DNA of 64,000 bases from Spirochaetia bacterium (GCA_963677925.2 CAXXYH010000004.1:384001-448000); one strand, 5' to 3'; positions 1 to 64,000 are shown, counted from the stretch's first letter. Notes: generated from the sequence alone by a model not told the origin. A program made the numbers and translations.

Positions 1-150
1 CTGGTATGTTTCTGTCATCGGTTAGTGTTCGATGTATGAACAATTATACCGCAATACAGATCGATTTCAATAGAATTCGGATTAATAATTGGCTGAATTT
101 ACACATATCTGTAAGAAATTGTTCGAATGCTGAACATAAATTTAGGAGTT

Positions 151-450
151 TTATACAGAATAAAAGATTTGCCCCATTCGATCGATATGGTCAATAAGTT
201 CTTTATTATCAATATGCTCCATTATTGAAATATCTATCTTATAAGGAAGCATCAGTTTTTCAAGCTCTTCATCGATCTGAAAGAGAATATCGGTAGAAAG
301 TCCATTTCCAATTAATGTAAGATCTATATCTGAGCCGTTATGAAATGTATCCTTAGATCGGGAGCCATAGATTAAAACTTTTTTTACTTGCGAGAATTGT
401 TTAAAAACACTCTGGATTTGAAGGATAGTATCTTCTTTCAAGCCAAACAT
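151..450 (-). CDS. Minimal nucleotidyltransferase (MNT), antitoxin of HEPN/MNT pair
   Basis: 99 aa with the GS-x10-DxD motif (YGSRSKDTFHNGSDIDL); adjacent to a HEPN gene. Confidence 0.88.
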   Translation of the reverse strand: MFGLKEDTILQIQSVFKQFSQVKKVLIYGSRSKDTFHNGSDIDLTLIGNGLSTDILFQIDEELEKLMLPYKIDISIMEHIDNKELIDHIDRMGQIFYSV

Positions 451-457
451 TTTTCTG

Positions 458-880
458 TCACTTTTCCTGTTCAGCCAGCTGACGCATCTTTATAGAAAAC
501 TTTTCGAATTCACCATAAAATTGCTGAACCACACTCTCAATAATGTCCTCAGCGGTTTTTTCATTATATGTATGCGAACTTTGATTCCTGCTTTGAATCA
601 TCTTCATCCATGAACCACCATCCTCGATAAGACCATAGCTGAAGGCTTCTCTCACCGCATCTTTAGAACCAAAAATCTGGTTATTACCTCGATATTTAAA
701 AAAATCCTTTATTGTATTCCATGCAAGTTCGTGAGTAAATTCAAAAGACTGAATAAGCCCCTGTTTTTCAAGATCACTTAAATCTCTTATTCGAGATAAT
801 TTTACCGCATTTTCGAGCTGTTTAAGAGCTTTAATATAACTGTTCAGACGCTGAATCCAGCGGATATCCTTATTATCCAT
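458..880 (-). CDS. HEPN-domain protein (HI0074-like nucleotidyltransferase substrate-binding family), putative RNase toxin
   Basis: IRWIQR N-terminus, GLIQSFEFTHELAW, Rx4HxY motif (RNQSSHTY). Start moved to ATG 880 to avoid overlap with the upstream gene. Confidence 0.88.
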   Translation of the reverse strand: MDNKDIRWIQRLNSYIKALKQLENAVKLSRIRDLSDLEKQGLIQSFEFTHELAWNTIKDFFKYRGNNQIFGSKDAVREAFSYGLIEDGGSWMKMIQSRNQSSHTYNEKTAEDIIESVVQQFYGEFEKFSIKMRQLAEQEK

Positions 881-891
881 TGATTTGAATA

Positions 892-1257
892 TTATAAAAC
901 AAATCTTTTCCATTCAAGCTGACAACCCTGAAAATTTAACAGATAACCCACTTTGCAGCCGGCGATGTGTAAATAATTGATTAACTGTGCTGAATGTGCC
1001 TCTGAAAACTGTTTAACCGACTTTAATTCAAGAATAACCTTGTTTTCAACGACAAGGTCTGCGAAATATTCACCTACAAGATTACCTTTGTATTCAACAT
1101 TAAACGGCACATTATACCCAACCGATAAGCCGGTTTCTTTTAGTTCATAAAACATAGCATTGTGATAGCATTGTTCCAATAATCCAGGACCCAAACTGCC
1201 GTGCACCCTAAAAGCACAACCAATAACCTTATAACTTAAATCTTTGTACAGAACCAT
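892..1257 (-). CDS. GxxExxY protein (PD-(D/E)XK nuclease-like)
   Basis: LGPGLLEQCY motif, ADLVVENKVILELK, QLINYL, GYLLNF. AGGAGG SD (1268-1263) lies 5 nt before ATG 1257. Confidence 0.9.
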   Translation of the reverse strand: MVLYKDLSYKVIGCAFRVHGSLGPGLLEQCYHNAMFYELKETGLSVGYNVPFNVEYKGNLVGEYFADLVVENKVILELKSVKQFSEAHSAQLINYLHIAGCKVGYLLNFQGCQLEWKRFVL

Positions 1258-1291
1258 ATCTGCCTCCTGCATTTTTATACAGAAGACACAG

Positions 1292-1366
1292 ATCCGCTTT
1301 ATAAATTGTCAAGGGACGTAAACGAAGTTTTCGTCTATGCCTGCCCTTTACAATTTATAAACGGAT
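1292..1366. repeat. Long imperfect inverted repeat (~75 bp hairpin)
   Basis: ATCCG(C)TTTATAAATTGT(C)AAGGG ... CCCTT(T)ACAATTTATAAACGGAT with inner stem GTAAACGAA/TTCGTCTAT. Confidence 0.85.
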
Positions 1367-1726
1367 AGTAAAATGAAGAATCTTCAGGAGGAGGATACCT
1401 ACTATTTCCTTAATCTCTGCCCGCCATTACCATATACAAATCAGTGTTCTCAGTGGCCAAAGAACCTTAAACTCTGAGTGCTGCTACAATAGACTATATT
1501 TACTTCAGCAGAATTCCGGAGTCTTCGATTTCTGATTTTAATAGCGAGTTTGTATTTTTGTTATATTGAACAATATCAAAAGAGTATTCTATTCCGCGTC
1601 TTTCGATATCAGCCAAAAATATAATCCTTTTTTTATTAAAGATTATTTTCCTGGTATCTGTCATAAGAAAACGCCCTTTCGGATTTAGTATAAAGTTATT
1701 GATTCTATCGGTCAAATCCTATTTAA

Positions 1727-2266
1727 CTAAAACACCACCATTCCGATTACTGCCCCGGCAAGAATATAAATCGGAGCCGGCAGCGGTTTGACTCTGTATG
1801 CAGCAAAGAGGACAGCAAAAAGTATTAACGCAGGGATATTCAGGCTGAACGCCGGGGTATCATTTAACAGGCTTTTACTGATCACATACCAGGATGCAGA
1901 AGCAATAAGCCCAATGGCTGCCGGGCGGATACCCCACAGCACATTTTTAACGATTTTGTTTGAAGCATAATTCTTCATAAAAGCAGCGATAAATATGATA
2001 ATTACCAGGGATGGAAGCACTATTCCTGCAGTTGCGGCAAGAGATCCCTGAACAGAGGCAAGTCTGAAGCCTGTATAGGTTGCCATATTGATTCCTATCG
2101 GTCCCGGCGTTGACTGGCTTACGGCTATCATATCAATAAACTCATTAGAACCAAGAAGACCGCCGTCAACAACTGCTGTTTTTAACAAAGGAAGACTTGC
2201 AAGCCCACCGCCTATAGTAAAAAAGCCGATACGGATGAACATCAGAAACAGGTGAAGTATACTCAC
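1727..2266 (-). CDS. Short-chain chromate ion transporter (CHR family) subunit
   Basis: GFFTIGGG and SQSTPGPIGIN motifs; hydrophobic; tandem with a paralog. Confidence 0.9.
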   Translation of the reverse strand: MSILHLFLMFIRIGFFTIGGGLASLPLLKTAVVDGGLLGSNEFIDMIAVSQSTPGPIGINMATYTGFRLASVQGSLAATAGIVLPSLVIIIFIAAFMKNYASNKIVKNVLWGIRPAAIGLIASASWYVISKSLLNDTPAFSLNIPALILFAVLFAAYRVKPLPAPIYILAGAVIGMVVF

Positions 2267-2808
2267 GCCTTTTTCCTTTCAACGGTGCTCTTTATAAGCC
2301 CGGCGAGCGCACCGGCTATTATCACCGGAACCGGAGAAACCTCGAAGACCGCAGCTGCAGCCAGTGCCGCAAGTGATAGAATTATTTCAACAGCCGATTT
2401 CCAGCCTTTTTTAGCTAGGCTTATCAGCGTATTCACCAGCAGAACCGAAACAGCCACTCTTATTCCCAGAAAAGCCTTCTGTACAAGGGCAATCTCCTGA
2501 AACCGCGGAAGAAAAACAGCAATAACCATAATTATTATCAAAGATGGTGTTACCATACCTATAGTAGAAATAACAGCTCCTGGTATTCCGCGCCTCTTGT
2601 AACCTACGAATGTTGCAGTATTAATCGCAATTATCCCTGGTGTAGCCTGACCGATTGCATAGTAATCAAGCAGCTCTTCATCAGTCAGCCATCCGCGTTT
2701 TTTTATCAGTTCATCCCTGAGCATTGGAAGCATTACATACCCGCCGCCGATAGAAAACAAGCCTATCCTGAAAAAAAGAAAGTACAGAAGAATCAGTTCG
2801 CTAAGCAT
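2263..2808 (-). CDS. Short-chain chromate ion transporter (CHR family) subunit
   Basis: GLFSIGGGY and GQATPGIIAIN motifs; 4-nt overlap with partner gene. Confidence 0.9.
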   Translation of the reverse strand: MLSELILLYFLFFRIGLFSIGGGYVMLPMLRDELIKKRGWLTDEELLDYYAIGQATPGIIAINTATFVGYKRRGIPGAVISTIGMVTPSLIIIMVIAVFLPRFQEIALVQKAFLGIRVAVSVLLVNTLISLAKKGWKSAVEIILSLAALAAAAVFEVSPVPVIIAGALAGLIKSTVERKKA

Positions 2809-2888
2809 GGACCCATATTACTTATTTTACAAAAGTTATAAAAGCCGGATTCTTGCATCTGCACAAGTAAATATATTATTATCAGTAA

Positions 2889-3863
2889 ATGAGCAAATTA
2901 CAGGTTTACGGAATAGGAAACGTCCTTATAGATGTTGTTGTACATGTTACAGATGAAGATCTGGCGAGCCTCGGGCTTGATAAAGGAATAATGAAACTCA
3001 CCGAAGGCGAGGAAAGAGATAAAATTGTGGAATTCATCCGAACAAAGAAGCCGGAATTTCACTGCGGAGGTTCAGCTCCCAACACAATAATTACACTGTC
3101 GCAGCTGGGTGTAAACGCTGCGCTTTCGGGTAAAATCGGTCCGGACGATCTCGGCGACCGTTATGAAAAGCAGCTTAAAGATCATAATGTTACCTCTTAC
3201 CTCAAACGCGGCGAAGGCAACACCGGCACAAGCATAATCCTTGTAAGCCCGGATTCCGAAAGGACGATGAACACCTCACTTGAGATTAACCGTGAATACG
3301 GTATTGATAACATACAGCCGGACGCCATTGCCAAGGCTGAATACCTTTACTTCACAGGATATATGTGGGATACGGAATCTCAGAAAAACGCCTTAACCAG
3401 GGCCATCGAAATAGCCAAAGAATCAGGAACAAAGATCGTCTTTGATGCTGCGGACCCCTTTGCAGTTAACCGAAGCGAGGGTGAGTTCTGCCGACTTGTA
3501 GAAAATCATTTTGACATAGTTTTTGCCAACGCAGAAGAGGCAAGACTGATGTTCGGTTCAGATGATGTAGTAAAATGCACTGAAATGCTTTCCGAATTAT
3601 GTGAAATAGCGGTTGTTAAAAACGGCTCCAAAGGCTCGGTTGTCCGTAGGGGCGCTGAATCCTATCAAATTCCTGTATACAAAACGAAGGCTGTTGACAC
3701 AACAGGGGCCGGAGACATTTACGCTGCAGGCTTTCTTTACGGACTGTGCACCGGCAAAAGCCTTGAGGAAAGCGGACATATCGCATCAAAACTTGCATCA
3801 GGCATAGTCGGGCAGGTCGGCGCCCAGTTTACAGCTGAAAGACTGAAGGCCATTAACATCTAA
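2889..3863 (+). CDS. PfkB/ribokinase-family kinase, adenosine-kinase-like
   Basis: GGSAPNT, ERTM, FANAEEA and DTTGAGD signatures. Confidence 0.85.
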   Translation: MSKLQVYGIGNVLIDVVVHVTDEDLASLGLDKGIMKLTEGEERDKIVEFIRTKKPEFHCGGSAPNTIITLSQLGVNAALSGKIGPDDLGDRYEKQLKDHNVTSYLKRGEGNTGTSIILVSPDSERTMNTSLEINREYGIDNIQPDAIAKAEYLYFTGYMWDTESQKNALTRAIEIAKESGTKIVFDAADPFAVNRSEGEFCRLVENHFDIVFANAEEARLMFGSDDVVKCTEMLSELCEIAVVKNGSKGSVVRRGAESYQIPVYKTKAVDTTGAGDIYAAGFLYGLCTGKSLEESGHIASKLASGIVGQVGAQFTAERLKAINI

Positions 3864-3881
3864 GAACTGCAGTTCTTAGAT
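3858..3881. repeat. Perfect 24-bp palindrome ATCTAAGAACTGCAGTTCTTAGAT
   Basis: Read directly; overlaps the kinase stop codon. Confidence 0.9.
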
Positions 3882-3911
3882 AAGTTCCAATTTGGAATTA
3901 TGATTATTCAG

Positions 3912-3952
3912 AAAAACCTCAAGAACCCCAATTTTGGGTTTTTGAGGTTTTT
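3912..3952. terminator. Bidirectional terminator-like hairpin between convergent genes
   Basis: AAAAACCTCAAGAACCC...GGGTTTTTGAGGTTTTT, with A/T runs at both ends. Confidence 0.7.
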
Positions 3953-3953
3953 A

Positions 3954-4463
3954 TTAATCTATCAGGTATCCTGTAAAACCGATTCCGTACCTGGTGTAGG
4001 ACTCATCTGCAAAGACATAGGCCGCCTCAAAATAAAAGCCGCCCAGTGAAAGGCACGCCCCAAGTTCAGGATTAAAATGATATACAGCACTCTCCGCTGT
4101 CGAGTGAAGCATCACTGCACCGCCGTAGGGTCTGAATGCAAGAATATTTCCCAGACTCATATCAGCATAGAGATGCATCGGTACATCAATCAGAGCATTT
4201 TCCCCATCACCAAAATCATAGGTCATGTAGAGAAAACCCAGTTCTCCCCCGGCCGAAAGAAACTTATTAACCCTGTAACCGGCGCCAAGCAGACCTCCGG
4301 CTCTAAGATAGAACAAGGATTCCAGAAACTGAAATGCTCCCTCAGTCTCAAAATCGTGTGCGTTGTAATAAATACCAGCGGAAATATCGACGGTCAGTCC
4401 ATCGGCCATTAAAAAGCTGCTGCATAATAGTAGAAGCAGCAACAGGAGAATTAACTTTTTCAC
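3954..4463 (-). CDS. Hypothetical exported protein, probable small outer-membrane beta-barrel
   Basis: MKK + poly-Leu signal peptide; alternating Gly/aromatic strands; GAGG SD before GTG. Confidence 0.6.
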   Translation of the reverse strand: MKKLILLLLLLLLCSSFLMADGLTVDISAGIYYNAHDFETEGAFQFLESLFYLRAGGLLGAGYRVNKFLSAGGELGFLYMTYDFGDGENALIDVPMHLYADMSLGNILAFRPYGGAVMLHSTAESAVYHFNPELGACLSLGGFYFEAAYVFADESYTRYGIGFTGYLID

Positions 4464-4517
4464 GTTAGACCTCTTTTAAATTATAACTTTTATATTTTGT
4501 TATGCAAATTATATCAT

Positions 4518-4544
4518 AAAAAAGCCGTCAGAAATCTGACGGCT
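4518..4544 (-). terminator. Intrinsic terminator of the gatCAB-aspS operon
   Basis: AGCCGTCAGA-AA-TCTGACGGCT stem followed by a U-run on the minus strand. Confidence 0.8.
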
Positions 4545-4567
4545 GAATAAATACTGAAATAATTTAT

Positions 4568-6343
4568 CTATTCTTCGCTGATCATTGAGATCTCAAGGCT
4601 GAGTTCCTCAAGCTGAGACTCTTCTACAGGACCCGGGGCATCAGACATCATACAGGTGGCCTTCTGTGTTTTCGGGAAGGCAATTACGTCCCTGATTGAA
4701 TCTGTGCCGATAAAAAGCATCATGATTCTGTCCAGGCCGAGGGCAAGTCCTGCATGGGGCGGAGCTCCGTACTGGAGGGCTTCAAGAAGGAAGCCGAACT
4801 TAAGCTTTGCATCTTCTTCCTCTATACCAAGCAGGCTGAATATCTTCTGCTGCATAACGTTGTCATGGATTCTGACAGACCCCCCGCCGATCTCGTTTCC
4901 GTTAAGAACAAGGTCGTAGGCATTGGTTTTAACTGCAAAAACATCGGTATCAAGCAGCTCTTCGTCTTCCGGTCTCGGTGCAGTGAAGGGATGATGCATT
5001 GAAGTAGGCCTGCCGTTGTCGTCCTTTTCAAAAAGCGGGAAGTCAACTACCCAGAGGAAGTTGAACTCGTTCTTGTCGATAAGACCTAGTTTTTCACCCA
5101 TTAGAAGTCTGAGTGCGGCAAGGCTCTGGCATACAACCTTTTCCTTATCTGCGACAAATATCAGTACGTCGCCTGTTTCAGCACCCATTCTTTCATAAAG
5201 AGCCTTGGACTCTTCCTCAGTAAAGAATTTAACAATCGGAGACTGAGGACCGTCTGCGTTCATCTTAATCCATGCAACACCCTTGCCCCTGTAAGGTTTG
5301 ATGTATGGAGTCATTTCATCAAGATCTTTTCTGCTGAGCTTGTCGGCAGCGCCCTTGAGGTTGATACAGCGCACGAGGCCGCCAGATGCTACAGCGTTCT
5401 TGAAAACGCCGAAGCCTGAGTCCGCAAAAACATCGGAACAGTCAACAATCTCAAGGCCGAAACGAAGGTCCGGCTTATCGTTACCGTATTTTCGCATTGA
5501 CTCATCATAGCTGAGTCTCGGGAAAGGAAGCGCTATATCCTTGTTAAAAATATCCTTCATCAGTTTTTTGAAAAGACCTTCAAGCATGCTGATGATATCG
5601 TCACGGTCTACGAATGACATTTCAAGGTCTACCTGGGTAAACTCGGGCTGCCTGTCGGCGCGGAGGTCCTCATCCCTGAAACACTTTGCTATCTGGAAGT
5701 ATCTGTCGAAGCCTGAAATCATCAGAGTCTGCTTGAAAAGCTGGGGACTCTGGGGCAGAGCGTAGAACATTCCCGGGTTTACACGGCTTGGAACAAGATA
5801 GTCTCGTGCGCCTTCGGGTGTTGATTTCTGAAGAATAGGAGTTTCAACCTCAACAAAATCATTATCAAGAAAGTAGTTCCGAATCATTCCGGTTACCTTG
5901 CTTCTAAAGATCATGTTGTTCTGAAGCTGCTTACCGCGGAGATCGAGGTATCTGTGAACAAGTCTGGTTTCTGCATTTACGCTTTCAGAATGCTGTACAT
6001 CGAAGGGCGGAGTCTTTGATTTATTGAGAAGCTCAAAACTCTTTACGTAAACTTCAATATCACCGGTATCAAGGTTGGCATTTGCCATTCCTTCCGGTCT
6101 TGCCCTTACTTCACCCTCAACAGCAACTACAAACTGGCTTCTGAGTGTATGAGCCATGGCATGTGCTTCCGGGGCAACCTGCGGATCAAAGACAATCTGG
6201 GTAAGACCCCATCTGTCGTGGAGGTCGATAAAGGCAACGCCTCCGTGATCGCGGTAGTTTTCAACCCATCCGTTAAGAACGATGCTTTTGCCTGCATCTT
6301 CCTTTCTGAGCTGTCCGCAGTTATGTGTTCTCTTCAGTTTCAT
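4568..6343 (-). CDS. aspS: Aspartate--tRNA(Asp/Asn) ligase, probably non-discriminating
   Basis: RTHNCG, STPEGARDY, FRDEDLRADRQPEFTQ, GLDR; RDHGG and RPEG residues; in an operon with gatCAB. Confidence 0.97.
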   Translation of the reverse strand: MKLKRTHNCGQLRKEDAGKSIVLNGWVENYRDHGGVAFIDLHDRWGLTQIVFDPQVAPEAHAMAHTLRSQFVVAVEGEVRARPEGMANANLDTGDIEVYVKSFELLNKSKTPPFDVQHSESVNAETRLVHRYLDLRGKQLQNNMIFRSKVTGMIRNYFLDNDFVEVETPILQKSTPEGARDYLVPSRVNPGMFYALPQSPQLFKQTLMISGFDRYFQIAKCFRDEDLRADRQPEFTQVDLEMSFVDRDDIISMLEGLFKKLMKDIFNKDIALPFPRLSYDESMRKYGNDKPDLRFGLEIVDCSDVFADSGFGVFKNAVASGGLVRCINLKGAADKLSRKDLDEMTPYIKPYRGKGVAWIKMNADGPQSPIVKFFTEEESKALYERMGAETGDVLIFVADKEKVVCQSLAALRLLMGEKLGLIDKNEFNFLWVVDFPLFEKDDNGRPTSMHHPFTAPRPEDEELLDTDVFAVKTNAYDLVLNGNEIGGGSVRIHDNVMQQKIFSLLGIEEEDAKLKFGFLLEALQYGAPPHAGLALGLDRIMMLFIGTDSIRDVIAFPKTQKATCMMSDAPGPVEESQLEELSLEISMISEE

Positions 6344-7785
6344 TATTTATCCTCTATAAGTTTGCTAATTATACTCTGTACGGATTGCGGATTGGCTGTT
6401 CCCTTGGTCGCAGCCATAACCTTTCCGACGATAAATCCCCTGGGTTTCTGATCACCGGCTTTAAGCTGGTCTTCAACTTTGGGGTTCTCATCAAGAACTT
6501 TCTTAACAATATCTTCAAGTGCACCGTCATCGGCACTCTGATCCCAGCCTTTTTCTTTTATTATGGTTTGTGGATCCTTATCTTCATCAAAAATTGCCTG
6601 CAGTGTTTGAGCGGCTATTTTACCATGAATTTTATTATCATCAAGCATTTTCAAAAGCGATGTAAAACGCCCGACAGTCAATGCTGAAGCCTCTGTTCCA
6701 AGGTCGGCCTTCGACATTCCCTTGCTGTTAAGTTCCTTTGCCACGTTGCCCATTATCCACTTTGCGGCGGTTGAGGTATCAGCCCCGGCAGCAGCGACCT
6801 GTTCAAAATATTCTGCACAGGTTTTCTCCTCACAGAGGTAATCCGCCTGATCTTCGGTAAGGCCGAAATCCTTTACAAAGCGCTGTTTGCGGGCAAGAGG
6901 AAGCTCTGTCAGTGAATCTTCAATCATAGCGAAAAAGGCTTCATCCGGTCTGAAAGGCGGAAGATCCGGCTCAGGGAAGTAACGGTAGTCGTGGGCCTGT
7001 TCCTTGCTTCTCATACTTTCGGTGACTGAACGCTTTTCGTCCCAGAGACGGGTTTCCTGAACGATGGTTCCGCCGCCGTTTATAACCTTTTCCTGCCGCT
7101 TTCGTTCGTACATCAGGGCCTTGTTAACAAAGCTTGATGAGTTGAGGTTCTTTATTTCAACCTTTCTTCCAAGCCCCTTTCCCGGAAGGTTGATTGAGAT
7201 GTTAGCATCGCAGCGCATCGATCCTTCTTCCATGTTTCCGTCACAGACACCTAGATGTCTTACAGTCCGTCTGAAAGCCTGGAGAAAGTCTTCGGCTTCA
7301 TCGCCTGTTTTAAACTCAGGCTCGGTAACGATTTCAAGAAGACAGGTACCTGCACGGTTATAGTCGCAGTAGGACTTGCCGCCCTCATGAATCATCTTTC
7401 CCGCATCTTCTTCAAGGTGGATCTCGTGAAAGTTTATCTTCTTAATTTCTCCGCCCGATTCGTATTCAAAGTATCCCTTCTGACCAAAGGGATTGGTAAA
7501 CTGGGAAATCTGATAGTTCTTGGTCAAATCCGGATAAAAGTAGTTCTTTCTTTCAAAAACACCGTTTGTTGCCAGTTCACAGTTCATTGCCCGGCAGACT
7601 ATGTATGAGAGCTTTACAGCTTCTTCATTAAGCGCCGGCAGAACACCCGGATAGCCGAGGCAGACCGGACATACGTTGCTGTTAGGTTCGTCGCCGAATT
7701 TGGATTTACATCCGCAGAAAATCTTGGTCTCTGTCAGAAGCTGGATATGTATTTCAAGTCCTATAAACGTTTCGTATACTGACAT
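6343..7785 (-). CDS. gatB: Asp/Glu-tRNA amidotransferase subunit B
   Basis: IGLEIHIQL, RKNYFYPD, HLEEDAGK, YRYFPEPDLPP. Confidence 0.97.
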   Translation of the reverse strand: MSVYETFIGLEIHIQLLTETKIFCGCKSKFGDEPNSNVCPVCLGYPGVLPALNEEAVKLSYIVCRAMNCELATNGVFERKNYFYPDLTKNYQISQFTNPFGQKGYFEYESGGEIKKINFHEIHLEEDAGKMIHEGGKSYCDYNRAGTCLLEIVTEPEFKTGDEAEDFLQAFRRTVRHLGVCDGNMEEGSMRCDANISINLPGKGLGRKVEIKNLNSSSFVNKALMYERKRQEKVINGGGTIVQETRLWDEKRSVTESMRSKEQAHDYRYFPEPDLPPFRPDEAFFAMIEDSLTELPLARKQRFVKDFGLTEDQADYLCEEKTCAEYFEQVAAAGADTSTAAKWIMGNVAKELNSKGMSKADLGTEASALTVGRFTSLLKMLDDNKIHGKIAAQTLQAIFDEDKDPQTIIKEKGWDQSADDGALEDIVKKVLDENPKVEDQLKAGDQKPRGFIVGKVMAATKGTANPQSVQSIISKLIEDK

Positions 7786-9137
7786 CAGAGGGCCTCCATC
7801 TTTGCAGGACAGCTTGCCGGAGGAAGCACTTCTGCGAGTTTTTCAGCAGCTTTAAAGATTCTTTCCTCGGAAAAAACAGGCCCCATAAGCTGCATGCCGA
7901 CGGGAAGTCCGTTCTCAACAGATACCGGAACGCTCATAGCCGGGATTCCGGCAAGGTTCGCGGCAACGGTGAACTTGTCGGCAAGCTTCTGCTGAAACTG
8001 GTCAAGGCTCTGATCACCGTGTTTGAAGGCGGCAGTCGGGAAGGCAGGCATCATGACAAGGTCCGCACTATTAAAAACTTCGTCAAACTCGTTTCTGATT
8101 GCAGTTCGAATCTTCTGAGCCTTCGTATAGTACTGATCCTGGAACCCGGAACGCAGAACGTAGGTTCCCATCAGGATTCTAAGCTTAACCTCATCACCGA
8201 AGCCATCATCCCGGGATTTCCGTACAAGGTCTTCAAATGCCTCTACATCGTCGCTTCGGTGACCGTAGCGCACACCGTTGTAGCGTGCGAGGTTGGCGCT
8301 GGCTTCTCCCATTGCTATCGTATAGTAGGCGGCAATTCCGTAGTCGAGCATCGGAAGGCTTACCTTATTTATCGTGTAGCCTATCTTCTCGAAGGCTTCA
8401 ACAGCCTTTTTATATGCCGCTTCAACCTCAGGCTTAAGACCAAGATCCCCGTCGAGAACAGCTATGGTCTTTGATTCATCGGAGGCTGGAACATGGTCAA
8501 CAGAGGTTTGATCCATGGTATCCTTGGCCTTGATTATGTTGAAAACCGTTCTTGCGGTTTCAACGCTGTCCGCAAGTACTCCCACAACTTCCAGTGATGA
8601 GGCATAGGCAACAAGGCCGAAGCGGGAAACAACACCGTAAGTGGGTTTTAGTCCGTATACGCCGCAGAAAGAAGCGGGCTGGCGTATTGATCCGCCTGTA
8701 TCTGAACCAAGCGCAAAGGGAACAAGTCCCGCAGCAACAGCAGCAGCCGAACCGCCGCTTGAACCGCCGCAGACGCATTCGGTGTTCCAGGGGTTGTTTG
8801 ATACGGCAAGTGCCGAATTATCAGTTGAGGATCCCATCCCGAACTCGTCGAGATTAGCCTTTCCCGCTACAACCGCACCTGCATCTTTGAGCTTTTTTAT
8901 TGCTGTTGCATCATAGGGAGAAACAAAATCCTTAAGCATCTTTGATCCGCATGTGAGATGCAGGCCTTCAACGGCAATATTGTCCTTAACGCCGAAAGGA
9001 ACTCCATCCAGGACTCCGCCGGTTTTTCTGGAAGAAAAAGATTCTTCCCTTTCCTCGAACTCCAGAAAACTGGAGAACGGTTTATCATGTTCTTTAACGC
9101 CGGAAATATAGTCTTTCCAGTTTTTTACTGTAGTCAT
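7785..9137 (-). CDS. gatA: Asp/Glu-tRNA amidotransferase subunit A
   Basis: Amidase signature GGSSGGSAAAVA, GSDTGGSIRQPA; short N-terminus. Confidence 0.96.
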   Translation of the reverse strand: MTTVKNWKDYISGVKEHDKPFSSFLEFEEREESFSSRKTGGVLDGVPFGVKDNIAVEGLHLTCGSKMLKDFVSPYDATAIKKLKDAGAVVAGKANLDEFGMGSSTDNSALAVSNNPWNTECVCGGSSGGSAAAVAAGLVPFALGSDTGGSIRQPASFCGVYGLKPTYGVVSRFGLVAYASSLEVVGVLADSVETARTVFNIIKAKDTMDQTSVDHVPASDESKTIAVLDGDLGLKPEVEAAYKKAVEAFEKIGYTINKVSLPMLDYGIAAYYTIAMGEASANLARYNGVRYGHRSDDVEAFEDLVRKSRDDGFGDEVKLRILMGTYVLRSGFQDQYYTKAQKIRTAIRNEFDEVFNSADLVMMPAFPTAAFKHGDQSLDQFQQKLADKFTVAANLAGIPAMSVPVSVENGLPVGMQLMGPVFSEERIFKAAEKLAEVLPPASCPAKMEAL

Positions 9138-9173
9138 ATTATCAACCTTTGTAATATCGGTGGATTATGTAAA

Positions 9174-9452
9174 TTAAAGTACGTTGGGTATAACGATAAA
9201 ATTATTTTCGTGCTCGGGGGCACGGTTAACAAGATCAACGGGATTATAATTATTTACTGCGTTATCATTGCGGAGAGCATTTTCTCTTACGAGTGCGTGA
9301 GTGGTCGGAGGAAGGTCATTGACATCGACTTTGTTCATCAGAGAGAAGTATTCAATCATCTCTGAGACCGCGGTTCGAAGCCGGGTTTCTTCCTCTGCAG
9401 TCAGTTCAAGCTGAGCCTGTTCAGCAGTTATAATTAATTCGTCCTTTTCCAT
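9174..9452 (-). CDS. gatC: Asp/Glu-tRNA amidotransferase subunit C
   Basis: Size, position and C-terminal APEHENNFIVIPNVL. Start likely ATG 9452 (ORF track gives 9470). Confidence 0.88.
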   Translation of the reverse strand: MEKDELIITAEQAQLELTAEEETRLRTAVSEMIEYFSLMNKVDVNDLPPTTHALVRENALRNDNAVNNYNPVDLVNRAPEHENNFIVIPNVL

Positions 9453-9460
9453 AACTAATG

Positions 9461-9492
9461 AATTTGACATAATGGGTTGTCAGTGTCAATAT
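9461..9492. promoter_or_regulatory. Overlapping divergent sigma70-like promoters (gatC and BASS transporter)
   Basis: Plus strand: TTGACA 9464-9469, N17, CAATAT. Minus strand: TTGACA 9489-9484, N17, CAAATT. Confidence 0.55.
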
Positions 9493-9508
9493 AGCGCGAG
9501 GTGATCTA

Positions 9509-10426
9509 TTGAGCTGGTATGGATTTATTCAAAAATACTTCGGCCTGTTTTTCGGGCTGGGAATACTAATCGGACTGATTTTTTCCTCTGTTTTTGACGG
9601 ATATAAAAACCTCGTTCTGCCGCTGCTTGGAACGGTAATGCTGTTCACCTTTCTGTCTATAGATATCAGGCAGGCACTTTCAAATCTGAAGAGGTTTCAC
9701 AACATTGCAGCGGTGTTCATCATCACCAAGGTTATCCTTCCAATCCTGCTTTATCATCTGGCCAAACCGCTCGGAACCGATATCTCAATAGCCGTATTCA
9801 TGCTGTGCATCACACCCTTCGCCTCAATTTCACCTACACTTACCACTCTGCTTGAAGGAGATACCGAGTTTATCCTGCTTAACCAGATACTGATGACCCT
9901 TCTTGCCCCCTTTTATATGCCGATATTGATTATGCTGGTTCTCGGGGCTGAGATTCAGCTGAATCCTGTACAGATGTTTAAAATACTGACCTTTCTTATT
10001 TTTGTTCCATTCGGGTTGTCGCTGATAATCCGGCCTCTGCTGAAATCTGCAGTGCTTAAGACTAAAAAATACTTCGGGGCGGTAAATATTCTGCTTATCA
10101 TGGCCGTTATCTGCATCCTGCTTGCAACAGCCGCCGGCAGCATCCTTGAAAACCCTCTGCATACCCTGCCTCAGCTTGGCTTAAGTTATCTTCTGGGATT
10201 AATACTGATACTCAGCGGTCTTTTTATCCCCTTCTTTCTTGATCGGAAAAAGCGGATCGGTCTCTCTGTTTCTGTACTATACATGAACGTGGGGCTTACT
10301 GCTGTGGTTGCTTCAGGTTTTTTCAGCCCGGAAGTCCTTCTGTTTATTCTGATTTATGAAATACCGGTTAATACACTTCCTACACTGATGCGGTCAGCTG
10401 CAGAACGCTTCAGAAAAAGAGATTAA
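9509..10426 (+). CDS. Bile acid:sodium symporter (BASS) family transporter
   Basis: About 9-10 TM segments, TPFASISP crossover motif, MNVGL motif; GAGGTG SD. Confidence 0.75.
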   Translation: MSWYGFIQKYFGLFFGLGILIGLIFSSVFDGYKNLVLPLLGTVMLFTFLSIDIRQALSNLKRFHNIAAVFIITKVILPILLYHLAKPLGTDISIAVFMLCITPFASISPTLTTLLEGDTEFILLNQILMTLLAPFYMPILIMLVLGAEIQLNPVQMFKILTFLIFVPFGLSLIIRPLLKSAVLKTKKYFGAVNILLIMAVICILLATAAGSILENPLHTLPQLGLSYLLGLILILSGLFIPFFLDRKKRIGLSVSVLYMNVGLTAVVASGFFSPEVLLFILIYEIPVNTLPTLMRSAAERFRKRD

Positions 10427-11070
10427 AAGAGGGGCTTCTCGTTCTTAGGTGCGCCGATTGAGGAAGGAGCTTCCGCCGGCTTTAAAAGAGTCCGCCGGCC
10501 CTTAAGAGATCGGGAAAGAGTAAGCCTGTCCGCATATTCAAGATCCCCGCCTGCCGGAAGTCCGGATGCAAGCTGGCTGATCCGAAGTCCCGATTTCTTA
10601 AGCAGGTTAACCAGGTACATCGCAGTCGTCTCACCCTCAACAGTCGGATTTGTGGCAATAATCAGCTCTTCCACCTTTCCGCTTTTAAGCCGGTTAAGCA
10701 GGTGTCCGATTGTCAGCTCCTCAGGCCCTATACCGTCTATCGGGGAAATTACTCCCTTAAGAACATGGTAGTAGCCTTTGAAGTCGCCTGTAGCCTCTAT
10801 TGTCGTGATATCTTCCGGCTGCTCAACAATGCAGATCAAACTGTGATCACGGGAGGCATCGCTGCAGATATCACAGGGATCCTCCTCAGTGTAGTTCCCG
10901 CAGATAGAGCAGGTTTTAATGTTTTCCTGAATTCCGCCTATAAGTTCGGCAAGGTTTGATACCCAGCCAGGATCAGCCTTTAGAATATGATAGGCCATCC
11001 TCCGGGCGCTTTTTGAACCTATTCCGGGAAGTTTAGAAAGATTTTTTACAAGCAGATCGAGACTGTTCAA
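10423..11070 (-). CDS. recR: Recombination mediator RecR
   Basis: LPGIGSKSA HhH, C4 zinc finger, Toprim ATNPTVEGETTA. Confidence 0.96.
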   Translation of the reverse strand: MNSLDLLVKNLSKLPGIGSKSARRMAYHILKADPGWVSNLAELIGGIQENIKTCSICGNYTEEDPCDICSDASRDHSLICIVEQPEDITTIEATGDFKGYYHVLKGVISPIDGIGPEELTIGHLLNRLKSGKVEELIIATNPTVEGETTAMYLVNLLKKSGLRISQLASGLPAGGDLEYADRLTLSRSLKGRRTLLKPAEAPSSIGAPKNEKPLF

Positions 11071-11085
11071 TTTCCGCCTTCTGTC

Positions 11086-11403
11086 TTAAAACCCCATCAT
11101 TTCCGGGGGAAGGTTCAGTTCGGAAGCAATGCTGGAAGCTTCCTGCTGTATTTTTTCCTTTATCTTGTTAGAAGCATCGGTAAATGCGGACAGAACAAGA
11201 TCTTCAAGCAGTCCTATATCACTCGGATCAACCGCCTCGGGAGCTATCTTTACATCAAGCACCGAATACTGTCCGGTAAGGGTAATCTCAACCATCCCGC
11301 CGCCCGAAGAACCGGTTGCGGTTACATTATTGAGTTTTCCCTGCATATCCTGCATCTTGCTCTGCATTCCCTGCAGATTTTTTATCATATCCATCGGATT
11401 CAT
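11086..11403 (-). CDS. ybaB: YbaB/EbfC nucleoid-associated protein
   Basis: GSSGGGMV and LLEDLVLSA; lies between dnaX and recR. Confidence 0.93.
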   Translation of the reverse strand: MNPMDMIKNLQGMQSKMQDMQGKLNNVTATGSSGGGMVEITLTGQYSVLDVKIAPEAVDPSDIGLLEDLVLSAFTDASNKIKEKIQQEASSIASELNLPPEMMGF

Positions 11404-13401
11404 TTATTCACCACCCTGAATGACCTGGCCGCGGAAAACCTTTTTTACAGCATCAACATGTTCCTGATGATCCTGGCCGCTTTCCTCGTCGCGGTTGATC
11501 TTTAATACTTCAACCTCGATCTGGTATGACCTGCCGGTCTGTTCATTAATTATTTCGTTTATAACCTGTCTATCGTTCTTTACGACTGAGGCTGTATATC
11601 CGTTTTCAAAACTCAAACAGAGCTTTCCGCCGTTAACGGTCCATCTCACCGACTGCTCTACCGCAGCGGCAAGTGTCAGCTTGCGCTTCCTGATACCTTC
11701 AAGAATGCGGCTCTTCTCATCCGAGCTGAATCCCCCGCCGCTTCCGGCCACTGTTGACTGAACAGCAGCTGATGTCGGTTCCGGTGAGGCATAAGCCGGA
11801 GCTGTCTGTGACGGAGCTGCGGGCATTGACGTTGGAGCCGCAGGGGCTGCTGCCTGAGCAGGAGGTTCAGAAACAGGCGGATCATCCACAAATCTTTCGT
11901 AGTAATCCTCATCCTCTTCATCATCGTCATAATCATCCGGATCAAAGGCGCCGCTTACAGCCGGCTTCTGTACCGGAGGCGCCTGCTGTTGCGCTGCGGG
12001 CTGCTGAGACTCTGCCGGAGCCTGTCCAAACGGCTGAGACTGGGGTTCAGGCCGTCCAAGCTGAACGGAAGGAGCATCATCCTTAACCAGAGGCGCATTC
12101 TGCTGTACCTGAGGCTGCACCGGCTGTACGGGTGCCGAAGGAGCTGCAGCAGCTGCCGGAGCAACCGTTTTTTCAACCTGAACCTGTGCCTGTACAGGAA
12201 CCGAAGGCTGAGTTTCAGTCTGAATCGCAGATTCAGAAACAGGGACTGCTTTTGCACCTGAAATTGCACGGCCTTTCAAGGCTTCAAGTCTGTCATATAT
12301 TTCTGCCGGAGAAATCCATGTACTTATATCTGAAAGAAGACTCAGAAGAAGCTCCAGCTCAAAGCGTTCATTAAGCGAATAGCGGACATCTCTGTAAAAC
12401 TTAAAAATTAGCTCAAGAGCCTTTTCAAGCTGGGGGCGTGAAAAAGTTCTTACCGCCGTATCGGAATATCTTGCCTTTGCATAGCCCAGCAGAGCCTCGC
12501 TGTCCGCACCGCTTTTGATAAAAAGCAGGCTTCTAAAGTATTCGGCAAGGTCTACAGCAAACTGCTCTACCGAAACTCCGCCGGCAATAATCTCCGAACA
12601 GAGTCTTATTACTTCCGCGGCATTCCTGCCGGCCATGGCATCGGCAATTGTATTCATGCTGTCCAGGCCGACCAGGCCCAGTTTCTCGCGTATTATTTCA
12701 AGGTTGATATTTCCATCTGAAAAGGCAACAACCTGATCAAAAAGCGTATAAGCATCACGCATAGAACCGGTAGCTTCCTTAGCTATCCAGAAAAGAGCGT
12801 CATCCTCCGCAGCGACATTCATTTCACGGCAGGCATCGGAAAGGCTGTTTTTAATCCTCTCCAGCCCAATCAGCCTGAAATTAAACTGCTGACAGCGCGA
12901 ACGGATTGTAGCCGGAACCTTGTGAATCTCGGTTGTTGCAAAGATAAAAATAATATATGGAGGCGGTTCTTCGATGGTTTTCAGAAGCGCGTTGAATGCA
13001 CTGTTTGAAAGCATGTGAACCTCATCGATAATATACACCTTGTAACGGCAGGAATTGGGCGCGAAAAGCACCTCGTCCTTGATTTCACGAATATCGTTTA
13101 CCGAAGTATTTGATGCTCCGTCAATCTCAATCACATCAAGGGCATTTCCCTTTGCTATCTCGGTACAGTTGCTGCAGACTCCGCAGGGTTCGGGCGTCGG
13201 ACCGTTTTCACAGTTGACCGCCTTGGCAAGAATTCTTGCTGCGGATGTTTTTCCGACGCCGCGTGGGCCTGAAAAAAGATAGGCGTGGGCAATCCTACCA
13301 GCCTTAATAGAGTTCTTAATAGTTGAAACTACAAATTCCTGTCCGACCAGCTCTTCAAAGCCGGACGGACGACGTCTTGATGCGGTTACTTCATATGCCA
13401 T
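11404..13401 (-). CDS. dnaX: DNA polymerase III subunit gamma/tau
   Basis: GPRGVGKTS, zinc module, IDEVHMLS, SRCQ; long Pro/Ala/Gln linker. Confidence 0.96.
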   Translation of the reverse strand: MAYEVTASRRRPSGFEELVGQEFVVSTIKNSIKAGRIAHAYLFSGPRGVGKTSAARILAKAVNCENGPTPEPCGVCSNCTEIAKGNALDVIEIDGASNTSVNDIREIKDEVLFAPNSCRYKVYIIDEVHMLSNSAFNALLKTIEEPPPYIIFIFATTEIHKVPATIRSRCQQFNFRLIGLERIKNSLSDACREMNVAAEDDALFWIAKEATGSMRDAYTLFDQVVAFSDGNINLEIIREKLGLVGLDSMNTIADAMAGRNAAEVIRLCSEIIAGGVSVEQFAVDLAEYFRSLLFIKSGADSEALLGYAKARYSDTAVRTFSRPQLEKALELIFKFYRDVRYSLNERFELELLLSLLSDISTWISPAEIYDRLEALKGRAISGAKAVPVSESAIQTETQPSVPVQAQVQVEKTVAPAAAAAPSAPVQPVQPQVQQNAPLVKDDAPSVQLGRPEPQSQPFGQAPAESQQPAAQQQAPPVQKPAVSGAFDPDDYDDDEEDEDYYERFVDDPPVSEPPAQAAAPAAPTSMPAAPSQTAPAYASPEPTSAAVQSTVAGSGGGFSSDEKSRILEGIRKRKLTLAAAVEQSVRWTVNGGKLCLSFENGYTASVVKNDRQVINEIINEQTGRSYQIEVEVLKINRDEESGQDHQEHVDAVKKVFRGQVIQGGE

Positions 13402-13473
13402 ACGCGAAAATTGTATATGATAATCGGGCCGTTATCAAGCTCGGAGTTGATCAGGATTCGGGCGTATCTGTGT

Positions 13474-14424
13474 TTATGCGGGTTTTACTGGAATACAGAT
13501 ATCGAATACATGCTTCCCTTCAGGGTGTTGTTTCGGATCATTTTTTGAGAGTTCGTAGCTCAGACCGTCAGCAGCCTCATATCCGCTGTCCGGCAGCCAG
13601 TCAGCACAAACCCAGTTCCAGGCATCACCATACTGATCAACATCAACCTCAAACTCTACCATTGCATACTTTCCGGCAGGCATGAGCATTTTACCAACAT
13701 CACCGCTAACCTCCGTGTCAGGTGGCACAGTCAGACAGACGCTGGTCCGCAGCTTTGTCTCATCAGTCAGGTTAGGATCATCATGATATACGCTCATCAG
13801 CTTTGTATCCGGAAAATTAAGCAGATCCCTCGCTCCTGCCCATTTGAAAAGCTTTTCATACAGGCCGGCAAATAATGCCTCATCCCCGGCATAGGGCCCG
13901 ATATAACGCACATAGGCTACCGTCATATCCTCAACATTTTCTACTCTGACATTTCTGCCTTCTACTTTCATTCGGTTCCTCCGTTCATCAATAATCTTAT
14001 GATCAAGATGATACGGCTTTGAACCGGCCTCAGCTTCACAATTCTTGCCCTTCATTTGCTCAATCTTGCTGTCCGCTTTGCAATCCTTGCTGAGAAGGCT
14101 TAAACGCCAGTCTGTTGCAGACTGATCATAATGTTCACGAAAGCTTCTGGCAAAAACAGATGATGAGCTGAATCCGCAGTCCAGTGCAATTTCAGTAATA
14201 TTCTTCTCTGTGCCGGCAAGCATACGGGCGGCTTTTTCCAGCCTGAGTCGTTTGATGAAAACATTCAGCGGCTCTCCCATAAAGGCTGTGAATATCCTGT
14301 GGAAATGATAGGGTGAAAACAAAGCGACAGCCGCCAGTCGATCGAGGTTCAGCTCCTCATCGAGGTGTGAATCTATATAGTCTATTACTCTGTTTATGCG
14401 CTGTATGTAATCCTTACTGCTCAC
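13474..14424 (-). CDS. AraC-family regulator with C-terminal GyrI-like effector domain
   Basis: N-terminal double HTH (FSPYHFHRIF, IALDCGFSSSSVFARSF); C-terminal YIGPY, DDP and WLPDSGY GyrI motifs. Confidence 0.92.
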   Translation of the reverse strand: MSSKDYIQRINRVIDYIDSHLDEELNLDRLAAVALFSPYHFHRIFTAFMGEPLNVFIKRLRLEKAARMLAGTEKNITEIALDCGFSSSSVFARSFREHYDQSATDWRLSLLSKDCKADSKIEQMKGKNCEAEAGSKPYHLDHKIIDERRNRMKVEGRNVRVENVEDMTVAYVRYIGPYAGDEALFAGLYEKLFKWAGARDLLNFPDTKLMSVYHDDPNLTDETKLRTSVCLTVPPDTEVSGDVGKMLMPAGKYAMVEFEVDVDQYGDAWNWVCADWLPDSGYEAADGLSYELSKNDPKQHPEGKHVFDICIPVKPA

Positions 14425-14815
14425 AGCACTCCAGCCACTTTTTCACTTTTTCCCTGAACTCACCGATTAGGAGATCAAAATCGGGCTCATTGATTCCCGC
14501 CCATCGGAACTCCACATGTTCATCAGAGAGTTTTATATCGAAATCCTTTGTACTGCATTTGTAAATAATTCCGGTGATGTGCCAGTTATCAAGAAAGGCG
14601 TTCCAGGTATCAACTATAACTTCCGGGATAATTTTCATTCCGGTTTCTTCGAAAACTTCCCTGGTTACTGCCTGCTCGGCAGTCTCTCCGAATTCAATAT
14701 GTCCACCCGGTAATTCCCAGACCGTGTTCCGATCAGTATTACGACGAAGAATCAGAACACGGCCGTCAGGATCCTGAATTAATGCCTTAATTGAAAAAGT
14801 TATTCTCCTTCCCAA
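14414..14815 (-). CDS. NUDIX hydrolase (MutT-like)
   Basis: Nudix box GGHIEFGETAEQAVTREVFEETG; LSDEH. Confidence 0.9.
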   Translation of the reverse strand: MGRRITFSIKALIQDPDGRVLILRRNTDRNTVWELPGGHIEFGETAEQAVTREVFEETGMKIIPEVIVDTWNAFLDNWHITGIIYKCSTKDFDIKLSDEHVEFRWAGINEPDFDLLIGEFREKVKKWLECCEQ

Positions 14816-14886
14816 AACGTTTTTCTCCTGATTTTTTCTGGTTAATCAGTGTATCAGCAGTTTCAGGATTTGAAAACTTTTATTGA

Positions 14887-15582
14887 TTAGAAAGCAAAGC
14901 TTCCCCCTATACCGCAGGCTATGCCTCGCATCATAAGATAGGTATTAGTTGACTCAATCGTTTTAGCAGCGGTAAGCCCCGTTGAGGGTCCAGTAAGATA
15001 GGATGCAGTCAATGTTAGCGGATTATAAATATCCCTGTACTCAGCAAACAGATTAACAGTTACCTGTTTGATCTTAATACCCAGAGATCCGCCGGCAAGC
15101 CATCCGTAACCGAAGGGTGCACTTGCTGAAAACTCAGTAAATCCGGCATATTCATCTGCCGCAGCAACATCGTCCGCCGCCCAGCCTTCAAGCGGAGTTA
15201 ACGTCGCATTCCAGCTCCCGGCGCCTCCTCCGAATGCCTTTATAACCACCGGCCCCATTTCAAACTTCAGCTGTAGTTTGATGTAGGCAAGGAAGTTATC
15301 AGCTATAAACCATGGCTTTGAAGGCGATACCGCATTCCCGTCCACTGATGCACCCTCAACCATATAACCGTGAAATTTACAGTAATCAAAGCCGACAGGA
15401 ATCTCAAGAAACTTACCAAGCCCGAGTGAAGTGCTTAGGCCGGATGTCAATGCGACAGCTCCATCATCATAAAGATATAGGCTTTCAGGCACAAATACTG
15501 AAATCTTTGTACCTGCTTCCTCAGCAAAAACAGCACTTCCTAGAATCAAAACTGTGCAAATTAAAACAGCAATTTTTTTCAT
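14887..15582 (-). CDS. Hypothetical exported protein, probable outer-membrane beta-barrel
   Basis: Signal peptide ending AVFA; amphipathic strands; C-terminal Phe (GIGGSFAF); AGGAG SD. Confidence 0.65.
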   Translation of the reverse strand: MKKIAVLICTVLILGSAVFAEEAGTKISVFVPESLYLYDDGAVALTSGLSTSLGLGKFLEIPVGFDYCKFHGYMVEGASVDGNAVSPSKPWFIADNFLAYIKLQLKFEMGPVVIKAFGGGAGSWNATLTPLEGWAADDVAAADEYAGFTEFSASAPFGYGWLAGGSLGIKIKQVTVNLFAEYRDIYNPLTLTASYLTGPSTGLTAAKTIESTNTYLMMRGIACGIGGSFAF

Positions 15583-15657
15583 ATAATTTCTCCTACAGTA
15601 ACCTAAGTATAGTTAACCATAAGAGCAAAGCAAGCAGTTTCAACGTAATTAGAAACC

Positions 15658-15700
15658 TGTGGATAACATGTGGATAAATTATGGAAAAGCATGTGAATAA
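15658..15700 (+). promoter_or_regulatory. Cluster of four co-oriented DnaA boxes outside oriC
   Basis: TGTGGATAA 15658, TGTGGATAA 15669, TATGGAAAA 15680, TGTGAATAA 15692. Confidence 0.8.
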
Positions 15701-15780
15701 AATTATAAAAAACATAGACCCGAAGCCTCGAGTCTTCGAGCGAGCTGAGAGATATCTGTTATATACCTGGTAAATAAAAA

Positions 15781-15882
15781 CGCCGCCAAGCTTACTGCGG
15801 CTCAGTAAAACACCACTGACCGCTGCTTCCTTCCGGACCTGACGGGGTTGGGTAGTGCGTACTAGCACAGGGCCTGACGGCG
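15781..15882 (-). ncRNA. ffs: Signal recognition particle RNA (small bacterial SRP, 4.5S)
   Basis: Conserved TCAGGTCCGGAAGGAAGCAGC; terminal stem CGCCGTCAGGC/GCTTGGCGGCG followed by a T-run. Confidence 0.95.
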
Positions 15883-15888
15883 AATAAA

Positions 15889-15973
15889 CGGAGAGAGGGG
15901 GATTCGAACCCCCGGTACCTTTCGATACACACGCTTTCCAAGCGTGCGCCTTCGACCGCTCGGCCATCTCTCC
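15889..15973 (-). tRNA. tRNA-Ser(GGA)
   Basis: Cloverleaf; anticodon arm CACGC-TTGGAAA-GCGTG; long variable arm; GTTCGAATC; no encoded CCA. Confidence 0.96.
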
Positions 15974-16010
15974 AGATATGAAATAATGATGTTTCTCCGA
16001 CTCTTAGCTT

Positions 16011-16098
16011 CGGAGAGAGAGGGATTCGAACCCTCGGTACAGACGAGCTGTACAACGGCTTTCGAGGCCGCCCGATTCAACCACTCTCGCATCTCTCC
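16011..16098 (-). tRNA. tRNA-Ser(CGA)
   Basis: Anticodon arm GCGGC-CTCGAAA-GCCGT; long variable arm. Confidence 0.96.
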
Positions 16099-16213
16099 CA
16101 GATGACTGCAAAAAAATTCTACATATCACTGTGGTTGAGTTTTTTAGGAAAACCATGTTTTCATAAAAAATCTCAAAAAACAAAATTATTCCGTCAGGAA
16201 TAATTTTGTTTAG

Positions 16214-16287
16214 TATACCCAAGAGGACTCGAACCTCCGACCTTTAGGTCCGCAACCTAACGCTCTATCCAGCTGAGCTATGGGTAC
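16214..16287 (-). tRNA. tRNA-Arg(GCG)
   Basis: GTACCCATAGCTCAGCTGGATAGAGCG; anticodon arm TTAGG-TTGCGGA-CCTAA; GTTCGAGTC. Confidence 0.95.
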
Positions 16288-16406
16288 AAGGGAATAAGAA
16301 ATCTGAGATTTCTTATTTTGAAAAATCTTTGATTTTTCATTTTTAGTATTCAATAAAAAAGAATACTTCAAGGTTTATATTATACTGTGTTTACAGTAAA
16401 AAAAAT

Positions 16407-16493
16407 CGGAGAGGGAGGGATTCGAACCCTCGGTACCGTTACCAGCACAACTCCTTAGCAGGGAGCCCGATTCAACCACTCTCGCACCTCTCC
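16407..16493 (-). tRNA. tRNA-Ser(GCT)
   Basis: Anticodon arm GCTCC-CTGCTAA-GGAGT; long variable arm. Confidence 0.96.
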
Positions 16494-16522
16494 GAATGAA
16501 ACCAGCCCTTACGGGCAAAATA

Positions 16523-16607
16523 CGGAGAAGGTGGGATTCGAACCCACGGAACCTTGCGGCTCAACGGTTTTCAAGACCGCCTCCTTCGACCACTCGGACA
16601 CCTCTCC
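16523..16607 (-). tRNA. tRNA-Ser(TGA)
   Basis: Anticodon arm GCGGT-CTTGAAA-ACCGT; long variable arm. Confidence 0.96.
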
Positions 16608-16633
16608 ATATTACAATAATTGTCGTGGGGTCT

Positions 16634-16662
16634 AATATATGAATCAATGGCAGTTTTGTCAA
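16634..16662 (-). promoter_or_regulatory. sigma70 promoter of the tRNA-ffs cluster
   Basis: TTGACA (16662-16657), N17, TATATT (16639-16634). Confidence 0.75.
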
Positions 16663-16731
16663 TATTGATAGAGGTAAAAACAATAGGAAAGAGAATCTAT
16701 GACTTTTAAAATATTGCAGTTTCTGAAAATT

Positions 16732-17610
16732 CTAATCAGTAAAAAGATCAAAGAGTCGTTCAAGATCTTCCATGGAATAATATGATATTTCGATCTTTCC
16801 CTGATTAAGGCTTCCGTTAATATTTATCTTGGTTCCCAGCCTGTCAATCAGTTTCTCTTTTATAACTTCCAGTTCAGGAATTCTTTTTGCAGTTCCGGAA
16901 GCCTTTGACTTTGATGACTTCTTTCCCGATTCAGCGGCTCTCTGTCCTGCAAGTTTTTCAGCTTCTCTAACAGATAAACCTTCATCAAGTATTCTTTGAT
17001 GAAGTTCGGACATCTGCTTTGAAGTGTTCATCGAAAGGATCGCCCGTGCATGTCCGGCAGAAACTATACCCTGAACCAGGGAATTCTGCACTTCCTCCGG
17101 AAGTTTCAGCAGCCTCAGGCTGTTGGCTACAGTTGAACGTTTTTTCCCGACCTTCTCTGCAAGCTCTTCCTGATTGAGGTTTTCTATATCCATCAGCTCT
17201 TTATAGGCTATTGCCTCTTCAATCGGGTTCAGATCTTCACGCTGAATATTTTCAATCAGGGCAATTTCAAGTTTTTCATTGTTAGTATAGTTTCTCTCAA
17301 TAACCGGCATCTCTTTCAGACCGGCAAGCTTTGAAGCACGGTAGCGCCTCTCACCAGCAATGATGATAAACCTGTCCCCTGATTTTTCAACTATGATAGG
17401 CTGAATAACACCCTTGTCTTTAATAGAAGCAGCTAACTCACTTAGAGCTTCCTCATCAAAGTTTTTTCTCGGCTGATCAGGATTGGGGATTATATTTTCA
17501 ATAGATACAACAGTAATTCCGGAGGATGTGCTTACAGAAGATTCAACAGTGTCTTCTGCTCCGCCCATCAGGGCGCTTAGACCGCTTCCGAGTGCAGGAC
17601 GTTTAGACAC
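16732..17610 (-). CDS. parB: Chromosome partitioning protein ParB
   Basis: ALGSGL, NPDQPRK, IAGERRYRA, ENIQREDL, HTH. Confidence 0.96.
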   Translation of the reverse strand: MSKRPALGSGLSALMGGAEDTVESSVSTSSGITVVSIENIIPNPDQPRKNFDEEALSELAASIKDKGVIQPIIVEKSGDRFIIIAGERRYRASKLAGLKEMPVIERNYTNNEKLEIALIENIQREDLNPIEEAIAYKELMDIENLNQEELAEKVGKKRSTVANSLRLLKLPEEVQNSLVQGIVSAGHARAILSMNTSKQMSELHQRILDEGLSVREAEKLAGQRAAESGKKSSKSKASGTAKRIPELEVIKEKLIDRLGTKININGSLNQGKIEISYYSMEDLERLFDLFTD

Positions 17611-18361
17611 GATCCATCACCTCCGCGGCAAGTTTTTCATAGCTTCGGGCACCGATACACGTTTTGTCATACAAGTTTACAGGGACGCCATGAGAAGGAG
17701 CTTCCGATAATCTTACATTTCTCGGAATTATGGTTCTGAAAACCTTATCCTTGAAATAACCGGAAACCTCCTGGACAACTTCATTTGCAAGCCTGGTCCT
17801 GGAGTCGTACATAGTGAACAGGATACCGTCTATGCTGAGATTTTTATTAAGACCCTTCTGAACAGATTTAACTGTCTGAAGAAGAAGACTGAGACCTTCA
17901 AGCGCAAAGTATTCACACTGTAATGGGATGATCACCGAATCCGCAGCAGTCAGGCCGTTGAGGGTAAGAACACCAAGAGATGGAGGACAGTCAATAAAAA
18001 CATAATCGTAATTACTCTTAATTTTTGAAAGGCTGTTTTTAAGATAATACTCGCGGTTCTCAAGGTTGATAAGTTCTACATTTGCACCGGTAAGGTTTAT
18101 ATTGGAAGACAATATTTCCATATTATCCATGGCAGTTTTCTGAAGCGCTTCTTCAGGAGTTTTTTTACCAACTATAACTTCATATATACCGGCTTCATTT
18201 CTATCAGCACCGACACAGCTTGAAAGATTGCCCTGCGGATCAAAATCAACAAGCAGAACTTTTTTCCCGGCTTCAGCAACATAAGCCCCCAGATTTGCGG
18301 CGGTTGTAGTTTTTCCTACTCCACCCTTCTGGTTCGCGAACACAACAGTCTTTCCTTTCAT
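17603..18361 (-). CDS. parA: Chromosome partitioning ATPase ParA/Soj
   Basis: NQKGGVGKTTT, DPQGN, IDCPPSLG, IPRNVRLSEAPSHG. Confidence 0.96.
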   Translation of the reverse strand: MKGKTVVFANQKGGVGKTTTAANLGAYVAEAGKKVLLVDFDPQGNLSSCVGADRNEAGIYEVIVGKKTPEEALQKTAMDNMEILSSNINLTGANVELINLENREYYLKNSLSKIKSNYDYVFIDCPPSLGVLTLNGLTAADSVIIPLQCEYFALEGLSLLLQTVKSVQKGLNKNLSIDGILFTMYDSRTRLANEVVQEVSGYFKDKVFRTIIPRNVRLSEAPSHGVPVNLYDKTCIGARSYEKLAAEVMDRV

Positions 18362-18481
18362 GAAAAGTATTTTATACTGTATTGTTATTTTTGGTAAGAG
18401 GCAAAAAACTTTTCATCCTAAAAACAGCTATTATTGACGATCGCTTATCGTAATAGTAATATTAAACCAAGGAGTTCTCAG

Positions 18482-18703
18482 ATGAAAGAAGCAGTTAGTG
18501 CGGCATTAGAAGATGTCAGACCGTCTCTCCAGGCAGACGGAGGCGACATTGAACTTGTCGATGTATCTGAAGACGGAGTTGTTTCTGTACAGCTCAAGGG
18601 CGCCTGTAACGGCTGTCCTATGTCTAAAATGACCCTTAAACAGGGTGTTGAAAGGTATCTTAAAGAACAGGTACCCGGAGTAAAAGAAGTAGTAGAAGCC
18701 TGA
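18482..18703 (+). CDS. NifU/NfuA C-terminal-domain Fe-S carrier protein
   Basis: VRPSLQADGGDIE and GACNGCP. AGGAG SD before ATG 18482; promoter TTGACG-N17-TAATAT at 18434-18462. Confidence 0.92.
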   Translation: MKEAVSAALEDVRPSLQADGGDIELVDVSEDGVVSVQLKGACNGCPMSKMTLKQGVERYLKEQVPGVKEVVEA

Positions 18704-18709
18704 AGTCAT

Positions 18710-18740
18710 GGGCTGACTCATCCTGAGTCAGCTCTTTTTT
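18710..18740 (+). terminator. Intrinsic terminator
   Basis: GGCTGACTCA-TCC-TGAGTCAGCT followed by a T-run. Confidence 0.8.
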
Positions 18741-18872
18741 CTTTGTAAAATACCAACAATCGATATATATTTAGAAAGATAGCTGTTATTTCCTATTTTT
18801 CTTAACTTTTAATGGAAATCAGCCGTAAATTAGAGAGATCTATGATTATTATTCTGTAAACGGGGAAGCATA

Positions 18873-19922
18873 GTGAGTTCCGGAGATAACAGCTTTATTC
18901 AACTGATAAAAGAGATCCCAAAGGCAGAAATTCATCTTCATCTCGAAGGTCTGGTAAGTGCTGACAGCATATGGAACCTTATCCAGGACAACAACCTTGA
19001 CCTTGAGGGAATTAAAAAAAGAGAAGACTTAATTGAAAAATTTAAGGTTACAAGTCTCGATGAGTTTATTGCACTGTTTATTAACGTAATACAATCCAGT
19101 TTTGTAAAAAACCAGGATGTTGCATACCTTATAAATGATGCCAAGGAATATCTTACAAGAAACAACATCAAGTACGCAGAAATATTTTTTGCAGTAACAA
19201 AATTTATTCAGACTGGTTTTTCATTTTCTTTTATGATGGATATTCTGGAAGCCGGGTCAAGAAAACTCTATGAAGAGTCCGGCATCACAGTCAAATGGCT
19301 GATTGATGTTTCCAGAACATTCGGGCCTGAGAACGCCGAGAACAATCTGAATCTTGTTCTTGAAAACAGAAAACCCAGTGTAATAGGTATAGGCCTCGGA
19401 GGTGCAGAATCTTCAGGACCGGCAGAAGACTACAGTGAAGTATTCAAAAAAGCCGAAGCTGAAGGACTTAAAGTAGTTGCCCATGCAGGTGAAGACATAG
19501 GTCCTGAATCAATTACAGCGGCCCTTGATTACCTTAATGCTGCTAGAATTGGTCACGGAATTAGTGCAATTCAGGATGAAGCCCTTATGGAAAGACTGGT
19601 CAAAGAACAGATTCCTCTTGAGATATGTCCGACAAGTAATCTTTTTACAAGAAAATTTGTTGAAAAGCTTCAGGATCATCCTATTAAAACCTTTTTTGAC
19701 AAAGGAATCTATGTAACTCTTAATTCGGATGACCCGACTCTTTTTAACTCCGAACTTACAAATGAATATATAATGCTTTATAAAGAAGGCATTTTTAATG
19801 AGAAAGAAATCCTGAAAATAATGAAAAACAATGTTTTTTCCATTTTTGCTGAAGAGTCAGTAAAGAAACAGCTCTGGTCTGAGGCGGAAAAGGTTATTTC
19901 CAAATACGGTTTCACGGAATAA
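18873..19922 (+). CDS. add: Adenosine/adenine deaminase
   Basis: PKAEIHLHLEG, HAGE, RIGHG, CPTSN, NSDDP. Confidence 0.9.
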   Translation: MSSGDNSFIQLIKEIPKAEIHLHLEGLVSADSIWNLIQDNNLDLEGIKKREDLIEKFKVTSLDEFIALFINVIQSSFVKNQDVAYLINDAKEYLTRNNIKYAEIFFAVTKFIQTGFSFSFMMDILEAGSRKLYEESGITVKWLIDVSRTFGPENAENNLNLVLENRKPSVIGIGLGGAESSGPAEDYSEVFKKAEAEGLKVVAHAGEDIGPESITAALDYLNAARIGHGISAIQDEALMERLVKEQIPLEICPTSNLFTRKFVEKLQDHPIKTFFDKGIYVTLNSDDPTLFNSELTNEYIMLYKEGIFNEKEILKIMKNNVFSIFAEESVKKQLWSEAEKVISKYGFTE

Positions 19923-19938
19923 TGTTTCACGTGAAACA
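19923..19938. promoter_or_regulatory. parS centromere site
   Basis: Perfect consensus palindrome TGTTTCACGTGAAACA; parAB 1.6 kb away, oriC about 4.7 kb away. Confidence 0.95.
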
Positions 19939-19979
19939 AAAAAAGGCTGACAAGAAATAATTCTTGGTCAGCCTTTTTT
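19939..19979. terminator. Bidirectional terminator between add and gyrA
   Basis: AAAAAAGGCTGAC...GTCAGCCTTTTTT. Confidence 0.8.
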
Positions 19980-20022
19980 ATATTCTTTTCAAACAAATAC
20001 CGGTTTTCACCGGCATCCATTA

Positions 20023-22458
20023 TTATTCATCATCTGAATCTTTAATAACTCTTGCTACTCCAATTACAGAATCCGGTTTATTGATATTTACAACTCTAAC
20101 CCCGAGTGCAGACTTACCCATAAGTGAAATATCTCCGCAGGCAAGTTTTAAGGTATTTCCCTGAGAGGTAATACAGACCATTTCGTCTTCTTCCTTAACT
20201 TCCATTACTCCGATAATTTCACCGGTTTTATCTGTTACCTTATAGGCAATCTGACCTCTGGTTCCTCGTCCATGCGGGGTAAACTGATCATAGTTTGTAC
20301 GTTTTCCATATCCGTATTCGCTGATGATCATCATCATTTCGTCTTCCCTTACACAGAGAATGCCGGCAAGCTCATCATTTCCAGAAAGCTTTATACCTGT
20401 TACACCCCTGGTTGCTCTGCCCATAGTTCTTACGGCCGACTCGTTGAATCGTAAAGCGCTTCCTTTCTTGGTTACAAGAAAAACTTCTTCATTACCTTTT
20501 GTAAGAATTGCACTTACAAGGGTATCTCCGCTGTCCAGTTTTACGGCAATAATTCCACGTGTTTTTGCGTTTGAGAAGTCGGAAGTTTTTACTTTCTTCA
20601 CAATTCCCCGTCTGGTTCCCATAAAGATGAACTCATCATCTGTAAAATCCTTAAGGGAAACAATGGTTTTAATCTCTTCATCAGGAGAGATTGAAAGAAG
20701 TGCTTTAACCTGTGTTCCCCTTGCAGCCCTGGAGCCTTCCGGTATTTCATGAATCTTCATCCAGTATGCCTTACCGACACTGGTGATGAAAAGTATATAA
20801 TCATGGGTGGAACCGACAAAGAGATGTTCAATAAAGTCTTCATTCTTCAGATTAGCAGAGGATGAGCCCTTTCCGCCCCTTCCCTGATTCTTATAAGCTG
20901 TTACCGGAAGTCTTTTGATGAATCCCTTGCTGGAGATGAGGACTACCATATCCTCTTCCTTGATCATATCTTCGATATCAATTTTTTCGGCTTCTTCAAG
21001 AACAATTTCAGTTGTTCTTCCCTTTCCATATTTAACAGCTATTTCTTCAGTTTCATCTTTTATTACACCAAGAATCTTGGAATCGTCAGATAAGAGGTCT
21101 TCAAGATAGGCAATTAAAGCTCTGATTTCAGCCAGTTCATCAAGTATCTTCTGAGTTTCAAGACTGGTAAGCTTCTGAAGTCTCATATCCAGAATAGCCT
21201 GAGCCTGCCTTTCAGAAAGCTTGAATGTATCCATCAATGATGTTCGGGCAATATCTACTGTTTTTGAACTTTTTATTATTTTGATAACATCATCAATATT
21301 ATCTAGAGCAATCTTTAAACCTATAAGAATGTGTTCTCTTTCTTTTGCCTTTTTAAGATCAAACTGGGTTCTTCTTGTAATTACTTCCTGACGGTGCTCT
21401 ACAAAATATTTTATCTGGTCTTTTAAAGTTAGAAGCTTTGGCTTTCCTTTTACGATAGCTAAAGCATTTACATTAAAATTCTGCTGCAGCTGTGTCTGAG
21501 TAAAAAGACGGTTTAAAACAACCCTGGGTATAGCACCCCTTTTCAGCTCAATAACAATCCTGATACCGTCCCTGTCGGACTCATCCCGAAGGTCAGAAAT
21601 ACCTTCAAGTTTTTTGTCGGAAACCAGATCTGCAATCTTTGTTATAAGAGTAACCTTGTTAACCGCATATGGAATTTCAGTAACAATAATTATATCTTTA
21701 CCGGTTTTTGTAGTTTCAAGCGAACATCTTGCCCTTATAGTAACTCTTCCGCGTCCTGTTTTATAGGCATTCTTAATACCTGTTTTTCCGAAAATGATAC
21801 CTCTGGTTGGAAAATCAGGACCGCTTATATGCTCCATCAAACCTTCAATTGTAATTTCTGGATCATCAATATACGCTTTTACAGCATTGCTTACTTCTTC
21901 TATATTATGCGGCGGCATGTTTGTAGCCATACCTACTGCAATTCCGCTTGCTCCGTTTATCAGAAGGTTTGGTATTGCAGCAGGAAGAACAAGCGGTTCC
22001 TGAAGTGAGTCATCATAGTTCGGTCCGAAATCAACAGTTTCCTTTTTGATGTCGTTAAGCAGTTCATCGGCAATCTTCTGGAGTTTTGCCTCTGTATATC
22101 TCATAGCTGCTGGAGGATCCCCGTCTATAGATCCGAAGTTACCCTGTCCATTGACAAGTGGGTAACGCATAGAGAAGTCCTGTGCAAGTCTTACAAGAGC
22201 ATCATATATGGACTGGTCACCGTGAGGGTGATACTTTCCAAGAACATCTCCAACTATTCTTCCGCACTTTTTATTAGGCCTGTCCGATTTCAGGCCCATT
22301 TCACTCATTGCATAGAGTATTCTTCGATGTACCGGTTTCAGTCCATCACGGACATCAGGAAGGGCCCTGCTGATGATTACTGACATTGCGTAATTGAGAT
22401 AGGAGTTTTTCATCTCCTCCTCAATCGCAACTGGTATAACTTTTCCGGTTGTTTCCAA
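20023..22458 (-). CDS. gyrA: DNA gyrase subunit A
   Basis: [22 protein letters not shown], GyrA-box QGRGGKG. Confidence 0.98.
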
Positions 22459-22486
22459 TTTTAGCCCCCGCTAAGTAAATTAGGTA

Positions 22487-24436
<1,950 letters not shown>

Positions 24437-24599
24437 CTACATTATATCTTTGTTAAAATAAAAAAACAAGCGTCGAGCTTCTTTAGCCAATTCTGAAATT
24501 ACCCGAATTCCTAATGATATTTTCTTGCAAAGAGATACGCTATAGATTAAAATAGCCAATTGAGTGCTTGAGCCTGTTTTTAAAAATGTTTTTAACGCA

Positions 24600-24830
24600 C
24601 TTACTTGTGTATAACTTGTGGATAACTTATTAAAAACTAATTATTTATACTGAATAAAATTATACTGAGTTGATATATATAATTTTTATTTATATAGATT
24701 TATAACTCATTATAATATATAGATTTATTCATTAGTGCTGATTTAAATCCGGATTTTTAAAGTTATCCGGATTTTTTTAACATTATTTGATTTTTTAGTT
24801 ACTTGTGGATAAGCTGTTAATAAAAGGATT
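24600..24830. other. oriC sub-region upstream of dnaA (DnaA boxes + AT-rich repeats)
   Basis: TGTGTATAA 24606, TGTGGATAA 24617, TGTGGATAA 24804, TGTTAATAA 24815; direct 13-mer TATATAGATTTAT at 24691 and 24716. Confidence 0.85.
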
Positions 24831-24836
24831 AAACCT

Positions 24837-26264
24837 ATGCCCGATAATGATGTATGGGATTGGAGCGGTTTCTGGTCTGAGACCCTCAATCAATTCAGGA
24901 ACCGGATCACTGAACAGGAATGGGTCATGTGGTTCAGTAATCTTGAGTATATTTCCGGTAATGAAAATACCATAAACATAGCCGTACCATCTTCATTCTA
25001 TAAGGATCAAATTTCCCAGAGATACGGCAAAGAACTGGGACAGACTATAGAAGAAATATGCGGTAATGAACTTTCTATTATTTTTGAAGTTGTAAAAAAA
25101 ACAAAAGATACTCAGGAATCAAAGAAACAGCATGTTTCCGAAACTGCTGAAATTGAAACTCCTGTAAAAAGAGATAGACCAGTTTCAAAACCTCAGACAA
25201 GGGTCAGAGAATCAGCACTGTCTGATTCCCACTATCAGCTTAATCCTGATTATACCTTTGATACATTTGTTATCGGAGAAAATAATTCATTTGCTGCCAA
25301 CGCAGCCTATGCTATTTCCAAAAATCCGGGAACTGCATATAACCCCTGTCTTTTCTATGGAGGTGTCGGACTTGGTAAGACCCACCTCATTCAGTCTATA
25401 GGACATTCGGTTTTTGCAGATACACCCGAACTGAAGATTGTTTATGTTACTGCCGAAACCTTCACTAATGAGTTTCTGGATCTTCTTTCAAAGAAAAAAA
25501 TCCAGCAGTTCAAAAATAAATACCGCACGGTAGATGTACTTCTCATCGATGATATTCATTTTCTTCAGGGAAAAGAAGCAACTCAGGAAGAGCTCTTTCA
25601 TACCTTTAATGCATTGTATGAATCCAAGAAGCAGATAGTATTTACCTGTGACCGTCCTGTATCTGAGCTTAAAAATCTTGCAGACAGATTAAGAAGCCGT
25701 TTTGAACGCGGTCTTAATGTTGATTTGAAACCGCCAAACCTTGAAACCCGTCAGGCTATCCTTATGAGAAAGCTTGAAAATAGAAATATTCCAATATCAA
25801 GAGAAGTTATTGAACTTATATGCCAGAATATAACTTCAAATGTAAGGGATCTTGAATCTGCACTTTTAAAACTTGTTGCCTATTCCGAACTTGTTCATAA
25901 AGAAATTACCCTTGATATAGCCAAAGAACAGCTCAAAGACCACTTCATAGACATTGTACAGGCTAATGTTTCTGTTGATCAGATACAGAGAATAGTTGCG
26001 GATTATTTTGGTGTAGGTATTTCTGATCTGAAAAGCAAAAAGAGAACAAAAGCTGTCACCCTTCCAAGACAGGTTGCAATGTATATACTGCGTGAAATGA
26101 CTGAGTACTCAACTACAGAGATAGGATATGAATTCGGCGGACGCGATCATACAACTGTTATGCATGCATGTCAGCGTATTGAAAGCAGGATGAAAACCGA
26201 TTCTACACTTGAACCGGCTATTAATAACCTTATCAGGACTATTAAAGACGAGCGTAAAAACTAG
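24837..26264 (+). CDS. dnaA: Chromosomal replication initiator DnaA
   Basis: YNP, GGVGLGKTHL, LLIDDIHF, NVRDLE, GGRDHTTVMHA. Confidence 0.98.
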   Translation: MPDNDVWDWSGFWSETLNQFRNRITEQEWVMWFSNLEYISGNENTINIAVPSSFYKDQISQRYGKELGQTIEEICGNELSIIFEVVKKTKDTQESKKQHVSETAEIETPVKRDRPVSKPQTRVRESALSDSHYQLNPDYTFDTFVIGENNSFAANAAYAISKNPGTAYNPCLFYGGVGLGKTHLIQSIGHSVFADTPELKIVYVTAETFTNEFLDLLSKKKIQQFKNKYRTVDVLLIDDIHFLQGKEATQEELFHTFNALYESKKQIVFTCDRPVSELKNLADRLRSRFERGLNVDLKPPNLETRQAILMRKLENRNIPISREVIELICQNITSNVRDLESALLKLVAYSELVHKEITLDIAKEQLKDHFIDIVQANVSVDQIQRIVADYFGVGISDLKSKKRTKAVTLPRQVAMYILREMTEYSTTEIGYEFGGRDHTTVMHACQRIESRMKTDSTLEPAINNLIRTIKDERKN

Positions 26265-26271
26265 AAAAATC

Positions 26272-26470
26272 TGTTGATATTCTGTTTATGAATTGCGGAA
26301 AATTTATTATTCTGTTAATAAATTGAATAACCGGTTAATAATTTTTGAAAGTTATTATTTTTATATTTTCTTATGTATATAGGATTTAACCGGGTTATTA
26401 ACATATTAGAAGATATTACTATTATTACTTCTTAATTAATATATAATGTATAATTAGAGAATGTATAATT
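26272..26470. other. oriC sub-region downstream of dnaA, probable unwinding element
   Basis: Degenerate boxes at 26272, 26283, 26294 and 26313; TTATTAACA 26395; TAT-TAC-TAT-TAT-TAC-TTC trio-like array 26414-26431, then an AT-rich tract. Confidence 0.75.
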
Positions 26471-26488
26471 GTATTGAAGGAGATATCA

Positions 26489-27592
26489 ATGAAATTTACT
26501 TGTGAAAAAAGCAATATTACAAGAGAAATATCCATAGCTCAGGAAATTATATCTTCCAAGAATGCTCTATCTATTCTTTCAAATGTTCTTCTTGAAGCTG
26601 AAAATAATACTCTTTCAATCAAAGCTACTGATCTTAAAGTCGGTTTTGAAACCAGTATCCCTGTAGATATCAGTATGCCGGGAAGTACCACAGTTTACTG
26701 TGATAAGTTTCTTAGTATTTTAAGATCACTGCCTGACGGAGATATTGAATTTGAACTTAAAGACGGGAAGCTTTATATTAAGCCCTTATTTAAGAAAATT
26801 AACTTTCAGCTCAAAAGTATTGCATCTGAACAGTATCCTGAAATGCAGAAGATATCCGACGACAGTTTCTTTGTAATGCCTCAGAAAGATCTTATTGAAA
26901 TGATTACACAGACGGTTTTTGCTGTCTCTGATGATGAAACAAGATATTTTATGAATGGTGTCTTCATGGAAAACAGCGAAGGCAACCTGATTATGGTTGC
27001 TACTGACGGAAGAAGACTGTCATTTATCAAAAAAAATACTGCCGGTACTGTAAAACCTTTCAGCGGAGTAATAATTCCGCCAAAAGTACTTTTACTTATA
27101 AGCAAACTATGCAGCGGTGAAGGCTCAATACAGGTCGCTGTAACAGAGAAAAACATATTCTTTAAGTTTGACAACCAGAAAATATCATCAAGCCTTATAG
27201 AGGGCCAGTTTCCCAACTATAACAGGGTTATTCCGGATAACCAGCAGTATGATATTACTGTGAGAAGGGATGAACTTGTTGAAGCTGTTAAACGTGTTTC
27301 TCTGCTTGTAGAAAATAAATCAAGAAGAATATTTATGAACCTGGCTTCTGGAATAATTGAACTTAATTCCGAAGAAAGTGAAATCGGTGTGGCAAAAGAG
27401 GAAATTGAATGTGCCTTTGAGGGTCCTGAAACTACAATAGCACTTAATTATTCCTACCTTACCGACCCTCTGCGTGTAATAAACAATGAAAATGTCAGGA
27501 TAAGGTTTTCTGAGCCGAATAAGGCCATAACAGTTCAGCCTGCAGAGGAAGCCGACTATTTTCACATTGTTATGCCTATGCAGCTTGACTGA
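26489..27592 (+). CDS. dnaN: DNA polymerase III beta sliding clamp
   Basis: ATDL, VATDGRRL, GQFPNY, VMPM; AAGGAG SD before ATG 26489. Confidence 0.97.
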   Translation: MKFTCEKSNITREISIAQEIISSKNALSILSNVLLEAENNTLSIKATDLKVGFETSIPVDISMPGSTTVYCDKFLSILRSLPDGDIEFELKDGKLYIKPLFKKINFQLKSIASEQYPEMQKISDDSFFVMPQKDLIEMITQTVFAVSDDETRYFMNGVFMENSEGNLIMVATDGRRLSFIKKNTAGTVKPFSGVIIPPKVLLLISKLCSGEGSIQVAVTEKNIFFKFDNQKISSSLIEGQFPNYNRVIPDNQQYDITVRRDELVEAVKRVSLLVENKSRRIFMNLASGIIELNSEESEIGVAKEEIECAFEGPETTIALNYSYLTDPLRVINNENVRIRFSEPNKAITVQPAEEADYFHIVMPMQLD

Positions 27593-27598
27593 TACTGA

Positions 27599-28681
27599 AT
27601 GAGTTTTAAAACTGTAAAAGTTTTTAATTTTCGTAACCTTAGCAATTCAAGTATAAATTTCTCAGATAAAGATATTTACCTGGTCGGTGAAAACGGCCAG
27701 GGTAAAACAAATTTTCTTGAAAGCATTTATCTGCTTTGCGTAGGCTCATCTTTCCGTACAAAGAATGAGAACATGTTTATTAAATCAGGTCAGAAATCGA
27801 TGTCTGTTTCCGGAGAATACGTGGATAAGGGTACTTTTCGTAAAATACTGCTGAAAATTGAAGGCGGCCGTAAAAGTATTTCAGTTGATGGAGTCAGGCT
27901 TAAAGACAGAAAGGAGCTGATTGCTGATTTTCCCTGCATTGTTTTTTCACATGATGATATCAATGTCGTAAACGGGGCACCTGAAAAGCGCAGAATCTTT
28001 ATGAATCAGACCATCAGTCTTTATGATTCTGAATATATTGATTCGCTTCGCCTGTATAACAGAGTTCTTAAGATTAGAAACCGTGTTCTAAAAGAAAAAC
28101 GGATTGATTTGATTGATTTATATGATAATCAGCTTGCCGAGGCCGGGATAGTAATTCAAAAAAAACGGATACAGCTGATAAATGATTTCAACTCGACTTT
28201 TTCTTTTCTTTACCGGACTATAGCTTCAGCTGACATTGATTTAAAAATCAGATATTCATCCTCCTGGAAAAATAAACCGGAACAGGAAGAAATTTTAACT
28301 GAATTAAAAGAGCATCGCAAAAAAGATATTGATTATGCTCTTACAACTTCCGGACCGCATCGTGACCGGATAGGTTTTTATAGCGGAAATCACAATTTTG
28401 CTTCAACGGCATCAACAGGTCAGGTTAGACTTATTTCCTTATCACTTAAAGCTTCACAGGCAGTATTTTTCTCTGTAAAAACTGGAAAACAGCCGATTCT
28501 GCTTCTTGATGATGTACTGCTGGAACTTGATCTTCAGAAACGTAAACGATTTCTTGAAAACCTTCCTGATTATAAACAGGCCTTTTTTACATTTCTTCCT
28601 GATGAAGGGCTTGTTGATTATAAGAAAAGCGGCCATCTTCACAGGGTCAGCAATGGAAATATTGAATTGGAGGAAGTATGA
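27599..28681 (+). CDS. recF: DNA replication/repair protein RecF
   Basis: NFRN, GENGQGKTN, GPHRD, STGQ, LLLDDV. Confidence 0.95.
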   Translation: MSFKTVKVFNFRNLSNSSINFSDKDIYLVGENGQGKTNFLESIYLLCVGSSFRTKNENMFIKSGQKSMSVSGEYVDKGTFRKILLKIEGGRKSISVDGVRLKDRKELIADFPCIVFSHDDINVVNGAPEKRRIFMNQTISLYDSEYIDSLRLYNRVLKIRNRVLKEKRIDLIDLYDNQLAEAGIVIQKKRIQLINDFNSTFSFLYRTIASADIDLKIRYSSSWKNKPEQEEILTELKEHRKKDIDYALTTSGPHRDRIGFYSGNHNFASTASTGQVRLISLSLKASQAVFFSVKTGKQPILLLDDVLLELDLQKRKRFLENLPDYKQAFFTFLPDEGLVDYKKSGHLHRVSNGNIELEEV

Positions 28682-28959
28682 AAAAGGCTGCTGATTTAAT
28701 AAAAATCATGATTGATAATATGATTCAGGATGAAAGTCAGCGCGAAGCTGTATCATTATTTTCATCATGGTCGGAAATTGCCGGTATTGATGAAGGTGCT
28801 CATTCAAAAATTGAGGAGATAGAAAACGGAATAGTTTATGTTAAAGTAGACCATCCCGGCTGGCTTCAAAAGCTCGAATTTAAAAAAAGAACAATACTTA
28901 GAAAACTGCAGAAAAGTTATCCCGAATTGAAGTTAAAGGATGTCCGTATAAGACTTTAG
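28678..28959 (+). CDS. DciA/DUF721 family helicase-loader protein
   Basis: WSEIAG and VDHPGWLQKL motifs; follows recF. Confidence 0.82.
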   Translation: MKKAADLIKIMIDNMIQDESQREAVSLFSSWSEIAGIDEGAHSKIEEIENGIVYVKVDHPGWLQKLEFKKRTILRKLQKSYPELKLKDVRIRL

Positions 28960-28962
28960 ATC

Positions 28963-28992
28963 TTGACATCTGCAGACTAAAAAACGTATACT
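28963..28992 (+). promoter_or_regulatory. sigma70 promoter of the rpmH operon
   Basis: TTGACA-N18-TATACT. Confidence 0.7.
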
Positions 28993-29080
28993 ACGGAACC
29001 TTAGTGCAATTTAGAATCTAATTGATTATATTTTAATATATTTAACTGATATAACGATTTATACATAAGGAGCATCCCTG

Positions 29081-29236
29081 ATGAAAAGAACATATCAGCC
29101 CAGCAAGGTGAAGAGAAATCGTAAATTCGGCTTCAGGGCGAGAATGGCAACAGCAGGCGGCAGAGCAATTCTTGCACGCAGAAGAAAAAAAGGCAGAAAG
29201 AAACTTTCTGTTGCTGATGAAAAGAAGCCTTACTAG
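29081..29236 (+). CDS. rpmH: 50S ribosomal protein L34 (absent from ORF track)
   Basis: Hand translation [51 protein letters not shown]; AAGGAG SD. Confidence 0.97.
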
Positions 29237-29570
29237 GGAAGAAAGACTTAAGAATCTTTCTGACATTAAAAATCTTTTTGCTTCCGGAAAGAAAGTTTCA
29301 GTTCCGGGAGCAAAACTGGTTTATTCCGGAAATAATCTTGGGTATTCAAGATTCATGGTTACCTTAATCAGGAAGTACGGTAATTCGGTTCAGCGTAACC
29401 GTGCTAAAAGAGTTGCTAGAGAAGTTTACAGGCTGAATAAAGATCGGCTGAAACCCGGATTTGATTTGGCCATCATTCTTTTTCCTTCTGCAGATTTCTA
29501 TTCTGCAAGAGAAAACCAGATACTTGGATTATTAAAAAAAGCCAGGCTTTGCTCCGGCATGGGAGAATGA
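29217..29570 (+). CDS. rnpA: Ribonuclease P protein component
   Basis: REERLK and [14 protein letters not shown] motif; start ATG 29217 overlaps the end of rpmH. Confidence 0.93.
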
Positions 29571-29580
29571 CAGGATCATT

Positions 29581-29802
29581 ATGAAAGAGCCGGTTAAAAA
29601 AACTATTATTGGATCTATAAAATTTTATAAAAAATTTATATCTCCAATGCTTCCAGATACATGCCGGTACTACCCAACCTGTTCAAGTTATGCAATCACA
29701 GCAATAGAGAAATACGGACCCGGAAAAGGCAGCTATATGGCTGCCCGACGCATTTTAAGGTGTAATCCCTTTCATGCAGGCGGTTATGATCCGGTTCCCT
29801 GA
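29581..29802 (+). CDS. yidD: Membrane protein insertion efficiency factor
   Basis: [25 protein letters not shown]. Confidence 0.95.
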
Positions 29803-29819
29803 AATAAAAAGGAGTAGCA

Positions 29820-31667
29820 ATGGATAAGAAAACGCTATTAGCGATTATCCTTTCAACAGTTGTAATTTCCGCCGGATTCCTTATCCAGGCAAAATTTTTT
29901 CCTGCCCCGGAGCAGGAGGTCGTAGAAGAAACAGCAGTAACTCAGACTGAGGAAGTTCAGCAGACAGCAGCAGTACAGAATATTCCAAAGAGTCAGTCTG
30001 CTTCTTCAGACGAACTTATTTATACTGAAGATCAGGATGATATTATTGCCCAGACAATAACTGCTGAAACTGAAAGATTTATTATTACATTTTCCAATGA
30101 AGGCGGAGTTCTGACTTCACTGAAGCTTAAAGAACATCTTGATATGGGTGAACCTCTTGAGATGATTTTTGCCGGAGACAGCGGAAAAGCAGCCTTTGAG
30201 CTTTCTTTCGGTGACTGGAAGGCTGTGCCTGTAGATGATAAATTTAAATTCAAAAGACTTGATGATTATACATTTCAGTTCTATAGAACCTATCTTGCAC
30301 CTGCAGATGCTGCCGGTAACCGGGTTCCGTTTGTTCTGACAAAAACATATAAGTTTACTCCAGAAGACTACATGCTTGAGCTAAGAATTGGTATTGAAAA
30401 TTCTGTTAATAAAATTCCGTCTCTTAACTTTGACGGCTATTCTTATACTCTGAGTTTTGTGCCTCAGATTGGTCCGGAGTTTACAAAACTTGATAACCGG
30501 TATTTTTACAGGCGCTTTTATACTTATGAAGGTAAAAAAGCCAGTGTTGAGAAAATAAAGGATAATTATCTTGTACTGGAAGACCGCGTTACATGGACCG
30601 GAGTTGCAGGTAAATATTTTGCTGCAATAGCAGTTCCTGATGCAACGCAGTATGAAATTACGCTGTCTGAGATGGTTGAAGGAAGTCTTCCTCAGAGCAA
30701 TGAAATTTTCTTTTCAAGACCTCCTGTAAAGAGTTCAAACAGTGAAGATGTTTTCAAATTTTATATGGGTCCGAAGCTCAAAAGATATCTTCTCCCTTAT
30801 AATTCAGCTGATGAAAACGGCTTTGCCATGAAAGATCTGAACCTTGATGAAATTGAAGATTCAAGCTCAATTCTTGGATGGCTTGAATGGATTCTTCAGA
30901 AGATTCTTGTTCTTGCTTATAAACTTATACCTAATTACGGTATCGGAATTATTATTCTGACAATAATCATGAAGGTTGTACTCTTTCCGTTTACTAAGAA
31001 GAGTTACCAGTCTACAGCTAAAATGTCTGCTCTTTCACCGAAAATGGAAGAGCTGAAAGCTCAGTATAAAGACCAGCCTCAGAAACTTAATGCTGCAATG
31101 GGTGAACTTTATAAGAAAGAAGGTGTCAGTCCCATGGGCGGATGTCTGCCTATGCTTCTGCAGTTTCCGGTCTTTATAGCCATGTACGGTCTTATGAATA
31201 AGTACTTTGAGTTCAGAGGAGCTGTATTCATTCCCGGGTGGATTAATGACCTGGCAATGCCGGAATCCATTCTGCATTTTGCAGGAACCCTTCCTTTCCT
31301 TGGGTGGTCGGATTTAAGACTTCTTCCGATTATATTTGTAGGAACACAGATTCTGAGTCAGAAGATTATGCAGAGCAACCAGACTTCAGCAGCCGCAGGT
31401 AATATGAAGATGATGATGTACATGATGCCTGTTATGTTCTTCTTTATACTTTATAACGCACCGTCAGGATTGCTGGTTTACTGGATTTTCTCAAACCTTT
31501 TTACAATGCTTCAGCAGATGTATACTAATAAGCATCTTAAACCTGCAGCAGCCGGTAAAGGCGGAGCAGATCTAAAAATAGCAGGAAATGACAATGATTC
31601 GGCAGATAATAAAAAAAAGGTTGTGCCTCCAGCCAAAAAGAAGCCGAAAAAGAAGGGTAAGCGCTAA
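29820..31667 (+). CDS. yidC: Membrane protein insertase YidC
   Basis: NYGIGII, GGCLPMLLQFP, WINDL, PSGLLVYW. Confidence 0.96.
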   Translation: MDKKTLLAIILSTVVISAGFLIQAKFFPAPEQEVVEETAVTQTEEVQQTAAVQNIPKSQSASSDELIYTEDQDDIIAQTITAETERFIITFSNEGGVLTSLKLKEHLDMGEPLEMIFAGDSGKAAFELSFGDWKAVPVDDKFKFKRLDDYTFQFYRTYLAPADAAGNRVPFVLTKTYKFTPEDYMLELRIGIENSVNKIPSLNFDGYSYTLSFVPQIGPEFTKLDNRYFYRRFYTYEGKKASVEKIKDNYLVLEDRVTWTGVAGKYFAAIAVPDATQYEITLSEMVEGSLPQSNEIFFSRPPVKSSNSEDVFKFYMGPKLKRYLLPYNSADENGFAMKDLNLDEIEDSSSILGWLEWILQKILVLAYKLIPNYGIGIIILTIIMKVVLFPFTKKSYQSTAKMSALSPKMEELKAQYKDQPQKLNAAMGELYKKEGVSPMGGCLPMLLQFPVFIAMYGLMNKYFEFRGAVFIPGWINDLAMPESILHFAGTLPFLGWSDLRLLPIIFVGTQILSQKIMQSNQTSAAAGNMKMMMYMMPVMFFFILYNAPSGLLVYWIFSNLFTMLQQMYTNKHLKPAAAGKGGADLKIAGNDNDSADNKKKVVPPAKKKPKKKGKR

Positions 31668-31699
31668 AGAGAAAGTTATGTCTCTAAGGAGTTTAATAT

Positions 31700-32350
31700 A
31701 TGATCAAAGAATTTGAAGGTAAGACAGAGAAGGAGGCAATTGATAAAGCAGTAGAAGAACTTGGAATAGATCGGGAAGAATTCGACGTTGAAATTATAAA
31801 CAAGCCGAAAAGCGGGTTATTCCGCAAAGGAAACGTCAAAATAAAGGTATATATCGGAGATTCTGATGATTCAGATGAAACCAGCATTGATGATTTTGAA
31901 AAACAGATTATTGATTACCTTGAAAAACTTATAGAGAAAATGGGTTTTCCGGGAAAAGGAAAAATCGTTTTCAGAGAAGAAAACAAGATTGGACTAGAAA
32001 TTGAATCTCAGTATACAGGTATTTTAATTGGAAGAAAGGGAAAAAACCTTGATTCAATACAGCTTTTGCTGAATGTATATGCCGGAAGACTCGGCAGTGA
32101 ATGCAGAATCATCCTTGATGCCGAGAATTACAGAGAACGCCGTGAAGAAAACCTTGTTAAACTTGCTAAGAAAAGTGCTGAACAGGTTAGAAGAACCAGA
32201 GGTTCCAGATTACTTGAACCAATGAATCCTTTTGAAAGAAGACTTGTTCATACAACACTTAATGAACTGACAGATATTGATACTATCAGCGAAGGTGAAG
32301 GACTGTATAAACAGATAAGAGTACTTTACCGTGGTGATGTTAGAAACTGA
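31700..32350 (+). CDS. jag: Jag/EloR (KhpB) RNA-binding protein
   Basis: Jag N-domain, KH (LIGRKGKNL), R3H (MNPFERRLVH). Confidence 0.93.
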   Translation: MIKEFEGKTEKEAIDKAVEELGIDREEFDVEIINKPKSGLFRKGNVKIKVYIGDSDDSDETSIDDFEKQIIDYLEKLIEKMGFPGKGKIVFREENKIGLEIESQYTGILIGRKGKNLDSIQLLLNVYAGRLGSECRIILDAENYRERREENLVKLAKKSAEQVRRTRGSRLLEPMNPFERRLVHTTLNELTDIDTISEGEGLYKQIRVLYRGDVRN

Positions 32351-32373
32351 TTAATTACTGCTAATTGCTTCCA

Positions 32374-32402
32374 GCCCCGCTTTTCCCGAAGCGGGGTTTT
32401 TT
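32374..32402 (+). terminator. Intrinsic terminator
   Basis: GCCCCGCTT-loop-AAGCGGGGT followed by a T-run. Confidence 0.8.
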
Positions 32403-32420
32403 AATTAATAAAGAAAAGAA

Positions 32421-33479
32421 TTAACTGTTTGGTGTGTGTTTCTTTGCAAGAAGGAAGAAAAAGCCTACTACCATAATCCATAGAACAATTGTGAGATTAA
32501 TAATCCAGCCTGCGCCGCATAGAGTCCAGGAAAAAACAGTTGCTGAAAGTATTATGCTTATGATGTATAAAACAGAAAGAATCTGCTTTACGCTTAGATT
32601 TTTGTCCATCAGCTTATGATGTATATGTTCTCTGTCCGGAAAAAACATTGACTGACCTCTCATCTTTCTTCTAAGCATTGATGTAAGAGTATCCAGAACC
32701 GGGATAAAAATTAGACTGATAGCAATAATCAGAGACATATCAGTAATGCGGTTCATTTCAATAAGAGGCATTGTGGCAATAGCAAAGCCTATGAACAGGC
32801 TGCCAGAGTCACCCATAAAAATTTTTGCCGGCGGAAAATTAAATACCAGAAAACCCAGAATGGAACCGAAGAGTGCAAAGGCTACTATGGCTGTGGCGGT
32901 ACTTCCGATTGAAATAGAAATAAGAGCAGTAAAAAGTGCGGCAATAGCACTTAACCCACCGCTAAGACCATCCATTCCATCTATAAGATTAACCGCATTA
33001 CATACGCCAATAATCCAGACTCCGGTTAGTATATAGCCCAGAAAACCAATATCAAGGGTTACATTGATAAAAGGAATTCGTATCATTTCGAATGTGCGTC
33101 CCGGAATCATTATTATCAGGGTTGCGGCAATCTGGATAACAAACTTAATATATGGATTCAGACTCTTAAAATCATCAATGAGTCCGATTATATGTATCAT
33201 TAAATAGGCTATAAAAAAGATAAGTATACGCTGAGGAGGAATATTAAGTCCGATTGCACCGGATTTAATTGAAATAAGCATTCCAACAAGCAAACCTGCA
33301 GACATCGATATAAATATCCCTATGCCGGCCAGCCTTGGCACATTTCCTGTATGAATCTTCCGGTGATCAATATCATCATACCATTCATTTTTATGACTCA
33401 GATGAATGAGAATTGGTATTATTATTACACAAAAACCAAATGAAAGAAGTCCAGCGAGTATTAAAGGAAGACCATACAT
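32421..33479 (-). CDS. WecA/TagO-like undecaprenyl-phosphate GlcNAc-1-P transferase (MraY family)
   Basis: RKIH, PRLAG, GLIDD, NAVNLIDGMDGL, FMGDSGS, DREHIHH; start likely ATG 33479. Confidence 0.9.
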   Translation of the reverse strand: MYGLPLILAGLLSFGFCVIIIPILIHLSHKNEWYDDIDHRKIHTGNVPRLAGIGIFISMSAGLLVGMLISIKSGAIGLNIPPQRILIFFIAYLMIHIIGLIDDFKSLNPYIKFVIQIAATLIIMIPGRTFEMIRIPFINVTLDIGFLGYILTGVWIIGVCNAVNLIDGMDGLSGGLSAIAALFTALISISIGSTATAIVAFALFGSILGFLVFNFPPAKIFMGDSGSLFIGFAIATMPLIEMNRITDMSLIIAISLIFIPVLDTLTSMLRRKMRGQSMFFPDREHIHHKLMDKNLSVKQILSVLYIISIILSATVFSWTLCGAGWIINLTIVLWIMVVGFFFLLAKKHTPNS

Positions 33480-33581
33480 ATAGACCAATATTAGTTCAGG
33501 TAATCCGCAGTGTCAATCATATATCTGTCCTTGTTTTTTTCATTATAGATCCTTATATTTAAAGATACGGAGATATCTATC

Positions 33582-35012
33582 GTGGAATACAAAGTAAAAG
33601 ACATAAATCTGGCCGATTGGGGCCGGAAAGAAATTGAGATCGCAGAACATGAAATGCCGGGCCTTATGGCGATCAGGGCAAAATATTCTAAGGAAAAACC
33701 GCTAAAAGGGCTTAGAATAACCGGTTCACTTCACATGACAATTCAGACAGCAGTGCTAATTGAGACTCTCGTTGAACTTGGAGCCGATGTAAGATGGGCA
33801 AGCTGTAATATTTTTTCAACCCAGGATCATGCTGCTGCAGCTATTGCTGTAGGACGGCCTGAGAACGGCGGAACAGTTGATAATCCTAAGGGTGTTCCTG
33901 TATTTGCCTGGAAGGGTGAAACACTCGAAGAATACTGGGAGTGTACCCTTGATGCGCTTAGCTTTCCGGGAGGAAAGGGACCAAACCAGATTGTTGATGA
34001 CGGAGGCGATGCAACCCTGCTTATCCACAAGGGTGTTGAACTTGAAGGCGGAGACGGATGGGCTAAGACTGCTTCAGCAAAGCACGAAGAAAAGGTAATC
34101 AAAGACCTCCTTCTTAAAGTTAACAGTGAGAACGCATCATTTTTCACGGATATGGCAAAGGAAATACGCGGATGTTCCGAGGAAACAACAACAGGAGTTC
34201 ACCGTCTTTACCATATGATGGAAGAGGGAAGCCTGCTATTTCCCGCTATTAATGTTAATGACAGTGTAACAAAGAGCAAGTTCGATAACCTCTACGGCTG
34301 CCGGGAGTCACTTGCTGACGGTTTGAAGCGGGCAACTGATGTAATGATTGCCGGTAAGGTAGCTGTTGTGTGCGGCTACGGCGACGTAGGCAAGGGCTGT
34401 GCGCAGTCAATGCGCGGATTCGGTGCCAGAGTCGTTGTTACTGAAATAGACCCAATATGCGCCCTTCAGGCCTCAATGGAAGGATTTGAAGTAAGTACTG
34501 TTGAAGACACACTTGGAACCGGAGACATCTATGTTACAACAACCGGTAATAAGGATGTTATAACCGCTGATCACATGAGTAAAATGAAAGATCAGGCAAT
34601 AGTCTGCAATATCGGTCACTTCGATAATGAGATTCAGGTTGATGAGCTGAATGCATGGAAGGGCATAGAAAAGATTAATGTTAAACCTCAGGTTGATAAA
34701 TATGTCTATGCAGACGGTCATGAAATTTTTCTTCTTGCCGAAGGCAGGCTTGTGAACCTGGGATGTGCTACCGGGCACCCCTCATTTGTCATGTCCAACT
34801 CTTTTTCAAACCAGACGCTTGCTCAGATAGATTTAGCTGAAAATGACTACAAACCTGGAGTATACCGTCTTTCAAAGAAGCTTGATGAAGAGGTAGCAAG
34901 GCTGCACCTTGAAAAGATAGGTGTAAAGCTTACTAAACTTTCAAAAGATCAGGCCGATTATATCGGAGTAGATGTAGAGGGTCCCTATAAACCTGAACAC
35001 TACAGATACTGA
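33582..35012 (+). CDS. ahcY: Adenosylhomocysteinase
   Basis: [46 protein letters not shown]. Confidence 0.98.
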
Positions 35013-35035
35013 TTCGTTTTATAACTTTTCATATT

Positions 35036-35078
35036 AAGCTTTTCCGGTCCTTTGCTTACTTGAACCGGAAGGGCTTTT
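35036..35078 (+). terminator. Probable terminator after ahcY
   Basis: AAGCTTTTCCGGT...ACCGGAAGGGCTT followed by TT. Confidence 0.6.
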
Positions 35079-35268
35079 AAATAAACATCTTGAAAAAGAT
35101 GATCATTTTGTACCGGTTCCCATAACCGGGGCAATCTAAGGAGTAATAGAAAATAACATTCAGCTTTTTCAAAGCTTCTGTTATTTTTTATTTAAGAGAA
35201 ATCAAATTACATTTGATTTTTCCCTCCTCCTGATTCCGCATCCATGCGGAAAAAATAAGGAGAATAAA

Positions 35269-36432
35269 ATGGAAAATAGAAACTATCTTTTCACTTCCGA
35301 ATCGGTAAGTGAAGGTCATCCCGACAAATTATGTGATCAGATCTCTGATGCAGTTCTTGATGCATGTCTGGCAGATGATCCACAGTCCAGAGTAGCCTGT
35401 GAAACGTTTACAACAACCGGAATGGTACTTGTAGGCGGAGAAATCACAACCAACACCTATGTGGATGTGCAGGAAATAGCAAGAGGAGTAGCCAAAAAAA
35501 TCGGCTATGTAAAACCCGAATACGGACTGGACTGCGAATCCATGGCGGTACTCAATACAATTCACAGCCAGTCGCCCGATATCTCCCAGGGAGTTACCGA
35601 CGGTGCAGGACTGTATAAGGAACAGGGAGCCGGAGATCAGGGAATGATGTTCGGCTTTGCCTGTAAGGAAACACCTGAACTTATGCCTGCACCTGTAATG
35701 TTTTCACATCAGATACTGCTGAAAGCAGCTGATATGAGAAAATCAGGAAAACTAATGTGGCTCAGGCCGGATTCAAAGAGCCAGGTAACAATTGAATATG
35801 AAGGATTTACACCAAAAAGAATCGATACTGTTGTAGTAAGCCACCAGCACGATGATGATGTATCATATGAAGAGATAAAAGAAAGTATAATAAAGAAGAT
35901 AATCAAACCGGTACTTGAGCCAACCGGATTACTTGCAGATGATACGAAGTTTTTCATCAACCCGACCGGACGTTTTGTAATAGGCGGTCCACATGGAGAC
36001 TCAGGACTTACCGGACGTAAAATCATAGTAGATACCTACGGCGGAATGGGCCGGCATGGAGGCGGAGCATTCAGCGGTAAGGATCCGTCCAAGGTCGACC
36101 GATCGGCAGCATACATGGCACGATACGTAGCCAAGAACATAGTAGCGGCAGATCTCTGTGAAAGATGTGAGGTAGAGCTTGCCTATGCGATAGGTGTGCC
36201 CTTTCCTGTATCAGTAATGGTGGATACTTTTGGTACATCAAAGGTCCCTGAGGCAGTAATAGAGGCGGCAGCAGAAAAGGTTTTTGATCTGACACCGGCA
36301 GGAATAATAAAAACTCTTGATCTTAAAAAACCGATCTTCCAGGAAACCGCTGCCTACGGACATTTTGGCCGGGATATCTTTTCCTGGGAAAAAACTGATA
36401 AAGTTAAAGAATTATTGAAAGAAATATCTTAG
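35269..36432 (+). CDS. metK: Methionine adenosyltransferase
   Basis: [28 protein letters not shown]. Confidence 0.98.
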
Positions 36433-36447
36433 TTTTAATAAAAAAAT

Positions 36448-36489
36448 CCCCATTCTGCTTGATTTTTGGACAGAATGGGGTTATTTTTT
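36448..36489 (+). terminator. Intrinsic terminator after metK
   Basis: CCCCATTCTG...CAGAATGGGG followed by TTATTTTTT. Confidence 0.75.
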
Positions 36490-36578
36490 ACAGATTATCG
36501 GTCATTGACCGATATATTTACGGTTTTTTCTGTTTTAGAAGAATAAGTTTTAGAACGATGTTAAAAACTTATATTTTC

Positions 36579-36607
36579 TTGACAGCTAAAAATGGGGTTG
36601 GTATAAT
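36579..36607 (+). promoter_or_regulatory. Perfect consensus sigma70 promoter with extended -10
   Basis: TTGACA-N17-TATAAT, preceded by TGn. Confidence 0.85.
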
Positions 36608-36685
36608 TACCCCTAAATAGTATGAAAAATGGGATACAAACGGGCCGTTGGCTTGATCCCAAAATTTTGGAGGAAGTGAAATAGT

Positions 36686-37912
36686 ATGAAAAAAATAGCA
36701 CTTGTCCTTGCACTTCTGATGGTAATCGGAATGGGCGCATTTGCTCAGGTTGAAGCCTTTGTTTATGCAGAAATGGATACATCAGTAAGTATCGATCTTG
36801 AAACAGAAGAGCTCGCTCTTACAAACGCTCCGTTTGCAATGCTCCAGTTCAAATTCGGTGAGAATGTAGCAACTGAAGCTGGTGATGGTGTTTACGGTTC
36901 AATTTCTGTAAACAATCTTGAAGGTAACTACAGAGCATACGCACTTAGCGGCGACTGGTCAGATCTTACCTACGAAATGCACAGTGCAAAAGACCACTGG
37001 TCAGAAATGATCACTTGGGATGCAAGAATCGTTATGGGTCCTGCATACTTTAAAATTGATGGCGATGAGTCAATCAAAGCTAATGATGCAAGTCTTTCAA
37101 ACGTTGTTGATGACTACTCTCTCATCGGTCTTGATGTAGACGGCGCTCTCGTTTCTTTTGCAAAAGACGGTTCAGTTGAAGCTGGATACTCTGTTGAAAA
37201 CGTAATGGACATCGCTGTAGAATTCGGCGTTGTTAACGGAACTTTCGACACAGCAGGATATGCTCTTGATGCAGCAGTTTCTGTAACAGCAGTTCCCGGC
37301 CTCAGCCTTGATGCTAACTTCGTAACTGGTTTTGGTTCATACAGTGGATCAGATTCTGGTGTAGCAGTTGCAGTTGGATACGATGTAGCAGTTGGTGACA
37401 TGACACTTACTCCTTACGTTGGATTTGACGGAATTCTCGGAACTGAGTTTGCTTTCCAGATTGGTGGTGGTGCATCACTTACTTGGGACAGCGAAATGGG
37501 CGGAAAAGTTGGCGGAAGCGGATCTGATCCTCTTTCAAGATTCTTTGATGCTTCTGATAACTGGGTAGACGCAGGTCTTACAGTTGCTGCTGATTTCGAT
37601 TCAGTTACTGAAGATGTAAACGTAAAAGTTTCACATGCTTATGCTCCTGTTGAGAACCTTACAACTGTAGCTCTCGTTGAAGCTGGAACAGTTATTAACA
37701 ATGCTGTTTTCGGAATGGGTGCTTATGTTGACTACACAATGGGCGACATTAAACCACATTGCGGTTTCAAATACACAGAAGCTGCTACAGCTCTTGATCT
37801 TGGCGTAGCTTACACAGCTATCCCACAGACAAAGATTTATGCTAACTACATCTCTGATGACTTAGCAAACGACAGTGGCGCAATTACACTTGGTGCTGTT
37901 ATCAGCAACTAG
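36686..37912 (+). CDS. Putative major outer-membrane/outer-sheath beta-barrel protein
   Basis: Signal peptide ending AFA; acidic, Gly/Ala/Val-rich amphipathic strands; strongly biased codons; perfect promoter, GGAGG SD and its own terminator. Confidence 0.7.
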   Translation: MKKIALVLALLMVIGMGAFAQVEAFVYAEMDTSVSIDLETEELALTNAPFAMLQFKFGENVATEAGDGVYGSISVNNLEGNYRAYALSGDWSDLTYEMHSAKDHWSEMITWDARIVMGPAYFKIDGDESIKANDASLSNVVDDYSLIGLDVDGALVSFAKDGSVEAGYSVENVMDIAVEFGVVNGTFDTAGYALDAAVSVTAVPGLSLDANFVTGFGSYSGSDSGVAVAVGYDVAVGDMTLTPYVGFDGILGTEFAFQIGGGASLTWDSEMGGKVGGSGSDPLSRFFDASDNWVDAGLTVAADFDSVTEDVNVKVSHAYAPVENLTTVALVEAGTVINNAVFGMGAYVDYTMGDIKPHCGFKYTEAATALDLGVAYTAIPQTKIYANYISDDLANDSGAITLGAVISN

Positions 37913-37930
37913 TCTTAATTAGTTACTTAC

Positions 37931-37959
37931 AAGCCGCTTCTTTTGAAGCGGCTTTTTTT
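37931..37959 (+). terminator. Intrinsic terminator
   Basis: AAGCCGCTTC-TTTT-GAAGCGGCTT followed by a T-run. Confidence 0.88.
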
Positions 37960-38047
37960 ATGCTTTGAACTAAGTATTGGTAAGGTACAGGAAGATTTTT
38001 AAAAGTTTAATTATTATAGAATTGAGTTTATATGTAGTTAATAAACT

Positions 38048-38092
38048 AAATATCAAAACTCAGAAAGTTTAACTTTTTAAGTTTTGATATTT
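38048..38092. repeat. AT-rich inverted repeat (13-bp perfect outer arms)
   Basis: AAATATCAAAACT ... AGTTTTGATATTT with an inner stem. Confidence 0.8.
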
Positions 38093-38152
38093 GTTATTGC
38101 TTAGAAATTTCACGTTTAAATAAAATAAAAGGTGTTTTGCAAGAAGGGATAT

Positions 38153-38965
38153 TTATAAGTTTCTCTCTTTCTTTATCTGATCCCAGGCATTCTGTATTTC
38201 AATAAACTTTGTTTTTGCAAGTTTCTGAAACTCTTCCGGAAGTCCTTTTGATGAAACCTTGTCAGGATGATACTCTGATACCAGTTTACGGTAAGCTTTT
38301 TTAACTTTATCATTGCTGTCCGATGGGGTGCAGCCTAATACAGAGTAGGCTGATGACCCTGCTGAATAGGAGTTATAGCTGTTGGAAGACGAGTAAGAAG
38401 TATAAGGTGCCTTCATCTGTGCAAATTGTTCGTCACTTATATGAAATATATGAACAGCATCTCTAATGAGTGTCTCTTCATCTGCGCTTATACCGTTGTC
38501 TTCGTGAGCTACTCTAAGCATGATATCGATCATCAGGGTAAGAATCTGAGGCTGGAATCTGAATTCACGGTAAAACTGATTTGCAAACTGGTAAAAAGTT
38601 TCTGAAGCATTGATTGCTGTATTAAAGATTCGGATTGCACTGTTTTTTGTAGCAGCATCCATCTTTAAATCCACATCCATGAATTCTTCTACTTTTCTTC
38701 TTTCTTTATCTGAAACATTTCCATCTATTGCGGCCAGTTTAGCCAGCATAGAGAAGGCTCCGACAAAGAACGTCATCTGGTTATGCTGCGTACGGTTCAT
38801 CCTTGTTCCGTACATATTCGAATATTTATCGGAAAACTCTCCCTCAGTAAATTTGGAAGCAGATCCGGAAATAAAAGAACCGAATGCGGCACCGGCTATA
38901 GCTCCGATAGGACCTCCGAAGAATAAACCTATAGTTCCGCCTATTAAAGTTCCTAGACAACTCAA
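38153..38965 (-). CDS. djlA: DjlA-like co-chaperone (TM + TerB-like + J domain)
   Basis: Gly-rich N-terminal TM (GGPIGAIAGA), AKLAAIDG, C-terminal J domain with HPDK. Confidence 0.88.
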   Translation of the reverse strand: MSCLGTLIGGTIGLFFGGPIGAIAGAAFGSFISGSASKFTEGEFSDKYSNMYGTRMNRTQHNQMTFFVGAFSMLAKLAAIDGNVSDKERRKVEEFMDVDLKMDAATKNSAIRIFNTAINASETFYQFANQFYREFRFQPQILTLMIDIMLRVAHEDNGISADEETLIRDAVHIFHISDEQFAQMKAPYTSYSSSNSYNSYSAGSSAYSVLGCTPSDSNDKVKKAYRKLVSEYHPDKVSSKGLPEEFQKLAKTKFIEIQNAWDQIKKERNL

Positions 38966-38978
38966 TTTATTACCTCAC

Positions 38979-39004
38979 AAAAAAGGCGGACTAAATGTCC
39001 GCCT
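38979..39004 (-). terminator. Intrinsic terminator between the glycosidase and djlA
   Basis: AGGCGGAC-loop-GTCCGCCT followed by a U-run on the minus strand. Confidence 0.7.
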
Positions 39005-39008
39005 GAGT

Positions 39009-40433
39009 TTATAATTTATCTATAAGCATCGAACATTTACCCGAAGGAATAGGCAATGTTTTTTTCTTCTGCTCATCAAGAATATTTATTGTAAAATAGT
39101 ATAGTTTTTCAGATTCAAGTCTTATTTCCCAGCCTCTACCGCTCTTATTACTTAAAATGGTAATAAGATTTCTCTTTAAGGAAAGATTTTCTATTCCCAT
39201 AATTTCAAGTGTCGGCATTATCCAGTCAACGGTTTTTCGAGGCAGGCTTATATACAAACCGAGTATATTTTCGACCATAAGAGTAACTGTTGATAAGGCT
39301 GTATATGCAAGAAGAACAGGTCTTGGAAAACCGGCCTTATCACTCCATTTTGCAGGACCGTCTTTAGCAGGAAGATACGCTTCAAAGATATTGCCCTTCT
39401 CCTTGCCTTCAGGATGTAGTGTATCAAGCATGAAATAAAGATGTCTGATAGAACATTCTCTTGCCAGTTCATATCTTGCGTACTTTTCCAGTCCTTTTAC
39501 AACCATAAAGGTGAAAGGAGGTACAACTGAACCTCTATAACCTTCTCCATCTTCACTGTATGCCGGTTCAGATACCGCAAGTGTCGGAAAAGGATTATCT
39601 GTTCCAAAGCTGTCGGGATTTTTAAGATGTTCTATAAGAGCATTGGCTCTGTCTTCATTTGGTATCTCTGCAAGAAGCGGCCAGAATGAGGCAATGGTTT
39701 TAACCTTGACCTGGGATTCATTTTTATCCAGATCATAATAAATACCTTCTTCATCATTCCACATAAGAGATGAAATACGGGTTTTTAATGAAAAATATTT
39801 CCGTTTATATTTAAAACTCAGTTCCTTATCATTCAGGATATCCCCGATTTCAGACATATATAGAGCATTTACTGCCTGCTGAGCATTAAAGTCGACCGGA
39901 TAGTACATACCATCGCGAGGTGAGTTTTCCATCAGGGTGGCTGCAAGAGGTACTGAGTACAGACCGTTGCTCTGTTTGAATGTCTTTTCCAGCCAGGAGA
40001 AATATTTCTCGAGATATACTATTATATCTTTAAGCCTCTTTTTATTCCCTTCTTTATGGTACAGATTATATTCTGCCCAGGAAAACAGAGGCGGATGCAC
40101 GCATTCAGGATTATCATCAGTAAATACTGCCTTTCCGGTTTCTTCGCGGTAAATACCTCTTATTGCGCCGCTTTCTTCCTGTTTGGCATAAAACAGATCC
40201 AGGGACGGGATCGCTGGAAACTGATTATTACTGTATACCAGGAAAAATGTTGAAAGACATGATTCAAACTGATTTATTGTTTCACTTTCTGGATAATTGA
40301 AATAGGTTTTCGGAAGTCCGTTTTTTGAATTTCCTTTCTTCCATGAGTCCTGAAGCCAGGCCCATGTTTTTTCATAAAGGTCTACAAAATCTTGATCGTA
40401 GAAATGAACAGCAGGGAAACCTTTCTTTACCAA
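39009..40433 (-). CDS. (alpha/alpha)6 glycoside hydrolase, MGH1/GH63/trehalase-like
   Basis: HPPLFSWAE, MENSPR, MWNDEEGIYYD, IASFWPL, YRGSV, FEAY. Confidence 0.75.
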   Translation of the reverse strand: MVKKGFPAVHFYDQDFVDLYEKTWAWLQDSWKKGNSKNGLPKTYFNYPESETINQFESCLSTFFLVYSNNQFPAIPSLDLFYAKQEESGAIRGIYREETGKAVFTDDNPECVHPPLFSWAEYNLYHKEGNKKRLKDIIVYLEKYFSWLEKTFKQSNGLYSVPLAATLMENSPRDGMYYPVDFNAQQAVNALYMSEIGDILNDKELSFKYKRKYFSLKTRISSLMWNDEEGIYYDLDKNESQVKVKTIASFWPLLAEIPNEDRANALIEHLKNPDSFGTDNPFPTLAVSEPAYSEDGEGYRGSVVPPFTFMVVKGLEKYARYELARECSIRHLYFMLDTLHPEGKEKGNIFEAYLPAKDGPAKWSDKAGFPRPVLLAYTALSTVTLMVENILGLYISLPRKTVDWIMPTLEIMGIENLSLKRNLITILSNKSGRGWEIRLESEKLYYFTINILDEQKKKTLPIPSGKCSMLIDKL

Positions 40434-40603
40434 TTATTAAACCTCATTCTTAAAGTGTAGTCATATATAACTTATTATTTTATCATGAATAAATGTAGAA
40501 TTGACCGTCATGACTATTATAAGATAATATTAAAGATATCTCAAGTCAAATTGGAAAAAAGAGGAAAATCTGAAAATTACGTTTATTTTATGGGAAATTA
40601 AAT

Positions 40604-42463
40604 TTGATGTCAATTACCGGCGATGATGAGATAAAAAATTTTTTACCAGTTAATAAAAAAGATTTAAATATTTTAGGATGGAAAGAGTGTGATTTTATTA
40701 TAGTCAGCGGTGATGCCTATGTAGATCATCCTTCTTTTGGTTCTGCAATCATTTCCAGGATGCTTGAAAAAGAAGGCTTTAGAGTTGGTATTATAAGTCA
40801 GCCTGATTGGACAAATCCTGATTCAGTGAAAATACTCGGACGGCCAAGGCTAGCCTTTCTGCTTACTTCCGGAAATATGGACTCAATGGTGAGCAATTAT
40901 TCCTCTTCTCTCAGAAAAAGAAAAAATGACTCATATTCTCCCGGAGGTGCTGCAGGAAGACGCCCGGATCGTGCATTGATTGTGTATACATCTCTGGTTA
41001 AAGCTGCTTTTAAAGGGATTCCGGTTGTTATCGGCGGAATAGAAGCGTCACTTAGAAGATTAGGTCATTATGATTACTGGAGTGATAAGGTAAGAAGATC
41101 AGTATTAATTGATACCAAGGCGGATTTACTTGTATATGGTATGGCTGAGAGACAGATTACAGAACTTGGAAAGAGACTTTCTACCGGTATCAAGATTGAA
41201 GAAATTAAAGATATTCCGGGAACCGTAATAAAACTGAGTGAGAAAGATTTTAATTATTATGCAGATACCACTGATAATCTTCTTCGGCTCCCTGAATATC
41301 AGGATATTTTAAAAGATAAGAATAAGTTTGCAGAGAGTTTCAGGATTCAGTATGAGAATACAAATCCCTTTTCCGCATCTATTCTCGCAGAAAAAACTGA
41401 TGCCCAATGGGTTATTCAGAATCCTCCCCAAAGACCTCTTTCGGCTGAAGAGCTTGATGCGGTTTATGCTCTCCCTTTTACCAGGAAATATCATCCTATG
41501 TATGAAAAGGAAGGGGGTATTCCTGCTTTAAAGGAAGTAGAGTTCAGTCTTGCTGTTAACAGGGGTTGTTTTGGTGCATGCAGTTTCTGTGCTCTGGCCT
41601 TTCACCAGGGCAGGATTGTTCAGGCAAGATCGATTGAGTCTGTTATTAGTGAAGCAGAATGTATGGTGCAAAATCCTGAATTTAAGGGAATTATACATGA
41701 TGCAGGCGGTCCCACTGCGAATTTTTTTCATGCTTCCTGCAAAAAGCAGGAGAAACACGGGTCATGTCCCGATAGGGAATGCCTGTTTCCTGAGCCTTGT
41801 CCGAATCTGGATACAGATCATACTGAATATCTAAAACTTCTCCGAAGGCTGAGGAAACTGCCTGAAATTAAAAGAGTATTTATTCGTTCCGGAATAAGAT
41901 TCGATTATCTGATGGAAGCGGTAAAGCGGGAGAATAAATCAAATAAAACATCTGGTAAGGATTTTTTCAGCGATCTGTGTAAATATCATGTCAGCGGCCA
42001 GCTGAAAACGGCACCTGAACATATCTCTCCAGGGGTTCTGAAACTTATGAGGAAACCTGGAAACCGGGTTTACAGAGAGTTTGAAGATAAGTTCAGAGAA
42101 ATAAATAAGATTGAAGGAAAAAAACAGTATATTATTCCCTATCTTATATCTGGTCATCCCGGTTCCGGGCTTAAGGAAGCTATTGAACTGGCTGTTTATC
42201 TTAAAAAGCAGAAATTTATTCCTGATCAGGTTCAGGATTTCTACCCTACACCATCAACCATATCCACATGCATGTATTATTCAGGAATTGATCCTCTTAA
42301 CGGGAAAAAGGTATATACTGCAAAAACACCGCAGGAAAAAGCCATGCAGCGTGCTCTTCTACACTTTCATAAGCCGGAAAACCGAAAACTTGTAATAAAG
42401 GCATTGAAAGAAGCAGGCAGAACTGATCTAATAGGCAGCGGAAAAAACTGTCTTATCAGGTGA
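40604..42463 (+). CDS. YgiQ (UPF0313) family radical SAM protein
   Basis: GDAYVDHPSFG, GGIEASLRR, RGCFGACSFC, APEH, QVQDFYPTP. Confidence 0.93.
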   Translation: MMSITGDDEIKNFLPVNKKDLNILGWKECDFIIVSGDAYVDHPSFGSAIISRMLEKEGFRVGIISQPDWTNPDSVKILGRPRLAFLLTSGNMDSMVSNYSSSLRKRKNDSYSPGGAAGRRPDRALIVYTSLVKAAFKGIPVVIGGIEASLRRLGHYDYWSDKVRRSVLIDTKADLLVYGMAERQITELGKRLSTGIKIEEIKDIPGTVIKLSEKDFNYYADTTDNLLRLPEYQDILKDKNKFAESFRIQYENTNPFSASILAEKTDAQWVIQNPPQRPLSAEELDAVYALPFTRKYHPMYEKEGGIPALKEVEFSLAVNRGCFGACSFCALAFHQGRIVQARSIESVISEAECMVQNPEFKGIIHDAGGPTANFFHASCKKQEKHGSCPDRECLFPEPCPNLDTDHTEYLKLLRRLRKLPEIKRVFIRSGIRFDYLMEAVKRENKSNKTSGKDFFSDLCKYHVSGQLKTAPEHISPGVLKLMRKPGNRVYREFEDKFREINKIEGKKQYIIPYLISGHPGSGLKEAIELAVYLKKQKFIPDQVQDFYPTPSTISTCMYYSGIDPLNGKKVYTAKTPQEKAMQRALLHFHKPENRKLVIKALKEAGRTDLIGSGKNCLIR

Positions 42464-42466
42464 TAA

Positions 42467-43816
42467 ATGAAAAAATTAATTAAAGACCCTGTTTATCCGG
42501 AATTACTGAAAATTGCAGGACCGATTGCTCTACATAATCTGGTCATAAATTCTCTCAGCTTTATTGATACTTTTATGATTGGAAGGCTGGGAGAAACCGA
42601 GATTGCAGCTGTAGGAATTGGCAACCAGCTGTTTTTTCTCTATTCTCTTGTTCTTTTCGGGATAGGAAGCGGTTGTGGAGTTTTTGTTTCACAGTATTGG
42701 GGAAAAAAGGATTTTAACGGAATAAGAAGATCTGCCGGTCTTGGCGTAGTATTCGGTTTAACAGCGGCATTGCCCTTTCTATTTCTATCGCTATTAATCC
42801 CAGTTCAGATTACTTCGATATTTTCCACAGATATAAGTGTTATTACACCGGGAGCGGAATATCTTAAGATTGTTTCGTTAAGTTATATTTTTTCTTCCGT
42901 AAGCATTATTTTTGCACAGGTTCAGCGAAGTATTGAAAAGCCTGCTGTTCCTCTGCTTGTTTCATTATGTGCCCTGGGAATCAATACAATTCTTAACTAT
43001 CTTTTTATTTTCGGAAAGGCCGGGTTTCCAGAATGGGGAGTTAAGGGTGTTGCAATTGCAACAGTAATTTCAAGATTTATTGAATGCGTTCTCATGATTT
43101 CGATTGTATTTTTAAACAGGAAAAATCCGCTCAACGGAAAGCTGAAGGATTTTATTAGTTTTCCGGAAGGTTTTTTCCCCAGATTTTTGAGGACGACTGC
43201 GCCTGTAATAATTAATGAATTATTCTGGTCGCTTGGCATGACTGTGTATAAGGCCGTTTATGGACGTCTGGGTACAGATTCTCTGGCCTCAGTCAATATT
43301 ACCGAAGCTATAATGAATCTGATGTTTGTTGCGCTAATAGGCTCTGGTTTCGGAACAGCGGTAATAACCGGTAAAAAAATCGGTGAACAGAAATATGATG
43401 AGGCAAGAATTAACGGTACAAAATTTGTAAAACTTGCCTTTATTGAGGGTCTTATAATGGCTGGAGTGACTCTGCTGCTATGCAGGAAACTGCCTTCAGC
43501 TTTTAATGTTTCTCAGCATGTAAAAGACAACGCTTCAATTTTAATTATTATTTATGCAGCCCTGCTTCCCTTTAAATCATTCAATATTCATACAATAGTA
43601 GGTGTTTTCAGGGGCGGAGGAGATACCCTGTTTGCAGCAGGCGCTGAAATATCAGGTGTATGGGCTGTAGGTGTGGTTCTGGCCTTAATTACAGGTCTGT
43701 GGCTTCGTATGCCTGTATATTTCGTCTTTGCTTTTGTGAATTGTGAAGAATTATATAAATTCCTGGTTGGGGCCTGGAGAATGGCTTCGGGGAAATGGCT
43801 TCATGATGTAACATGA
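42467..43816 (+). CDS. MATE family efflux transporter
   Basis: IDTFMIGRLG, SQYWG, NTILNYLFIFG, GVAIAT, RGGGDT. Confidence 0.93.
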   Translation: MKKLIKDPVYPELLKIAGPIALHNLVINSLSFIDTFMIGRLGETEIAAVGIGNQLFFLYSLVLFGIGSGCGVFVSQYWGKKDFNGIRRSAGLGVVFGLTAALPFLFLSLLIPVQITSIFSTDISVITPGAEYLKIVSLSYIFSSVSIIFAQVQRSIEKPAVPLLVSLCALGINTILNYLFIFGKAGFPEWGVKGVAIATVISRFIECVLMISIVFLNRKNPLNGKLKDFISFPEGFFPRFLRTTAPVIINELFWSLGMTVYKAVYGRLGTDSLASVNITEAIMNLMFVALIGSGFGTAVITGKKIGEQKYDEARINGTKFVKLAFIEGLIMAGVTLLLCRKLPSAFNVSQHVKDNASILIIIYAALLPFKSFNIHTIVGVFRGGGDTLFAAGAEISGVWAVGVVLALITGLWLRMPVYFVFAFVNCEELYKFLVGAWRMASGKWLHDVT

Positions 43817-43868
43817 TCTTGTGTTACAAGCTATAAAAGCATTAAGATACTTCTGATAAGGAGAAATT

Positions 43869-44582
43869 ATGTTAGTGCCGATCCTCAATACTGATGAATC
43901 TTATGATTTAAATCCGCCGAAAATAGTAGCGCTGGGACTTAATTATGATGAGCACATCAAAGAAAGCCTGTCTTTAAAAGCAAAGGGTCTCACTCCTGAA
44001 AGACCTTCAGAACCTGTGATTTTTCCCAAAGCAACCTCTGCTATTATCGGGAATGGTGAAAATATTGTAATTCCCTCTTTTCTTAACAGTTACAGCTTTG
44101 AATCAGAAACCAGGACTGATTATGAAGCAGAATTAGCCTTTATTATAAAAAAAGACTGCCGGAATGTCCGAAGAGAGGATGCTGCAGATTATATTTACGG
44201 GTTTACCTGTCTTAATGATATTAGTCAGCGTAATCTTCAGACCGGGGATAAATCCGGCTGGTTCAGGGGAAAATCACTTGATACTTTCTGCCCTGTGGGC
44301 CCTGTAATTGTTCGCCCGGAAGATCTTTCTAATCCGCAGAATCTGAATATTGAATGCCGCCTTAATGGGAAGACTGTGCAGAAAGGCAATACTTCTATGA
44401 TGATTTTCGGTATCTATGAGATAATTGAGATTCTATCTTCCTGGTTTACCCTGAAAAAGGGAGATCTTATATCAACAGGAACACCTTCAGGTATTGGTCC
44501 TCTTTCTGCTGGCGATATAGTTGAGGTGGAAATAGAAGGAATAGGCATTCTTAAAAATTACGTAATCGAAGAAGATAAATAA
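43869..44582 (+). CDS. Fumarylacetoacetate hydrolase family protein
   Basis: KIVALGLNY, DYEAEL, NDISQR, GKSLDTFCP, TGTPSG. Confidence 0.93.
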   Translation: MLVPILNTDESYDLNPPKIVALGLNYDEHIKESLSLKAKGLTPERPSEPVIFPKATSAIIGNGENIVIPSFLNSYSFESETRTDYEAELAFIIKKDCRNVRREDAADYIYGFTCLNDISQRNLQTGDKSGWFRGKSLDTFCPVGPVIVRPEDLSNPQNLNIECRLNGKTVQKGNTSMMIFGIYEIIEILSSWFTLKKGDLISTGTPSGIGPLSAGDIVEVEIEGIGILKNYVIEEDK

Positions 44583-44600
44583 GTACAGGAGTCAATCAGC

Positions 44601-45854
44601 ATGAGTTTTTCAAAATTTGGTGAAAGATTTATTTCTGGTACCGGAATAAAAGATTTAATAGATGACCTAGGAAAATATGCCGGTCTGGAGGGATCCTGCA
44701 TGCTTGGCGGCGGAAATCCAGCTATTATTCCGGAAGTCAGCAGTATCTGGAGAGATCGCATAAAGGAAATTACCGCGGAACCTGAAAATCTGGACAGGAT
44801 GCTGGGACTGTATGATACTTCTATTGGTAAAATTGTATTCTTTGAGAAACTGGCTGAAATGCTTAATGCCGAATACGGCTGGCCGGTTACGGCTGAAAAT
44901 ATTGCTGTGGTTAACGGCAGTCAGACCTCATGCTTTCTTCTTTTTAATATGATTGCCGGTAAAAATTCAGCAGGCGGAAAAAACCGACTTCTTCTTCCTC
45001 TAATGCCGGAATATATAGGTTATGCTGATCAGTGTATCGATCCGGATTCCTTTGTTTCATGCAGACCTGAGATAAACAAGACCGCTGACCGGGAATTTAA
45101 ATATTCGGTGAACTTTGACTGTCTTGATTACAGTGATGTGAATGCCGTTGTAGCATCAAGACCGACTAACCCGACAGGTAATGTACTTACAGATTCAGAG
45201 GTACAGAGACTGAGTGATATTGCACAGGAAATGGAAATACCTCTGATTCTGGATAATGCTTACGGACTACCCTTTCCCGGAATAATTTTTGAAGACGTAA
45301 GACCCTTCTGGAACAGTAACGTGATTTTAAGCATGAGTCTATCCAAGATAGGTCTTCCCGCAACTAGAACCGGCATTATAATTGCAGACCGAAAATATAT
45401 AGAAGCTATTTCCGCTATGAGCGCTGTAGCAAGCCTTGCTCCGGGCGGAATTGGTCAGGAGATCGTACTGCCGATGCTTGAAGACCGGTCAATTCTTAAA
45501 ATCAGCCGCGAGATTGTTATGCCCTTCTACCGGAAAAAATCTGAAAAAACTATCAGCCTTATCAAGGAAATATTTGGTACACGGTTTGATTTTTCTATTC
45601 ATAAGAGTGAGGGTGCTATCTTTCTGTGGATATGGTTCAGAGAACTTAAAGGTTCATCAGTGGAACTGTATAACCGTCTTAAAGAACGCGGAGTAATTAT
45701 TGTCCCGGGAGAGTATTTTTTCTTCGGGCTTCCGGATGAAGATGCCGGATGGGCACACCGCAGACAGTGTATCAGGATAAATTATTCTCAGAATGAGAGT
45801 GAAGTTAAACGGGGGCTGGAGATAATAGCTGAAGAGGCTGAAAAACTCTGCTGA
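44601..45854 (+). CDS. avtA: Valine--pyruvate transaminase
   Basis: MLGGGNPA, NGSQ, PEYIGY, SRPTNPTGN, DNAYG, SLSK. Confidence 0.88.
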   Translation: MSFSKFGERFISGTGIKDLIDDLGKYAGLEGSCMLGGGNPAIIPEVSSIWRDRIKEITAEPENLDRMLGLYDTSIGKIVFFEKLAEMLNAEYGWPVTAENIAVVNGSQTSCFLLFNMIAGKNSAGGKNRLLLPLMPEYIGYADQCIDPDSFVSCRPEINKTADREFKYSVNFDCLDYSDVNAVVASRPTNPTGNVLTDSEVQRLSDIAQEMEIPLILDNAYGLPFPGIIFEDVRPFWNSNVILSMSLSKIGLPATRTGIIIADRKYIEAISAMSAVASLAPGGIGQEIVLPMLEDRSILKISREIVMPFYRKKSEKTISLIKEIFGTRFDFSIHKSEGAIFLWIWFRELKGSSVELYNRLKERGVIIVPGEYFFFGLPDEDAGWAHRRQCIRINYSQNESEVKRGLEIIAEEAEKLC

Positions 45855-45874
45855 TTATCTGACGAGGAGATAAT

Positions 45875-48148
45875 ATGAAAAAATTCGGTACATTTAAAGG
45901 TGTTTTTGTTCCTTCAACCGAAGCAATTCTTGGAACAGTGCTTTTTCTACTGATGCCGATGCTGACTGCAGATGTCGGACTTTTTTTGATGCTCGCAATA
46001 GTTATTATTGCGCATACGGTAACTCTGGCAACATCCTCTTCTTTATCGGATTGTGCAACAAACCTTAATAAAATATCCGGCGGAGGTATGTATGCTCTTT
46101 CAAAGCAGTCTCTGGGAAACGCTATGGGCGGTTCTATCGGGGTCATGCTTTATCTGGCTCAGGCTGCATCAATTGGGTTCTACTGTATAGGTTTTTCTGA
46201 ACCTCTGCAGCCGATTCTTGCTCCTCTGCTTGCAAAAGTGATTCCGATATTTTCGCAGATTGATCCGGCATCGATTCTTATTCAAAAACAGATTCTTGCC
46301 ACAGTATTTATGCTTATCTTCTTTGTTATCGTTATGATTGGAGCAGATTTTACCCTGAAACTTCAGATTCTTATACTCTTTGTTCTTTTTATCAGTGTTT
46401 TAACAATTTTTGCCGGTCCTCTTTTGAATATTGAATACAGCAGTACAGAAATTTTTACTTCGGGTTTGAATTTAAGAGGAAACCGTACTATTACGATGGC
46501 GGTTTTTTTCTTTACCTTTACCCAGTTTTTTCCGGCTGTCACCGGAATAAGTACCGGAATTGGAATGAGCGGAGATCTGAAAGATCCCCGAAAAAGTATA
46601 GTAAGAGGGACATTCAGTTCTATATTCATCACAATGGCGGTATATCTGGGAGCAGTATTTATTTATTCTGCCATAGATAAGAATATTCTTCTGACCGGGT
46701 ATCAGGAAGGCAGTCCGGTCGGTGTCATTCTTACAGAACTCTTCGGTCTGGGTAAGGAATTTCCTTCCAATCTTCCGGGATTAATGATTTTGATGGGTAT
46801 TCTGTTTGCAACATGCTCATCAGCTCTGAGTGTATTCATGACCGGCCCGCGCACACTGCAGTTTCTGGCCAAAGATGGAATTCTGCCTGAAAAACTTATG
46901 TTTCTTAAAAATGATTTTAAGAAGAGCGGTACGGAACCCAGATATGCAATAATCGTTTCTTTCTTTATAGGTTTTGCAATAATCTGGATGGGAAGTATAA
47001 ATTTTGCCTCGCTGGTTGTCGGTATTCTTTTTCTAGTTGTTTACGGCTGGGTTAACGGGGCAGCCTTTCTTGAAAGGGTGAGCAAAAACCCGGCGTTCAG
47101 ACCCACTTTTAAAGGACACTGGCTTATTTCTCTCTACGGTTTTGCAGCATGTATTACGGCAATCTGTCTTTTTAACTGGAAGGTCGGTCTGATTATCTTT
47201 GTGAGTCAGTACATCATGTTCCGTCTGATTCTTAAATATAAATCGAACGGACAGCTTGAAGGCGTCTGGTGGGGCTTTGTTTTTTCAATGATAACCCGTA
47301 ACCTCTCAAGACTTCAGAAGATTGTACAGGGTACGATGAACTGGAGACCGGTACTTACTGCATTTGCCTTTCCTGAATATCCGGAAGACTGCAGTGCTGT
47401 TGTACAGCTTTCCGAACAGATTGCGGCATATCAGGGCCTGGTTTCCTGTAATCTTCTTGCTCTGAACAGTAAGGATAACAGCGAGGGCAGCGGATTCTGC
47501 ATCGATACTAATGTGCCTCTTGCGAATATCAGATCAGCCAATATGACTGAATCGATAATCACAATGCTTCAGGGCAGTAATGTTACAGGTATAAACAATA
47601 ATACCGTACTGCTTGCCTACAATAACAGGATTAATAATGTAAGCATTATCAAGGCAGTTCTTGATGCCGGTCAGAATATGCTGCTTTACAAAAGCGGGCA
47701 GAAGCAGGCCGGTACGCAGCGGCTGGATATATGGTGGCGTGGAGAACGCAATGGGAACCTGATGGTTCTTCTTGCTTTTATTGTAAACAGGCATCTGAAA
47801 GATAACCGGCTTGCCCCCTACTCTATCAGAATTATCAGACGGCTTGAGAAGGCTCAGCTTGAAGCTGAGGCTAGGGATGAGATTGATAACCTGCTGACTC
47901 TTTCAAGGCTTGAGGGGGATACGGTAATCCTGCCGTGGTCTGACAGGAATTTCATGGATATTCTTACGGAAACTTCACGGGGCGCGTCTCTTGTAATGCT
48001 TGGACTTCCGGGTAATTATGAAAGCAGGCGAAGCAGCGTTTTCAGACTGAATGAGCTGTTTTTCGACAGGGAAATCAACAGCTATAAGGATATGCCGCCG
48101 ATTCTTTTCGTTAAGAGCCACCATGCTATGAATTTAATAGAATCTTAA
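45875..48148 (+). CDS. APC-superfamily transporter, SLC12/cation-chloride cotransporter-like
   Basis: KFGTFKGVF, GGGMY, FFPAVTG..GMSGDLKDPRKSI, NWRP, DIWWRG..NGNLM; large cytoplasmic C-domain. Confidence 0.82.
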   Translation: MKKFGTFKGVFVPSTEAILGTVLFLLMPMLTADVGLFLMLAIVIIAHTVTLATSSSLSDCATNLNKISGGGMYALSKQSLGNAMGGSIGVMLYLAQAASIGFYCIGFSEPLQPILAPLLAKVIPIFSQIDPASILIQKQILATVFMLIFFVIVMIGADFTLKLQILILFVLFISVLTIFAGPLLNIEYSSTEIFTSGLNLRGNRTITMAVFFFTFTQFFPAVTGISTGIGMSGDLKDPRKSIVRGTFSSIFITMAVYLGAVFIYSAIDKNILLTGYQEGSPVGVILTELFGLGKEFPSNLPGLMILMGILFATCSSALSVFMTGPRTLQFLAKDGILPEKLMFLKNDFKKSGTEPRYAIIVSFFIGFAIIWMGSINFASLVVGILFLVVYGWVNGAAFLERVSKNPAFRPTFKGHWLISLYGFAACITAICLFNWKVGLIIFVSQYIMFRLILKYKSNGQLEGVWWGFVFSMITRNLSRLQKIVQGTMNWRPVLTAFAFPEYPEDCSAVVQLSEQIAAYQGLVSCNLLALNSKDNSEGSGFCIDTNVPLANIRSANMTESIITMLQGSNVTGINNNTVLLAYNNRINNVSIIKAVLDAGQNMLLYKSGQKQAGTQRLDIWWRGERNGNLMVLLAFIVNRHLKDNRLAPYSIRIIRRLEKAQLEAEARDEIDNLLTLSRLEGDTVILPWSDRNFMDILTETSRGASLVMLGLPGNYESRRSSVFRLNELFFDREINSYKDMPPILFVKSHHAMNLIES

Positions 48149-48151
48149 TGA

Positions 48152-49162
48152 TTATCTGCTCTGGAAATATTCTTCCAGACAGAGTCCGTTTTCAAATATT
48201 TCGGTTGCAATGGTTTTGCCGATAAAGCGGAGATGCCAGGGTTCATAGGTATAACCTGTTATCTCTTGCTTGTCCTCTGGGTAGCGTATTATAAAACCGA
48301 AGCTGTGGGCGTTTTCACGAACCCAGATACCCGGATCAGTCTTTCCAAAACTTTGCTCCAGCTGGTAATTCATTTCAGGGCAGCTGATATCCATTGCCAG
48401 CCCGCTCTGATGTTCGCTTGTTCCTGGTTTTGCGCTTATCGTATCGGCGTATTCCTTACCATATTTCCGGACATTGGCCTCATACAGGCCTACCTGAGTG
48501 CGGTAGGCCCTGTAGCCTGAGCGGGCATACAAGTCATAACCGCTGAGTTTTGCAGCATCAAAAAGATCTGCCAGAGCCTCGGCGGCCTCTTTTCTGAGGT
48601 GATTAACTTCTTCAAAGCTCAGTATTGTGGGTACGGAGATCTTTACCAGATCGGCCGGAACATAATCGCCGGGCAGCCTTCTGTTTTTATTAACCAGAGT
48701 ATCGAGTGCCTCTGCATCAGTTACTATGCCTTCATTGTTTATATAGCTATCAGGGTCTTTTTTGATATAGAAAAATGCGGAAGCCTGATATTCACCGGCT
48801 GTAACGGTAAGCTCTGCAGTACTTCCTGACATTACGGTGTCTGCCGCTTCGATTTCTATTCTAAATTCTGATTGTTCAGAAACGGCTTCATAATTTTTGA
48901 TAGTCAGTAAATTCCCTGCTGAAAATGATTGATGATCTACAACCTCGGAATTAACTTGAAAACTAAGACTAAGTTCTTTAAGTGTTGTAAAATCTGAGCT
49001 TCTTTCTCCGTTTTTTACCGGATAAAGGACAAGTTCTGAAGTTTCTCCTGGACTCAGCGTAATATTATCTTTAGAAAACTCCAGGGAATCAGGAGTCTGA
49101 GCACTGCATGAAAAAATTATTAAAACTGTGAATGCAAAAACTAATAATCTGTTAAGTCCCAT
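48152..49162 (-). CDS. M15B (VanY-like) D-Ala-D-Ala carboxypeptidase, probable lipoprotein
   Basis: Lipobox IIFSC; LVNK, SGYR, SAKPGTSEHQSGLAMD, YEPWH. Confidence 0.9.
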   Translation of the reverse strand: MGLNRLLVFAFTVLIIFSCSAQTPDSLEFSKDNITLSPGETSELVLYPVKNGERSSDFTTLKELSLSFQVNSEVVDHQSFSAGNLLTIKNYEAVSEQSEFRIEIEAADTVMSGSTAELTVTAGEYQASAFFYIKKDPDSYINNEGIVTDAEALDTLVNKNRRLPGDYVPADLVKISVPTILSFEEVNHLRKEAAEALADLFDAAKLSGYDLYARSGYRAYRTQVGLYEANVRKYGKEYADTISAKPGTSEHQSGLAMDISCPEMNYQLEQSFGKTDPGIWVRENAHSFGFIIRYPEDKQEITGYTYEPWHLRFIGKTIATEIFENGLCLEEYFQSR

Positions 49163-49202
49163 ACCTAGGACTTAACAGGAATTATCAAAAAAATCAAGGG
49201 AA

Positions 49203-50495
49203 CTACAGCATCAGAAACAGTCTTGATAGGATTAATGCCGCTGCAAGAACAACGAGAACCGGTTTTATCAGACCTGAAAGTGATTTTGCAAGGCCGGTTT
49301 TAAAGTATTCATTAGAGACGATAAGACAGACATGGACCGGAGACATCAGCTGTCCGGCATGTCCAAAAGTATATGCGAGTACTGTTGTAGATGCCACAAG
49401 TGCAAAATCCGGGTTTGTTCCGATTAGACTCATAACAATCGGGAATGCAGCTCCGACTGTTCCTATTGCGATACCGGTGGAAACTCCGCATAGAAATGGA
49501 ATTAGCATAATAAGGATAAATGATGATATTCCCGCATGTGAGAGCTCATCACTCATTACAGACATAAGGAGTCTGCCGTCGGGAAGGTTTCCCTCTATAA
49601 AGGCTCCGTAGATTCTTATCAGCGCTACCAGAACTACCATGGTAATTACACTTTTTGACAGCAGAATCTTTTTCCAAACCACCGGGGCTATAGGCTTTTT
49701 TATCTGCAGATATACTATAGCAGCAAGGATTCCGAGGCTTATCGGCAGATAGCGGGAAATATCTGTCATTCCCGGAAAAATGATGCTCAACCCTGCATAG
49801 AAGATAACGATTATGATAATGGGCATCAGCAGCATGATAATGCTTTCTTTTTTTGTATGTATTACTGAGTTAGTTTTATCTGCCTGCGAGGGTCGTCTGC
49901 GCATCAGGAAAAACCATGCACCGCTTACCGAGAAAAGAGTAATTGGAAACATAATCAGCATGAACTGCCAGACTTCAAGGCCAGAGATATCAATTGCCAG
50001 AAGAACTCCCGGATACAGCGGCCACCAGTACTCCCAGACGTGCCTGAACCAGTAATTAATTCTGGTTTTCTGAAACCCCTTGTAATCACTGTTCGTGTCA
50101 CAGCTGTCCACAAGCGGTGCTGAGAAAACGGCTCCGCCTGGCATCGGCAGAAGTCCTATCACGGCCGGCAGAATAGCCATTGAAGCTTCCCTTGAGAACC
50201 GGGCTGAGATTCCGGAAGAGAGGTCCGCCATTGCGCCAGATTCTTTCATCTGTGATGACAGAACCAAAATAATTATTACTACAAAAAGCAGAAACAGGTT
50301 GTTTATATCGGTAAATCGTTCTGCAGAAATCCTGAGTGCCGTGAACAGGCTGTGACCGCAGAGAATTGCCAGAATTACTGTTCCGGCCAGAACTGCGGGA
50401 ATCTGACGTGATAACAGTCTGTTGATAACTATTATTGCTATCAGAGATATAAGGATTTTTATTAAAACAGGAATGGACAACAAAAACTGATACAC
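49203..50495 (-). CDS. DUF401 family membrane protein
   Basis: PAVIGLLPMPGGAVFSAP, NYWFRHVWEYWWPLYPG, SPVHVC. Confidence 0.85.
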   Translation of the reverse strand: MYQFLLSIPVLIKILISLIAIIVINRLLSRQIPAVLAGTVILAILCGHSLFTALRISAERFTDINNLFLLFVVIIILVLSSQMKESGAMADLSSGISARFSREASMAILPAVIGLLPMPGGAVFSAPLVDSCDTNSDYKGFQKTRINYWFRHVWEYWWPLYPGVLLAIDISGLEVWQFMLIMFPITLFSVSGAWFFLMRRRPSQADKTNSVIHTKKESIIMLLMPIIIIVIFYAGLSIIFPGMTDISRYLPISLGILAAIVYLQIKKPIAPVVWKKILLSKSVITMVVLVALIRIYGAFIEGNLPDGRLLMSVMSDELSHAGISSFILIMLIPFLCGVSTGIAIGTVGAAFPIVMSLIGTNPDFALVASTTVLAYTFGHAGQLMSPVHVCLIVSNEYFKTGLAKSLSGLIKPVLVVLAAALILSRLFLML

Positions 50496-50565
50496 AAATT
50501 TCTCCCGGATATTTTAATTTAAATCATATTATCAGCAGGCGCAGTTTTCATCAATTATCGCTGTT

Positions 50566-50601
50566 GTTAGTGTTGACTAATATACTTACTATTGGTATTT
50601 T
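50566..50601 (+). promoter_or_regulatory. feoAB promoter with overlapping inverted-repeat operator
   Basis: GTTAG-N6-CTAAT (50566-50581) overlaps TTGACT (50573), N17, TATTTT (50596). Confidence 0.55.
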
Positions 50602-50633
50602 TGAACTGAACCAGACAAAATAGAAGGAATGAA

Positions 50634-50888
50634 ATGACGCCTGAAGATATGGATGTGAATACTGCAATTCCTCTTGATAAACTTAAACCGGGAAAGTCCG
50701 CGTTGGTTGAACGCATTACAGGCGGCAGACATCTGAGACAGAAGCTGGTGAATCTTGGAATGCTCCCCGGCTCTGAAGTCAGTATTGTACGTTCCAACAG
50801 ACTTGGTCCGATGGTTCTGAATGTGCAGGGTTCACAGATCATGCTTGGTGCAGGGATGGCATCAAAGATATATGTCCGGGAAAACTGA
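50634..50888 (+). CDS. feoA: Ferrous iron transport protein A
   Basis: SH3-like, KLVNLGMLPG; upstream of feoB. Confidence 0.9.
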   Translation: MTPEDMDVNTAIPLDKLKPGKSALVERITGGRHLRQKLVNLGMLPGSEVSIVRSNRLGPMVLNVQGSQIMLGAGMASKIYVREN

Positions 50889-53028
50889 ATATACAATAGC
50901 CTTTGTAGGAAACCCAAACAGCGGAAAAAGTACTCTTTTTAATGCTCTTACCGGAGCACGTCAGCAGATTGGAAACTGGCCCGGTGTAACCGTTGAAAGA
51001 GTGGAAGGCAGTTACCTTTTCAACAATATAAAATACAGCCTGATTGACCTCCCTGGTATTTATTCTCTTACTCCGAATACCGAGGACGAAAGAGTTTCTA
51101 GAGACTATATTCTTGAACATGATGCGGATCTGGTCGTAAATGTTGTAGATTCTTCGAATCTTGCAAGAAATCTATATCTTACTGCTCAGCTTATAGAAAT
51201 GAAGGTTCCGGTCATTGTTGTTCTTAACATGATGGATCTTGCCAGAGCCAATGGGTACAGTATCGATGTTGAGCACTTAAGTGCCCACCTGAAATGTCCG
51301 GTTTTTGCAATGAGCGCAGTTGAACAGGCTGATGTCAGAAAGCTGCGGGAAAATCTGCTTCTTTACATTGAGAATAAAACTGTTTCTGATGCTGTTATCA
51401 AATATCCGAATGAAATTGAAGAGCAGATAAAAACCTGGTCGGAAAAAATTGATGGCTCCGGTGTAAAATTCAGGCTTGATTTAAGATGGATGCTTCTCAG
51501 AGTAATAGAAGAGGATCCCTGGATTACTGGAAAAATTACGAAAACCGAAGTACTTGAAAAAGAAGAAATTATTTCAGGAATAGAAAAGATAAAAACAATT
51601 CTTAATGAAGCACCTGATATGGTTATAGCAGATTATGTCTACGGAGCAGTAAACGGTGTTTGCCGTGAAGTTCTTCAAAAGGTTAAGACTGCAAAACCGG
51701 TTAGCGATAGAATTGATTCTGTGGTTATGCACCCGCTTCTGGGGGTACCCGTTTTTCTTCTTGTAATGCTGCTGGTCTTTTTTGTTACTATTGAAATAGG
51801 GAATATCTTTGTTGACTGGTTTGATCAGCTTGCAGGTATTGTTTTTGTAGATGGTTTCGGATCTTTAATTTCGATGACCGGTGCTCCTGACTGGGTTAGA
51901 TATCTGCTTGCAGACGGTGTAGGCTCGGGAATTCAGACAGTTATTTCCTTTATACCCTTCGTGTTTTTTATGTTTCTTATGCTGTCATTGCTTGAAGATT
52001 CGGGTTACATGGCCCGGGCTGCTTTTGTTATGGATAAGTTCATGGGCAAACTCGGACTGCCGGGAAAGGCCTTTGTGCCGATGATTGTAGGTTTCGGCTG
52101 TACCGTACCGGCAATACTGGCAACACGGACACTTGATAATAAAAGAGACCGTATGATTACGGTTTTTATGGTACCGATGATGTCCTGCGGGGCAAAACTG
52201 CCGGTATATGCACTTTTTGCTGCTGCTTTTTTTCCGCACAGTACGGGTTTTATCGTTTTCTCTCTTTATCTGGCCGGTATTCTTGTTGCGATTCTTTCCG
52301 GTCTTCTGATTAAATTTACACTGTTCAGCGGAGAGCCGTCACATCTGATTATGGAACTTCCTCGTTACCATGTACCGAGAGCCAGACATATACTCCTTCA
52401 TACCTGGACCAGGGTGAAGGATTTTATAAAGAGGGCAGGCAAGGTTATTATCGTTGCTGTATTCCTTCTTTCAGTACTTTCCTCAATCACTATCAATGGA
52501 AAATTTGAGCCGCACAACACCGGAGATTCAGTTCTTTCGTCTGTTGGCAAAGTTCTGACCCCGGTATTTACTCCGATGGGGGTATCAGAAGATAACTGGC
52601 CGGCAACTGTCGGTCTGTTTACCGGAATCCTTGCAAAGGAATCAATAGTCGGGACGCTGAGTGCTCTCTACAGTCAGACAGAAGCTGCCGAAGCACATGA
52701 AAGCGGGTTTGCTGTATTAAGAAGCCGCTTTTCCCCGGCTGCGGCTTACTCATATCTTCTATTTGTCCTGCTATACATGCCCTGCATTGCAGCTGTAAGT
52801 GCTGCTATGAAGGAAATAAGTGTAAAGTTCGGGCTTCTACAGGCTTTTTATCTGACGATAGTCGCCTGGATTTTTTCAACTCTTTTCTTTCAGATTGCAG
52901 AAGGGCATAATCCGGTATTTCTAATCATTCCTCTTTTAACTGTCGTTCTCATTACAGCTGCTTTTAAAACTGTGGGAAACTATTTCCGCAGGCAGGACCG
53001 TCTGTATAAGGATCCTGTTGACGGTTGA
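50872..53028 (+). CDS. feoB: Ferrous iron transport protein B
   Basis: GNPNSGKS, WPGVTVE, DLPG, NMMD, GFGCTVP, MSCGAKLP; start moved to ATG 50872. Confidence 0.96.
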   Translation: MSGKTEYTIAFVGNPNSGKSTLFNALTGARQQIGNWPGVTVERVEGSYLFNNIKYSLIDLPGIYSLTPNTEDERVSRDYILEHDADLVVNVVDSSNLARNLYLTAQLIEMKVPVIVVLNMMDLARANGYSIDVEHLSAHLKCPVFAMSAVEQADVRKLRENLLLYIENKTVSDAVIKYPNEIEEQIKTWSEKIDGSGVKFRLDLRWMLLRVIEEDPWITGKITKTEVLEKEEIISGIEKIKTILNEAPDMVIADYVYGAVNGVCREVLQKVKTAKPVSDRIDSVVMHPLLGVPVFLLVMLLVFFVTIEIGNIFVDWFDQLAGIVFVDGFGSLISMTGAPDWVRYLLADGVGSGIQTVISFIPFVFFMFLMLSLLEDSGYMARAAFVMDKFMGKLGLPGKAFVPMIVGFGCTVPAILATRTLDNKRDRMITVFMVPMMSCGAKLPVYALFAAAFFPHSTGFIVFSLYLAGILVAILSGLLIKFTLFSGEPSHLIMELPRYHVPRARHILLHTWTRVKDFIKRAGKVIIVAVFLLSVLSSITINGKFEPHNTGDSVLSSVGKVLTPVFTPMGVSEDNWPATVGLFTGILAKESIVGTLSALYSQTEAAEAHESGFAVLRSRFSPAAAYSYLLFVLLYMPCIAAVSAAMKEISVKFGLLQAFYLTIVAWIFSTLFFQIAEGHNPVFLIIPLLTVVLITAAFKTVGNYFRRQDRLYKDPVDG

Positions 53029-53097
53029 CAAAGCACCACTGCAGGCAGACAATTTAATAATACAGGTATATAATATTCCTACCACAGGGAGGACAAT

Positions 53098-53808
53098 ATG
53101 AGTTTACACATTGGTGCGGATAAGGGCGTTATTGCTGACACCGTTTTAATGCCGGGAGATCCGCTGCGCGCAAAATATGCAGCAGAAAAATTTCTTGAAA
53201 ATCCGGTTTGTCATAATAATGTTCGCGGAATGCTTGGATACACCGGAACCTACAAAGGCAAGAAAATATCTATTCAGGGCAGCGGAATGGGGCAGCCCTC
53301 AATCGGTATTTATGCCTATGAGCTAATCAATGATTATGATGTTAAGACCATCATGAGAATAGGCTCCTGCGGATCTGTACAGCCTGAGATTGAATTAAGA
53401 GAAGTAATCATTGCAATGACAGCTTCAACAAATTCAGCAATCAACAAGGGTGTTTTTAAGGGAATGGATTTTTGTCCCTGCGCAGATCCCGATCTTTTTA
53501 TCAATGCTGTTAATAAGGGAAAAGAATTAGGATTTAAGACTAGGGCAGGTAATATTCTTTCCTCTGATGTATTTTACGATGATGATCCTGAAATCTGGAA
53601 ACTATGGGCACGATACGGAATTCTTGGAATTGAAATGGAAGCTTCCGCATTGTATTCACTTGCTGCAAAATTCGGAATAAAAGCACTGGCAATTTGTACC
53701 GTCAGCGACAGCATTGTAAATCAGACTCTTTTGAGCAGTGAAGAGCGTGAAAAAACCTTCGACGACATGATTATTCTTGCTCTCGAAACTGCTCTTGTAA
53801 CGGAGTAA
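53098..53808 (+). CDS. deoD: Purine nucleoside phosphorylase
   Basis: MPGDPLRAK, GMGQPS, RIGSCG, EMEA, TVSD. Confidence 0.95.
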   Translation: MSLHIGADKGVIADTVLMPGDPLRAKYAAEKFLENPVCHNNVRGMLGYTGTYKGKKISIQGSGMGQPSIGIYAYELINDYDVKTIMRIGSCGSVQPEIELREVIIAMTASTNSAINKGVFKGMDFCPCADPDLFINAVNKGKELGFKTRAGNILSSDVFYDDDPEIWKLWARYGILGIEMEASALYSLAAKFGIKALAICTVSDSIVNQTLLSSEEREKTFDDMIILALETALVTE

Positions 53809-53810
53809 TT

Positions 53811-54293
53811 TTGAAACTCGAAAGTGAACTGGAAAATGCCAGGAAAAGATACAAGGAAACCAAGGCTGTAATTGAAAAGCTGAAAAAATTCAAGAGAAAG
53901 GATCTGGATGAACTTTTTTTCAGGATTCATGATCAGGTTTTCGAAGATATTGACTGCAGGGAATGCGGAAACTGCTGTAAGACGCTGGGGCCCAGGGTTA
54001 CCAACAGGGACATACAGAAAATCAGCAAGTATATAAATATGAGGGCAGGGAAGGTAGTAAAGTTTTACCTTGATGTTGATGAAGACAACGATTTTGTTTT
54101 TAACCAGATGCCCTGTCCTTTCCTGGAGGATGGGAATTTCTGTAAAATTTACGATGCCCGTCCGCGTGCCTGTGAAGAATTTCCGCATACGGATCTGCCC
54201 AATATGCAGAAAAAACTTCATATTACACTGAAAAACAGTCTGGTCTGTCCGGCTGTCTTCAGAATGATTGAATTAATAAAAGAAGAGATCTGA
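53811..54293 (+). CDS. YkgJ family cysteine-cluster protein
   Basis: CRECGNCC, CPFL, CKIYDARPRACEEFP. Confidence 0.88.
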   Translation: MKLESELENARKRYKETKAVIEKLKKFKRKDLDELFFRIHDQVFEDIDCRECGNCCKTLGPRVTNRDIQKISKYINMRAGKVVKFYLDVDEDNDFVFNQMPCPFLEDGNFCKIYDARPRACEEFPHTDLPNMQKKLHITLKNSLVCPAVFRMIELIKEEI

Positions 54294-55216
54294 TGGATAA
54301 ACACAGAACTGCCAGGATAAAACAGGCTTCGGTAGCCGGGATCGCCGGAAACGGCTTCCTTGCAGTTCTGAAAATCACTTTCGGTACGATCGGCGGCAGT
54401 GCTGCCCTTGTTGGTGCAGGCATAGATACTGCTACTGATATTATCTCTTCTCTGATATCCCTTTTTACTGCAAATATAATTTCAAAACCGCCCGATCGGG
54501 AACATCCATATGGACACGGCAGGGCGGAAACCATCGCTGCAAAAATACTTTCATTCATTATAATCTTTGCGGGGGCACAGCTGCTGCTCTCTTCAATCAC
54601 TGCACTTTTCAGTCATGAAGAAAAAGCTATACCGCAAAATTTTGTTATCTATATTTCAATAATCTCGATAGCAGGGAAAGTAATCCTTTTTCTGTACAAG
54701 ATGAAAATTGGAAAGGAAATCAGCAGTCAGATGGTTATTGCCGATGCGAAGAATATGAGAGCGGATATTGTGCTTTCATCGTCTGTGCTTGCGGGACTCT
54801 TTCTGGTGGAGATTACCAGGCTTCCATTAATTGATTCGATTATGGCCATTGCAGTGGCTTTGTGGATTCTTAAAAGCGGCCTTTCAATTTTTATGGAAAC
54901 AAATGATGAGCTGATGGAGGGTTCGGGTGATACTGAAATCTACAAGCAGGTTTTTGATATTCTCAGAGAGATTGAGGGGATTTCGAATCCCCATCGAGTC
55001 AGAATTAGAAAAATAAATACGATGATTGTTATAGATCTGGATATAGAAGTTGACGGTACCATCAGCGTAAACCGTGGACATGCGCTGGCTGTTAAGGCTG
55101 AAAAGTCAATTATGAAAAAAATAGAGAATGTGTATGACATTATTGTACATGTTGAACCGGACGGTAATTTTGAGAATCAGGAACGCTACGGTTTGACAGA
55201 GCAAAGTCTGGATTAG
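54293..55216 (+). CDS. Cation diffusion facilitator transporter (FieF-like)
   Basis: PPDREHPYGHGRAE, DAKNMRAD, HVEP. Confidence 0.92.
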   Translation: MDKHRTARIKQASVAGIAGNGFLAVLKITFGTIGGSAALVGAGIDTATDIISSLISLFTANIISKPPDREHPYGHGRAETIAAKILSFIIIFAGAQLLLSSITALFSHEEKAIPQNFVIYISIISIAGKVILFLYKMKIGKEISSQMVIADAKNMRADIVLSSSVLAGLFLVEITRLPLIDSIMAIAVALWILKSGLSIFMETNDELMEGSGDTEIYKQVFDILREIEGISNPHRVRIRKINTMIVIDLDIEVDGTISVNRGHALAVKAEKSIMKKIENVYDIIVHVEPDGNFENQERYGLTEQSLD

Positions 55217-55256
55217 TATAATTAATAGACATAGAATTTCAGGAGTTAAATAATTT

Positions 55257-56912
55257 ATGGTTGAACCCTTAAAAAAGAATAAGAATATGCAGAAGCGCAG
55301 GGGCCCGGTGGTTCTTGTTATTATGGATGGTGTCGGATACGGCAAATATGAAGAGGGAGACGGCTTCAAGGCCGCAATGACACAGAATCTTGATTCGCTT
55401 ATGAGTGAATGGCCGACTGTAAAGATGAAGGCTCATGGAAAGGCTGTCGGGCTTCCTTCAGATGATGATATGGGAAACAGTGAGGTCGGCCACAATGCAA
55501 TAGGCTGCGGCCGTGTTTTTGCTCAGGGTGCCCAGCTGGTCTCTGATTCAATTGCATCTGGTAATATGTTTACAGGAGATACCTGGAATAAACTGACCGG
55601 CAATTGTAAAACAGCAGGTTCGACAATGCATTTTATCGGCCTGCTGTCTGACGGTAATGTCCATTCCCATATCAGCCATCTGAAAAAGATGATTGAAAAG
55701 GCAAAAGAGGATGGTGTAAAAACCGTAAGAGTTCATGCCCTTTTAGATGGAAGGGATGTTGGAGAAACTTCGGCCCTTGATTATTTCGATCCCTTTGAAG
55801 AGTTCTGCAGTGAACTGAGTACTGACGGATTTTCCGCACGAATTGCCAGCGGCGGCGGTAGAATGGTAATCACGATGGATCGCTATGGAGCAAACTGGGA
55901 TATGGTCCGAAAAGGATGGGAAACACACATTCTCGGAGAGGGCAGAATGTTTGCCAGCCCTCATGAAGCAATCGAAACCCTCAGAGAAGAAACCGGTGCT
56001 ATAGACCAGGATCTTCCTGCCTTTGTTATTGCTGAAAATGATAAGCCTGTCGGTACTATTGAAGACGGAGACTCGGTTGTTTTCTTCAACTTCAGAGGTG
56101 ACCGTGCTCTTGAAATAACAAAGGCCTTTGAGGCAGGTGATGATTTCTCCGAGTTTGACAGAAAAAGAAAACCGAAGGTTGAATATGCCGGTATGATGGA
56201 ATATGACGGTGATCTTCATATTCCCGCACAGTACCTGGTTTCTCCTCCAGCTATCGACAGAACAATGGGTGAATACCTTGCTGCAAGCGGCGTTAAAAGT
56301 TTTGCAATCAGTGAAACCCAGAAATACGGACATGTAACCTACTTTTTCAACGGCAACAAACTGGGTAAGTTCAGTGAAAGCCTTGAAACCTACGAAGAAA
56401 TTCTTTCGGATGTTGTTCCCTTTGAACAGAGACCCTGGATGAAGTGCGCAGAGATAACCGATCGTGTTCTGGACGTAATTGCAGGTGGAGAATATGATTT
56501 TATCCGAATGAATTTTCCAAACGGAGATATGGTGGGACATACCGGTGTTTTTGAAGCAGTTGTCTGCTCAATGGAGGCCCTGGATCTCTGCATCGGCCGT
56601 ATTAAGAAGGCTGTTGAAAAAGCAGGCGGTGTAATGATAGTTTCGGCAGACCATGGAAATTCCGATGATATGTATGAACATGACAAGAAAACCGGAGATG
56701 TAAAGAGAAATACCAACGGTTCTCCGAAGGCAAAGACCGCGCATTCGCTCAATCCGGTTCCCTGTATTATTTATGATCCGGAAGGACAGGGTGAATACAG
56801 TAAAGAACTTAAGCAAGGTCTTGGAATCAGTTCGCTTGCTGCCACAAGCATGGAGTTTCTCGGGTTTGAGGCTCCTGAGGACTACGACAGTTCAGTTTTA
56901 GATTACAAATAA
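55257..56912 (+). CDS. gpmI: 2,3-BPG-independent phosphoglycerate mutase
   Basis: MDG, MGNSEVGH, DGRD, NFRGDR, ETQKYGHVT, DMVGHTG, ADHGN. Confidence 0.96.
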   Translation: MVEPLKKNKNMQKRRGPVVLVIMDGVGYGKYEEGDGFKAAMTQNLDSLMSEWPTVKMKAHGKAVGLPSDDDMGNSEVGHNAIGCGRVFAQGAQLVSDSIASGNMFTGDTWNKLTGNCKTAGSTMHFIGLLSDGNVHSHISHLKKMIEKAKEDGVKTVRVHALLDGRDVGETSALDYFDPFEEFCSELSTDGFSARIASGGGRMVITMDRYGANWDMVRKGWETHILGEGRMFASPHEAIETLREETGAIDQDLPAFVIAENDKPVGTIEDGDSVVFFNFRGDRALEITKAFEAGDDFSEFDRKRKPKVEYAGMMEYDGDLHIPAQYLVSPPAIDRTMGEYLAASGVKSFAISETQKYGHVTYFFNGNKLGKFSESLETYEEILSDVVPFEQRPWMKCAEITDRVLDVIAGGEYDFIRMNFPNGDMVGHTGVFEAVVCSMEALDLCIGRIKKAVEKAGGVMIVSADHGNSDDMYEHDKKTGDVKRNTNGSPKAKTAHSLNPVPCIIYDPEGQGEYSKELKQGLGISSLAATSMEFLGFEAPEDYDSSVLDYK

Positions 56913-56926
56913 AAAGTGAGGAAGTA

Positions 56927-58381
56927 ATGAGCATAACAGAAGGTCTGAAGCCGGAAGCATTCTGGAAACATTTCTATAATATTACCAGAATTCCCCGGGA
57001 ATCAGGAAATGAGACAGCTGTAAGAGAATATGTAAAAGCTTTTGCCGAAGAAAGGGGCTTGGAATATCATATAGACTCGATAAAAAATATTCTGGTTCGC
57101 CGGCCTGCATCACCGGGATGTGAAAATAAAAAAGCTGTTGTCCTTCAGGGCCATCTTGATATGGTTTGCGAAAAGAACAGGGATAAAGTACATGACTTTG
57201 ACAAAGACCCGATACCTGTTGTTATAGAAGGAGACTGGCTTAAGGCCGATGGTACAACACTGGGGGCTGACAACGGAGTTGCAATCGCCGCCGGTCTGGC
57301 TGTTCTTGAATATGATGGTCCTCTGGGCATGGTTGAGGTTCTGCTTACCGTAGATGAAGAAACAGGCCTTACCGGTGCCATGAATCTCGATCCTTCGATT
57401 GTAAAATCAAGAATAATGATTAATCTCGATTCAGAAGAGGATGGTTATATCTATATCGGCTGTGCCGGAGGTAAGAATACTGAAGGATGGATTCCTGTTG
57501 GTTTTGAAGATATTGATACTTCTGATTATTCCGCCTTCCATATTGAATTAAAAGGTTTAAAAGGCGGTCATTCAGGCTGTGAAATTCATATGGGGCTTGC
57601 AAATTCCCTTCAGCTTGGAGGACGCTTTCTCTGGAATGCCGGAGAACGCTTTGATACAAGACTTACTGCTGTTGAAGGCGGCGGAAAACATAATGCGATA
57701 CCGCGTGAGTTTTTTGCTGATATTCTTGTTAAAAACTCCGACATGGATGCCTTTATTGAATATGCTGTCATCTACAGGTATATAATTACTACTGAATTCA
57801 AATACATCGAGCAGGATCTTCAGTTTACAGTTGAACAAGTTTCTACGGATGTAAAATCCGTTTATAAAAAAGCAGATGAGAAAAAGATATTGAATTTGGT
57901 ATATACAATGCCGAACGGTGTTATTTCAATGAGTCCGGTTATTGACGGTCTGGTTGAAACTTCAACAAATCTTGCCAGGATTGAACTTAAAGAAAATGGA
58001 GAATTTTATGTTCTTACCTGTCAGCGTTCATCAAGTGACACCGAATGCGATGATATTGCCGATCGTATAAAGGCCTGTATTCTGCAGGCCGGAGGGAGAG
58101 CTGCCTTCAGTCATGAGTATCCCGGATGGGAACCCGACCGTAATTCTGCAATACTCAAAACTTCCGAAAAGGTTTTTAAAGATCTTTACAGCAGGGAGCC
58201 CGTTATTACTGCCATTCATGCGGGACTTGAGTGCGGTGTTATCGGTAAAAAGTTTGAGAAATTGGATATGATCTCTATCGGTCCGGAACTTGCAGATGTG
58301 CATACGCCCGGAGAGAAGATGAAAATATCAACAGTATCAAAACTATGGGATTTTCTAATCAGAATACTCGAAAACGTATAG
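56927..58381 (+). CDS. pepD: Aminoacyl-histidine dipeptidase (M20)
   Basis: QGHLDMVCEK, GTTLGADNG, DEETG, NLDSEE, HAGLECG. Confidence 0.94.
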   Translation: MSITEGLKPEAFWKHFYNITRIPRESGNETAVREYVKAFAEERGLEYHIDSIKNILVRRPASPGCENKKAVVLQGHLDMVCEKNRDKVHDFDKDPIPVVIEGDWLKADGTTLGADNGVAIAAGLAVLEYDGPLGMVEVLLTVDEETGLTGAMNLDPSIVKSRIMINLDSEEDGYIYIGCAGGKNTEGWIPVGFEDIDTSDYSAFHIELKGLKGGHSGCEIHMGLANSLQLGGRFLWNAGERFDTRLTAVEGGGKHNAIPREFFADILVKNSDMDAFIEYAVIYRYIITTEFKYIEQDLQFTVEQVSTDVKSVYKKADEKKILNLVYTMPNGVISMSPVIDGLVETSTNLARIELKENGEFYVLTCQRSSSDTECDDIADRIKACILQAGGRAAFSHEYPGWEPDRNSAILKTSEKVFKDLYSREPVITAIHAGLECGVIGKKFEKLDMISIGPELADVHTPGEKMKISTVSKLWDFLIRILENV

Positions 58382-58396
58382 AAAGGGAGTCTTAAA

Positions 58397-58729
58397 GTGG
58401 CGATGAAGAAATCGGGAGTTTTAAAAGTTATATACGATACATCGTTTCCGGTTAATAAACTGGTAATACATCCGAATACAGGCTTTGAACTTAATTTTAT
58501 GCAGATAAAATACAACGCAAAAGCCTTCATCAATACGAATGTGGAATCATTTGTAAGCGGTGACGCTGAAGCCTTCTGTGATGTTGAAATTTTTCTTCTG
58601 AATGAATGTAAACAGGAGACAATTGAGATCGGGCATAAAATGTGGCAGCAGCTGAATGAGCCTGATAAGATTCTTCTTGTTTATGATGAAGATAAAAACC
58701 GTATTATGCTTGCGGGCGGAAAAAACTAA
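58397..58729 (+). CDS. Hypothetical protein
   Basis: 110-aa ORF with GGGAG SD directly after pepD; no recognised motif. Confidence 0.6.
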   Translation: MAMKKSGVLKVIYDTSFPVNKLVIHPNTGFELNFMQIKYNAKAFINTNVESFVSGDAEAFCDVEIFLLNECKQETIEIGHKMWQQLNEPDKILLVYDEDKNRIMLAGGKN

Positions 58730-58774
58730 AAAAAGCCGCTTTGATATTCCTTTTACGGATAATCAAAGCGGCTT
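58728..58774 (-). terminator. Terminator hairpin between convergent genes
   Basis: AAGCCGCTTTGAT...ATCAAAGCGGCTT; U-run on the minus strand. Confidence 0.75.
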
Positions 58775-58806
58775 ACTTCTAAAACCTTAAGTATTAAAGA
58801 ATCATA

Positions 58807-60021
58807 TTACATTGCTTTAATCTCGGATGCCATCTGTTTTACGCTTGCAACAGCCTTCTTTATGTCCTCTTCGGTTGGAGCGCCCTGCCATTCAGAAGGT
58901 TCCATACATTCCCAGTTCAGACTCTCTGTAAGCTCTTTAAACTGTTTTTGTGCACCACCGGACCAGCCGAATGAACCGAATCGGAATACCTTTCTTTTTT
59001 TAACATGGCTTCTATCAAGAATATCAATTACATGTGCCATAGGGGGGAACATTCTGTATTCATAGGTCGGCATTCCGAAAATCAAACCGGCGGATTTCCA
59101 TGCGTCGGCAAGAACCCAGGAAGAATGTTCCTGTGGAACTCTATGAACGTGAATAGGCAGCCCTTCGGCTAGAACTGCGTCAATTATGGGCTGTACGAGT
59201 CTTTCTGTATTTCCATACATACTTGACCAGATAAGGGTAATTTCTTTTTCAGCATTTCCATCATGATATGAGGCGAGTTTTCGATAATATTCGATTATTT
59301 CGGATGGATTTTTACGGTAAATTATTCCATGAGATGGGGCAATTACCTTTACCGGAAGCTTCTCGACTTTATCAATTGCTTTTAGAACAAAGCTGGAAAA
59401 AGTTGAGACTATGTTGGAATAGTATCGAAGTGTTTCACCTTCAAAAAAGATTTTTTCTTCAGGTGTGAGCTGATCATCAAACATGTGTTCGCCGACCCGT
59501 CCGAACATTCCGAATGCATCACAGGAAAAAAGTACCCCGGTTGAACTGTCGAATGTGACCATTGTTTCAGGCCAGTGAACATTCGGCGCATCCTCAAAGG
59601 CCAGAACCTTTCCCCCGCCCAAATCAAGACTGTCTCCACTGCCTACAATATTGACTTTGTCATCAAATTTATAAAAGGCTTTAATAAGCGGAGCTGCTTT
59701 TTTTGAACAGTAGATTTCAAGATTCGGGTTCTTTTTTTTCATCTCGGCAAGACTGCCGGTATGATCTGGTTCCATATGATTTATTATCAGATAATCGAGA
59801 TCTTTGAGGGAGGTTCCGGCATCAGCCAGCTGTTCACTGATCTGTCCGACCGCTCCATCCCAGTCCTTGACCAGATCGATCAGGGCTGTTTTTTCACCTT
59901 TAACAAGATAGGAGTTCAGGGAGACTCCGTGCGGTATCGGCCAGATTCCTTCAAAAAGGTCCTTATTGCCGATGTTGGCACTGATTCTGTAAACTCCATC
60001 TGCTATTGTCACCGCTTTCAT
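58807..60021 (-). CDS. fprA: FprA/flavodiiron protein
   Basis: NHMEPDH, HWPE, SCDAFG, APSHG, flavodoxin SMYGNT, GSFGWSGG. Confidence 0.93.
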   Translation of the reverse strand: MKAVTIADGVYRISANIGNKDLFEGIWPIPHGVSLNSYLVKGEKTALIDLVKDWDGAVGQISEQLADAGTSLKDLDYLIINHMEPDHTGSLAEMKKKNPNLEIYCSKKAAPLIKAFYKFDDKVNIVGSGDSLDLGGGKVLAFEDAPNVHWPETMVTFDSSTGVLFSCDAFGMFGRVGEHMFDDQLTPEEKIFFEGETLRYYSNIVSTFSSFVLKAIDKVEKLPVKVIAPSHGIIYRKNPSEIIEYYRKLASYHDGNAEKEITLIWSSMYGNTERLVQPIIDAVLAEGLPIHVHRVPQEHSSWVLADAWKSAGLIFGMPTYEYRMFPPMAHVIDILDRSHVKKRKVFRFGSFGWSGGAQKQFKELTESLNWECMEPSEWQGAPTEEDIKKAVASVKQMASEIKAM

Positions 60022-60101
60022 GAAAAACTCCGTATTTATCGCTATTTGATTAAAATAATAATACTTAAATTAACGAAATACAAGAAGCGCCGGACAATTG
60101 T

Positions 60102-60851
60102 TCAATTCAGGGTTTTTATATATTCAACACCATTTCGTATTATATCAAGACCATAGGCTCTTTCTATTTTTTCCCTTTTCCACATCGGATGGTTTTCAGG
60201 ACTGATAAAAGCTTCCGGATGAGGCATCAAACCAAGTATTCTTCCTGTAGGGTCGCTGATGCCGGCAATACTTTCAACAGAACCGTTAGGGTTGTCTCTG
60301 TAGCGAAGTACATCAAGGCGCTGTTCCTTAATTTTACCAAGCAGCTCATCAGAAGCCGGAATAAAACGGCCTTCTCCGTGCCTGATTGGGAGATCGATTG
60401 CTGAAATATCCTTAAGCCATACGCAATTATTGTTTTCAAGGCTTTCCAGAGTCACCCAGTCATCAATGAAGGTTCCGCATTCGTTATGTACAAGGGTCAC
60501 CTCCGGTGTCCACTCACCAGAAAGATTGGGCAGTACTCCCATCTTTACAAGAACCTGAAAGCCGTTGCAGATACCGATAATGAGGTTCCCGTCAGCTATG
60601 AATTTCTCCAGTTTTTCCTTCAGGTTTTTCCTGAACATGTGGGCAAATACAAGTCCTGAACCCAGATGGTCTCCGAAGGAGAAGCCGCCCGGGAACCCGA
60701 GGATTCGGTAGTCATCAAGAATAGATGGATCGGAGATTAAATCGTTAATATGAACCAGATCTGCAGAGGCTCCGGCCAGCCTGAAGGCTTCAGCCAGATC
60801 CCTGTCAGAGTTTATTCCAAATCCTGTTATGATACATGTCTTTACAGTCAT
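60102..60851 (-). CDS. purQ: FGAM synthase glutaminase subunit
   Basis: PGGFSFGD, GICNGFQ, HGEG, MPHPE. Confidence 0.94.
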   Translation of the reverse strand: MTVKTCIITGFGINSDRDLAEAFRLAGASADLVHINDLISDPSILDDYRILGFPGGFSFGDHLGSGLVFAHMFRKNLKEKLEKFIADGNLIIGICNGFQVLVKMGVLPNLSGEWTPEVTLVHNECGTFIDDWVTLESLENNNCVWLKDISAIDLPIRHGEGRFIPASDELLGKIKEQRLDVLRYRDNPNGSVESIAGISDPTGRILGLMPHPEAFISPENHPMWKREKIERAYGLDIIRNGVEYIKTLN

Positions 60852-60868
60852 AGTTTCTCCATTGTGTG

Positions 60869-63853
60869 TCAGCTGAAGCTTTTCCAGGACTTTTCGATAT
60901 CGGCAAGTCCGGCTTTCAGACAGCAGCTGTCATTCATGCTGATTACAAGTTCAGATCCGTCATTAACACTGCCGATTTCAGCGAAGGCTGTTCCGCTCAT
61001 TTCTTCTTCAAAAGCTGGCACATCCGTCTCAGCGACTGTCACAACGAACCTTGAAGGGGTTTCACTGAACATCAGAACCGATGAGGAATATCCAGCCGAA
61101 TCAGCCGGAATTTTGTCGAGGCTGATTTCAGCACCGAGTCTTCCGCCAAGGGCGCATTCAGCAACGGCGCATGCAAGGCCTCCGTCTGAAAGGTCATGGC
61201 ATGATGTGACAAGAGTTTTCTGCATTGCAGAGTGGATCTTTCTGTATAGCGCTATTGCTTCATCAGTTTTTACAGCAGGGCAGGCACCAAGTTCAGAGCC
61301 TTCAAGCTTTTCAAAAAAGCTGCCGCCGAGTTCTCCGCGGGTTTCGCCGAGTATGTAGATTTTATCTCCGGCTTTTTTGAAGTCGGATGTCATTGCTTTC
61401 TTAGAATCCTCAATAATTCCCATCTGGGATATTAGCAGAGTAGGCCGTACCGGAATCTTCTTTCCTCCAAGCTTGGATTCGTTTTTCATTGAGTCCTTAC
61501 CCGAAATCAGGGGCATTCCATAGGCTGTACATGCGTCTCTGAGGCCTTTACAGGCGCGTACAAGCTGTGCCATCCGGTATTTACCTTCGGGGTTTTCAGT
61601 ACTTTCCACCGGGTCAGGCCAGCAGAAGTTGTCCAGTGCTGATGTTTTTTCCGGATTTCCTCCTAGGGCTATATGAGCACGGTAGGCTTCATCAACACCG
61701 CACATGGCCATGTCATAGGCATCGGCGTCACCGTATCGGGGACAGACACCATGAGTTACTGTTACACCTCGGTCGGTTCCGGGAACCGGTTTGAGTACTG
61801 CGCCGTCAGACGGAGCATCCGCTTCTTTTCCGATAAAGGGTTTGATTACAGACTGGGCAAGAACCTCATGATCGTACTGTCTAATCAGTCCTTCCTTGGA
61901 GGCAATATTCGGTTCTGCCAGCAGTTTAAGCAGCATTTCAGAATTTCCGCTGCAGTCATAGCTGCCCGCTGGTGCTTTTTTAACGAGTTCTCTTTCTGGA
62001 ACCCATTCAGCATTTAGAACCATCACAGGGAGGCCCTTGTGGAGGAATTCCATTTCAAGCATTCCTACGGTTTTTCCGCTGTATTTCAGATCGATATAAC
62101 CGCTGTCGGTAAATGTACCGATTGCAGTTGCTTCGACTCCGCGGGATTCAGCGAGGCTGATAAACTCTTCAAGTGTATCCTCTGAAATTGCAAGACTCAT
62201 CCTCTCCTGGCTTTCGGACACCAGGATTTCCCAGGGCGCCAGGCCTTCATATTTAAGCGGACAGTCATCAAGATTGATGATGATTCCGTTGCTGTATTCC
62301 GCCATTTCACCAAGTGAGGAAGAAAGGCCGCCGGCTCCGTTATCGGTAAGTCCCTTGTACAGACCCTTGTCTCTGGCCTCAATCAGGAAGTCGCTCATTT
62401 TTTTCTGGGTAATCGGGTCTCCGATCTGTACCGCAGAAGTGGGTGATTCTTCATCAAGGGCGAGTGATGAGAATGTCGCACCGTGGATGCCGTCTTTTCC
62501 GATTCTTCCCCCGAGCATCACTGCTGTATCGCCCGGGTTAATATGCTTAATCCATGAGCCTTCGCCGTCAATTTCTGCGGGAAGAATTCCGCCGGTACCG
62601 CAGAATACAAGGGGCTTTCCGGTGTAGCTGTCGTCGAAGAGAAATCCGCCGCCGACTACAGGAATACCTGACTGGTTTCCGCCGTCAACAATTCCCCTAT
62701 GAACACCTTCCATTATCTGGCGAGGGTGAAGCAGGCCTTTGGGAATCTCGCTTTCAGGAGCATTTACTTCTCCAAAGCAGAGGTAGTTGGTATTAAATAT
62801 CGGTCTCGCGCCCTTACCTGTTCCCAGAATATCACGGTTAACACCTACAATTCCGGTTATTGCTCCGCCGTAGGGATCGAGGGCTGAGGGTGAGTTATGT
62901 GTTTCAACCTTGAAACAAATCAGGTTGTCGTCATCGAATACTATAACGCCTGAGTTGTCATGAAAAACGGATCGCAGGTAGTCTTTAACTTCTGAAACCT
63001 CGTCGGTTGTTTTTTTAACATATTCCTTAAAAAGTGAGCTGATTCTCTCATTTTTACCGGTTGTCTTATCGTAGTACTCAACATCGGCATTAAGAATTTT
63101 ATGTTTACAGTGTTCAGACCAGGTCTGTGCAATCATCTCAATTTCTACATCGGTCGGTCCTGCCGGAAGACCTTCCGTTTCCCTGATTGCCCGGATGTCT
63201 GCACGGTTATAATAACCCTTAACAGCATTCATCTCATCTGCGGTAAGAGCAAGCAGTCTTTCCTTTGAAAAGGCAATAAGCTGTTCATCGGTCATTTCAG
63301 AAAGATCGAAATCCAGAATTTCAACAGGACTTGGAGAAATAGAGGCAGGATAAACTGCTGGAAAGCGCTTTCCGCTTTTCCACTCTTCTGATGAGATCAT
63401 TACAGCCTGTTCAATAAGGGGGTTATAAAGATGCTTCTTGAGGTTTTCAAGCTGATCTTCGGAAAGACTCCCGCTCTTAATAATCAGCTGCCTGGCTGTC
63501 TGTATCACTGCTTCAAGTGAGATCTTTACTCCCAGTTCTGCAGAAAGGGCGCTTCTTGCTGTTATTGCGGTGGGGTTTGTGACTCCTGTTTTATAGGAAA
63601 TCTCGATTATGTAATCCCATTCATCAGCTTTGAGCGTCCCTGCATAGGGGCTTCCTGTATAAACTGTCTGTGCAACCGGATCTGAAAAGACGGAAGCGGC
63701 CGCCTCTTCAGTCAGCGTATCCAGTTCGGCAATATAGATATCCGCGATTGTTATTTTATCGATTGATGCGGAAACAGATTTTCTGAGACTCCCGGCAAGC
63801 CTTAATGCTCGTCCGTCCAGTCCCGGGTCTTTAAACACTACTTCTGTTCTCAT
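60869..63853 (-). CDS. purL: FGAM synthase synthetase subunit with PurS-like N-terminal extension
   Basis: WSEHCKH, KVETHNSPS, DNGAGG, SESQERM, SGKDSM, HDLSDGG. Confidence 0.95.
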   Translation of the reverse strand: MRTEVVFKDPGLDGRALRLAGSLRKSVSASIDKITIADIYIAELDTLTEEAAASVFSDPVAQTVYTGSPYAGTLKADEWDYIIEISYKTGVTNPTAITARSALSAELGVKISLEAVIQTARQLIIKSGSLSEDQLENLKKHLYNPLIEQAVMISSEEWKSGKRFPAVYPASISPSPVEILDFDLSEMTDEQLIAFSKERLLALTADEMNAVKGYYNRADIRAIRETEGLPAGPTDVEIEMIAQTWSEHCKHKILNADVEYYDKTTGKNERISSLFKEYVKKTTDEVSEVKDYLRSVFHDNSGVIVFDDDNLICFKVETHNSPSALDPYGGAITGIVGVNRDILGTGKGARPIFNTNYLCFGEVNAPESEIPKGLLHPRQIMEGVHRGIVDGGNQSGIPVVGGGFLFDDSYTGKPLVFCGTGGILPAEIDGEGSWIKHINPGDTAVMLGGRIGKDGIHGATFSSLALDEESPTSAVQIGDPITQKKMSDFLIEARDKGLYKGLTDNGAGGLSSSLGEMAEYSNGIIINLDDCPLKYEGLAPWEILVSESQERMSLAISEDTLEEFISLAESRGVEATAIGTFTDSGYIDLKYSGKTVGMLEMEFLHKGLPVMVLNAEWVPERELVKKAPAGSYDCSGNSEMLLKLLAEPNIASKEGLIRQYDHEVLAQSVIKPFIGKEADAPSDGAVLKPVPGTDRGVTVTHGVCPRYGDADAYDMAMCGVDEAYRAHIALGGNPEKTSALDNFCWPDPVESTENPEGKYRMAQLVRACKGLRDACTAYGMPLISGKDSMKNESKLGGKKIPVRPTLLISQMGIIEDSKKAMTSDFKKAGDKIYILGETRGELGGSFFEKLEGSELGACPAVKTDEAIALYRKIHSAMQKTLVTSCHDLSDGGLACAVAECALGGRLGAEISLDKIPADSAGYSSSVLMFSETPSRFVVTVAETDVPAFEEEMSGTAFAEIGSVNDGSELVISMNDSCCLKAGLADIEKSWKSFS

Positions 63854-63864
63854 AATTTATGCAA

Positions 63865-63893
63865 ATCGTACAGTAAAATATGCATATTTTCAA
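63865..63893 (-). promoter_or_regulatory. purLQ promoter with 16-bp palindrome in the spacer
   Basis: TTGAAA (63893-63888), N17, TACGAT (63870-63865); AAAATATGCATATTTT at 63875-63890. Confidence 0.65.
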
Positions 63894-64000
63894 TGCAGGA
63901 ACTTTGTTTACAGCATTTAAAGATTGGAATAATCTTGAGTAAAATCCCTGTTTAACGGCTTGTCTAACGAAGGCTTTTTGAGTAATGTTGATCGAGTGGT

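Follow-up and report, generated by a model that had tools for sequence, protein, structure and literature searches.

A putative self-activated internal promoter within the linker codons of a Rob-like regulator gene, and its predicted nested GyrI-like product

A gene for a Rob-like regulator, on the minus strand of the 64,000 nucleotide stretch of Spirochaetia DNA analysed here (the window), appears to specify two proteins from two promoters. The second would be an internal promoter, activated by the full-length protein, that makes the GyrI-like domain on its own; judged from the comparative sequence data, this reading is given a probability of about 0.7. Within the codons for the linker between the two domains, and for the residues that follow it, there are three repeated units, a -10-type box, a Shine-Dalgarno (SD) sequence and an in-frame ATG. 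These elements exist, they occur together, and they are under selection at the nucleotide level.

The regulator gene and the elements within its coding sequence

The features of the region, in window coordinates, are as follows.

13474..14424, minus strand: full-length regulator gene, a 316-aa ORF with a GTG start
14414..14815, minus strand: upstream NUDIX hydrolase gene (ORF and Pfam NUDIX)
14104..14337, minus strand: AraC-type DNA-binding domain, residues 30-107 (Pfam)
14076..14091, minus strand: site 1, distal, AGCAAGGATTGCAAAG, predicted centre about -82; score of 20.5 bits in the Spirochaetia matrix
14055..14070, minus strand: site 2, AGCAAGATTGAGCAAA, predicted centre about -61
14034..14049, minus strand: site 3, proximal, GGCAAGAATTGTGAAG, predicted centre about -40; overlaps the -35 place
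14008..14013, minus strand: -10-like hexamer TATCAT, 36 nt after the start of site 3
13978..13982, minus strand: Shine-Dalgarno sequence GGAGG, 6 nt before the internal ATG
13474..13971, minus strand: nested ORF from Met152, 165 aa, GyrI-like-only, with its in-frame ATG at 13971

The 316-aa protein matches Pfam HTH_18 at residues 30-107 (E 1.2e-19, 70.8 bits against a cut-off of 33.6) and also HTH_AraC (56.1 bits), which places it in the AraC/XylS family. Residues 158-314 match the full extent of the GyrI-like profile (positions 2-155 of 155, 125.3 bits, E 3.5e-36), which identifies a GyrI-like domain. By these profile matches the protein has a Rob-like architecture, with an AraC-type helix-turn-helix (HTH) and a GyrI-like domain. 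The start of the regulator gene overlaps the end of the upstream NUDIX gene, and the two are probably co-transcribed; no site was found upstream of the regulator gene within this locus (L001) with the Spirochaetia matrix.

An AlphaFold2 model of the protein, made with a 50-sequence alignment from which L080 and L082 were omitted since in these the reading frame continues to 475 aa, has a mean pLDDT of 86.9 and a confident GyrI-like domain. Residues 114-134, which are exactly the stretch encoded by the repeats, have pLDDT below 50 and are predicted to be disordered.

All of the internal elements had been described in an initial annotation made from the window alone, and a check of the sequence places each of them on the minus strand at the coordinates listed above. 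The nGCAAG units begin at 14091, 14070 and 14049, which is the 21-nt register that had been reported. They have a marbox-like form, nGCAAG-N6-8-AA, in three copies 21 bp apart, and are imperfect, the second being offset by 1 nt after the GCAAG. The internal ATG codes for residue 152 of 316 (Met152, not 153) and, with the GGAGG, lies about 30 nt beyond the -10 box. Taken by itself, the 165-aa nested product matches the Pfam GyrI-like profile with an E of 5.8e-37 (127.8 bits), in agreement with the domain assignment made for it.

Considered within one genome, the pattern is not exceptional. GCAAG-N16-GCAAG occurs 34 times in the 5.04-Mb genome, with 37 and 33 occurrences at the in-frame spacings of 24 nt and 30 nt, and three GCAA at 21 nt intervals occur eight times. 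The scan for the motif at other genes that the initial annotation had suggested therefore found no enrichment of the 21-nt GCAAG pair in the window genome. Tandem Repeats Finder reported no repeat at the linker units, and a sigma-70 scan called no promoter at TATCAT because there is no -35 element. No Rfam family was matched between 13300 and 14900 at E up to 1. The pattern within the window's own genome is at chance level, and the case that it is genuine rests on its conservation among homologs.

Conservation of the units, the box and the internal start

Homologs were obtained from the relatives of the window genome (matches in 16 of 61 genomes, E up to 1e-30), from its class (51 of 401 genomes, E up to 1e-60), and from a search of one genome per species, which gave 79 loci, mostly in Bacteroidales and one in Bacillota. 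A protein database gave 4,533 proteins at E up to 1e-20, and all of those with a source name are labelled 'AraC family transcriptional regulator'. The comparison as a whole is based on about 100 homologous loci. Codons were compared in 52 non-redundant homologs with less than 88% nucleotide identity (median 57%), nine near-duplicates of more than 88% identity having been removed. Rows for L022 (a 172-aa partial) and for the partial matches L081, L085 and L091-L094 were left out, and the HTH-only matches L096-L112 lie outside the analysis.

Across the 52 homologs, the two Ser columns of the units are AGC in every instance (43/43 and 41/41), as against 19% of the Ser codons elsewhere, and the Lys that comes after the Ser is AAG in 44 of 45 and 37 of 43, as against 31% elsewhere. 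Where the residue at the unit has changed, the codon has become GGC or CGC and the GCAAG is retained. The spacing of the units is exactly 21 nt in 49 of the 52, so that the register described in the window holds well beyond it, and the consensus is AGCAAGAaTgGtcAA-N6-aGCAAgAttggtaAA. There are three such units in the Spirochaetia, where the unit is conserved in 25 homologs, and site 2 of the window is the counterpart of the distal site of the Bacteroidota homologs, in which the Ser is AGC in 43 of 43. The Spirochaetia site matrix is low in information, with sites that score from -14 to 20.5 bits. As judged from their codons, the repeats are a nucleotide motif rather than a peptide motif. The proposal that the Ser-Lys heptads of the protein could be a by-product of a DNA motif fits both these invariant AGC and AAG codons and the pLDDT below 50 at residues 114-134.

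The proximal unit begins 36 nt before a conserved Tyr codon, which together with the next codon forms the -10-type box; this distance is found in 45 Bacteroidota homologs and in the Spirochaetia homologs that were compared. The TATCAT that had been singled out as -10-like in the window is thus one instance of a box that, over 71 homologs with an internal start, has A at the second position and T at the sixth in 70 of 71 each, and T at the first in 49 of 71. The sole exception for A2 and T6, L012, is a mis-registered row with the true sequence TATCCT. T6 of the box is the third base of eight different codons. In the Spirochaetia the box has the form TAnnnT, and in the Bacteroidota it is TAnnTTnG or nAnnTTTG (45/45), which is the Bacteroidetes -7 consensus as it is given in the accessible text of PMC7366714. 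With the proximal site over the -35 place, the -10 box kept and no -35 element called, the arrangement has the sequence features expected of a class II promoter. The ATG follows 33-42 nt after the box.

Of 75 aligned genomic homologs, 60 have M in the Met152 column and the others have K, G, T, E, N, L, I, V or a gap there, a variety which indicates that it is not a hydrophobic structural position. Among the best 120 of the 4,533 database homologs, 113 have M in this column and 4 have V. In L035 and L028 the SD and ATG are displaced by a few codons, and in L087 the start is GTG. A conserved in-frame start at the boundary of the ligand-binding domain is a property of two-product regulators of the TipA/AlbA type. 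The stand-alone GyrI-like genes L092 and L094, from Bacteroidales, begin at the equivalent of Met152.

There is a boundary start in 25 of 29 Spirochaetia homologs (24 ATG, 1 GTG). The GGAGG and in-frame ATG noted in the window recur, GGAGG preceding the boundary start in 22 of these 25 as compared with 3 of 172 other in-frame ATGs, although the homologs are kin and the conservation tests, including the P value for this enrichment, overstate its significance. A 4-nt SD core is present at 25 of 25 boundary starts as compared with 21 of 172 other in-frame ATGs. The residues that the SD encodes vary, being RR (CGG AGG), WR (TGG AGG), ER (GAG AGG), GR (GGG AGG) or KE (AAG GAG), and AGG makes up 17% of the Arg codons elsewhere in the Spirochaetia homologs.

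Most of the 45 Bacteroidota homologs lack GGAGG, and the leader in this set is A-rich instead, with A at 73% at -3, 67% at -6 and 91-96% at -14/-15. The A+T content before the internal start is 78%, compared with 59% at other ATGs. These leaders match the start-site signature of the phylum, for which SD-less, A-rich start sites are described in the accessible part of PMC7366714.

S-K, Y and W-R are conserved as amino acids too. Residues 142-151, directly before Met152, are predicted by AlphaFold2 to be helical (block pLDDT 74-85), so W-R and Tyr may be conserved partly for the sake of the protein. The alignment of homologs at the nucleotide level, which the initial annotation had put forward as a check, has GCAAG, SD and Met kept, synonymous positions included. 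On this comparative evidence the cis elements are under nucleotide-level selection in the Spirochaetia, Bacteroidota and Bacillota.

Loss of the elements and their copies in non-coding DNA

Four Spirochaetia homologs have no in-frame ATG (L017, L132, L133 and L134). In three of these, L017, L132 and L133, the SD is degraded (GGAAG, GGCAG) and T6 of the box is lost (TATCAG, TACGGC); the sites are unrecognisable in L017, and in L132 and L133 the distal and proximal sites are degraded and the middle site is kept. L134, though it has no ATG, retains GGAGG and CATATT. Where the linker carries no site (L017, L019, L021, L023-L027, L029), the boundary ATG is absent too. In these alignments, homologs without the ATG have mostly lost the other parts as well.

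The module is also present outside of coding sequence. When the internal sites were used to build a scanning matrix, 23 of 45 Bacteroidota loci had an additional same-strand site between 50 and 130 nt ahead of the start of the gene itself, where 0.18 would be expected from the 17 stray matches in 335,678 nt scanned. A TA box comes after each of these upstream sites, at +36 for 21 of them and offset by 1 nt for the other two. In the remaining 22 of 45 Bacteroidota homologs the matrix scan found no upstream site. The Spirochaetia loci have no consistent upstream (P1) site by the Spirochaetia matrix, and the non-coding evidence therefore stems from the Bacteroidota. In L094 one site, the box and the ATG are kept, with an in-frame stop upstream and no HTH reading frame. 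Constraint on the protein cannot account for the copies of the module in non-coding DNA.

A composite pattern of site and box had two matches over three genomes (15.6 Mb) and no control matches; one of the two falls on the module inside L082, the other on the promoter of an AraC-GyrI paralog of 307 aa. The Spirochaetia matrix has 313 genome matches at 13 bits or more and is too unspecific for a regulon search. In the B. thetaiotaomicron start-site tables (PMC7366714 supplements) there is no entry for 'GyrI', and six 9-mers compared with these tables found only BT_0593 and a tRNA promoter. BT_0593 was judged to be a chance match, as its box is 34 nt rather than 36 nt from the motif and the CAA half is missing.

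The conserved start by itself could be accounted for if ribosomes also initiated at Met152 on the full-length mRNA, as in TipA, the units then being autoregulatory operators, acting for example by repression, as a roadblock or by looping with an upstream site, and there being no internal promoter. This would fully explain the conservation of SD and ATG, internal initiation is documented for TipAS and AlbAS in the literature available on them, the sigma-70 scan called no promoter, and the -35 element is absent. It leaves unexplained, however, why A2 and T6 are invariant, why their box keeps its distance of 36 nt from the proximal site and why the box changes to the Bacteroidetes -7 form in Bacteroidota. 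The same geometry of site, 36 nt and box forms what is evidently a promoter upstream of family genes, and L094 retains site, box and ATG without an HTH frame upstream. Initiation at Met152 without a promoter is therefore considered unlikely, even as it stands closest of the alternatives to a promoter that the regulator itself activates.

The candidate binder, the proposed circuit and known systems

There is no conserved neighbour gene, the largest neighbour cluster being present at 8 of 75 loci. The factor that is co-inherited with the sites would then be the gene's own product, and it is from this co-inheritance that we infer binding by the regulator itself rather than by another factor. The same lack of conserved neighbours means that there is no operon-based clue to the ligand.

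Against the PDB (phmmer), the DNA-binding domain matches SoxS (1e-14), RamA (5e-13), Rob (2.4e-12) and MarA (1.1e-8), which relates it to the Rob/MarA/SoxS subfamily, and the best solved match of the protein is 7R3W (STM3175), with an E of 1.5e-24. The likeness to Rob, MarA, SoxS and RamA is in the AraC DNA-binding domain, and Rob shares the GyrI-like domain too. To our knowledge no internal start has been reported for Rob.

The marbox is given as a 20-bp asymmetric sequence, AYnGCACnnWnnRYYAAAY, in the accessible text of PMC3709825. In hand alignments, the Bacteroidota consensus unit atAGCAAGAaTgGtcAA.c agrees with it at 12 of 14 specified positions, the misses being C7, which is A, and A18, which has no consensus base; site 1 of the window agrees at 10 of 14. 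If the box is taken as -12 to -7, the proximal unit extends from about -50 to -31, with its centre at about -40.5, which is within the range of -36 to -55 stated for a class II MarA activator site in the available part of PMC12052159. There are also differences. The core is GCAA(G) here and GCAC in the marbox, the units are direct repeats, two or three in number and spaced by 21 bp, where marbox systems have a single marbox, and the candidate sites lie within the regulator's own coding sequence, unlike those of marbox systems. Taking 'forward' to be the printed marbox consensus read along transcription, the repeats at about -61 and -82 are direct, whereas the MarA class I arrangement is reverse-oriented.

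It is improbable, and more so than initiation at Met152 alone, that the nucleotides are conserved for another widespread DNA-binding protein or for an RNA-level element of the mRNA. The Spirochaetia motif is degenerate, and a relaxed pattern in five Bacteroidota genomes has ten matches, as against six in the control, of which four are at family genes and six are away from the family, as such a protein might lead one to expect. Against this, the motif travels with the gene across phyla with no conserved neighbour, and it resembles the marbox of the nearest characterised DNA-binding domains. As for an RNA element, besides the negative Rfam result, in non-coding promoter DNA the motif precedes the box and so falls outside that promoter's transcript. 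The least credible explanation is that the SD and ATG were left behind when a regulator gene fused long ago with a GyrI-like gene, the repeats being a functionless duplication in the linker: domain fusions of such a kind are proposed in the accessible text of PMC3048380, and the pattern is at chance level within one genome, yet the comparative data already disfavour it, as relics would not show unchanged synonymous positions among homologs from different phyla with a median nucleotide identity of 57%, nor would they change ribosome signal and box type by phylum or be lost together.

The reading preferred here, that of two proteins from two promoters, would work as follows, with the codons of the disordered linker doubling as a regulatory region. 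A long mRNA, which in many Bacteroidota would come from an autoregulated upstream promoter, would give the full-length Rob-like sensor. This would bind to the units, probably with a monomer on each unit and the two HTH motifs of that monomer in consecutive major grooves, and the liganded sensor at the linker sites would recruit RNA polymerase in the class II manner, so that the internal promoter fires. A short mRNA, led by the SD and starting near 14001, about 7 nt after the TA box, would then give a 165-aa GyrI-only protein that binds the same ligand; internal initiation at Met152 on the long mRNA may contribute. By analogy with TipAS and AlbAS, the most likely role of the short protein is to take up the small molecule that acts as inducer, by which the cell would be protected and the response damped, and this role is suggested by likeness to STM3175 and YgiV as well. 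A further precedent is virF of Shigella, another gene of the AraC family with a long and a short product. Self-binding, activation, the internal transcript and an 18-kDa product with this role are what we infer from the conserved elements. Binding of the full-length sensor within its own ORF, and its activation of a short transcript for a ligand-binding or detoxifying isoform, had been put forward in the initial annotation, and this interpretation is probably right, being supported by conservation, rigid spacing, co-loss and the copies of the module in non-coding DNA.

There is perhaps an even chance that a large, cross-phylum Rob-like subfamily, with thousands of members in the database, consists of self-contained, horizontally portable 'sense-and-sponge' genes. 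If so, the liganded full-length protein would trigger mass production of its own ligand-binding domain, in a one-gene inducible circuit for sequestration of a small molecule (an antibiotic or toxin), and the operator array and promoter within the codons would dictate the amino acids of the interdomain linker. The promoter would have a dialect for each phylum, a sigma-70 -10 with SD or a Bacteroidetes -7 box with an A-rich leader. This would be a clear example of dual coding, with protein linker and operator, promoter and ribosome binding site in the same bases from Spirochaetia to Bacteroidota, and it would mean that regulatory DNA can shape the sequence of a 'disordered linker'. Annotation as 'AraC family transcriptional regulator' alone would miss a second product from each gene. 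Since GyrI-like domains trap antibiotics such as albicidin, as reported in the available text of PMC10414762, an inducible GyrI-only product would be an overlooked tolerance mechanism. The compact module would also allow direct tests of AraC-family activators under the differing promoter and ribosome-site rules of the phyla.

The theme of one gene and two proteins is known from TipAL/TipAS of Streptomyces lividans and AlbA/AlbAS of Klebsiella oxytoca, MerR-family genes which give a full-length regulator and a protein of the ligand-binding domain only, the short form of which sequesters the ligand and can damp activation (accessible parts of PMC3048380 and bioRxiv 10.64898/2026.09.21.753095). 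The likeness is in a self-upregulating sensor with an in-frame product of the ligand-binding domain only, which is predicted here. TipA and AlbA have a MerR-type HTH and an all-helical TipAS-type domain, whereas the window protein has an AraC-type HTH and a GyrI-like domain, and Pfam finds in it no MerR-type HTH with coiled coil and no TipAS-type helical domain. The window gene is therefore predicted to be of the TipA/AlbA type in function and is not a member of that family. In the accounts available of TipAS and AlbAS, moreover, the short form is an alternative translation product, whereas here an internal promoter and operator array are predicted in the linker codons.

STM3175 of Salmonella shares the two-domain architecture, with an AraC DNA-binding domain and a GyrI-like ligand-binding domain, the latter by itself trapping albicidin and giving resistance, and E. 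coli YgiV is the ligand-binding domain only, with autoregulation suggested (available text of PMC10414762). In that text the one- and two-domain forms are separate genes in different species, and an internal promoter or short isoform is not described. The linker of STM3175 is short, about 10 aa, unlike that of the window protein. YgiV and the window protein can be aligned from about residue 156 of the latter, although their ligand-binding domains show weak similarity (24% over 94 residues). In E. coli, ygiV comes immediately after ygiW and there is no remnant of an HTH.

In layout, the units resemble the sites of AraC-family activators of the XylS, MelR and RhaS type, which act on direct repeats about 21 bp apart with the proximal repeat over the -35, and which are intergenic. 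The short form of VirF, from the AraC-family gene virF of Shigella, reportedly keeps the DNA-binding end, whereas the short form predicted here keeps the ligand-binding end only. According to the accessible part of PMC5101355, in which the term 'internal promoter' occurs, virF gives two proteins, VirF30 and VirF21, and a leaderless mRNA supports translation of the shorter, whereas the short mRNA here would be SD-led. In the open-access literature, no paper was found in which 'GyrI-like' occurs together with 'internal promoter', or together with 'AraC' and 'isoform'. What is likely to be new relative to the theme of one gene and two proteins, on the sequence comparisons made here, is an operator and a promoter written in the codons of the linker.

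Genes flanking the regulator

On either side of the AraC-GyrI regulator (13474..14424, minus strand) the following features were identified in the window:

15888-16608, minus strand: five clustered tRNA genes (Ser-GGA, Ser-CGA, Arg-GCG, Ser-GCT, Ser-TGA)
14414-14424, minus strand: an 11-nt overlap between the 3' end of the upstream NUDIX hydrolase gene and the GTG start of the regulator
13438..13410: a promoter-like TTGATA-17-TACAAT, directly past the regulator's stop codon
11404-13401, minus strand: the downstream gene, 665 aa, from the ORF listing

The overlap between the NUDIX hydrolase gene and the regulator suggests that the two genes may be translationally coupled. The long "ORFs" listed across the tRNA cluster are read-throughs of the tRNA genes there. 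The 665-aa downstream product starts with MAYEVTASRRRPSGFEELVGQ at its N-terminus and has in its middle a long low-complexity stretch rich in Pro, Gln and Ala; by eye, its gene looks like dnaX, presumably encoding a DNA polymerase III gamma/tau subunit.

Homologs and motif matches in other genomes

The linkers of two Prolixibacteraceae homologs (L080 and L082) each contain one site only, and in both the reading frame runs to ~475 aa, past the point where the GyrI-like domain normally stops. Among the relaxed-pattern matches, a 43-nt stretch (GCAAGCAATGTGAA...GAACATTTG) is near-identical in L140 and L143, loci from two different Bacteroidota genomes, and is probably part of a conserved gene.

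Paralogs and the position of the module

Outside the regulator locus there are three more GyrI-like matches in G000, the genome of the window (C3:716605, C4:1508684 and, weakly, C4:219699), none of which came up in the homolog search as matching the window protein over its full length. A paralog is present in the genome to which another compared locus, L072, belongs:

L136:517-1543, minus strand: AraC-GyrI gene, 307 aa

There is no internal module in this gene, and the module, a site followed after 36 nt by TAGTTTTG, is present in the promoter upstream of it. This arrangement suggests that AraC-GyrI paralogs may regulate one another.
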